Source: a virus
Lineage: Duplodnaviria; Heunggongvirae; Uroviricota; Caudoviricetes
Length of the DNA stretch: 12,954 nt
Strand: one strand, 5' to 3'
IMG/VR virus record: IMGVR_UViG_2778261154_000015
Coordinates: 1-12,954 of that record
Shown: positions 1 to 12,954 of the stretch, piece by piece
Layout: every line of letters begins with the position of its first letter
Position numbering within the stretch: position 1 is the stretch's first letter
Translations under genes and position numbers: made by a program
The notes under the pieces: model-generated
Databases searched by the model: none
What the model saw: the letters and a program-made list of their open reading frames with translations, nothing else
What the model was told of the DNA's origin: nothing

Positions 1-1119
1 TTAAATAACCAACTTAACCCATTCCTGACCTCGAGTATCGTTATAGCGATCGGTGGTTGCCTGGACTTTATGTCCTAGTAATGTTTTTGTATCGATACCC
101 TGTGCACGGTACAGCCGTTCTGATAGAGAGCGTTGTTCATGAAATGTTGGCGGAGTTTTTCCTGCTGGTGGAATTATCCCAGCCAGATCCCGTGCTTTGG
201 CAAAGTAGTCGCTCAGGTTGTCTTTACTCATCGGCTTCGGTTGTTTCTGGTGCCGACTATGGATTAGATATGGACTTAATATTCTGTCTCGGCACCCATC
301 AATAACTTCTTTTAACGTTATCCCAATGGCATCACAGCGTAGTGTAAGCGGTAACGCCAGACGCATTCCGGTTTTTCCCTGGGTGATATGCAAGTGTTCG
401 TTCCACACATCTGAAAAACGCATGTGGCAAATGTCATCACGGCGCTGACCAGTAACAATCGCAAGAAGCATTGCGTTACGGATAAAGTGTTTTTCAGGCG
501 TTGCATTGTAAATTTTTTGCCAGTCTTCCATGGTGAGCCTGGCTCTGGTTACTTTAGGGATCGGTTTACGGGTAGCCTCCGGAGGATTCCATCCAGGAGG
601 AACTTCCCCTGCATGCTGTGCTTCTTTATAAATATCAACCCATAATCCACGATTTACTCTCGCTGTGCTGACCATGTCTTTATCCAGCCACTCATCCAGT
701 ATTAATGCAAAGTCTCTTACTTCCAGTTCTTTCAATGGGTGGTTTCCCAGACGGGAAACCAGGTATGCAGCCATTCGAGTTTTTTCTTTGTGAGTTGTAG
801 CTGCAATATCTCCATTTTTCAGTCGCGTGTCCTGTATTTTCAGATATCGATCAACCCATGCCTTTAATCTGATACCCCGACGTTTTGTTGCTGACGGACT
901 TTCATCAATTTTGCGCATGAAATATTCAGCTTCTGCTGCAGCTATTCGCTGATTGGCTGTGGAAGCGATTTTTTCTGCCTTACCTTTGTCTGTTCCGAGT
1001 CCGTGAAATTTTCCAGTCACAGGATTTTTATACTGGTAGTAAACTCTGCCAGTTCTGCGATCAAACTTTTCGTAAAGACCGGCTACGTCAGTGCTGTTTT
1101 TTCGTGGCCTCGGTGACAT
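1..1119 (-). CDS. int: Tyrosine recombinase / phage integrase (lambda Int family)
   Basis: 372-aa ORF whose stop (TAA) is at window positions 1-3 on the minus strand. The C-terminal tail TFHEQRSLSERLY...LLGHKVQATTDRYNDTRGQEW closely resembles the catalytic H-x-x-R...Y tail of lambda Int as I recall it. Its start is overlapped by the upstream xis-like ORF, as in lambda. Confidence 0.93.
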   Translation of the reverse strand: MSPRPRKNSTDVAGLYEKFDRRTGRVYYQYKNPVTGKFHGLGTDKGKAEKIASTANQRIAAAEAEYFMRKIDESPSATKRRGIRLKAWVDRYLKIQDTRLKNGDIAATTHKEKTRMAAYLVSRLGNHPLKELEVRDFALILDEWLDKDMVSTARVNRGLWVDIYKEAQHAGEVPPGWNPPEATRKPIPKVTRARLTMEDWQKIYNATPEKHFIRNAMLLAIVTGQRRDDICHMRFSDVWNEHLHITQGKTGMRLALPLTLRCDAIGITLKEVIDGCRDRILSPYLIHSRHQKQPKPMSKDNLSDYFAKARDLAGIIPPAGKTPPTFHEQRSLSERLYRAQGIDTKTLLGHKVQATTDRYNDTRGQEWVKLVI

Positions 1120-1357
1120 GAGTTAAAATCTCCTTCAGTGCATCATCATCGCCAGTATGAATTTCCGGCGCAATTCCCGTTTCACCAGGCCCAACAAATA
1201 CTGCTCGGCGATCTATCAGCCAACGCCCACGAATTTTTTGTGGCCTTGGAACGATGTATCCTAGTTTTCCGTATTTCACCAGGGTAGTGTTTGTTATTGG
1301 GAGACTGAACCGTTTTGGTTTCCACTCGTCGAGCGTTATCAGGTACTGTTCGCTCAT
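1088..1357 (-). CDS. xis: Excisionase (Xis-like small DNA-binding protein)
   Basis: Small ORF directly upstream of and overlapping int by about 30 nt. N-terminal YLITLDEW resembles lambda Xis YLTLQEW. ATG at 1357 is preceded by GGAG at about 8 nt; an in-frame GTG at 1366 is an alternative start. Confidence 0.75.
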   Translation of the reverse strand: MSEQYLITLDEWKPKRFSLPITNTTLVKYGKLGYIVPRPQKIRGRWLIDRRAVFVGPGETGIAPEIHTGDDDALKEILTHVTEATKKQH

Positions 1358-1418
1358 GGCTATCACTCCGGAACGCGCCAGTTGCAGAATATCAACGACA
1401 ACTGGCGACGGTTGAACA

Positions 1419-3860
1419 TTAAAAATCAGCCTGACTCGGGATCAGTTTTTGCCAGATAACTGAAACGTATTTTGCCTGGTAACGGGCGTCATCAAGTGCA
1501 TTATGGCGCTCACCTTCGAATGGAATAGCCGTTCTGGCATCGAAGTCTATGGCTTTCCCCAGCTCAACGATTGTGCGTACATCGCGATCGTTGTAGTAAC
1601 GCCACGGGCAGGGGATCCCCTGCCGTTCGTATGAACGGCGCAAAATCGTGTTGTCGAAGTTGGCTCCATTTCCCCAGACCTGAACAAAAAATTCACCGGA
1701 GTTTTCGTCGATAAATTCCCGCAATTGTAACAGTGCATCATCTAACGGGATTTCATCGGTCATAATGGCAGATTGCGCTTCGCGTGATTGTTTAAGCCAC
1801 CATTTAATGGTGTCCCGATCAATGACTCCGCCAGCAGTTTCCAGATCGATAGTCTTACTAAATTCCGGTCCCATATCTCCGGTTTGCGGATCGAAAAATA
1901 TTGCACCTATTGAGATAATCGGGGCATCGGGATTTTTTCCCATGGTTTCAAGGTCGATCATCAGATGAATCCCCGCTCTGCTGGTGGATGTGAGATTATG
2001 ATGACCGTTCGCCTTAATTAAGGGATCTGACGCCTCGCCAGTTTCACTATCGCTGGCATGATGCTGATTGCCGCCAGTGTTCTCCTTGTGCTGATGCGCA
2101 GTGCCTTCCATTTCCTCCGGATCATTTTCCTGAACTTCAGGCTGATTCTCTCCATCGAATATTTCCTGGTATGTTGCGTCACCCATCACCGCACCACAAT
2201 CAGGGCAGTTGCCGCCACCGCTCTGACCGCAGGCGGTGCAGATCTTTTCCGGTTCCTGTTGCACTACTGGTTCAGGTTGTTTCGTTTCTGGCTCGTTTTG
2301 TTGTGTATTTGGGCTGTTTTGTTCCGCTTTCTGGTCGTTCTGTTCCGTTTCTTGCTGGTTCTGGTTCACAGAATCGCGGGTCTGGATCCCCTTAACCCAT
2401 TTCGGATCATTAGGGTCGCTAATCCCCTCAACAAATTCACCACGCGATACAGCAAGTAACTTATCGGCGTCAGGCTGGCTGATATTGGCTGCCTGCATAA
2501 TTTTGTTTACTTCGTCAGCGGTGACTTTTACTTGGTTAGCGGAACTCACCTGCGACTGAGCATCCAGCGACTGCGCGTTCTGGCCATGTTCAGTTGTATC
2601 CGGTTCCATTGTTTCAGTTGTTGCCTGTTCACCTGCCATTGCGTCAGATGGTTGTGGTTTTTCTTCTTCTGTTTCACGCTCAGTAACCACCTCGCGGTTA
2701 ATTTCTTCCAGGATATCTTTTTCCGGCGTATGCCGGGCAGCTGTGAGAGTTTCCTTGCTGGGGTTCTCGTGATCAGTTTCCGTCAAATAGGCGTTGATAT
2801 ACCCCTGAAGGCGTCCCGGGTAGTGATAAAATTCAGGGTGTGCGCTTCGGATAAGTGCAAAAATAGCGGCGCGGGAATAGTCCAGAATACCCGGGGTTGC
2901 ACGAAGTGCTGCGGACCATTCTTTGAACGGACTTTCTTTGTTCAGAACTACTTCTTTTGCGCGACGATAAACGCTGCCCGGAATTTCATAAATATTAAAA
3001 TCCATCGGAAGTGTGGCTGCTGCAATCTCCACATCCAGTGTGTCGAGGGTGTGTACTAAATTCGGATTGCGATCGGTTTTGTTCCCACCGCCAGCATTAG
3101 CACCGGAAGCCGTGCGGGTGATGCGTGAAACACGATTTCCTTTCATCCACTCTTTTGTCAGCAGACCCCGATCAGTGTAGTCAGCGTCCAGGTATGCTTC
3201 GAAAAAAGCAGTTATTAGTCCCTGGTCTGAATTACCAGGATTAGGGAAAACTTTGTCAGTGTCACGAACCAGTTTGTGGAGGTCGCGAATCTCCAGCGAG
3301 TCGAGCAGACTGGTTTTATGCGAAATAGCCAGGGCAGTAACAGCCGGTAGTTCTTCAGCCTGTGCAATGTGTAATGCCTGGAGTTCGTCGCGTGAAACGT
3401 GCGTTACTGGTTTTTCGCTGCCGTGTTGAGCAAGCCAACGAATGGGCAGTTCCTGACCGGAGACAGGCAGAAGCATGCTCTCCTCAATCTCAGTCATGTC
3501 TTCGCCGTTGATGTTGGTATTGTCAGTGCTGGCTGGTTTGTCCTGAACAGAGGGGGAAGGGCCGATAAATGTCATTGTGATGCCATCTTTCCCGCCTTTT
3601 TCATAGCGGTTGCAGAATTCAGTATCAAACACGCCTTCTGGCGGAAGGTCGTCAACAACGGGCAAATTGACGCGGACGGGTTTTTTAAAGTCGTCTTCAT
3701 CATAATCGTTGTCATCCATTGCGGTAATGCAGCGGGAGATTGCAACAGATAATTTTTTTGCTGTAGTCCAGTAAAAACCACCTTTAATTCCCAGGCGTTT
3801 TCTTACTTTGTCATTTTTTGCTTCGCAATATAGTGCAAATTCTTCTTTATCAGTGCTCAT
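1419..3860 (-). CDS. Large multidomain protein with C-terminal DnaQ-like (DEDDh) 3'-5' exonuclease domain; probable full-length counterpart of ydfE, often annotated exodeoxyribonuclease VIII-like
   Basis: 813-aa ORF. The C-terminal region carries Exo I (IDLETMG), Exo II (VWGNGANFDNTI) and Exo III (HNALDDARYQAKY) motifs. Upstream of it are a Cys-x2-Cys...Cys-x2-Cys zinc ribbon (CTACGQSGGGNCPDCG) and a long Q/N/E/T-rich low-complexity linker. It sits between xis and ydfD, where the ydfE-type gene lies in Qin-type prophages. Confidence 0.8.
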   Translation of the reverse strand: MSTDKEEFALYCEAKNDKVRKRLGIKGGFYWTTAKKLSVAISRCITAMDDNDYDEDDFKKPVRVNLPVVDDLPPEGVFDTEFCNRYEKGGKDGITMTFIGPSPSVQDKPASTDNTNINGEDMTEIEESMLLPVSGQELPIRWLAQHGSEKPVTHVSRDELQALHIAQAEELPAVTALAISHKTSLLDSLEIRDLHKLVRDTDKVFPNPGNSDQGLITAFFEAYLDADYTDRGLLTKEWMKGNRVSRITRTASGANAGGGNKTDRNPNLVHTLDTLDVEIAAATLPMDFNIYEIPGSVYRRAKEVVLNKESPFKEWSAALRATPGILDYSRAAIFALIRSAHPEFYHYPGRLQGYINAYLTETDHENPSKETLTAARHTPEKDILEEINREVVTERETEEEKPQPSDAMAGEQATTETMEPDTTEHGQNAQSLDAQSQVSSANQVKVTADEVNKIMQAANISQPDADKLLAVSRGEFVEGISDPNDPKWVKGIQTRDSVNQNQQETEQNDQKAEQNSPNTQQNEPETKQPEPVVQQEPEKICTACGQSGGGNCPDCGAVMGDATYQEIFDGENQPEVQENDPEEMEGTAHQHKENTGGNQHHASDSETGEASDPLIKANGHHNLTSTSRAGIHLMIDLETMGKNPDAPIISIGAIFFDPQTGDMGPEFSKTIDLETAGGVIDRDTIKWWLKQSREAQSAIMTDEIPLDDALLQLREFIDENSGEFFVQVWGNGANFDNTILRRSYERQGIPCPWRYYNDRDVRTIVELGKAIDFDARTAIPFEGERHNALDDARYQAKYVSVIWQKLIPSQADF

Positions 3861-3953
3861 TATTGATAAACCTCATCACAGATTTAAGGGTGAACAAATC
3901 TCTGCCATTGCTGACATATAAGAATGAAACTGGATATTTATTACGGTGCTGTT

Positions 3954-4142
3954 TTAAAATCCTGCCGGGATTTCGTTATCCTGGTGAATAACTTTATCGA
4001 CCGGATAACAGTTGCCTGGGATTTTCTGTTCGGTTGCTGCGGCCATACATTCCTGCATTGTTCTGTGAACACTGACTGCAATATCAACTGGCTCTCCGGA
4101 AACAAGAAAAACCGTCAGAATAAGTGCAAATACTGGATTCAT
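3954..4142 (-). CDS. ydfD: YdfD-like small protein with N-terminal hydrophobic segment (reported lysis protein of the dicB operon)
   Basis: 62-aa reading frame from the internal ATG (MNPVFALILTVFLVSG...). Its start overlaps the dicB stop in an ATGA arrangement. Length and position match ydfD of the K-12 dicB operon as I recall it. Confidence 0.6.
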   Translation of the reverse strand: MNPVFALILTVFLVSGEPVDIAVSVHRTMQECMAAATEQKIPGNCYPVDKVIHQDNEIPAGF

Positions 4143-4327
4143 TGTGCACATCCTTTTGGCATCAGACGTAAACGGGCCAGCATTGAAACAATGCATACTT
4201 TATTTAATAACTCCCGTTCGTGTTTTCTTTTGTTAATGGCCTCTTCAGTGAATACAGGATTACTGATAGTGACACCAATTTCAAAACAACCTTCAGACGT
4301 ATTAACGTTTGGTAATAACGTTTTCAT
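4139..4327 (-). CDS. dicB: Cell division inhibitor DicB
   Basis: 62-aa frame MKTLLPNVNTSEGCFEIGVTISNPVFTEEAINKRKHERELLNKVCIVSMLARLRLMPKGCAQ, near-identical to the K-12 DicB sequence as I recall it. It lies downstream of DicF on the same strand. Confidence 0.9.
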   Translation of the reverse strand: MKTLLPNVNTSEGCFEIGVTISNPVFTEEAINKRKHERELLNKVCIVSMLARLRLMPKGCAQ

Positions 4328-4496
4328 TATCGCGCCCTCAACAATGAGTTTTGTGATGCGGTGCCTGGTGCTTCCAGGTGACGTTAACCAGTTAACAATT
4401 AACGCCGGATACAGAGAATCCACCCATAACACTGTTTTCGGTTTTAACTGTTCCGCGTGCGCTCAGCCGCATTCACCACATCACAAAATTCACTTT

Positions 4497-4554
4497 AAAA
4501 AGGGCGGCAGAGCAGTCACGGAGTAAAACTGATACCGCCAAACGTCACCAGAAA
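4497..4554 (-). ncRNA. dicF: DicF small regulatory RNA (Hfq-dependent antisense sRNA targeting ftsZ and other mRNAs) with its intrinsic terminator
   Basis: The minus-strand sequence reads UUUCUGGUGACGUUUGGCGGUAUCAGUUUUACUCCGUGACUGCUCUGCCGCCCUUUUU, matching the DicF sequence as I recall it. It ends in a GC-rich hairpin (GGCGG...CCGCC) followed by a U run, and lies about 170 nt upstream of dicB. Confidence 0.85.
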
Positions 4555-4887
4555 ATTGATAACAGAGGGCGTTGCAGCGGGGTTGTCACTTAAGCGTATG
4601 GTCAACCTGACAACCCGGTGTCCTCAACGGGGAAGGAATAACCCCGCCATACTTACCGCCGCGCCATTTCGCGGATTGCCACAACCGGAAGCGCACGGTC
4701 GACGAAAATTTAACGACAGACCATTTATGAACTAACAGCCTCGCCGTGCGCTTTCGCGTTATGCCCTGACTTTTCAGGGACATATCCTTTCAGTAAACTG
4801 TCAGTGCCGGATGCTCACCCGTGTCCGGCGCACGCACTCCACCTCACCCGTGGAGAACTCCTTAATTACCAACCCTCAGGAGGGTGA

Positions 4888-5121
4888 ATGTTAAAATCAA
4901 CTCTTATTGCTAAATGCCTTTATCAAAATCGCATGGTAAGCAGCATTTCAATAGGCGAGTCTGCAGTTAAAAGTATTTTCGAAGAGTACTTTCCCGGGCA
5001 TGATTTTAATAAATGGAATACCAAATTACCGCCAGCAGTTTCAACGCGTATTCTGAAAGCAACTGAAAGAGCAAGTACAATTCGCGTTAACTATTTCATT
5101 AAAGATTTGTGGGATCTTTGA
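4888..5121 (+). CDS. Hypothetical protein (77 aa), unrecognised; part of an AT-rich insert
   Basis: ATG preceded by a strong Shine-Dalgarno (cAGGAGGgtgaATG). AT-rich coding sequence on the opposite strand to the surrounding operon. Its 3' end overlaps the 3' end of the convergent 135-aa ORF by 23 nt. No family recognised, so coding status is uncertain. Confidence 0.45.
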   Translation: MLKSTLIAKCLYQNRMVSSISIGESAVKSIFEEYFPGHDFNKWNTKLPPAVSTRILKATERASTIRVNYFIKDLWDL

Positions 5122-5506
5122 TATCCACAGAGCCTAAAGTATGTGCATATGGATGTGCTATTGTGCGCCCTCGCAGATTTGCATCATTTTCTAAATTCAC
5201 TGAACGAAACAGGGCATCAACAAGGCTCTGTACAATGCAAAGGCAATCGAAGACTGTCGCTGTTTCTGTTTTGATTGATGAAAGAACATGGCCATTCACG
5301 CAAACAGAAATTACCCGTTCATTAACATCGCTTTCCTGCTTTTGATTATCAGAACCATATAGCCCAGAAAAAGCATTGCGCACATTACGAACCATATTAT
5401 CGATGGTTTCTTTTTTGGTGTATGCCGGGTCAATTTTCACCAGACTATCACCGAGAGTCGTTGCAGCAATTGTCTGGATTTCTTTTGGTAAATCTTTAAA
5501 TTCCAT
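5099..5506 (-). CDS. Hypothetical protein (135 aa), unrecognised; extra gene within the dicB operon
   Basis: ATG at 5506 preceded by GAGG at about 6 nt, and only 22 nt downstream of the ydfC stop on the same strand. No hydrophobic segments and no motif I recognise. Visibly AT-richer than neighbouring genes. Confidence 0.6.
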   Translation of the reverse strand: MEFKDLPKEIQTIAATTLGDSLVKIDPAYTKKETIDNMVRNVRNAFSGLYGSDNQKQESDVNERVISVCVNGHVLSSIKTETATVFDCLCIVQSLVDALFRSVNLENDANLRGRTIAHPYAHTLGSVDIKDPTNL

Positions 5507-5528
5507 TATTAGCCTCGTTGGTTAACCA

Positions 5529-5747
5529 TTAACGTGGGTATGTAATCATTCTGGCAATGCTTAATGCCGCTGCTTTTTCCAGATTGGTGATATCCTGCTC
5601 CAGAGCGGACAGATTTTCAGCCTGCTTAGCCCTGGCTTCATTGGCCCATTTCAGGTCCTGCGCAGCCTTAATTTTCTGGTGCATCCACTCATAAAGTTCA
5701 TCATCGGTATAGTCTGGCGCGATGATGACGGGTTCTCGTTTCTGCAT
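5529..5747 (-). CDS. ydfC: YdfC-like protein (72 aa)
   Basis: 72-aa frame from the internal ATG (MQKREPVIIAPDYTDDELYEWMHQ...) preceded by GAGGA. Length and position (third ORF of the dicB operon, after the 51- and 42-aa ORFs) match ydfC. The upstream part of the longer ORF-track frame is basic and low-complexity, and is probably not translated. Confidence 0.7.
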   Translation of the reverse strand: MQKREPVIIAPDYTDDELYEWMHQKIKAAQDLKWANEARAKQAENLSALEQDITNLEKAAALSIARMITYPR

Positions 5748-5775
5748 ACTGATTCCTCGCGTGCTGTTTCGCTTA

Positions 5776-5904
5776 TCAGCCGTTAGATTTTGCCGAACTG
5801 GAAAGCGCCTGTTTAAATTCGCTGAAGCTGAGAGCTTCTTCGCCTTCGGCAAGGCCTTCGAAGTATTCTTCGTAAGCCTTTTCCATGATTGTGTCGAAAT
5901 CCAT
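5776..5904 (-). CDS. ydfB: YdfB-like small acidic protein (42 aa)
   Basis: Not in the ORF track (below its size cutoff). By manual translation: MDFDTIMEKAYEEYFEGLAEGEEALSFSEFKQALSSSAKSNG. Its ATG lies 1 nt after the ydfA stop (TGAtATG) with an AGGTGA-type SD inside ydfA. The 42-aa length matches ydfB. Confidence 0.6.
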   Translation of the reverse strand: MDFDTIMEKAYEEYFEGLAEGEEALSFSEFKQALSSSAKSNG

Positions 5905-5905
5905 A

Positions 5906-6061
5906 TCACTCACCTGAGTTTCTTTCCAGCCAGCGACGGGCACCATTTTCGGTTTTAAACGTTTTGCTTTTGGTATACGTCATGGCGGTAAACGTTCCAT
6001 CCTGGTTAGGGAACACGCCGCACACCAGAGATTCGTTGTTGCCAAGATCGATAGTATCCAT
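5906..6061 (-). CDS. ydfA: YdfA-like small protein (51 aa)
   Basis: 51-aa frame from the internal ATG (MDTIDLGNNESLVCGVFPNQDGTFTAMTYTKSKTFKTENGARRWLERNSGE) preceded by GAGG at 6 nt. It is the first ORF downstream of the putative dicB-operon promoter, and its length matches ydfA. Confidence 0.65.
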   Translation of the reverse strand: MDTIDLGNNESLVCGVFPNQDGTFTAMTYTKSKTFKTENGARRWLERNSGE

Positions 6062-6129
6062 GCTGACCTCATTTCCCCTTAACGCCGGGTGGCGGAACTG
6101 TTTGCTGAGAGCACCGTGCGGTGTCTTGA

Positions 6130-6175
6130 TGGATGTTAATTTAGTTTTCTCATGGTAATTGGTCAAGTATTTTTG
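6130..6175 (-). promoter_or_regulatory. Candidate sigma70 promoter for the dicB operon (dicBp-like)
   Basis: On the minus strand: TTGACC (plus coordinates 6161-6166), a 17-nt spacer, then TAAATT (6138-6143). This lies about 80 nt upstream of ydfA, in the 190-bp gap between dicA and ydfA. Promoter call made by eye only. Confidence 0.4.
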
Positions 6176-6252
6176 ATAAGAAATCTCAATATTTAATGCA
6201 AAACAAAGCCAATACATTGAAATGTAAGGCTTTAAAATTTGTGAAGGGGGGG

Positions 6253-6660
6253 TTATTGATGTTTGTTACGTTTACGAGCTTCTAGTAGCTCGGTGAATAG
6301 GCGATTAAAATTCTCAACGCGGGCACGGAGTTCGCTGATTTGTGCTTGCTGCTCTGATTTTGGAAGTGCGCGATACAATCGCAACATCTCCAACTCATCT
6401 TCCGATAGGTCTAAGGCGCTGTTGAGTGCAACTGGGGGATCTGGTGTTTTATCCTCGTCACCAAACAGTATCCAGGTTGGTGAACATTGCAATACCTCAG
6501 CTAGGCGATGCAAATTTTGCCCGCGCGGGGCTGTATGGTCGCTTTCCCATAGTGAAATTGATGAGCCAGATACGCCAGCAGCTTTGCTTAAATCGTTTTG
6601 ACTTAAACCAACCTGTTTGCGTCTTTCTCTAATTCGTTGACCTAAAGTTTTCTCGTTCAT
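6253..6660 (-). CDS. dicA: HTH XRE-family repressor, DicA-like (P22 C2 / lambda cI functional analogue)
   Basis: 135-aa ORF with an N-terminal HTH (LSQNDLSKAAGVSGSSISLWE) and the conserved LQCSPTWILFGDEDK segment. Same length as K-12 DicA. Divergent from a Cro-like gene, with a short operator-bearing intergenic region between them. Confidence 0.85.
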   Translation of the reverse strand: MNEKTLGQRIRERRKQVGLSQNDLSKAAGVSGSSISLWESDHTAPRGQNLHRLAEVLQCSPTWILFGDEDKTPDPPVALNSALDLSEDELEMLRLYRALPKSEQQAQISELRARVENFNRLFTELLEARKRNKHQ

Positions 6661-6737
6661 ATTTAGATATCTTAATAACTCTTGACTTGAGATTCCTTGA
6701 ATGATTACTATTAAGAAAACTCAACTTTGGAGGGGCG
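6661..6737. promoter_or_regulatory. Divergent dicA/dicC promoter-operator region
   Basis: 77-bp gap between divergent repressor and Cro-like genes. Plus strand has TTGACT (6682-6687), an 18-nt spacer, TACTAT (6706-6711), then GGAGG before the dicC ATG. An inverted pair CTTAATA (6671-6677) / TATTAAG (6709-6715) flanks the promoter. Confidence 0.5.
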
Positions 6738-6965
6738 ATGTTTAAATCAGACGTAATTAATTTTTATGGGACGAAAGCCAAAGTAGCGAAAGCTGCTGGA
6801 GTTGATCCATCTGCTGTTTCTCAATGGGGGAAACTGGTTCCTGAAGGTCGCGCGATGCGCCTGCAAGAGGCATCCGGCGGGGAACTTCAGTACGACCCCA
6901 AAGTTTATGACGAATATCGTAAGGCAAAACGACCTGGGAAGGTGATTCATGAAAATCAGGCATGA
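6738..6965 (+). CDS. dicC: Cro-like regulator DicC
   Basis: 75-aa ORF divergent from dicA with a GGAGG SD. The LVPEGRAMRLQEASGGELQYDPKVY segment matches DicC/YdaS-type Cro-like proteins as I recall them. Confidence 0.8.
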   Translation: MFKSDVINFYGTKAKVAKAAGVDPSAVSQWGKLVPEGRAMRLQEASGGELQYDPKVYDEYRKAKRPGKVIHENQA

Positions 6966-7371
6966 GCACATCGAATCAGTGTTGTTAGCCCTGGCATCTG
7001 AAAAAGGGCAGGCATGGGTTGCCAGTGCAATTACTGAAGAATATCTGCGCCAGGGGGGCGGCGAATTGCCCCTGGTACCAGGCAAGGACTGGAACAATCA
7101 GCAGAATATCTATCACCGTTGGTTGAAAGGTGAAACGAAAGCGCAAAGGGAAAAAATTCAGAAGCTGATCCCAGCAATTCTGGCAATCCTTCCGCGCGAG
7201 CTGCGTCACCGACTCTGCATCTTCGATACCCTGGAACGCCGTGCATTACTGGCGGCGCAGGAAGCGTTGAGTACGGCAATTGATGCGCATGATGACGCAG
7301 TCCAGGCCGTTTACCGTAAAGCGCATTTCAGCGGTGGTGGGTCGTCCGACGATTCTGTCGTTGTGCATTGA
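6949..7371 (+). CDS. YdaT-family protein (CII-like regulatory protein, historically annotated toxin YdaT)
   Basis: 140-aa ORF overlapping the dicC 3' end by 17 nt. The N-terminus MKIRHEHIESVLLALASEKGQAWV resembles Rac YdaT as I recall it. It occupies the cII position after the cro-like gene. Confidence 0.7.
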   Translation: MKIRHEHIESVLLALASEKGQAWVASAITEEYLRQGGGELPLVPGKDWNNQQNIYHRWLKGETKAQREKIQKLIPAILAILPRELRHRLCIFDTLERRALLAAQEALSTAIDAHDDAVQAVYRKAHFSGGGSSDDSVVVH

Positions 7372-7461
7372 TGTTTATGCCGAACCTCCTCTGGTTCTGT
7401 TGATTGGGGAATCACAGATTATATCCGGAGGAAGGTTCGGCACCAGACGAGGTTTCTATAT

Positions 7462-8217
7462 ATGAGCATGAAACTAATGGCAAAAGCAATGGAAATTAAA
7501 GTGGGTAATCCATTGCGTAAGCTGGTTCTGATTAAGCTGGCTGATAATGCCAGCGATCAGGGCGAGTGCTGGCCCAGCTACCAGTATATCGCTGACCAGT
7601 GCGAGATTAGCAAGCGTTCTGTGATTAATCATATTGCGGCGCTTTGTGAGTCCGGGCTGGTAAAAAAAATCACCCGGAAAGGTGAAAAAGGTAATACAAG
7701 TAATATCTATCTCCTTCATCTGGATGGTGCAGAAAATTTACCGGGGAATAGTGCAAATAATTCGCTACATTGTGCATCAGATGCATCGGGTAGCGCAGGA
7801 GTTGCACCTGTTGCCAGTGCAGGAGTTGCACCCAGAACCAGTCACTCTTTTGAACCAGTCAATGAACCTGATGTTGGTGGATCTGCTGACGCAGATCCAC
7901 AGGTCAGTCATCGCGCAAAAAACAAAATCGACTGGCAGAGGGTTCTGGACAGCTATCACGAAATCCTGTCTGAAATGCCATCAGTGAAAATTCTGACGGA
8001 TACCAGGAAAAAAAATCTGCGGACGTTCTGGCAGAAATTCGGTTTTGACCAGCAGCGATGGGAGTCCTATCTGCGATACGTTGCTGAGAACTGTCGCTGG
8101 ATGCTGGAAGATCGTCCCAATGGCAGCGGTGGGTTCTGGAAGCGTAAAAACCTGGATTACCTGATCACCGAACGGTGCTATGTCGCTGTCAAAGAGGCGC
8201 GGGCAAATGACAGATAA
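7462..8217 (+). CDS. Phage replication initiation protein (O-like, N-terminal winged-helix HTH_36-type domain)
   Basis: 251-aa ORF. N-terminal LRKLVLIKLADNASDQGECWPSYQYIADQCEISKRSVINHIAALCESGLVKK is typical of phage replication-initiator HTH domains. It lies immediately upstream of, and is translationally coupled to, the DnaB-like helicase gene. It contains an internal direct DNA repeat. Confidence 0.8.
   Translation: MSMKLMAKAMEIKVGNPLRKLVLIKLADNASDQGECWPSYQYIADQCEISKRSVINHIAALCESGLVKKITRKGEKGNTSNIYLLHLDGAENLPGNSANNSLHCASDASGSAGVAPVASAGVAPRTSHSFEPVNEPDVGGSADADPQVSHRAKNKIDWQRVLDSYHEILSEMPSVKILTDTRKKNLRTFWQKFGFDQQRWESYLRYVAENCRWMLEDRPNGSGGFWKRKNLDYLITERCYVAVKEARANDR
7795..7832. repeat. Two direct copies of GCAGGAGTTGCACC, 24 bp apart, inside the O-like gene linker (iteron-like)
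   Basis: Copies at 7795-7808 and 7819-7832, encoding the duplicated AGVAP peptide. The position is analogous to the lambda ori iterons within gene O. Confidence 0.5.
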
Positions 8218-9610
8218 CACCTTTCCGGTGCCATACCGGGTCGATGCCGAACAGGCAGTGCTGGGGTGCCTGATGGTAAACACCGACACTGAGCGTGCGG
8301 GGCTGGTGTATTCGATGCTGAAACCGGAGTCGTTTTACGTTGCGGCGCACAGGGTTATTTTCCGTGAAATTCGCGGACTTTTCCGCGCCGGAAAGCCTAC
8401 GGACCTGCTCAGCCTTGCGAACGTGATCGAGGCGAAAAAACTGGATGCTGAGACTGGTGGCTTTGCGTACCTTGCTGAAATCAGCAGGAGTGCCACGCTA
8501 TCGGCGATGGTTCACTACGCCGGGATTGTGCGGGAAAAATCCATCCTGCGGTACGCGGTGGAAAAATTACATGCGTGCATCGGGATCATGAATCAGCCGA
8601 CAGACACGAGTGCGACAGAACGACTTGGCGCAGTTCAACAGGTCATTGGCACGATGGCAGAGTATGCCAGAACAGGAAAAACAGGCGGTCTGCGCCCGGT
8701 AAGTGATGTGGTTAACGACTGGATTGATGATCTTGAGCGTCGCTTTTCCAGCCCGGAGAACGCAGCGGGTCTGACGCTGGGGATTAGCTCTCTGGATCGG
8801 CTTATGGCCCCCAAACATGTGCTACGTGGTTCGCTGGTAGTGATTGGTGCAAGGCCGAAAATGGGTAAAAGCGCCTCGCTGAACAGGATTGTGACGCATT
8901 TTGCTCTGAATCATCGTCTGCCCACACTGGTATTCACCCTGGAAATGACAGATCGCAGCCTGGTTGAGCGCATGGTTGCGCAGGAGGCGAGGGTAAATTC
9001 TGAAATTTTTTATGTCGGTGCCAGTGATGACTCGGATATGGCGCGGGCGATGGCGAAAGCCGCAGAACTGGCAGAATCAAACCTGATGATTGACAGCACA
9101 CCAGGGGTAACGCTGGCCCATGTGATCGCTGAATGCCGGAAGGTTAAGCGTCAGCGTGGTGTTGTCGGCCTTGTGGCGATCGATTACCTGACGCTGATGA
9201 AGGCGGAAGCCGCGGAGCGTCGTGATATTGCTTTCGGGGATATCACAACGGGCTTAAAAAATCTCGCTAAAGAGCTGGACTGCGTGGTTTTACTTCTGAC
9301 GCAACTTAACCGAAAACTCGAGGACAGGGCAGATAAACGCCCCACACCAAGCGACAGTCGCGACACCGGGCAGATTGAACAGGATTGCGATGTGTGGATT
9401 GGGTTGTACCGGGATGCTGTCTACAACCGTAACGCAGACTCTCAGCTTATGGAGCTGATTCTCCGTCTGAACAGGGAGGGAGCAACAGGAACAGCATACG
9501 CCCTGATGGATAACGGTTCAGTGACTGATGTCAGCGCAGAGGATGCTGCCAGACGTCTGAGACTTGGTGGTCCGGCACGTAAACCCTACGCACAGACGGA
9601 GGATTTCTGA
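8207..9610 (+). CDS. Replicative DNA helicase, DnaB family (phage-encoded)
   Basis: DnaB N-terminal-domain-like segment (DAEQAVLGCLM), Walker A GARPKMGKS, Walker B-like LVAIDYL, and LLLTQLNR. The ATG at 8207 overlaps the upstream stop and is preceded by AGAGG; the ORF-track start at 8180 is an alternative. Confidence 0.9.
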   Translation: MTDNTFPVPYRVDAEQAVLGCLMVNTDTERAGLVYSMLKPESFYVAAHRVIFREIRGLFRAGKPTDLLSLANVIEAKKLDAETGGFAYLAEISRSATLSAMVHYAGIVREKSILRYAVEKLHACIGIMNQPTDTSATERLGAVQQVIGTMAEYARTGKTGGLRPVSDVVNDWIDDLERRFSSPENAAGLTLGISSLDRLMAPKHVLRGSLVVIGARPKMGKSASLNRIVTHFALNHRLPTLVFTLEMTDRSLVERMVAQEARVNSEIFYVGASDDSDMARAMAKAAELAESNLMIDSTPGVTLAHVIAECRKVKRQRGVVGLVAIDYLTLMKAEAAERRDIAFGDITTGLKNLAKELDCVVLLLTQLNRKLEDRADKRPTPSDSRDTGQIEQDCDVWIGLYRDAVYNRNADSQLMELILRLNREGATGTAYALMDNGSVTDVSAEDAARRLRLGGPARKPYAQTEDF

Positions 9611-9771
9611 TGCAGTCACTTTGTGATGTTCTGGAAAAAACGCTGCTTCAGTTCGGGCGGGGGGAAACGGCGGAGCAGAAAACACGAAACCAGAAGAATC
9701 TGGTTCATCTGAGAAAAATGATTGATGCAGCCAGGCTGGCTGAAAAGCTGGAAAAACAAAACCGGAGGTAA
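9610..9771 (+). CDS. Small hypothetical protein (53 aa), translationally coupled
   Basis: Not in the ORF track. Its ATG overlaps the helicase stop (TGATG). By manual translation: [53 protein letters not shown]. It exactly fills the gap to the next gene, whose SD lies within its 3' end. Confidence 0.4.
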
Positions 9772-9776
9772 TTTTA

Positions 9777-10538
9777 ATGGAAACTGTTTTTGACGCACTG
9801 AAAGCAATGGGAAAAGCCACATCCACAGAACTTGCTGCGCGACTTGATATCAGTCGTGAAGAAGTGCTGAACGAACTATGGGAACTGAAAAAGGCTGGTT
9901 TTGTTGATAAAAGCGCGTACACCTGGCGTGTGGCTGATAACAACGTTCAGCAGGAACAGCCAGCGCAGGCAGAACTGCCGGAAGAAACCACCACGGCAAC
10001 AGTAGCGAAAATCTCAGAGTGCGATTTAACCGCGACGATTGAACAACGCGGACCACAAACGGCTGATGAGCTGGCTACATTGTTTGGTACCACATCACGT
10101 AAAGTGGCTTCAACGCTGGCAATGGCAATCAGCAAAGGTCGTCTGATTCGCGTAAATCAGGGCGGTAAATTTCGTTACTGCATACCGGGCGATAATTTAC
10201 CAGCAGAGCCGAAAGCAGCATCGGTAGCGGAAACTGATGGTAAGGCCTTTCCTCAGCCCGCAGGTGTTGCATTACCAGTACAGGAGGCTGCAACACAGGA
10301 AGATATTAAAACAGAAACGGTGGCGGGCATTGTGCAGTCGCTGCCATTGTTCACCGAAACGCGAGCGGATGACCTGGTTTTACCATCGCTGCATATGGCA
10401 AACCGCGAACTGCGTCGGGCGAAAAGTCATGTCCAGAAGTGGGAGCGTGTCTGCGCCGCGCTGCAGGAGCTGAACAAGCACCGGGATATTGTTCGACAGA
10501 TTACTGATATTTCTCGCCGTGTTGCATCGGAAAAGTGA
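9777..10538 (+). CDS. Hypothetical protein with two predicted winged-helix-like segments
   Basis: 253-aa ORF with a GGAGG SD at 8 nt. Two segments look like winged-helix DNA-binding units (N-terminal ...[28 protein letters not shown]... and central ...[30 protein letters not shown]...), followed by a C-terminal coiled-coil-like tail. Confidence 0.75.
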
Positions 10539-10553
10539 TTGCCGGAGGCACCT

Positions 10554-10946
10554 ATGGCAAAAGTATTTACACCAGAAGAGCGGGAAGAAGTGAAGGCGCG
10601 CATTGTGGAACTCGTGCGCCTGAGCGGACGAGAAACTTTTCGACAACTGGCAGATAAAACGGGTGTCAGTAAGACCGCTATTCGTCGTTTATCTGGTGCG
10701 CTTGCGGCCAGTGGTGATGTCTGGCTCTCTGATTGCGGGGTATTTCCATCAGAGCAGGCGTATCGCGTATGGCGTAAGACACCGGAGAAGGCTGCTGACC
10801 CGACACTGATTCGAAAGTTACCTGACGGAGAAATACGCCGCTACGACAGGCGTCAGAACATAATCTGTAGCGAGTGCCGGAAGAGCGAAGCCATGCAACG
10901 TGTGCTGGCGTTTTATCAGGGGAATTTTCAGGAGGTGGTACTGTGA
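10554..10946 (+). CDS. Hypothetical protein with probable HTH segment (130 aa)
   Basis: ATG at 10554 preceded by GGAGG at 6 nt; the ORF-track start at 10539 is a TTG. Contains a FRQLADKTGVSKTAIRRL HTH-like segment. Confidence 0.7.
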   Translation: MAKVFTPEEREEVKARIVELVRLSGRETFRQLADKTGVSKTAIRRLSGALAASGDVWLSDCGVFPSEQAYRVWRKTPEKAADPTLIRKLPDGEIRRYDRRQNIICSECRKSEAMQRVLAFYQGNFQEVVL

Positions 10947-11003
10947 GTGAAATTAGTTATCAGGCACTAATTGCCGCAGGCATTTGTATCAAAGGAGAGT
11001 GAC

Positions 11004-11360
11004 GTGGAAATAAAACCAGAAGATGAGTTAAGTAATATTGTTTTATTTCCGGTAAAAGAGGATGACCCTCGTAATCAGGTTAATTTTCTTTATGAGCCAT
11101 CGGAAAGACCATATTGCCATCACGCCTCTGTTCGGGTTGACGAAAAAGAGCGTCAGGTCCGCTGTAAAATCTGCGGTGCAGTTGTGGAGCCATTTGACTG
11201 GATGCTCTCTGTGGCAAAAAGAGAAACCAGACTGGCAGATGATGTAAGGCTATTGCGCCAGGAGGAACAGGAAAGGCGGAAAAATATAGAAAAGTTAATT
11301 CAGATTGAGCGTAACGCGAAAGCGCGGATACGCAGGGCGACAAAATCCAGAACTGAATAA
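11004..11360 (+). CDS. Hypothetical zinc-ribbon protein with basic coiled-coil tail (about 118 aa)
   Basis: GTG at 11004 preceded by AAGGAG at 6 nt; the ORF-track start at 10971 is a TTG with no SD. Contains CHH...C-x2-C (PYCHHASVRVDEKERQVRCKICG) and a basic C-terminus. Confidence 0.6.
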   Translation: MEIKPEDELSNIVLFPVKEDDPRNQVNFLYEPSERPYCHHASVRVDEKERQVRCKICGAVVEPFDWMLSVAKRETRLADDVRLLRQEEQERRKNIEKLIQIERNAKARIRRATKSRTE

Positions 11361-11410
11361 TTAAATTTAGCACTGTAAATAAAATCAAATCCTTAACTGG
11401 AGGTATATCT

Positions 11411-11623
11411 ATGTTAAATACACAGAAAACCATTAATGCGGAAAAATATAACGAGTGGGTGAGGAAATTCTCTGAGCAGATTTTTAAAATTACTGGCGAC
11501 GAGAATGCGGCAAAAAATGAATTAGAGCCGTGGACACCTGAAGGAGTCGACCCAAATTATTGCTGGTGGGATGTTGATCCAGTTGATGCTGCAAATGAAG
11601 CTATGAGTTATCACAACGATTAA
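11411..11623 (+). CDS. Hypothetical small protein (70 aa)
   Basis: ATG preceded by GGAGG at 8 nt. Acidic, Trp-rich C-terminal half. No family recognised. Confidence 0.7.
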   Translation: MLNTQKTINAEKYNEWVRKFSEQIFKITGDENAAKNELEPWTPEGVDPNYCWWDVDPVDAANEAMSYHND

Positions 11624-11658
11624 TGTCAGGAGGCCGCCCGAGAGGGCGGTAATGAAAA

Positions 11659-12627
11659 ATGACTGAATTAACCAAAGAGCAATTAATCGAAGAAGCAAAA
11701 TTAAAAATAGCGATTGCGAAATGCCACCCCAATTCAGGGATGGCCCGGGTGGAGGGCGAGTTATTCAAAATTGCACTGGCATCGCTGGAAGCAGAACCGA
11801 TAGCGTGGGAATGCGGTGAAAACATAATCCTGTTTAACCCTGACACAGTTGAAGCATACGCAAAACGTGCGGAGATATCGCCTAAACCACTATATGCCGC
11901 GCCGCCAGTTCCTGTAATACAGGCTGATGTCGCGCAAGCAATTGAAAATCTCAAGCAGAAGTTAGTGGAATGCAATCGCTATAACTACTGCGCAGATGCA
12001 GTTAAAGATGTTGAGGATGCCAGCCGCGTCTTGGCACTCCAAAATCAAAATATGTCAGCGCCGATAACGCCGGAGGCCATTGAAAACGCAATTGAATACA
12101 TCCGCAGTATCGCTTTTCACATCGATGAAGACGATTACCACGGCAAGCATATTGCGTATTTCATGCGACAAGCACTGGTCTGGCTGGAAGGGCATTCATG
12201 CAGCGACGACAGACAGGGTAAAGCCGGGAATCAACCAGTACGCGGCAACCAGGCTGCCGAATCCAATCGCAGTGATGAGTGGACTGGCAATCCTGATATT
12301 GATAACGCCATCATCATGCTCGACCGCATAGATACGGCGGAAAGTTGCGATGATGACCGTATTGAGGCTGTTAAGGCTGTTTTGCGTAGACTGGCTGGCA
12401 ACTATCCGGTAACTCCGGATGGTTGGATAAGCTGCAGTGAGCGAATGCCTGATGATGGTCAGCACGTAATTATTTTATGTGATGGCGCATTCGTTCTTTA
12501 TGCGCAATATCGAGACGGTGAATTTTTTGATGTCGTCCGCAATGGTGAGGAGTTCTTCGAAACGCAGAGCCGCAATGTAACCCACTGGATGCCGCTACCA
12601 GAACCGCCGAAGGAGGTGAATCAATGA
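11659..12627 (+). CDS. DUF551-domain protein (322 aa)
   Basis: The C-terminal segment WISCSERMPDDGQHVIILCDG...VTHWMPLPEPPKE matches the DUF551 signature common in enterobacterial prophages, as I recall it. The N-terminal two-thirds is unrecognised. Confidence 0.85.
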   Translation: MTELTKEQLIEEAKLKIAIAKCHPNSGMARVEGELFKIALASLEAEPIAWECGENIILFNPDTVEAYAKRAEISPKPLYAAPPVPVIQADVAQAIENLKQKLVECNRYNYCADAVKDVEDASRVLALQNQNMSAPITPEAIENAIEYIRSIAFHIDEDDYHGKHIAYFMRQALVWLEGHSCSDDRQGKAGNQPVRGNQAAESNRSDEWTGNPDIDNAIIMLDRIDTAESCDDDRIEAVKAVLRRLAGNYPVTPDGWISCSERMPDDGQHVIILCDGAFVLYAQYRDGEFFDVVRNGEEFFETQSRNVTHWMPLPEPPKEVNQ

Positions 12628-12707
12628 GCTGGCCTGAAGCATTCACAACGGTAGGAATTACAATGGCGGTGGAGCTGGCGGTGTATTCGATTTGCTGCTG
12701 GGGCTAA
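12624..12707 (+). CDS. Small hydrophobic peptide (27 aa), putative
   Basis: Not in the ORF track. ATG overlaps the DUF551 stop (ATGA) and is preceded by AAGGAGGTG at 5 nt. By manual translation: MSWPEAFTTVGITMAVELAVYSICCWG. Confidence 0.35.
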   Translation: MSWPEAFTTVGITMAVELAVYSICCWG

Positions 12708-12718
12708 AGCATTTTAAG

Positions 12719-12749
12719 ACGCCTTGCTCATAAAGGCGGGGCAAGGCGT
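12719..12749. other. Perfect 9-bp stem hairpin (ACGCCTTGC ... GCAAGGCGT) in an intergenic region
   Basis: Inverted repeat at 12719-12727 and 12741-12749 with a 13-nt loop. No clear U-tract follows on either strand, so a terminator call is not supported. Confidence 0.3.
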
Positions 12750-12849
12750 GCATAGGGTATGTTTAGTTAAACATTGATATAACCAAATCTTATTTTCTGT
12801 TGCTGCGATGAGAAGGCGGGCACATATTTATCATGCAGGTGCTCGTCTG

Positions 12850-12954
12850 ATGTGGGAGGTTATCGTGCTGGCACTGAAATGCGCGCTGGCTATTGCGGCT
12901 GTAATGGCAATTTATTGTCTTGTTATTGTTCTTATGGATCACCTTTCTGATTGA
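12850..12954 (+). CDS. Small hydrophobic single-helix peptide (34 aa from ATG; 29 aa from GTG at 12865), putative
   Basis: By manual translation: MWEVIVLALKCALAIAAVMAIYCLVIVLMDHLSD. GGGAGG lies 5 nt before the in-frame GTG. The stop TGA is at the last three bases of the window. Confidence 0.3.
   Translation: MWEVIVLALKCALAIAAVMAIYCLVIVLMDHLSD

Follow-up and report, generated by a model that had tools for sequence, protein, structure and literature searches.

The window analyzed here, a stretch of 12,954 nt, carries the dicBF operon on the minus strand, and the segment from the stop codon of ydfD to the start codon of ydfA corresponds exactly to positions 3954-6061. The initial annotation had described this segment as an intact operon with the order ydfA-ydfB-ydfC-DicF-dicB-ydfD, in which the small ORFs have the lengths of their K-12 counterparts. 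The gene-by-gene comparison with K-12 Qin confirmed both claims, as each product was 89-100% identical and YdfA, YdfB, YdfC, and DicB had the same lengths as in K-12, whereas YdfD was one residue shorter than the K-12 protein (63 amino acids). The alignment with b1570-b1576 showed that the small ORFs are neither disrupted nor strongly diverged. The dicB gene is located 3' of dicF on the same strand, and its stop codon overlaps the start codon of ydfD (ATGA) as in K-12. All six products of the annotated list were found, but the list had overlooked two genes, ORF135 and the convergent ORF77, that lie between ydfC and dicF (Table 1). Judged by its sequence, the locus represents the E. coli prophage dicBF cell-division-inhibitor operon of the Qin/dicBF kind in an intact and ordinary form.

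Table 1. Positions of the features predicted or identified in the window.
Feature	Position	Strand	Size and supporting evidence
Tyrosine integrase, complete	1-1119	-	372 aa; Pfam Arm-DNA-bind_1 and Phage_integrase
Excisionase-like gene, start codon uncertain	1088-1366	-	Pfam Exc, 23.0 bits (equal to the cut-off)
Exonuclease, full-length form of K-12 pseudogene ydfE	1419-3860	-	813 aa; Pfam Exonuc_VIII (N-terminal part) and Rv2179c-like 3'-5' exonuclease
ydfD	3954-4142	-	62 aa, DUF1482; PF07358, 86 bits; ~56/63 identical to K-12
dicB	4139-4327	-	62 aa; 59/62 identical to K-12; PF05358, 132 bits; NCBIfam NF049927, 131 bits (cut-off 100)
dicF terminator hairpin and T-run (T-run 4497-4501)	within 4497-4554	-	alignment to K-12
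dicF sRNA	4502-4554	-	53/53 identical to K-12 b1574; Rfam RF00039, 76.7 bits, E=7e-16
Untranslated dicF leader (precursor region)	4555-4874	-	305/320 identical to K-12
ORF77	4888-5121	+	convergent with the operon; phrog_10348, E=1.1e-47; identical to WP_000920491.1
ORF135	5099-5506	- (operon strand)	absent from K-12; phrog_1363, E=2.4e-46
ydfC	5529-5747	-	72 aa; 70/72 identical to K-12; phrog_1744
ydfB	5776-5904	-	42 aa; 42/42 identical to K-12; phrog_2061
ydfA	5906-6061	-	51 aa, DUF1391; 50/51 identical to K-12; PF07151, E=2.6e-29
Predicted operon promoter, dicBp equivalent	6138-6189 including operator	-	consensus scan
DicA-family repressor	6253-6660	-	135 aa, HTH_3; NCBIfam DicA, 238 bits (cut-off 101)
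Three predicted operator palindromes, TTRAG-N4-CTYAA	6662-6675, 6687-6700, 6711-6724	unstranded	pattern search
dicC-like cro-type regulator	6738-6965	+	75 aa; NCBIfam DicC NF007282, 157 bits (cut-off 130); Pfam P22_Cro

The codon changes in ydfA, ydfB, ydfC, and dicB with respect to K-12 were 19 synonymous and 6 non-synonymous, and this excess points to purifying selection. Such a pattern bears on the idea that the locus is a silent remnant, in which the small ORFs have been kept merely through the youth of the sequence and have no function in the source strain. K-12 Qin is indeed cryptic and its operon is silent in laboratory conditions (PMC10448788), but the synonymous excess, the intact state of all ORFs, the preserved promoter, ribosome-binding sites and coupled dicB/ydfD overlap, and the 100% conservation of DicF make a remnant very improbable.

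The presence of DicF together with its terminator, as originally noted, was verified by an Rfam score above the gathering score of 48 and by the exact comparison with K-12, in which the 35 nt directly 3' of dicF, T-run included, also matched fully. The dicF leader, for which cleavage sites of RNase III and RNase E are known from K-12 (PMC10448788), folded slightly better than shuffled sequences (z=-2.35). The Rfam scan of the related loci L004 and L010 detected no DicF above the threshold; absence of the sRNA from these loci was rejected, as the alignment revealed variant or seed-deleted copies, and the copy of L010, an O157 locus, has a different hairpin top that places it below the Rfam threshold.

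The uninterrupted ydfC-leader-dicF arrangement of K-12 is absent here, since an insert of 634 bp (4875-5508) separates ydfC from the dicF leader and falls between positions 4062 and 4063 of the K-12 locus. The product of ORF135 is 134/135 identical to WP_000394520.1. Its N-domain (aa 1-55) is constant, and its C-domain (aa 58-135) is homologous to stand-alone proteins of 77-107 aa in other genera. ORF77 encodes a small basic helical protein, and its 3' end overlaps that of ORF135 by 23 nt. Homologues of ORF77 with 55-72% identity occur in many Enterobacterales, and the search of its profile against 1.8 billion cluster representatives for informative domain fusions retrieved 163 relatives, nearly all of which were stand-alone proteins of 74-80 aa. 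In six Enterobacterales genera, ORF77 is paired with the C-domain of ORF135 and the 23-nt overlap is identical, and outside E. coli ORF77 and its partner are located directly after the repressor gene. A 201-aa E. coli form has the C-domain without ORF77, and one distant ORF77 homologue stands alone.

Neither ORF135 nor ORF77 matched an entry in Pfam, NCBIfam, or PADLOC, so that no match to a catalogued defence or toxin-antitoxin family was obtained; profile searches against PDB sequences also gave no match. The AlphaFold model of ORF77 had a pLDDT of 96.4, but the fold search of the PDB found no match to it, including among known toxin, antitoxin, and DNA-binding folds, whereas the model of ORF135, built with 22 sequences, was unusable (pLDDT 48). 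Both PHROGs families, 1363 and 10348, are annotated as 'unknown function', and the literature search on the RefSeq accessions of the two proteins returned no papers.

The 135-aa protein was considered as a truncated form of the 201-aa protein, but this was rejected because the two forms diverge exactly where the convergent gene begins, which makes a module swap likelier than decay. The 23-nt overlap was likewise rejected as a bidirectional terminator hairpin, as Klebsiella and Dickeya do not preserve its inverted repeat. The insert slot in E. coli is a variable hotspot that differs between prophages. We tentatively propose, as a reading of low probability, that two genes at this place in the operon form a polymorphic locus, of which the insert is one allele. 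A constant N-domain and a swappable C-domain would be accompanied by a small matching gene that runs in the other direction and is translated from a fixed ribosome-binding site within the dicF leader. ORF77, which is basic, and the acidic C-domain of ORF135 would then form a cognate pair, maybe a toxin/antidote or superinfection-exclusion module, and antisense transcription would perhaps gate dicF and dicB.

The convergent ORF77 could hinder read-through to dicF and dicB, and the operon may not act as a K-12-like single unit. In the strong version of this idea, the insert functionally splits the operon. Transcripts would be stopped or destabilized before dicF and dicB, either by the convergent transcription from ORF77 or by an RNA duplex over the 23-nt overlap, so that the toxic genes are expressed less than in K-12 or from another promoter. 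ORF77, which is encoded opposite to the operon, is a real and conserved gene preceded by a strong ribosome-binding site (GGAGG). As no promoter was found within the insert, its transcription has to start in the shared leader, and RegulonDB promoters upstream of dicF and of dicB have been mentioned (PMC11430063). However, a convincing promoter for ORF77 was not found, as the best candidate (TTTTCA-17-TAAACT) agreed at 8/12 positions and was not conserved in L004, and the ORF77 upstream regions of four genera gave no convincing alignment. Moreover, no terminator was predicted from ORF135 to dicF, an internal promoter was not found in K-12 (PMC10448788), and the layout persists alongside an intact dicB in 646 of 5,426 complete genomes. 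A split operon is considered unlikely on this evidence.

Directly upstream of the operon lies a divergent pair of regulatory genes of the DicA/DicC type. The DicA-family repressor is 74/137 identical (~54%) to K-12 DicA and 135/135 identical to WP_001003379.1 of loci L002 and L003, and the domain search detected no peptidase domain in it. The dicC-like regulator, whose gene is divergent from the repressor gene, is 47/76 identical (62%) to K-12 DicC. The predicted operon promoter is sigma-70-like, with a -35 sequence TTGACC (6166-6161), a 17-nt spacer, and a -10 sequence TAAATT (6143-6138), and it is placed as dicBp is in K-12, with an identical ACTTGACC context at -35. The layout is also that of K-12 dicBp, where Oc-like sites flank ACTTGACC.

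Three of the predicted operators fall in the 77 bp that separate the repressor gene from dicC, a further copy (6176-6189) lies upstream of the predicted operon promoter, and a weaker operator-like copy, ATGAGAAAACTAAA (6153-6140), overlaps its -10 sequence. The window contains four matches to TTRAG-N4-CTYAA, all flanking the repressor gene. However, the motif comes from the very intergenic regions in which it was then counted, and the raw count is not significant by itself, as at least four matches were obtained in 17 of 200 shuffles. The proven operator of K-12 DicA, Oc, is TTGTTAGTCATAACTAACAA (PMC3441716); the Oc-type site TGTTAG-N6-CTAACA had no match in the window, as opposed to three in K-12, and TTRAG-N4-CTYAA occupies the positions equivalent to those Oc-type sites. 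Loci that carry the identical repressor allele retain the motif, and it is absent from the K-12 and O157 loci, where the repressor differs; L002 and L003 are close relatives, and their agreement is not independent evidence. The repressor and its predicted operators look like an immunity type different from that of K-12. The claim that the operon is under DicA control held insofar as a DicA-family repressor adjoins the operon, but the repressor is a different allele and K-12 Oc is absent, so that control of the DicA type is suggested here by a different repeated palindrome and not by K-12 data. It would be unsafe to extend the K-12 results on DicA, Oc, and the Rem antirepressor to the present immunity type.

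The 813-aa exonuclease gene is the next gene after ydfD on the same strand and is annotated as '3'-5' exonuclease' in L002 and L003, in which an excisionase is also annotated at the position equivalent to the excisionase-like gene. The replication module comprises an HTH_36 initiator and a DnaB-family helicase. The Pfam domain matches, with that of Exc at the cut-off, supported the earlier statement that integrase, excisionase, and the replication module are retained here, unlike in K-12 Qin; this applies to the 13 kb of the prophage in view.

The region is very probably an intact early-left operon of the PL type from a lambdoid prophage of E. coli, with repressor-controlled working, a different immunity allele, and the ORF135/ORF77 cassette. 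In the lysogen, the DicA-family repressor would keep the operon promoter (~6138-6166) off, as palindromes flank or overlap the promoter and recur in the spacer between the repressor and cro-type genes. Since the repressor has no peptidase domain, relief would probably occur via an antirepressor, as with Rem in Qin. Once repression is lifted, a single transcript would cover ydfA-ydfB-ydfC-ORF135-leader-dicF, and would end at the DicF terminator or read through to dicB-ydfD and probably also to the exonuclease, xis, and int. DicB would then bind MinC and stop Z-ring formation, and would also block ManYZ-dependent phage DNA entry, while YdfD would act as a lysis protein. The transcription, DicB, and YdfD steps are transferred by analogy from K-12 experiments on the basis of 95-100% sequence identity; the mechanisms of dicBp, DicA, Rem, and RNases III and E were described in K-12 (PMC10448788), as were the action of DicB with MinC and the ManYZ exclusion (PMC6832061). 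The functions named by the initial annotation, which are inhibition via MinC/ZipA and ftsZ mRNA and the ManYZ exclusion, are likewise carried over from K-12 (PMC6832061, PMC5069750, PMC10448788), the only strain for which filamentation and ManYZ-dependent phage resistance upon derepression are known (PMC6832061, PMC10448788).

The same gene context allows another view of what the operon is for, namely that its real job is in the early lytic program of the phage, where host division is blocked in a Kil-like manner before recombination and excision take place. The operon would then not serve the host by conditional phage exclusion and growth arrest, and the ManYZ exclusion would be a side effect. 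The operon is in the place of lambda PL, from the repressor to exonuclease-xis-int, and the same operon is present in phages mEp460, HannyBb, and Tritos, and in the PPompW prophages. The early region looks complete here, whereas that of Qin is decayed, and exclusion by DicB has been demonstrated under artificial induction only (PMC6832061). On the other hand, phage and host roles are compatible, spontaneous derepression in a K-12 subpopulation and induction by stress have been reported (PMC10448788), and the retention of the operon by many decayed prophages speaks for a host benefit (PMC5069750). We rate this lytic role at slightly under an even chance.

About 88% of complete E. coli genomes matched a part of the region, and none of the complete genomes contained more than 61% of the window in one place. 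The dicBF operon is found in many prophages, and the targets of DicF have been described (PMC5069750). The combination of the operon with int and xis is not unusual, as it occurs in O157:H7 prophages and in phages that form plaques or are inducible. The findings as a whole are already known, and the present copy is a routine variant; the operon, its regulators, and its occurrence in complete and defective E. coli prophages have been published, so the main finding adds little. The insert alone is mildly interesting. Published work regards the ydfC-dicF interval as a 'long untranslated region', and ~12% of complete E. coli genomes carry a conserved uncharacterized gene pair there. DicF has reported roles in virulence regulation in O157:H7, and an antisense cassette gene could alter how pathogenic strains of this kind express DicF and DicB.

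Among known systems, the Qin dicBF locus of K-12 shares the gene order, strand, promoter architecture, and divergent DicA/DicC-type regulator pair with the present locus. Its YdfA, YdfB, YdfC, and DicB are 95-100% identical, with DicF and the dicB/ydfD overlap being the same, but it is without the ORF135/ORF77 insert, and its ydfE, xis, and int are pseudogenes, whereas these are intact here and accompanied by replication genes. The ompW-integrated prophages of EHEC O157:H7 and its relatives (PPompW; L010, L002, and L003) resemble the window further, as they contain ydfC, the 135-aa gene, the convergent 77-aa gene, the dicF region, dicB, ydfD, exonuclease, xis, and int, and ORF77 is identical at 77/77 positions in PPompW-type loci. 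The repressor allele of L002 and L003 is also identical to the present one; in L010 the repressor is 72/135 identical, ydfA and ydfB are replaced, and the first 30 aa of the 135-aa protein are different. The position of the ORF77 pair outside E. coli is that of rexAB in lambda; rexAB and sieB are accessory genes of lambdoid immunity regions that are expressed in the lysogen. The PL operon of phage lambda is similarly a repressor-controlled early-left operon with a division inhibitor that leads into recombination, xis, and int, and DicA/DicC have been likened to CI/Cro (PMC10448788). The two differ in that lambda Kil has no sequence relationship to DicB, the N antiterminator gene at the start of the lambda operon has no counterpart here, and the present repressor is without a RecA-cleavable peptidase domain.

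The initial annotation had described an intact dicB operon (ydfA-ydfB-ydfC-DicF-dicB-ydfD) under DicA control at 3954-6061. These coordinates proved accurate, the reading strand being minus, and alignment with the Qin-type locus of Escherichia coli K-12 MG1655 (L001) confirmed that the operon is intact. All five small ORFs were undisrupted (42/42 to about 56/63 residues identical to K-12), each with an ATG start and a recognisable ribosome-binding site, and the dicB stop and ydfD start overlapped as ATGA, as in K-12. Family matches were obtained for DUF1391, DicB (Pfam and NCBIfam), and DUF1482. Over ydfA, ydfB, ydfC, and dicB, 19 synonymous and 6 non-synonymous codon differences from K-12 were counted, an excess that indicates purifying selection and disfavours a decaying remnant. 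DicF was detected on the minus strand (4502-4553) with 76.7 bits against an Rfam gathering score of 48. Direct comparison with L001 showed 53/53 identical bases (4502-4554), and the next 35 bases on the 3' side, terminator T-run included, were also identical, so that both DicF and its terminator are present as had been claimed.

Features of the operon, its insert, and the neighbouring genes
Feature	Position	Strand	Length	Remark
813-aa protein	1419-3860	minus	813 aa	N-terminal part of exonuclease VIII (RecE-like) and Rv2179c-like 3'-5' exonuclease
ydfD	3954-4142	minus	62 aa (K-12: 63)	about 56/63 identical to K-12
dicB	4139-4327	minus	62 aa	59/62 identical to K-12
ORF77	4888-5121	plus	77 aa	opposite to operon strand
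ORF135	5099-5506	minus	135 aa	operon strand
ydfC	5529-5747	minus	72 aa	70/72 identical to K-12
ydfB	5776-5904	minus	42 aa	42/42 identical to K-12
ydfA	5906-6061	minus	51 aa	50/51 identical to K-12
Predicted sigma-70-like promoter	-35 TTGACC 6166-6161; -10 TAAATT 6143-6138
Predicted operator 4	6176-6189			TTRAG-N4-CTYAA; just upstream of promoter
Repressor gene	6253-6660			DicA subfamily, 238 bits (NCBIfam)
Predicted operators 1-3	6662-6675, 6687-6700, 6711-6724			TTRAG-N4-CTYAA; 77-bp spacer between repressor gene and dicC
cro-like gene	6738-6965			47/76 identical to K-12 DicC
YdaT-family protein	6949-7371	plus	140 aa
Replication module	7462-9610	plus	251 and 476 aa	HTH_36/DnaD_N-like initiator overlapping DnaB-family helicase

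DicF varied among related prophages. The copy in the O157:H7 prophage next to ompW (L010, about 5860-5920) kept the 5' seed with a different hairpin top, and that of a further prophage locus (L004, about 6110-6170) lacked the seed, i.e. the ftsZ-pairing part. Both fell below the Rfam gathering score, so Rfam-based counts of DicF will miss such copies.

All the genes originally named in the operon were present, but an insert had been overlooked. BLAST against K-12 returned two blocks, window 6131-5509 with K-12 locus 3438-4062 (95.7% identity) and window 4874-3869 with 4063-5071 (94.5%), which leaves 634 window bases (4875-5508) without a K-12 counterpart. The insert lies about 20 nt past the ydfC stop and runs from 3 nt ahead of the ORF135 ATG to the ribosome-binding site of ORF77; the two genes converge and share 23 nt at their 3' ends. 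Both are annotated in RefSeq as hypothetical proteins (ORF77 identical to WP_000920491.1, ORF135 134/135 identical to WP_000394520.1), and a literature search on these accessions found no papers. The insert occurred in 646/5,426 complete E. coli genomes, including the O157:H7 prophage next to ompW, with the order ydfC, 135-aa gene, 77-aa gene, dicB, ydfD, exonuclease, xis, and int; the layout has thus already been sequenced and annotated, though uncharacterised.

The 320-nt dicF leader with its processing sites was 305/320 identical to K-12. Should the 190-nt species arise as it does in K-12, an RNase III site would be expected some 137 nt upstream of DicF's 5' end, and the insert lies upstream of this expected site. 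Several GC-rich hairpins were seen on both strands of the leader at 4740-4875 (e.g. GCCGGA...TCCGGC about 4808-4831), folding was somewhat better than for shuffled sequence (z=-2.35), and Serratia, which lacks DicF, has a similar GCCGG...CCGGCGC hairpin upstream of its ORF77 homologue.

E. coli prophages have a variable hotspot between ydfC (or ydfA) and the dicF leader (window 4875-5508; loci L004-L006, L019, L021). Its alleles combine a constant N-domain of ~55 aa with differing C-termini, each with its own small convergent gene of 77 aa, 63 aa (phrog_2605), 69 aa (phrog_4274), or 80 aa (phrog_10133) that uses a common ribosome-binding site in the shared leader; in K-12 the whole unit is cleanly deleted. 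A second hotspot, between the repressor gene and ydfA, was empty in the window; other prophages that have the operon (L005 3694-4172, L006 3685-4156, L019 821-1488) carry inserted toxin-antitoxin pairs there (PaaA2/ParE; HigB and an HTH partner).

ORF77 represents a genuine gene. Its homologues, constant in length and 55-72% identical, occur in Klebsiella, Serratia, Dickeya, Xenorhabdus, Yersinia, Morganella, and Salmonella, and the profile search returned 163 cluster representatives, nearly all stand-alone and 74-80 aa long. Its AlphaFold model comprised five helices (pLDDT 96.4), with no fold match in the PDB; a search for an ORF77 promoter gave no convincing candidate. ORF135 consists of the N-terminal domain (about 55 aa), elsewhere fused to other C-termini in forms of 124, 179, 186, 201, and 208-212 aa, and a C-terminal domain (residues 58-135). 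In Serratia prophages, a 79-aa gene whose product is 36-37% identical to residues 58-135 (E about 1e-15) converges with the ORF77 homologue, again with a 23-nt overlap. Comparison of window 4888-5335 with prophage loci L007-L009, L011-L012, and L014-L017 revealed the pair with this unchanging overlap in six genera (Escherichia, Serratia, Klebsiella, Dickeya, Proteus, Photorhabdus). In the inspectable prophage loci (Serratia, Klebsiella, Dickeya) the pair is found a short way downstream of the repressor gene, roughly where lambda carries rexAB, with another gene intervening in one Serratia locus. The opposite charges (ORF77 basic, pI 9.5; C-domain acidic, pI 5.1) and joint inheritance suggest a cognate pair, e.g. 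a toxin/antidote or exclusion module. However, neither protein matched known defence or toxin-antitoxin families, the 201-aa form retains the C-domain without ORF77, and a distant ORF77 homologue in Psychrosphaera is unpaired; a functional two-gene module seems rather unlikely.

The claim of DicA control held in part: a DicA-subfamily gene adjoins the operon, but this allele shares only 74/137 residues with K-12 DicA. The experimentally supported K-12 operator Oc, TTGTTAGTCATAACTAACAA (PMC3441716), of which two related copies flank the -35 and -10 of the K-12 promoter dicBp, had no counterpart in the window. Instead, a TTRAG-N4-CTYAA quasi-palindrome occurred in four copies at <=1 mismatch, all adjoining the repressor gene, although the motif was derived from the same regions in which it was counted and the raw count is not significant (>=4 matches in 17/200 shuffles). 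A weaker copy overlaps the -10 of the predicted operon promoter, which shares the -35 context ACTTGACC with dicBp; K-12 homology resumes at 6131, directly downstream. The sites were kept in L002 and L003, E. coli loci with an identical repressor protein, whose agreement is not independent because they are closely related, and were absent from the K-12 and O157 loci, whose repressor alleles differ. These results can be read as a different immunity type in control of the same operon, with the repressor predicted to bind these operators. No peptidase domain was found in the repressor, so derepression probably proceeds via an antirepressor, as with Rem on DicA in Qin (PMC10448788); no antirepressor gene was visible in the window. 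The YdaT-family gene starts inside the dicC-like 3' end (17-nt overlap), where lambda has cII.

The initial annotation was also right that integrase, excisionase, and a replication module are kept. Downstream on the operon strand follow the 813-aa protein, an intact full-length counterpart of the K-12 pseudogene ydfE, an excisionase-like gene exactly at the Pfam Exc cut-off (23.0 bits), and a complete integrase with Arm-binding and catalytic domains. Beyond the immunity region lie the YdaT-like protein, the HTH_36 replication initiator, the helicase, and DUF1627, DUF977, and DUF551 proteins. The close relatives L002, L003, and L010 instead carry DnaT-like/lambda-P type replication genes, and this swap is the main cause of no genome matching the whole window. 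Complete E. coli genomes covered at most 61% of it in one place, which marks a new mosaic of familiar modules.

Position and content mark this as a lambdoid prophage's PL-type early-left operon. Its promoter would be kept off in the lysogen by the DicA-family repressor. Derepression would yield a single transcript of ydfA, ydfB, ydfC, ORF135, leader, and dicF, part stopping at the DicF terminator and part continuing into dicB and ydfD. DicF, freed by the RNases III and E, would repress ftsZ translation, DicB would recruit MinC and thereby block division and ManYZ-dependent phage DNA entry, and YdfD would cause lysis. The steps from derepression onward, established for K-12 (PMC10448788, PMC5069750, PMC6832061; YdfD lysis, PMC11430063), are carried over because of the sequence identity. 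Whether the operon serves mainly the phage lytic programme, with lambda Kil as the analogue, or host defence is a question of emphasis.

In summary, the earlier interpretation was largely right but incomplete; the insert and the repressor allele had been overlooked. The conserved, uncharacterised convergent pair in the supposedly "untranslated" ydfC-dicF interval is the sole part that might repay experiments. That a more complete element carries the operon is not exceptional: sequenced phages such as mEp460, HannyBb, Tritos, and those of the PPompW group have it too, and the same was already noted for EHEC prophages (PMC5069750). The object is already known, being a routine, intact dicBF operon of the EHEC/PPompW type that has another immunity allele.

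Follow-up and report, generated by a model that had tools for sequence, protein, structure and literature searches.

A covarying RNA domain in the ydfC–dicF spacer of lambdoid prophages: a candidate scaffold for terminated small RNAs

What is the GC-rich, apparently non-coding stretch that lies immediately upstream of the small RNA DicF, and which of its hairpins matter? The question is posed by positions 4555–4887 of IMG/VR record IMGVR_UViG_2778261154_000015 (Caudoviricetes), all 12,954 nt of which were analysed and are hereafter denoted the window. A first-pass annotation described these positions as the minus-strand leader from which DicF is processed, rich in short inverted repeats, two of them enclosing a duplicated 10-mer. 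Along the minus strand the order is ydfA, ydfB, ydfC, a 135-aa ORF, the stretch itself, DicF, dicB, a ydfD-like gene, a gene for an 813-aa exonuclease, xis and int. The stretch is bordered by the following features:

4553–4502, minus strand: DicF small RNA (Rfam RF00039, 76.7 bits, full length).
4501–4497, minus strand: U-run after the DicF terminator hairpin.
4875–4887, plus strand: mosaic junction and ribosome-binding site (CCTCAGGAGGGTGA) of a 77-aa ORF; K-12 homology stops at 4874.
4888–5121, plus strand: 77-aa ORF, inserted between ydfC and the spacer.
5099–5506, minus strand: 135-aa ORF, inserted between ydfC and the spacer.

Comparison with the K-12 ydfC–dicF region, which had been proposed as a check, gave 95.3% identity between the Qin prophage and window positions 4555–4874 (query positions 1–320). 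In K-12, ydfC ends 20 bp past this limit of homology; the window has an insertion (4888–5506) of two genes between ydfC and the spacer, which K-12 does not have. The adjacent DicF on the same strand, the homology to K-12, and the presence of ydfA/B/C upstream and dicB downstream together identify 4555–4887 as the untranslated minus-strand ydfC–dicF spacer in the dicBF-type early-left operon of a lambdoid prophage. The stretch is common, being matched in 4326 of 5426 complete E. coli genomes with one to eight copies per genome (median one; by megablast, below whose reach short REP-like copies fall), as would be expected of a prophage element.

The processing of this region is established in K-12. 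The polycistronic dicBp RNA is cut by RNase III, creating the 5′ end of a 190-nt DicF species (PMC10448788, citing Faubladier et al. 1990), from which the 53-nt DicF is then released by RNase E (PMC10448788); a 72-nt form has a 3′ end published as RNase III-made. No internal promoter was found in K-12 (Ragunathan et al. 2023, PMC10448788), the main species is the transcript that stops at the DicF terminator, and it takes inactivation of RNase E for read-through RNA to accumulate (PMC10448788). The window shares the order ydfA/B/C, spacer, DicF, dicB with the K-12 Qin pre-DicF locus, and the same RNase III/RNase E pathway is expected to operate. The assignment of the stretch as a DicF precursor is correct and was already known. 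The spacer consists of three modules, namely a structured domain (4565–4685), which appears to be unrecognised so far, a helix of about 20 bp (4681–4762) and a mosaic segment (4763–4887).

The statement that the stretch has no convincing ORF is borne out. The ORFs that overlap it, of 59 aa on the plus strand and 65 aa on the minus strand, are not conserved amongst 102 homologous variants: at most seven keep the sense frames open and 55 the best antisense frame, and the frame is shifted by indels, anchor distances modulo 3 being divided 48/40/14. It is scarcely credible that the stretch is a decayed coding gene, or that its GCCGGATGC...TCCGGC element is a REP-type repeat (discussed below). The two ORFs, and the hypothetical proteins that some phage records annotate there, are what a decayed gene has in its favour; but an annotation overlies the stretch in one of the 29 E. 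coli records listed, PGAP having placed none in the other 28. We ruled out a coding remnant on the unconserved frames, the indels that are not multiples of three and the compensatory substitutions in the helices described below; no conserved frame was found in the 102 variants.

The GC content of the stretch is 0.50–0.56 as against 0.35–0.45 in its flanks, in agreement with its description as GC-rich. It contains these repeats:

4580–4588 / 4608–4616: 9-bp inverted repeat GGGTTGTCA/TGACAACCC.
4764–4769 / 4774–4779: inverted repeat CCCTGA/TCAGGG; on the minus strand, hairpin CCCUGA-AAAG-UCAGGG (4764–4779), at the upstream limit of the homology common to all DicF loci.
4806–4811 / 4824–4829: inverted repeat GCCGGA/TCCGGC; hairpin 4806–4829 (strand unassigned), with CTCACCCGTG in its 12-nt loop.
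4837–4842 / 4850–4855: inverted repeat CTCCAC/GTGGAG; hairpin 4837–4855 (strand unassigned), with a 7-nt loop and the second CTCACCCGTG.
4814–4823 and 4843–4852: direct repeat of the 10-mer CTCACCCGTG, copies 29 nt apart.

All four inverted repeats had been listed in the first-pass annotation, CTCCAC/GTGGAG one base out of place. The duplication of the 10-mer and the position of its first copy also stand, whereas the second copy, put at 4844–4853 with a spacing of 30 bp, lies one base nearer. Enclosure of the 10-mer by both hairpins is half right: the GCCGGA loop holds a whole copy, but the CTCCAC stem takes up the last three bases of the other. Against 1000 dinucleotide shuffles, 6-bp inverted repeats with loops of 3–20 nt number four in the whole stretch where 1.5 are expected (P = 0.11) and three in 4757–4887 where 0.54 are expected (P = 0.045); for a direct repeat of 10 nt within 80 nt, P = 0.02. 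Taken singly, the three 6-bp hairpins do not exceed chance; their clustering is only marginally non-random. Covariation shows the 9-bp GGGTTGTCA/TGACAACCC hairpin to be real. The annotated list lacked the two longest inverted repeats, 4577–4591 / 4633–4647 and 4686–4698 / 4744–4756.

The 9-bp hairpin belongs to a larger fold, which forms the body of the 190-nt pre-DicF and has the following parts:

4565–4685, minus strand: conserved structured RNA domain (‘module A’; covariance model R1, 150 bits, match 4558–4691).
4678–4685 / 4571–4578, minus strand: helix P1 (outer).
4670–4674 / 4659–4663, minus strand: helix P2 (hairpin).
4655–4657 / 4617–4619, minus strand: GGU/ACC helix, 3 bp.
4642–4646 / 4628–4632, minus strand: helix P3 (variable hairpin).
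4608–4616 / 4580–4588, minus strand: helix P4 (hairpin), which is GGGTTGTCA/TGACAACCC, with a nearly invariant 19-nt loop.
4647–4652 with 4596–4601, minus strand: probable pseudoknot of GUAUGG with CCAUAC in the P4 loop.
4554–4570, minus strand: AU-rich linker from the domain to DicF, single-stranded as predicted from its sequence, containing the 5′ end of the 53-nt DicF (made by RNase E in K-12; PMC10448788).

The structure was first named on 26 representatives aligned with MAFFT, in which 92% of the cells are paired and 15 of the 33 pairs are changed on both sides. Covariance model R1, built on the nested part of the structure, was then used to fit 50 distinct sequences, giving 36 pairs with 94% of the cells paired and changes on both sides in 19. 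Double changes fall in 93 cells of this larger alignment compared with 21 in shuffles, and sliding the 3′ partner by one to three columns lowers pairing to 34–55%. Fitting to the model makes the 50-sequence alignment lean towards the structure, but the independent MAFFT alignment agrees with it, and for each alignment none of 500 shuffles reached the observed values. The four-helix domain at 4565–4685 is therefore real, non-coding and supported by covariation. Its loop sequences GGUUGACCAUACGC and GGCGGUAAGUAUGGC are invariant across lineages with diverged helices. Its thermodynamic z-score, for the domain alone, is an unremarkable −0.7. The first of the two long inverted repeats (15 nt, 80% complementary) corresponds to no helix of the covariation-supported model: one of its arms mostly overlaps P4 together with the 3′ strand of P1, and the other the 3′ strand of P3.

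In the pseudoknot 99% of the cells are paired. Its covariation comes from one lineage, the phage P1 type, in which U-A is replaced by C-G, plus five wobble changes; two IMG/VR scans with ‘not-base’ codes for further variants gave chance matches only and no true members. For these reasons we call the pseudoknot probable, as judged from the alignment.

DicF is the sole Rfam family to reach its gathering score in the whole window, and at E values up to 10 over 4400–5000 the domain has no Rfam match, the one 13.8-bit chance match lying outside the stretch. A full-text literature search with the motif sequence returned no paper. Reviews refer to the spacer as a long untranslated region or as the ydfC 3′ UTR, and the K-12 literature treats it as an unstructured long UTR or precursor, in contrast to the conserved fold found here. 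Neither the fold of the pre-DicF region nor its occurrence outside DicF loci is described in the literature examined, although its conservation may have been noticed earlier, by Faubladier and Bouche (1994) or in the genome paper on P1 (Lobocka et al. 2004).

Immediately upstream of the domain lies the second long inverted repeat, which forms the core of an imperfect helix:

4741–4762 / 4681–4702 (core 4744–4756 / 4686–4698), minus strand: helix of about 20 bp, probable RNase III substrate (consensus fold of 20 variants).

This helix has two bulges and a variable apex, and its fold has a z-score of −2.3. Its 20 pairs are nearly invariant in the 20 variants; 13 changes on one side only retain pairing as G-U in the minus-strand RNA, and double (compensatory) changes are absent. 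Counted back from the DicF terminator, the 5′ end of the 190-nt RNA would fall near 4691, within the 3′ arm and some 6 nt ahead of helix P1. On this consensus fold the helix is probably the RNase III substrate that gives rise to the 190-nt pre-DicF, with a cut that we infer to lie near 4691 from the published fragment length; in published numbering the cut is at ‘813/814’ (PMC10448788). Just after DicF, a second long inverted repeat (4345–4372 / 4465–4492) forms a helix in keeping with the published 3′ end that RNase III gives the 72-nt DicF, and the layout in cdtI is alike, with a 25-bp helix after the terminator.

The hairpins of the spacer had been proposed as processing or stability elements. 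This is partly supported, the GGGTTGTCA hairpin being helix P4 of the larger domain; the hairpins with the 10-mer have no compensatory changes, and the helix that fits RNase III cleavage had been missed. The upstream segment in which the latter hairpins lie (4763–4887) is a mosaic. In 101 unique IMG/VR DicF loci, homology to the window always runs from DicF to around 4774–4779, and farther upstream breaks at 4823, 4834, 4852, 4874 or 4888; the CTCCAC hairpin is missing where the break is at 4852, 4834 or 4823, and some lineages have 4763–4887 replaced outright. Where a lineage has the hairpins, they are about 96% conserved, with changes mostly in the loops; between lineages the loop varies (GGGUGAG, GGGUCAG, GGGUGCG, GGAUAAG). 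The GCCGGA stem of K-12 carries one mismatch and its CCCUGA hairpin is weakened; in another lineage GCCUG...CAGGC takes the place of the CCCUGA hairpin; and two variants lack one 29-nt unit through recombination between the 10-mers, which destroys both hairpins. The stem changes found in the two motif hairpins are all one-sided. Conservation of the stems with compensatory changes, on which the first-pass annotation had staked its reading, is thus seen in the domain helices, including the GGGTTGTCA hairpin, but not in the two hairpins with the 10-mer, which are lost in some relatives.

Differing plus-strand ORFs start to the right of 4834, 4874 or 4888 according to lineage, which marks the segment as a junction for the exchange of cargo genes. 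The minimum-energy fold of the region has a long-range pairing of 4858–4887 with 4541–4572; the sequence involved is lineage-specific.

Might the 10-mer hairpins (4806–4855) instead serve the plus strand, as leader or regulatory elements of the gene at 4888, with their UCACCC loops pairing with GGGUGA in its ribosome-binding site or with the hairpins insulating it from antisense transcription? Several observations are suggestive. The segment 4757–4875 folds with z = −5.5 on the plus strand versus −1.2 on the minus strand, and on plus-strand RNA alone the GCCGGA stem can be extended to 11 bp (4804–4814 / 4821–4831) through three G-U pairs. TCACCC in both hairpins (4815–4820 and 4844–4849) is complementary to GGGTGA at 4882–4887, and, from lineage to lineage, several unrelated plus-strand ORFs have their start directly to the right of the hairpins. 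However, the difference in z is largely compositional, C-rich plus-strand shuffles folding poorly; the extended stem is lost in variants; no promoter-like plus-strand site was found within 4555–4887; and K-12-type loci, which are the majority, keep both hairpins with no plus-strand ORF. We consider a plus-strand role very unlikely.

Other identities for these hairpins were also considered. REP elements are imperfect palindromes of about 35 nt with a flanking GTAG, present in hundreds of dispersed copies per genome. GCCGGATGC and TCCGGC match the outer bases of the REP consensus, and it is in these bases alone that the REP-like flavour noted at first consists: 4806–4829 has a 6-bp stem and a 12-nt loop, forms no palindrome of about 35 nt and is adjoined by GTAG on neither strand, and the REP reading was rejected on this structure. 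Nut sites of the lambda type combine a boxB hairpin, which has a GNRA-like pentaloop, with an upstream boxA (CGCUCUUA) and an N gene. A boxB/nut reading of CCCUGAAAAGUCAGGG was rejected on its 4-nt loop, the lack of boxA in 4780–4800, the lack of an N gene in the operon and the broken hairpin of K-12. In an rnc mutant ydfA transcripts are lost (PMC10448788), which shows only that RNase III processing helps to stabilise the upstream RNA and has no bearing on the motif hairpins. These hairpins are ordinary, accessory at best and of little consequence alone; possibly they protect the 3′ end of the upstream ydfABC RNase III product.

The domain, unlike the mosaic segment, is widely shared. In a search of phage records, only window positions ~4563–4685 were common to cdtI, Stx2c phages, P7 and P1. 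Further members were gathered by a genome scan with the invariant 19-mer and an IMG/VR scan with a second conserved block, and include E. albertii, E. ruysiae, Shigella, Citrobacter, Trabulsiella, Erwinia tracheiphila and Izhakiella; in the scan of genome contigs with GGCGCGGCGGTAAGNATGGC, 21 of the 37 matches were chance matches in GC-rich genomes, dropped for lack of the second conserved block. The domain occurs with no Rfam DicF match in phage P1, P7, cdtI, the Stx2c phages, phage pPE4, Citrobacter, Trabulsiella, Erwinia and Izhakiella. The P1 copy (92 bits with model R1) overlaps the annotated ‘dicF-like region’ of the ban leader (NC_005856 68791–68892). Its likeness is to the structured domain upstream of DicF, and the terminator hairpin that follows is unrelated (GCCCAUCUUCGGGUGGGC).

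What accompanies the domain is a terminator. In 154 of 163 unique instances the domain is followed, at a distance of 7–54 nt (median 26), by the start of a hairpin of −8 kcal/mol or lower with a T-run behind it; by eye the count is about 161, the simple test having missed seven of the nine exceptions. The remaining two, the divergent members L211 and L232, have no terminator within 160 nt and are set in a non-coding region of about 1 kb. The terminator hairpins comprise 40 distinct sequences and, by eye, at least ten types (DicF, the cdtI type, the P1 type, GGCGGAAAUGGAUAUCCGCC and others). Since the downstream terminators are near-universal but diverse, what is conserved is a unit in which a short linker joins the domain to a terminated small RNA, some 170–200 nt in all, like the published 190-nt size of pre-DicF. 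The isolated phages Ayreon and Evi also carry this domain–linker–terminator unit.

Conservation and position suggest a role for the domain. The reading that we favour, at about an even chance, is that it is a cis-acting scaffold for the biogenesis and stability of the terminated small RNA downstream. RNase III would cut the helix of arms 4741–4762 / 4681–4702 to yield the 190-nt RNA, the non-DicF part of which would be no passive leader but a closed, self-contained four-helix fold, probably locked by the pseudoknot. The domain would keep the AU-rich linker unpaired so that RNase E could cut it precisely, giving the 53-nt DicF, and would pass from phage to phage as a cassette whose small-RNA hairpin is exchangeable. 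The CTCACCCGTG hairpins would lie outside this unit, in the variable junction that takes up genes in reverse orientation. In keeping with this reading, the 190-nt RNA would begin shortly before helix P1, the helix 4345–4372 / 4465–4492 flanks DicF on its far side, and in phage P1 the primary transcript begins with the domain unit.

Several points tell against the scaffold. It has no obvious need for invariant loops or a pseudoknot, and these features fit better with the two rivals set out below, a regulator of the terminator and a stand-alone RNA; L211 and L232 carry the domain with no nearby terminator; the ~20-bp helix shows no compensatory changes and the cut within it is placed from a fragment length; and the pseudoknot covaries in one lineage plus wobble changes, in a domain of z = −0.7.

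A published parallel for the scaffold comes from the MicL-type 3′-UTR sRNAs (Updegrove et al. 2019), which, in the account that PMC9438474 gives of them, have structure 5′ of a single-stranded RNase E site and a terminator-ended, Hfq-binding sRNA freed from a longer mRNA. Compared with that account, the present element is a multi-helix domain of about 120 nt with a pseudoknot and invariant loops, associated with many sRNA hairpins in several phage types, and its processing role is a prediction.

The near-constant proximity to an intrinsic terminator also raises the possibility that the domain is a cis-acting transcription element that acts on this terminator, by put-like protein-free read-through or riboswitch-like attenuation, and so gates dicB/kil, exo, xis and int. 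Its complex fold and invariant loops are typical of ligand- or protein-binding RNAs. The domain also sits in repressor-controlled early operons. In cdtI a strong pL (TTGACA-16-CATAAT) lies about 280 nt upstream of it, and in phage P1 it is just downstream of the C1-controlled P1ban promoter, starting about 25 nt past the annotated −10 box. The annotations of cdtI, Stx2c phages, Ayreon and Evi show no N-type antiterminator gene from the repressor gene to the domain. An alternative structure is offered in several lineages by pairing of the linker with the 3′ strand of helix P1 (CAACA/UGUUG), but in the DicF lineage itself this pairing is weak, and Qin-type operons have their promoter 0.7–1.4 kb away from the domain.

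The closest known comparison is put RNA, which suppresses termination by binding the zinc-binding domain of the RNA polymerase beta-prime subunit. The put RNAs of HK022 (PMC9378689) are likewise structured RNAs that precede terminators in an early operon under repressor control, in lambdoid phages lacking N. They differ in having two stem-loops, with one copy on each of the pL and pR sides (PMC9378689), whereas here there are four helices plus a pseudoknot in a single copy. The HK022 genome has no match to the spacer by blastn-short, nor to model R1, and model R1 finds one copy per locus in 100 of 100 loci and one in the window, with no second, putR-like copy in those loci or in the window, including its immunity region and rightward early genes. 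A put homologue was rejected on the lack of sequence similarity and the single copy per phage. The DicF-terminated transcript being the main species in K-12 (PMC10448788), a strong antiterminator is unlikely there, and this efficient termination, together with the one copy per phage, argues against a put-like element. Overall, we hold regulation of the terminator to be unlikely.

Finally, the domain may itself be the product: a separate, stable, trans-acting non-coding RNA of about 135 nt, closed by helix P1, freed by RNase III at its 5′ end and RNase E at its 3′ end, and binding a host or phage protein or another RNA. The loops that stay invariant whilst the helices diverge would suit such an RNA, as would the two published cleavages that closely flank the domain, its persistence while the downstream small RNA is swapped, and the two members with no terminator. 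Conversely, the tight spacing to the terminator in nearly all instances suggests a functional link beyond mere co-transcription, no candidate partner was found, and no such species is reported in the literature, in which the published Northern blots used DicF probes only (PMC10448788). We regard this as quite unlikely, and return to the scaffold as the favoured reading.

It is a tentative possibility, short of being probable, that the ~120-nt pseudoknotted domain is not a passive part of the DicF precursor but represents a hitherto unrecognised class of phage RNA. For annotation, the ‘dicF-like region’ of phage P1 and similar prophage segments are of the type of the domain at 4565–4685, not DicF. 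DicF counts among the longest-known bacterial small RNAs, and the 190-nt intermediate from which it is made has so far been treated as a mere precursor; a covarying domain combined with many terminator small RNAs points instead to a modular RNA cassette with its own function. Such a cassette could explain the two-nuclease pathway of DicF-type RNAs, and the domain is a candidate for how N-less early-left operons handle a terminator at the start of the operon.

Just downstream of the DicF terminator lies a long inverted repeat:

Window 4345-4372 / 4465-4492, minus strand: 28-nt inverted repeat, 79% complementary.

Its position agrees with the RNase III site published for production of the 72-nt form of DicF. 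Two long helices thus bracket DicF and the conserved structured domain upstream of it, the other being the probable RNase III substrate upstream of the domain. When the spacer (the ydfC-dicF untranslated leader) is folded in full, the minimum-energy structure joins the far-upstream GGGUUGGUAAUUAAGG segment to the linker and the DicF 5′ end (window 4858-4887 with 4541-4572, minus strand), and most of the pairs are G-U. The upstream side of this pairing, 4858-4887, is lineage-specific sequence.

Copies of the domain occur in other phages, one of them within a region named after DicF in its record:

L003 (phage P1, NC_005856) 2442-2612: 'dicF-like region' of the record.

No Rfam DicF match is present in this P1 region, which resembles the structured domain upstream of DicF and is followed by an unrelated terminator; within the ban operon, the copy has the P1ban promoter on one side and the tRNA genes on the other. 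Actinobacillus phage vB_Apl-pPE4 (L005, 2370-2520) carries a tandem duplication of the domain 3′ end together with the terminator hairpin. The phage is otherwise similar to E. coli lambdoid phages, with a DicA-type repressor, YdaT and Kil, a make-up unexpected for an Actinobacillus host.

The long terminator hairpin that follows the domain encloses AGGAG(N8)AUG in four loci (L161, L162, L156 and L173), two of which are positioned as follows:

L161 (Erwinia tracheiphila) ~4670-4740: terminator enclosing AGGAG(N8)AUG.
L162 (Izhakiella) ~2530-2600: terminator enclosing AGGAG(N8)AUG.

The enclosed motif may be the start of a small ORF, or the transcript possibly a dual-function RNA. Two further loci, L211 (4540-5540) and L232, hold divergent domain copies (approximately 111 bits) within a stretch of about 1 kb that has no conserved ORFs; no terminator follows either copy, and no Rfam matches were found to the surrounding stretch.

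In phage cdtI (L004), two further features were recorded:

L004 4896-5084, plus strand: IsrK and C4-antisense RNA family matches, side by side.
L004 ~2700-2790, minus strand: 29-codon arginine-rich ORF (MCKSMMMLIRRLTSVAIRFDAWEETRVQR).

The RNA family matches lie on the immunity region's rightward side, with the domain on the leftward side in the same phage. The 29-codon ORF is situated between pL and the domain, and phage Ayreon has a 39-aa ORF annotated at the corresponding place.

The window differs from K-12 in its exonuclease gene and in two inserted ORFs:

Window 1419-3860, minus strand: intact exonuclease gene, 813 aa.
Window 4888-5121, plus strand: 77-aa ORF, phrog_10348.
Window 5099-5506, minus strand: 135-aa ORF, phrog_1363.

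The exonuclease gene is intact in the window, whereas K-12 Qin has a truncated version (ydfE) with an IS2 interruption. The 77-aa and 135-aa ORFs, which are convergent and share 23 nt at their 3′ ends, constitute an insertion between ydfC and the spacer relative to K-12. Because other lineages have unrelated, reverse-oriented ORFs at the same place, the ydfC/spacer junction looks like a hot spot for the insertion of cargo genes.

Follow-up and report, generated by a model that had tools for sequence, protein, structure and literature searches.

The window analysed here, a whole stretch of 12,954 nucleotides, covers the left arm of a lambdoid prophage with a mosaic structure and contains an integrase gene (1–1119), a large exonuclease gene, an early-left operon, an immunity region and replication genes. 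The early-left operon lies on the minus strand in the order DicA-like repressor, ydfA/DUF1391, ydfB, ydfC, a 135-aa ORF, DicF, dicB, DUF1482/ydfD and the exonuclease gene, with Pfam matches obtained for ydfA/DUF1391, DicB and DUF1482. A second ORF, of 77 aa, faces the 135-aa ORF from the opposite strand. The preliminary description of this DNA had located both ORFs together with their Shine-Dalgarno sequences, judged the 135-aa gene to be probably co-transcribed with the operon and noted that the 77-aa gene opposes the direction of this operon; both ORFs were confirmed, and the 135-aa gene was placed in the repressor-controlled early operon. The features of the locus are listed below in window coordinates.

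4502–4553, minus strand: DicF sRNA, the downstream operon neighbour (Rfam RF00039, 76.7 bits)
4806–4887, plus strand: conserved upstream element of the 77-aa gene, with GCCGGA-N12-TCCGGC (4806–4829), a GTGG... box and AGGAGG; K-12 keeps it to 4874
4875–5508, no strand: block with both ORF bodies and no counterpart in K-12 Qin (blastn breakpoints)
4888–5121, plus strand: 77-aa gene, against the early-left operon, with AGGAGG 6 nt before the ATG; protein identical to ECs_1762
5099–5121, no strand: 23-nt overlap of the 3' ends of both ORFs
5099–5506, minus strand: 135-aa gene in the early-left (dicB) operon, the counterpart of ECs_1763, with two domains and a disordered linker (phrog_1363); start 22 nt past the ydfC stop
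5102–5320, minus strand: partner domain, codons 63–135 of the 135-aa gene (alignment, phrog_23433, profile search and 100-locus survey)
5357–5506, minus strand: N-terminal helical domain, codons 1–50 (MEFKDLP...AFSGLY), common to at least five proteins with different C-termini at the slot
5507–5528, minus strand: spacer between ydfC and the 135-aa gene, with the GAGG Shine-Dalgarno sequence of the latter; K-12 keeps 5509–5528
5529–5747, minus strand: ydfC, upstream neighbour of the 135-aa gene (phrog_1744)
5552–5579, plus strand: terminator-like hairpin with T-run inside ydfC, a consensus match alone, such matches being no more numerous than in shuffled sequence
6138–6166, minus strand: putative dicBp-like early-left promoter (TTGACC-17-TAAATT; promoter scan), downstream of the DicA-like repressor gene
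6253–6660, minus strand: DicA-like repressor gene

The distance between ydfC and DicF, put at about 1 kb in the preliminary description, was measured to be 976 nt, versus 341 nt in K-12. The view that the block is compositionally distinct and AT-rich was borne out as well: its GC content is 39.1%, compared with 47.8% for the whole window and 48–49% for flanks of the same size, which puts it in the lowest 0.6% of windows of its length. The GC3 values of the 77-aa and 135-aa genes are 0.30 and 0.31, versus 0.51–0.55 in the flanking ydfABC genes. dicB is equally AT-rich (38% GC), and low GC is therefore no unique mark of the block.

Alignment by blastn with the K-12 Qin prophage gave clean boundaries, namely a single indel of 634 bp (4875–5508) between two collinear flanking blocks that are 95.5% identical; window positions 5509 and 4874 correspond to positions 4062 and 4063, respectively, of the K-12 locus (L003). 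K-12 is without the ORF bodies only, and still has the element that precedes the 77-aa gene in the window as well as the Shine-Dalgarno sequence belonging to the 135-aa gene; it is therefore read as probably a deletion derivative rather than an ancestor invaded by the block, which reverses the initial picture of an insertion into a K-12-like operon. On this reading, the dicBF operon of K-12, the textbook version, would be one that has lost its cargo. The early-left (dicB) promoter is regulated by DicA (PMC10448788). The hairpin at 5552–5579 could mark the end of rightward transcription, in which case the RNA would run antisense to the entire 135-aa gene.

The cassette was found in 646 of 5426 complete E. 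coli genomes (about 12%), whereas the empty K-12-type junction was found in 2697 and other cargo in about 600. The copy in prophage Sp9 of E. coli O157:H7 Sakai consists of ECs_1762 (77 aa) and ECs_1763 (135 aa), both annotated as hypothetical. Two alleles of the cassette exist in E. coli, with differences almost confined to codons 8–31 of the 135-aa gene, and a mosaic patch at these residues explains almost every difference between the window and the Sakai allele. The earlier designation as strain-specific accessory cargo thus holds in its second half, the cassette being accessory and absent from K-12 Qin, but not in its first, given its presence in 646 genomes including that of Sakai. Both genes are already in the databases as hypothetical genes, and the feature is more widespread and more structured than had been thought.

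Protein families and their convergent pairing

The 77-aa protein belongs to a family of stand-alone proteins of constant length, with Enterobacterales homologues that are 55–72% identical. An exhaustive profile search returned 163 cluster representatives, nearly all of them stand-alone proteins of 74–80 aa and reaching as far as Burkholderia, and a search of genome contigs with a profile from a narrower alignment returned five species-representative loci. The protein is predicted to be a soluble five-helix bundle (GRAVY −0.13) and has no transmembrane segment. For the 77-aa gene, comparisons between genera (E. coli, Serratia, Klebsiella and Dickeya) gave dN/dS values of 0.08–0.33. The 135-aa protein was modelled by AlphaFold2 as a helical hairpin (residues 8–47), a disordered stretch (51–60) and a beta-hairpin followed by helices (65–124), with a mean pLDDT of 73, and dN/dS of its C-terminal domain between genera is 0.19–0.43.

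PHROGs contains full-length families for both proteins, all of unknown function. As in the preliminary description, neither protein could be recognised: Pfam, NCBIfam and PADLOC-DB 2.0 gave no match for either of them and no defence model, PDB profile searches gave no match, and no fold match was found for the 135-aa or the 77-aa protein. The two are thus members of conserved full-length families, yet match no known family or fold. Both ORFs are real and under purifying selection, and are not chance ORFs. Low GC does favour long chance ORFs, and the annotation is merely "hypothetical", but the idea of spurious or decaying ORFs in AT-rich filler DNA is contradicted by the purifying selection and the conserved families and retains next to no probability.

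The 77-aa gene faces a partner across a wide range of prophages. In Serratia, Klebsiella and Dickeya prophages, it faces a gene of 77–79 codons with a 3' overlap of exactly 23 nt, and the protein encoded by this facing gene is homologous to residues 63–135 of the 135-aa protein of the window. The C-terminal part of the latter is therefore referred to as the partner domain; its counterpart in other genera stands alone as a protein of 77–80 aa, always encoded convergently with the 77-aa family gene. A convergent partner-domain ORF with a 3' overlap was observed at 98 of 100 surveyed loci having the 77-aa family gene, the overlap being 23 nt in 89 of them, 26 nt in five, 51 nt in three and 24 nt in one. 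One of the two unpaired loci lies at a contig end and the other on a metagenomic contig with a different gene context. All 17 lineages (defined at 90% identity) are paired, including the divergent Citrobacter and Burkholderia copies; lineages with the pair occur in Serratia, Klebsiella, Proteus, Dickeya, Citrobacter and Burkholderia. The two genes are no arbitrary neighbours: they form a convergent pair that is both old and conserved and that occupies the sieB position described below.

The distances of the two families correlate (Mantel r = 0.78). Physical linkage alone, the genes being overlapping, could explain both the co-occurrence and this correlation. In E. coli, an identical 77-aa protein occurs with partner-domain alleles differing by 22–26%, so that tight cognate specificity is not evident. 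The partner domain is also present without the 77-aa gene, in a 201-aa form in E. coli and Salmonella. The overlap of exactly 23 nt was considered as a functional element and rejected, other pairs at the slot overlapping by 0, 20, 23 or 41 nt; it probably reflects conserved C-termini. Charge complementarity of the two proteins was likewise discarded, both families being mildly acidic.

The partner domain is joined to different N-terminal modules. In E. coli the module is the MEFKDLP hairpin; in Citrobacter and at locus L083 it is a ClpX-type zinc finger; and at two further loci (L090 and L094) it is a YdfC-like segment, ydfC having matched the N-terminus of the L090 partner protein by BLASTP with E = 1e-10. 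By analogy with coiled coils and with the zinc finger of ClpX, these varied modules may serve in dimerisation.

A search of the literature found no paper characterising the gene pair. The protein sequence of ECs1762 is identical to that of the 77-aa protein of the window, and ECs1762 was significantly enriched in the RNA-bound proteome (TRAPP) of uninduced EHEC Sakai (PMC7618764). Its crosslinking to RNA was confirmed by a PNK assay, and the authors stated that it has no known RNA-binding domain; TRAPP also recovers DNA-binding proteins, and ECs1762 was overexpressed from pBAD24 for purification with toxicity not mentioned (PMC7618764). The present analysis supplies a genomic setting for that finding. 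The members of the 77-aa family have a median pI of 5.6 and are mostly acidic, that of E. coli being a basic outlier at pI 9.5; binding to RNA may therefore not be general to the family.

The sieB slot and the upstream element

In the Rac prophage, the genes are arranged in the order racR, ydaG, ydaF (DUF1391) facing sieB, the sRNA KilS and kilR, and in lambda it is N that faces sieB. The window matches the Rac/lambda order with the 77-aa gene at the sieB position: the repressor gene and ydfA (DUF1391) are followed, after the intervening genes, by the 135-aa gene facing the 77-aa gene, and then by DicF and dicB. At a Klebsiella-type locus (L085), a leftward promoter adjoining cI is followed first by the partner gene. 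Judged from sequence and gene order, the ydfC–dicF gap is equivalent to the sieB slot of lambdoid early-left operons. A widespread two-gene prophage module occupies this slot, and the block is its version in E. coli prophages of the Qin/Sp9 type.

In the Qin-type slot of E. coli, at least four other convergent pairs were found between the same flanks, given here as the leftward and the rightward protein.

201 aa and 63 aa (8 genomes)
212 aa and 69 aa (about 594 genomes)
179 aa and 80 aa
133 aa and 28/64 aa

The leftward proteins of the slot variants have their first 46–50 codons in common, the homology breakpoints falling after codons 46–50, and the inverted repeat is common to all loci. Each variant combines the common N-terminal domain with a C-terminus and a rightward gene of its own; in the 201-aa form, the replacement covers exactly the body of the 77-aa ORF. 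The ydfC–dicF slot emerges as a site of exchange for small accessory gene pairs in lambdoid prophages.

Across genera, conservation is higher upstream of the 77-aa gene than within its coding sequence. In its cross-genus form, the upstream element consists of an inverted repeat GCCTG-N14-CAGGC, a GGTGGTATCTT-like box and the Shine-Dalgarno sequence. The inverted repeat and a GGTGGT box also precede sieB in lambda, Rac and L094, the sieB gene of the last having been identified by a Pfam SieB match (E = 8e-20), and the element was found before other rightward genes as well. At one locus (L080), it lies directly after the terminator of the preceding rightward gene, a placement that fits a promoter/operator. 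The element is probably such a promoter/operator, to judge from conservation and position. A simple sigma-70 scan of the window gave no consensus promoter at the element, the −10-like box being degenerate, and a window scan for a terminator directly 3' of the 77-aa gene found none. Two other roles for sequences in this region were tried and rejected. One was a hairpin in the 5' UTR of the 77-aa gene that would mask its Shine-Dalgarno sequence; RNAalifold supported the upstream inverted repeat only, with five pairs and weak covariation. The other was an intrinsic terminator formed by the inverted repeat on either strand, since the loop is 12–14 nt long and no T-run follows.

Candidate functions of the gene pair

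What might a lysogen gain from such a pair? The 77-aa gene behaves like a moron. It has its own conserved upstream element, and its product was reported from uninduced EHEC as RNA-associated. Like the morons HK97 gp15 and lambda bor/lom, the module is present or absent between collinear prophages, deviates in GC and has an apparent regulatory element of its own; unlike them, the 77-aa gene has no terminator of its own that could be found, stands tail-to-tail with an early-operon gene and is conserved with it as a unit.

The closest positional parallel is with SieB of P22, lambda and Rac, in that the 77-aa gene matches sieB in position and orientation, is likewise convergent with the first early genes and has the same element upstream. 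However, the SieB family (PF14163) matches neither the 77-aa nor the 135-aa protein and there is no sequence similarity; SieB is a membrane protein of about 160–190 aa, whereas the 77-aa protein is predicted to be soluble and is without membrane segments. Ranade and Poteete (1993) are said to have described SieB as an effector expressed by the lysogen and Esc as an escape function encoded by the phage. The logic proposed for the present pair is the same, except that the putative antidote is a separate convergent gene instead of an in-frame internal product of one gene.

The reading favoured here, though tentatively, is that the 77-aa protein may be an effector made by the lysogen and the early-operon partner its antidote, in the manner of SieB/Esc. 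In the lysogen, the 77-aa protein alone would be present, and its target, probably reached by way of RNA, would be either a superinfecting phage or leaky early transcripts. Upon derepression of the early promoter, antisense transcription through the 77-aa gene would cut its expression, and the partner protein would neutralise the leftover 77-aa protein, so that the prophage's own lytic growth is spared. Of this scheme, the timing of expression, the contact between the two proteins, the antisense interference and the exclusion phenotype are points that we infer. In favour of the model are the pairing across lineages, the purifying selection on both genes, the slot equivalence, the common upstream element, the alternative pairs at the slot and the finding of ECs1762 in uninduced EHEC; partner-domain orphans are tolerable for an antidote. 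Counting against the effector/antidote model are the physical linkage that could by itself explain the co-occurrence, the 22–26% allele mismatch, the acidic family, the degenerate −10 box with no sigma-70 promoter in a simple scan, the lack of similarity to SieB and of a transmembrane segment, and the absence of a PADLOC match.

The Nun protein of HK022 excludes lambda via nut RNA on the transcripts of the incoming phage. The 77-aa protein may resemble Nun in being a small prophage protein that is made in the lysogen and binds RNA, ECs1762 having been found RNA-associated in vivo (PMC7618764); it differs in lacking an arginine-rich motif and in belonging to a mostly acidic family, and Nun lies in the N position and is leftward, whereas the 77-aa gene is rightward. 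A further proposal, which is unlikely in the form given, is that the 77-aa protein has a small helical fold of a new kind and is an RNA-binding exclusion factor against incoming-phage transcripts, that the convergent early gene provides its self-immunity, and that the slot is a hotspot for at least five alternative effector/antidote pairs. If true, small exclusion systems of a new class, encoded by prophages and equipped with cognate escape, would be present in about one in eight E. coli genomes and across Enterobacterales. BstA/aba (PMC8585504) offers a comparable case of an accessory function that lies beside the repressor of lambdoid/P22-like prophages and must spare their own lytic cycle, but BstA is large, its self-immunity element is a DNA site within the gene, and there is no homology.

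The polarity might also be the reverse of that in the effector/antidote model, although this has a low probability. The early-operon protein would then be a host-takeover effector, with an active partner domain and a dimerising N-terminal module, and the lysogen-made 77-aa protein would be its cognate inhibitor, guarding the lysogen from leaky early expression and blocking related superinfecting phages that need the effector. Such a reading draws on the likeness of the five slot variants to polymorphic toxin/immunity loci, as they combine a conserved N-terminus with a variable C-terminal domain and a matching small neighbour; yet the immunity genes of polymorphic systems lie downstream of the toxin gene and are co-directional with it, whereas the small genes here are convergent, and no known toxin or immunity domain and no enzyme signature was found. 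The operon already encodes toxic early products, DicF and DicB (PMC10448788), and the one 77-aa family member that is partnerless (L019) would be harmless as an inhibitor, but the partner domain occurring without the 77-aa gene in the 201-aa form of E. coli and Salmonella is awkward for an unguarded effector.

It is about as doubtful that the two proteins are functionally unrelated, the 77-aa protein being an RNA-binding lysogenic-conversion product that tunes host or prophage mRNAs and the 135-aa protein the product of an unrelated early gene, with joint travel through their overlap between recombination-prone conserved flanks. The RNA association of ECs1762 in EHEC (PMC7618764) agrees with such a regulator, as do the pairing of the same 77-aa protein with partner alleles that are 22–26% different, the conserved sequence flanking the variable region on both sides, and the fact that convergent abutting genes are normal at the slot (N/sieB and ydaF/sieB). 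Nevertheless, the pair is intact from E. coli to Burkholderia at 30–60% protein identity despite many changes of neighbouring genes, a distance over which mosaic lambdoid genomes usually part unrelated neighbours. A toxin-antitoxin addiction module stabilising the prophage is very unlikely. It would account for two small genes lying side by side in the immunity region of a prophage, the inverted repeat overlapping the putative promoter is reminiscent of antitoxin autoregulation, and the convergent 3' overlap recalls type I systems. However, both products are conserved proteins, hence there is no RNA antitoxin; unlike the co-directional operons of type II systems, the genes converge with a 23-nt 3' overlap, and no toxin or antitoxin fold, nor a family of this kind in Pfam, NCBIfam or PADLOC, was found. 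The inverted repeat is also found ahead of unrelated genes, sieB among them, and the overexpression of ECs1762 from pBAD24 was described with no mention of toxicity (PMC7618764).

The combination of an old, conserved pair, the sieB position and the sieB-type upstream element leads to a testable idea, namely an exclusion or regulatory module with built-in escape, and makes the pair a promising candidate for a new module of phage exclusion or regulation. Both genes are carried as "hypothetical" in hundreds of E. coli genomes, including those of O157:H7. One of them, ECs1763, has already served as a marker for EHEC (PMC2713265, PMC4060028).

The inverted repeat and GGTGGT box

An inverted repeat followed by a GGTGGT box lies 5' of the 77-aa gene in the window, and 5' of sieB in both lambda and the K-12 Rac prophage, at the following positions.

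Window 4806-4829: inverted repeat with GGTGGT box
Lambda 34397-34420 (comparison locus L106 1398-1421): inverted repeat with GGTGGT box
K-12 Rac (L105 3066-3093): inverted repeat with GGTGGT box

The element is conserved from sieB of lambda and Rac to Serratia, Klebsiella, Proteus and Citrobacter prophages, and its distance to the rightward accessory gene downstream is always about 40-90 nt. In some copies (comparison loci L080, copy 1, L024 and L095), the loop of the inverted repeat is a perfect DnaA box, TTATCCACA. The element is a candidate promoter, operator or RNA element.

In the O157 Sakai prophage Sp9, a second copy of the inverted repeat and GGTGGT box was observed 5' of a rightward zinc-ribbon ORF (L002 5912-6260). 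This ORF (MNTIKFSCPECGG*...CKNCGH...) is broken by a stop codon. Because the ORF, with its own copy of the element, runs antisense to the annotated gene ECs_5719, the latter may be a mis-call.

The 135-aa gene and its relation to ydfC

Between the window and Sakai alleles of the 135-aa gene, 40 of the 43 substitutions were found to fall within codons 8-31 (window 5414-5485). This 24-codon patch looks like a recombination mosaic within the N-terminal domain shared by the slot variants. In the prophage loci L090/L094 (3212-3823), a YdfC-like segment (BLASTP against the window ydfC, E = 1e-10) and the partner domain are fused in a single protein, which hints that ydfC and the gene downstream act together. 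A further feature was located within ydfC.

Window 5552-5579, plus strand: terminator-like hairpin with T-run, inside ydfC

Were this hairpin functional, rightward transcription would yield an RNA antisense to the whole 135-aa gene.

DicF and dicB

The DicF leader contains a putative ORF, and the K-12 sequence at this position is untranslated.

Window 4586-4783, minus strand: putative 65-aa ORF with a phrog_8854 match

The segment between the DicF 3' end and a point 5' of dicB (window 4343-4507) shares 79% identity with the kilS-kilR region of Rac (L105 2750-2916), and the two units of sRNA and division inhibitor, DicF-dicB and kilS-kilR, appear related. In three other prophages (L004-L006, about 5100-5200), dicB is present and the flanks are 86% identical; no Rfam match to DicF was obtained there at the gathering score, and DicF may have diverged or been lost in them.

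Other variable cargo in related prophages

In some relatives, a PaaA2/ParE toxin-antitoxin pair (L005 2694-3172; L108 1181-1652) separates the repressor gene from ydfA. The early-left (dicB) operon has a second variable slot at this position. In FDAARGOS_943, the closest complete-genome relative, a type I HsdM methyltransferase gene directly follows the replication module (L001 12200-13447), a region in which the window is unlike this relative.

Follow-up and report, generated by a model that had tools for sequence, protein, structure and literature searches.

A widespread convergent gene pair of uncharacterised function in the early-left operon of Enterobacterales prophages

When two small prophage genes on opposite strands run into one another at their 3' ends, does the shared stretch reflect a regulatory relationship or only compact packing? 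We address this question for two ORFs in a 12,954-nt stretch of viral DNA (IMG/VR record IMGVR_UViG_2778261154_000015, positions 1 to 12,954; hereafter the window). The original prediction, made from the letters of this stretch, had described a 23-nt convergent overlap at 5099-5121 between a 77-aa and a 135-aa ORF (here p77 and p135) and had suggested that read-through of the dicB operon could couple expression of the 77-aa ORF inversely to operon induction. The overlap is exact as described: the ORF list gives it, and PGAP, annotating an E. coli locus of 100% identity, gives both genes these ends and calls them hypothetical proteins (WP_000920491.1 and WP_000394519.1).

The window is of the E. 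coli lambdoid prophage type and covers the integrase-proximal arm and the immunity region, with genes for an integrase, an excisionase, an 813-aa ExoVIII/Rv2179c-like exonuclease, ydfD (DUF1482), dicB, the DicF RNA, ydfC/B/A, an HTH_3 DicA-like repressor, a divergent P22_Cro, YdaT and replication. The combination of an HTH repressor, divergent Cro, ydfA/ydfB/ydfC, DicF, dicB and ydfD, recognised from Pfam matches (HTH_3, P22_Cro, DicB, DUF1482, DUF1391), PGAP names and alignment with K-12, identifies a dicBF (Qin-type) early-left operon. The features on which the argument turns are as follows.

4139..4327, minus strand: dicB (Pfam DicB, E 6e-39, and PGAP), farther downstream in the operon
4502..4553, minus strand: DicF sRNA gene (Rfam RF00039, 76.7 bits, E 7e-16), downstream of p77 on the operon strand
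4888..5121, plus strand: p77, a 77-aa ORF (PHROG 10348; PGAP WP_000920491.1) transcribed against the early-left (dicB) operon
5099..5121, both strands: 3'-end overlap of p77 and p135, 23 nt, TTAAAGATTTGTGGGATCTTTGA, a near-palindrome (AAAGAT..ATCTTT)
5099..5506, minus strand: p135, a 135-aa ORF (PHROG 1363; PGAP WP_000394519.1)
5099-5341, minus strand: C-terminal "VNG" domain of p135 (residues ~60-125), the conserved convergent partner of p77
5342-5506, minus strand: N-terminal domain of p135 (first ~55 residues), common to alternative alleles
5529..5747, minus strand: ydfC (PGAP in the identical locus and PHROG 1744), the operon gene directly upstream of p135
6166-6138, minus strand: early-left (dicB-type) operon promoter-like site, TTGACC-N17-TAAATT, 9/12
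6253-6660, minus strand: DicA-like repressor gene (HTH_3), with the operon promoter-like site just downstream of the gene

The operon reads ydfABC-p135-dicF-dicB, with p135 as its fourth gene on the minus strand. In K-12, DicF and DicB come from a single polycistronic ydfABC-dicF-dicB-ydfD transcript repressed by DicA, from which DicF is released by RNase E and RNase III (PMC5069750, PMC9438474). If this K-12 biology holds here, operon transcription must run antisense through all of p77 because dicF and dicB lie beyond it. A terminator that stops the operon before 5121 had been named as the finding that would speak against such read-through, and no minus-strand terminator-like site was found from 6138 to 5121, that is, between the operon promoter-like site and the overlap. 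With DicF and dicB downstream of p77, the polycistronic K-12 precedent and no terminator-like site up to 5121, the claim that read-through would be fully antisense to the 77-aa ORF is borne out and was, if anything, understated.

Both p77 and p135 are genuine genes under purifying selection whose function is uncharacterised. We judge p77 to be a real gene because of its PHROG match (PHROG 10348, residues 1-77 of 77, E 1.1e-47; a family annotated "unknown function"), its PGAP call, its conserved length, a median dN/dS of 0.19 (75 informative pairs), a five-helix AlphaFold model of pLDDT 96.8, and 163 clusters containing relatives, nearly all of them stand-alone proteins of 74-80 aa, among 1.84 billion representative proteins searched by profile. 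Its Enterobacterales homologues are 77-78 aa long and 43-72% identical, with hosts that include Klebsiella, Salmonella, Yersinia, Serratia, Morganella, Proteus, Xenorhabdus, Photorhabdus and Dickeya, among others. The protein is predicted to be soluble (GRAVY -0.13), and a C-terminal motif, ..V(D/N)xFI(K/R/E)(D/E)LWD.., is strongly conserved across all p77 subfamilies. About 12% of complete E. coli genomes carry p77 (645/5,426), as do many other Enterobacterales prophages, and a distant chromosomal homologue stands without a partner in Psychrosphaera (locus L006). Pfam, NCBIfam and PDB sequences gave no match for either protein, PADLOC-DB defence profiles gave 0 families for both at E values up to 1, and no structural relative of p77 beyond its own family was seen among solved and viral predicted folds. 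A literature search for the two WP accessions found no paper mentioning either.

The partner, p135, matches PHROG 1363 (E 2.4e-46, 1-130 of 139), and its C-terminal half matches PHROG 23433 (E 1.4e-9); both families are of "unknown function". The C-terminal half, named the VNG domain here for a conserved Val-Asn-Gly motif, carries the pattern VNGxxL..T..AVAADY..F....L....LExEAN..GKT..H. In other genera the domain makes up a protein of 75-80 aa by itself, with 113 relatives. It is modelled as a beta-hairpin with two helices (pLDDT 86-90), and the last 7-10 residues of the partner are variable (IKDPTNL, ITEAKGP, LTDSTDP). No fold relative of p135 outside its own family was seen among solved or viral predicted structures. 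The position of the partner as first gene of PL in relatives (see below) prompted us to consider a lambda N-type antiterminator, an identity rejected on fold and sequence: the partner has a folded core (pLDDT 86-90), its N-termini vary without a conserved Arg-rich motif, and it has no Pfam N-protein match. A pairing of basic p77 with an acidic partner was likewise rejected, since the pI values of 9.5 and 5.3 in the window give way to family medians of 5.8 and 5.8.

The convergent arrangement of the two genes recurs well outside this locus. Among loci seeded with p77, ~60 E. coli-type viral contigs share the identical 23-nt overlap, and the divergent prophage loci (Proteus, Photorhabdus, Xenorhabdus, Klebsiella-like and other hosts), in which p77 is 58-69% and the partner 29-42% identical, all have a convergent VNG partner with an overlap of 23 or 26 nt. 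Seeding with the partner instead finds a p77-family ORF adjoining on the opposite strand in 63 of 68 loci. All but one of the 61 scored pairs overlap tail-to-tail (60/61), by 23 nt (n=17), 26 nt (n=14), 33 nt (n=16), 51 nt (n=9), 53 nt (n=1) or, in 3 degenerate loci, 69 nt, and a further degenerate locus has a 52-nt gap. These counts describe the sampled p77 subfamilies; context scans of distant p77 relatives returned no loci. In GenBank phage records the two genes occur in the identical 12 records and neither occurs in any other; one of the 12 is the isolated phage Evi, in which the pair sits between ydfC and kil. The linkage has exceptions: the VNG domain occurs without p77 in an allele of 201 aa, which faces a 63-aa ORF, and in loci L093, L094, L122 and L135; E. 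coli p135 alleles differ by ~15% beside an identical p77; and in a few loci p77 is frameshifted with the partner intact or, elsewhere, the partner is degenerate, in no obvious pattern. Convergent orientation was kept in all of the >120 loci examined, whichever of the several p77 subfamilies or of the four unrelated E. coli cassettes they carried. These comparisons indicate that convergent tail-to-tail pairing is ancient and nearly invariant while the length of the overlap varies; the recurrence of the overlap in the E. coli-type contigs and in divergent genera makes it more than a matter of chance.

Prophages of Hafnia and Serratia show the same pair in a simpler setting. The order there is cro, a divergent cI (HTH + S24), a terminator, a PL-like promoter, the partner (76-79 aa) and convergent p77, followed by exonuclease, xis and int. 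The cI terminator is strong, and bidirectional in one case, and the PL-like hexamers are identical to those of PR. The partner is thereby the first early-left gene after the cI terminator and PL, and p77 forms an antisense island that would therefore be crossed by every PL transcript.

In E. coli the pair behaves as one version of an exchangeable cassette. K-12 Qin lacks exactly p135 and p77, the missing segment beginning just past the stop codon of ydfC and ending at the Shine-Dalgarno sequence of p77, and the 330-nt leader/DicF-precursor region of the ydfC-dicF spacer is kept in K-12 at ~97% identity. At least 4 alternative alleles occupy the site in E. coli, each with a conserved N-domain (MEFKDLP...GLY), a differing C-terminal domain and its own convergent small ORF, which lies behind a common distal leader.

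Allele p135: convergent p77, overlap 23 nt
Allele of 201 aa: convergent 63-aa ORF (PHROG 2605), overlap 23 nt of unrelated sequence
Allele of 179 aa: convergent 80-aa, zinc-ribbon-like ORF (PHROG 10133), overlap 20 nt
Allele of 212 aa: convergent 69-73-aa ORF (PHROG 4274), 0 nt, abutting

Among 80 loci seeded with the N-domain, p135/p77, 201/63 and 212/73 make up almost all, the 179/80 pair coming from a separate look-up. The alternative small ORFs and alleles had no Pfam, NCBIfam or PADLOC match, and their PHROGs are only of "unknown function". The cassette is AT-rich (GC 0.37-0.41 vs 0.46-0.56 in the flanks), so that it combines presence/absence polymorphism with atypical composition in the manner of moron or accessory loci. 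The unit of exchange, as read from these alignments, is the C-domain together with the convergent small ORF and the proximal leader, and each small ORF may therefore be argued to work with the domain that it faces. The VNG domains kept without p77, the ~15% divergence of p135 beside identical p77 and the broken copies are counter-indications to that link.

Signals for independent transcription of p77 are clearest outside E. coli. In all non-E. coli subfamilies p77 is preceded by a ~75-nt leader that is conserved better than the protein, with invariant columns GTGnTATnnT (alignment A8) that match the information-rich positions of an extended -10 promoter element (TGnTAnnnT). Of 51 distinct leaders, 42 have this motif 29-34 nt (mode 31-32) 5' of the ATG; among shuffled leaders only 12% contain it anywhere. 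At the same position the leader also stands before unrelated ORFs, one for a 66-aa zinc-ribbon protein and one for a protein of ~150 aa, and so behaves as a portable expression unit. It contains inverted repeats with compensatory changes (GCCTG/CAGGC vs GCCGG/CCGGC; at a second repeat CTTGG/CCAAG vs CTCTTTAG/CTAAAGAG vs CCTTC/GAAGG), and these repeats showed no strand asymmetry in G-U pair counts, MFE or z-scores.

The E. coli leader is of a different kind. TGnTAnnnT is absent from 4554-4887 of the window, and the upstream region contains instead the following.

4771..4799, plus strand: best candidate p77 promoter, weak, TTTTCA-N17-TAAACT (PWM score 9.3)
4800..4887, plus strand: structured leader 5' of p77, with hairpins at ~4804-4831 and 4837-4855 and a small hairpin around AGGAGG

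The candidate promoter is not significant, its score of 9.3 comparing with a median of 7.7 and a 95th percentile of 11.0 for the maxima of shuffled sequences. On the plus strand, the ~100 nt before the p77 ATG fold at -36.5 kcal/mol (z -4.04; 0/200 shuffles as good), and the minus strand of the leader has a z-score of -0.04. The Shine-Dalgarno sequence AGGAGG of p77, at 4878-4883, is enclosed in the small hairpin, and this predicted sequestration may leave p77 poorly translated. The 4800-4887 sequence is common to other E. coli cassettes and to K-12, and an Rfam scan of the window and eight related loci gave no match except DicF, leaving the p77 leader without a family. A boxB-like hairpin is present at 4763-4781. 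No report of a plus-strand transcript at this locus was found in the literature on ydfC, dicF and antisense transcription start sites.

What, then, is the pair for? The reading that we favour, and hold to be somewhat better than an even bet, is that p77 and the VNG domain form a conserved two-gene accessory module, arranged tail-to-tail in the early-left operon and reciprocally expressed. The conserved convergent layout and the extended -10 motif of the relatives both speak for a genuine regulatory link between the transcription units. Transcription of p77 would be independent, presumably in the lysogen, as for other antisense-oriented prophage accessory genes. Upon loss of the repressor, early-left transcription would cross the whole of p77 in antisense on its way to dicF and dicB (exo, xis and int in the relatives) and would shut p77 down through polymerase collision and sense-antisense pairing, the partner protein being made meanwhile. 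The two proteins, thus reciprocally expressed, would probably act on one another or share a target; they could be, for instance, a lysogen-expressed effector and an early-expressed cognate antagonist. The inverse coupling of p77 to the operon, as originally proposed, is plausible and architecturally well founded. Against the favoured reading stand the lack of the extended -10 motif in the window, the non-significant candidate promoter there, the predicted sequestration of the Shine-Dalgarno sequence and the loci in which the VNG domain occurs without p77.

A doubtful but serious alternative is that the genes are real and linked while their overlap and orientation reflect compact packing of a mobile cassette, any link between them being at the protein level or non-existent. 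As far as the 23 nt are concerned, much of this appears correct. The p135 stop codon TAA is the complement of T5099-T5100-A5101, the first two of these bases closing p77 codon 71 (ATT, Ile) and the third opening codon 72 (AAA, Lys). More generally, the complement of ATY-AAR (Ile-Lys) in the partner frame is TAA or TGA and stops the partner, and when codon 72 encodes Glu or Arg the stop comes from the complement of TTY-A (Phe-Ile), 3 nt further, giving a 26-nt overlap. The overlap is thus, to judge from the codons, a by-product of zero-spacer packing in which the partner ORF runs into p77 until it reaches the conserved F-I-K codons (TTY ATY AAR), and its length shifts by p77 subfamily (23, 26, 33, 51 nt) because the conserved codons of p77 supply the antisense stop. 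Nor is an overlap required, because the genes abut (0 nt) in one type of cassette and stand 52 nt apart in one degenerate locus. We found nothing unusual in the RNA structure around the overlap on either strand (5070-5150, 81 nt; z -0.39 and -0.04) and no terminator-like site at it, and phage genomes are generally compact. The comparisons therefore indicate that the conserved feature is the convergent pairing, and that the 23-nt overlap itself is not a conserved or functional unit. Packing alone fits less well with a convergent orientation held in every one of the >120 loci, through several subfamilies and four unrelated cassettes, and with antisense transcription that is unavoidable where downstream early genes need read-through of p77. 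The caveat of the original prediction that the overlap may be incidental accordingly holds for the 23 nt, which vary and are unstructured, and is less likely for the convergent layout, which is conserved across genera.

A more specific version of the favoured module, which we put forward only tentatively and consider unlikely as stated, is an undescribed two-protein prophage system in which p77 is a lysogen-expressed effector driven by the portable extended -10 leader and the VNG protein is its antagonist or "self-immunity" protein. The role of p77 would then be superinfection exclusion, defence or host modulation, and the VNG partner would be made as the first early-left gene upon induction or infection. 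The convergent layout would enforce co-inheritance and mutually exclusive expression, and the four E. coli alleles would represent polymorphic effector-antagonist pairs at a hotspot beside the immunity region.

It seems improbable that the overlap itself is regulatory, with the paired mRNA 3' ends forming an RNase III substrate that sets message stability, even though a 3'-overlapping antisense RNA does regulate lambda cII in the OOP/cII case (PMC7067206). Third-position (synonymous) variability in p77 is somewhat lower inside the overlap (0.84 bits) than elsewhere (1.07-1.42 bits), as such a role might predict, but one of the seven overlap codons is Trp, and single-codon Trp together with dual coding largely accounts for the difference. 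Across loci the overlap spans 0 to 69 nt of unrelated sequences, and operon read-through pairs with all 234 nt of p77, to which 23 nt add little.

We give still less credence to a toxin-antitoxin or abortive-infection module with antisense control as in type I systems. The tight two-gene linkage in a prophage next to the immunity region, the cassette-like swapping at a polymorphic site and the YdaS/YdaT-like and ParE/PaaA2 genes in related loci would suit such a module. Type I toxins, however, are usually <60 aa, hydrophobic and membrane-active, and p77 is a soluble, helical protein rather than a membrane peptide; type II pairs form co-directional bicistronic operons with recognisable domains, and here the genes are convergent. 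No toxin, antitoxin or defence match was found in Pfam, NCBIfam or PADLOC, and no small antisense RNA gene by Rfam in the window and eight related loci; read-through operon mRNA is the sole antisense RNA to be expected here. Loss, moreover, follows no obvious pattern, with frameshifted p77 beside an intact partner and degenerate partners elsewhere. The analogy originally drawn with antisense-controlled toxins therefore does not hold for a five-helix protein of GRAVY -0.13 and pLDDT 97 with no toxin or defence family match. The absence of a named family for either ORF might suggest that at least one of them is spurious and that ORF calling created the overlap; this reading is refuted by the conserved length, the dN/dS of 0.19, the confidently modelled fold, the PHROG families and the homologues, which number in the hundreds.

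The arrangement matters for how this operon is understood. Where the cassette is present, transcription must traverse an antisense-embedded gene before DicF and DicB can be made. Should the two units interfere, p77 would affect the leakiness or induction of an operon that inhibits cell division and excludes phage, and operon induction would in turn switch p77 off. The site beside a prophage repressor is home to exclusion and defence genes, rexAB and bstA among them, and a widespread, polymorphic convergent pair with a conserved portable promoter at that site would be a reasonable place for new lysogen-expressed functions.

By sequence, the p77/p135 module does not belong to any of the known systems with which we compared it, although it resembles several of them in part. 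The P22 sieB/esc-sas system is alike in logic only, as an early-left prophage accessory function switched by phage antisense RNA. P22 sas is a short RNA that, by acting on the translation of a single gene, selects which of two in-frame products is made; for p77/p135 no small RNA is predicted, and no resemblance to SieB was seen in sequence or fold. Lambda OOP RNA overlaps the 3' end of cII (PMC7067206), a lambdoid early gene close to the immunity region, and the predicted p77 transcript would likewise converge on the 3' end of such a gene. OOP, however, is non-coding, 77 nt long and ended by a defined terminator; in the present pair each gene encodes a protein, the length of the overlap varies and no terminator-like site was found at it. 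Among accessory ("moron") genes, STMMW_20121 of the Salmonella prophage ST64B is antisense to the lytic operon (Owen et al. 2020, PMC7067206). Like p77, moron genes are small, of foreign composition, on the opposite strand within a repressed phage operon and subject to cassette swapping, and like the p77 relatives they have their own promoter, which in these relatives is a motif. Unlike them, p77 comes almost always with a specific convergent partner on the operon strand, and its expression in lysogens is a prediction.

The convergent-promoter switches of temperate phages, such as pR/pL of coliphage 186 and PR/PRE of lambda, control the repressor and lytic genes directly. As in those switches, promoters placed face to face would be expected to interfere, and in the Hafnia and Serratia prophages ~650 bp separate PL from the opposing extended -10 motif of p77. 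The weaker arm here is, in contrast, an accessory protein gene, and interference is predicted. With the Qin dicBF operon the operon of the window shares its backbone, namely a DicA-like repressor, ydfA/B/C, DicF, dicB and ydfD, and published descriptions of that operon omit the antisense gene because K-12 lacks p135 and p77. The convergent module itself is genuine, widespread and uncharacterised.

The best E. coli match to the window, locus L001, was found to be 100% identical to it over 4400-5600, the stretch that holds the 77-aa ORF (p77) and its convergent partner p135. The two immunity regions differ, however, with that of the window (6253-7371) harboring a DicA-like/P22_Cro/YdaT set whereas that of L001 (6956-8338) harbors a repressor of the LexA family along with a cro that is frameshifted. 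This identity beside differing immunity regions therefore indicates that the p77-partner cassette moves between hetero-immune prophages.

Further, E. coli prophages were polymorphic at the site that ydfC and the dicF leader flank, with at least four alleles (window 4888-5506; L087-L089, L163-L165, L166-L245), none of which was found at the ydfC-dicF site of Qin, the cryptic K-12 prophage. An N-terminal domain of ~55 aa (MEFKDLP...GLY) is common to these alleles, and what varies is the C-terminal domain together with the convergent small ORF:

Convergent small ORFs of the E. coli alleles
Allele 1: 77 aa, PHROG 10348
Allele 2: 63 aa, PHROG 2605
Allele 3: 80 aa, PHROG 10133
Allele 4: 69-73 aa, PHROG 4274

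Decay of the module was scattered among the related loci (L005, L085, L189, L156, L153-L155), and we saw no consistent order of gene loss. The partner is intact but p77 is frameshifted or carries an internal stop in L005, L085 and L189, while p77 is intact but the partner truncated in L153-L155. We also observed a p77 homolog (43% identical) at 3989-4228 of L006, a marine gammaproteobacterial chromosome from a Psychrosphaera sp. MAG, where it adjoins a glycoside-hydrolase-like gene; it lacks a partner with the VNG domain (the C-terminal domain of p135) and was the sole unpaired homolog seen.

In some partner proteins the VNG domain is fused to an N-terminal ClpX-type zinc-finger domain (PF06689), as in L077 4212-4685 and proteins P0136 and P0162-P0164, a domain architecture that hints at a possible link of the partner to ClpX or ClpX adaptors. 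In Xenorhabdus/Photorhabdus-type loci, a CsrA-like small protein (MLILTRR...REEIY) lies in the early-left operon directly beyond the p77 leader:

L070 3721-3900, minus strand
L071 3725-3919, minus strand
L081 about 3640-3849, minus strand

The overlap region itself (window 5095-5125) is a near-palindrome, ATTAAAGAT-TTGTGGG-ATCTTTGAT, and both proteins therefore carry Ile-Lys-Asp near the C-terminus (..FIKDLWDL and ..DIKDPTNL), a feature common to several relatives though not all. As a hairpin, this A/U-rich region was not significant.

More conserved than p77 itself is a leader of ~75 nt 5' of each p77 start (L003, L070-L162; for example L161 4452-4530, minus strand), in which an extended -10 motif, TGnTAnnnT, is invariant and three short inverted repeats show compensatory changes. 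No Rfam family was found for this leader, and unrelated ORFs also lie behind it in L094, L122 and L135.

DicF-like hairpin/terminator elements (GGCGG...CCGCCCUUUUU) were also identified in non-E. coli prophages, differently placed relative to the module:

L072 3874-3922, minus strand, ~80 nt past the start of p77; sub-threshold score of 25.7 bits for Rfam DicF
L158 (Hafnia) about 3860-3925, plus strand, within the PL leader that precedes the partner

In the spacer separating dicF from dicB and the 5' region of dicB (window 4350-4490, minus strand) lies an Rfam match to STnc100 which, at 36.5 bits, falls short of the gathering score of 47. Finally, the hairpin GCCCTGACTTTTCAGGGAC at window 4763-4781, whose operon-strand sequence is CCCUGAAAAGUCAGGG, resembles a lambdoid boxB stem-loop. 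It is also found in K-12, and it overlaps the -35 element of the candidate p77 promoter.

Follow-up and report, generated by a model that had tools for sequence, protein, structure and literature searches.

A short motif shared by two promoter regions is one half of a 14-bp dyad repeated five times around a dicA-like repressor gene

In the virus sequence IMGVR_UViG_2778261154_000015 (12,954 nt; the whole stretch is referred to as the window), a dicA-like repressor gene is flanked by two promoter regions that share a 10-nt motif. The question raised by this locus is whether the motif is part of an operator for the repressor, as had been suggested when it was described as a possible half-operator (the original prediction). 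The motif is one half of a dyad that occurs in five copies around the dicA-like gene and has the form TTGAG-N4-CTCAA, 14 bp long or 18 bp in P22 numbering. Three copies are located between the divergent dicA-like and dicC/cro-like genes, and two at the promoter of the ydfA-dicF-dicB operon.

Locus, shared motif and repeated dyad

Protein domains were assigned with Pfam, RNA elements with Rfam, and promoters were predicted by consensus scan. The locus comprised the following features:

6253-6660, minus strand: dicA-like repressor gene (135 aa), whose N-terminal HTH_3 domain is related to that of P22 C2
6738-6965, plus strand: dicC, a regulator of the P22_Cro family (Pfam P22_Cro), 75 aa, helix VDPSAVSQW, followed by ydaT
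5906-6061, minus strand: ydfA (DUF1391, Pfam), first gene of the putatively repressed operon, just past the dicA stop codon
4502-4553, minus strand: full-length DicF sRNA gene (RF00039, 76.7 bits), downstream of ydfA-ydfB-ydfC
6199-6241, minus strand: hairpin followed by GUUUUG (-12 kcal/mol, z -3.45), just past the dicA stop codon
6682-6711, plus strand: predicted dicC (cro-like) promoter, with -35 TTGACT (6682-6687), 18-nt spacer and -10 TACTAT (6706-6711)
6138-6166, minus strand: predicted ydfA-dicF-dicB operon promoter (dicBp equivalent), with -35 TTGACC (6166-6161), 17-nt spacer and -10 TAAATT (6143-6138)

HTH_3 covers residues 10-64 of the DicA-like protein, and no other domain was found by Pfam. 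Peptidase_S24, which would indicate a CI-type autocleavage domain, gave no match in the 135-aa repressor at E ≤ 0.01. Homologous loci have annotations for the genes ydfB and ydfC. Because DicF lies downstream of them, the operon under the promoter at ydfA includes a cell-division-inhibiting sRNA. An ORF of 135 aa (5099-5506, minus strand) is located between ydfC and DicF. In the Rfam scan DicF was the sole match, and no RNA element was found in 6062-6737. The hairpin at 6199-6241 is likely a dicA terminator, which would insulate the operon promoter from dicA; the consensus terminator scan gave no call at this position.

Both promoters lie roughly where they had been placed before, and the positions of both 10-mers were confirmed (TTGAGATTCC at 6687-6696, plus strand; TTGAGATTTC at 6180-6189, minus strand). 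The motif had been described as adjacent to or overlapping the -35 hexamers. This applies to the dicC promoter, where the motif and the -35 have one base in common, the last of the hexamer, but not to the ydfA promoter, where 13 nt separate the motif from the -35 downstream of it. One further copy, TTGAGTTTTC with a single mismatch (6715-6724, minus strand), had been overlooked.

Taken alone, the 10-mer is at chance level, as the original prediction had cautioned. With up to one mismatch it matched four times in the whole window versus 2.4 expected, and 41 of 200 shuffles reached that number. Some 10-mer (≤1 mismatch) was common to both intergenic regions in 54% of shuffles. Near-identical 10-mer pairs (≤1 mismatch) between the two intergenic regions numbered 11 versus 1.1 expected from shuffles, 12-mer pairs 3 versus 0.09 and 13-mer pairs 1 versus 0.03, and this excess hinted at a repeated element.

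The repeated unit was recognized by aligning the window with close relatives, K-12-type loci and further heteroimmune loci. Dyads were then scanned for with up to two mismatches to TTGAG-N4-CTCAA. Five sites were obtained in the two regions (listed without strand):

6711-6724: O1, TTAAGAAAACTCAA, adjoining dicC
6687-6700: O2, TTGAGATTCCTTGA, in the -35/-10 spacer of the dicC promoter
6662-6675: O3, TTTAGATATCTTAA, 1 nt from the dicA start codon
6140-6153: Ob1, TTTAGTTTTCTCAT, overlapping the -10 and the spacer of the ydfA/dicB-operon promoter
6176-6189: Ob2, ATAAGAAATCTCAA, with its centre some 52 nt upstream of the start site predicted for ydfA

Four of the five carry two mismatches. Of the two motif copies originally noted, one belongs to O2, the middle site, and the other to Ob2, the upstream one. 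O1 is the best of the dyads; in most relatives it reads TTGAGAAAACTCAA and is then perfect. It covers the final base of the dicC -10 hexamer together with the predicted start site, at the position that Oc has in K-12. Within O3, the minus strand contains a -10-like TAAGAT (6674-6669), which precedes the dicA ATG by 8 nt. The operators between dicA and dicC are spaced by 24-25 bp. Ob1 and Ob2 are 36 bp apart and bracket the -35 of the ydfA-dicF-dicB promoter. The dyad centres (AAAA, ATTC, ATAT, TTTT and AAAT) are A/T-rich.

In local dinucleotide shuffles, 0.15 dyads were expected in the 267 intergenic nt that hold these five, and none of 20,000 shuffles reached four; P values are partly post hoc, as the consensus was derived with the relatives already in view. 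Across the whole window seven dyads were found versus 7.5 expected, and the significance lies in the clustering alone. The two matches outside the intergenic regions (3863-3876 and 11603-11616) were discarded as no more than chance. The first of them, TTGATAAACCTCAT (2 mismatches), is located 3 nt upstream of an 813-aa exonuclease-like ORF (3860-1419, minus strand) and is compatible with chance. A 9-mer, AGTTTTCTC, present at 6143 and 6646, was likewise rejected: its second copy falls into dicA codons 3-5 and has four mismatches as a dyad, which is chance level. At the operon promoter, for which three operators have been stated in K-12 (PMC10448788), the scan gave two dyads and no third was recognizable by eye in 6154-6175 and 6190-6213. 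In the literature library searched, no paper contained the operator strings, and the paper on O157 DicC maps no sites.

Conservation and covariation with the DNA-reading helices

For conservation analysis, 83 loci of the same immunity type, representing 58 haplotypes, were aligned. In this alignment the five dyads form invariant islands between hypervariable columns. Minor alleles of at least 10% occurred in 0 of 70 operator columns versus 27 of 75 other promoter-region columns (Fisher 1e-9), and the contrast persisted when the columns of promoter hexamers and Shine-Dalgarno region were left out. For O2, O3 and Ob1, conservation is in part confounded, as promoter elements overlap these sites. 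O3 is invariant in all 83 loci.

The 10-mer of O2 consists of the left arm and spacer of its dyad, and that of Ob2 of the right arm and spacer. As such, the 10-mer is not conserved at Ob2 in homologous dicA loci: the version that creates TTGAGATTTC was present only in the window and one relative (L081) among the 83 loci, and 70 of the 83 read TTGAGTTTTC here, their entire Ob2 being ATGAGAAAACTCAA. The ATT(Y)C portion, previously included in the operator motif, is central spacer and at Ob2 specific to the lineage of the window and L081. Across relatives only TTGAG and its dyad partner are conserved, and the 10-mer was rejected as the unit. The half-operator idea is sustained in that the motif belongs to predicted repressor operators with TTGAG as the half-site. 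It falls short in that the unit is a 14-bp dyad with five copies instead of two, three of which had been missed.

Of 5,426 complete E. coli genomes, 786-793 (~14.5%) contained the immunity type, which was also present, at ~90% DNA identity, in the phages mEp460_ev081 and HannyBb. DicA of HannyBb is identical in sequence to that of the window and DicA of mEp460_ev081 is 96% identical, and both phages carry the same five dyads. mEp460_ev081 is reported to be a functional temperate phage with homologues of dicA, dicC, dicB, dicF and rem (PMC10448788). A repressor 96% identical to that of the window was also carried by the contigs L010 and L011, which are labelled as Bacillota and Veillonella parvula MAGs. 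These occurrences are most likely due to contamination during binning of the MAGs.

For comparison between immunity types, a de novo search for dyads of the form h-N4-rc(h) was run separately on each of 18 loci. The 14-mers started at -64/-66, -40 and -15/-16 relative to the dicA ATG, with two more at the operon promoter. In the dicA-dicC intergenic region, offsets varied by no more than 2 nt between types with a clear dyad. The half-site changed with the recognition helix of DicA. ISLWES was associated with TTGAG or TTAAG (window, mEp460, Buttiauxella L012, Citrobacter L013 and Superficieibacter L014), (V/I)SQWER with TTAGN-N4-NCTAA (K-12 type, L006 and L017-L020), and VFKWE with ATAAC-N4-GTTAT (L023 and L024). 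Cross-counts of dyads of the wrong type were about zero. The DicC helix covaries as well, being (D/E)(P/R)SAVSQW versus IRLASLYSW and VRLASVAAW. The -35 hexamers between the dyads read TTGAC(T/C) in nearly all types examined, with the exception of L012 (TGGACA) and of several loci with TTGCC at the operon promoter. The -35 of dicC is kept across immunity types, and the layout of the operon promoter in K-12-type loci is the same as in the window.

The immunity-specific cassette extends from about 6132 to about 6823, and matches between the window and K-12-type loci or PPompW phages are confined to the sequence left of about 6131 and right of about 6824. The exchanged block holds dicA, the first ~29 codons of dicC and the two promoter regions' dyads, so that all five operators and both DNA-binding domains are enclosed.

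The K-12 Qin locus has the same order (ydfA-ydfB-ydfC-dicF..., promoter, dicA, divergent dicC-ydaT), with promoter hexamers and operator offsets positioned as in the window. K-12 DicA is likewise 135 aa long and overall 55% identical to the window repressor, the C-terminal half being conserved. The two loci differ in the half-site (TTGAG in the window versus TTAGT in K-12), in DicA helix 3 (SGSSISLWES versus SHVSVSQWER) and in the DicC helix (VDPSAVSQW versus IRLASLYSW). Dyads of TTAGT, TTAGA or TTAGG were absent from the two regions of the window. Based on these half-site and helix differences, the window and K-12 loci are predicted to be heteroimmune. In K-12, the operator Oc is a 20-nt inverted repeat, TTGTTAGTCATAACTAACAA, which adjoins dicC at the position of O1; DicA binds this repeat in vivo, and binding is lost upon a single A-to-C change (PMC3441716). 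A different consensus of the K-12 operators had been named as grounds for abandoning the half-operator idea, and Oc formally has one. The mismatch does not refute the idea, however, because the recognition helix differs and K-12-type dyads occupy the same positions.

The predicted immunity switch

The sites exist, are non-random and selectively conserved, lie on the predicted promoters and change with both helices. Very probably, the window contains the immunity switch of a Qin-like lambdoid prophage, in which the DicA-like repressor and the Cro-like DicC would read the five dyads. The locus has a short HTH_3 repressor with a divergent P22_Cro gene, a ydfA-ydfB-ydfC-dicF-(dicB) operon past the dicA stop codon on the dicA strand, and repeated dyads (3 + 2) at K-12-type offsets. 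By its sequence it is classed as a heteroimmune member of the known DicA/DicC lambdoid module, an assignment that is useful for annotation and not surprising.

For the operation of this switch we infer actual binding, cooperativity and an order of affinities, as well as a dicA mRNA without a leader. Each of the two proteins, DicA-like and DicC, would bind the dyads as a dimer, in analogy to P22 C2 and Cro. Repressor on O1 (-10 and start site) and O2 (spacer) would occlude RNA polymerase and block dicC and the rightward genes. Occupancy of O3, which overlaps the -10-like element of dicA, would shut off dicA, and DicC would probably act there first, as Cro does at lambda OR3. The dicA -10 would be situated inside O3, as at lambda PRM/OR3. 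The dicA ATG is without a Shine-Dalgarno sequence, which, together with TAAGAT 8 nt upstream, suggests a leaderless dicA mRNA; in other types, the equivalents of O3 contain TAGAAT or TAGCAT at the same distance from the ATG. At the operon promoter, repressor on Ob1 over the -10 and spacer would silence the cell-division inhibitors of the ydfA-dicF-dicB operon, and Ob2, 36 bp upstream, may stabilize this binding cooperatively.

Operator binding by the repressor and repression of dicCp and dicBp are known for K-12 (PMC3441716, PMC10448788, PMC11430063). A summary of the K-12 locus likens it to lambda, the operators at dicCp corresponding to those at PR and the ones at dicBp to those at PL. K-12 DicA has no Ala-Gly bond of the kind that RecA-mediated cleavage requires, and relief comes from the antirepressor Rem (PMC10448788). 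Om and Oa, the other predicted (weaker) sites of K-12, were not bound by DicA when each site was on its own (PMC3441716), and O2 and O3 may therefore be weak, dependent on cooperativity or specific for DicC. In ChIP-seq with K-12 DicC, the strongest signal came from two sites that flank dicA on either side, and the palindromic motif was TT(A/C/T)G...C(G/A/T)AA (PMC11430063). DicA binding at Oc only and DicC peaks at both regions would suit real operators with mainly one reader (DicC alone, or DicA alone at O1 and Ob1) or with a further factor, as would the observation that O3 is identical or nearly so where DicA is 65-75% identical to that of the window and the DicC helices are nearly the same. 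We regard this as improbable, given that DicA helix 3 and the DicC helix both covary with the half-site and that lambdoid switches have operators common to both proteins.

There is little probability that the dyads are promoter architecture (a -35-like TTGA(G/C)A, an UP-element or spacer composition) read by RNA polymerase and not by a repressor. While the -35 TTGAC[T/C] stays constant, the dyads vary with the helices of repressor and Cro, which argues against promoter elements. TTGAGA does match TTGACA at five of six positions, and overlap with promoter elements could by itself conserve O2, O3 and Ob1; O1 and Ob2, however, are outside the hexamers and yet conserved amid hypervariable flanks, and dyad symmetry with a fixed 4-bp centre is no property of promoters. 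Coincidence, i.e. two A/T-rich promoter regions sharing a functionless 10-mer, would account for the chance-level count of the 10-mer, for the 54% of shuffles with such a word and for the confinement of the exact 10-mer at Ob2 to the window and L081, but is extremely unlikely in view of the clustering that no shuffle matched, the agreement of the sites with the conservation islands and the type-specific dyads at identical positions in heteroimmune relatives.

For the predicted DicA/DicC switch, the closest solved relative of the repressor is the N-terminal domain of P22 C2 (E 2e-15; 1adr, 2r1j, 3jxb). The P22 operator core is TTAAG-N4-CTTAA, one base from TTGAG. In helix 3, the window repressor differs from P22 C2 at residues 32, 33, 34, 37 and 40, and E44 and N46 of P22 C2 are A44 and R46 in the window; these differences are compatible with a related but distinct specificity. 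Of the 18-bp P22 site, positions 2-7 and 12-17 are contacted by the repressor; the central four bases (8-11) are non-contacted and read indirectly, with a preference for A/T (PMC4267663). The window dyads share this 5-4-5 geometry and the A/T-rich centre, a match by sequence only. P22 C2 is unlike the window repressor, for which Pfam finds the HTH only.

Likeness to lambda OR/OL with CI and Cro is found in the divergent genes, the three operators about 24 bp apart that overlap both promoters, the second operator set at the leftward early promoter and a repressor mRNA that is probably without a leader. Unlike in lambda, the operator sequence is unrelated and two leftward sites are detectable, 36 bp apart. 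Unlike CI, the window repressor is short and without a CI-like C-terminal domain.

The analysis yields an operator consensus, TTGAG-N4-CTCAA, and five mapped sites, both testable, for an immunity type carried by roughly every seventh complete E. coli genome and by mEp460_ev081, a functional temperate phage. The operators would control dicF and dicB and with them inhibition of host cell division, with an effect on phage susceptibility. The table of helices versus half-sites amounts to a natural code of specificity, on a small scale, for domains like those of P22 C2 and P22 Cro, and could guide predictions of cross-immunity between Qin-like prophages. The general picture of how such switches work is left unchanged.

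Rare operator alleles of the window

In mEp460_ev081, HannyBb and the E. coli prophage copies, the half-site of O1 is TTGAG and Ob2 contains ATGAGAAAA, whereas the window has TTAAG and ATAAGAAAT. A G>A change is found at the same half-site position in both of these operators, the two best of the window (O1 TTGAG to TTAAG at 6713; Ob2 ATGAG to ATAAG at 6178), and the Ob2 spacer of the window carries an A>T change at 6184. Among 82 relatives, the rare alleles at 6178, 6184 and 6713 were shared only with L081. The haplotype was found in none of 5,426 complete E. coli genomes, whose best matches over the two promoter regions were 95.0% and 97.9%. L001, in which the operators are of the majority form, has a repressor protein identical to the window's.

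Three of 11 rare alleles are in operators, which make up 70 of 674 columns (binomial P ~0.1, not significant). It is unlikely, though conceivable, that these alleles are not neutral drift but were selected because they retune the affinity of the operators, for example towards leakier control of dicC and dicBF, or that they mark a first step, taken by the operators, towards a P22-like TTAAG specificity.

L081 (IMGVR_UViG_2526164619_000007) is the closest relative of the window and differs from it at 10 of 674 nt. Damage is seen in its promoter hexamers (dicC -35 TTGATC and -10 TGCTTT; ydfA -35 TTGGCC), and it may be a decaying copy of the window's lineage.
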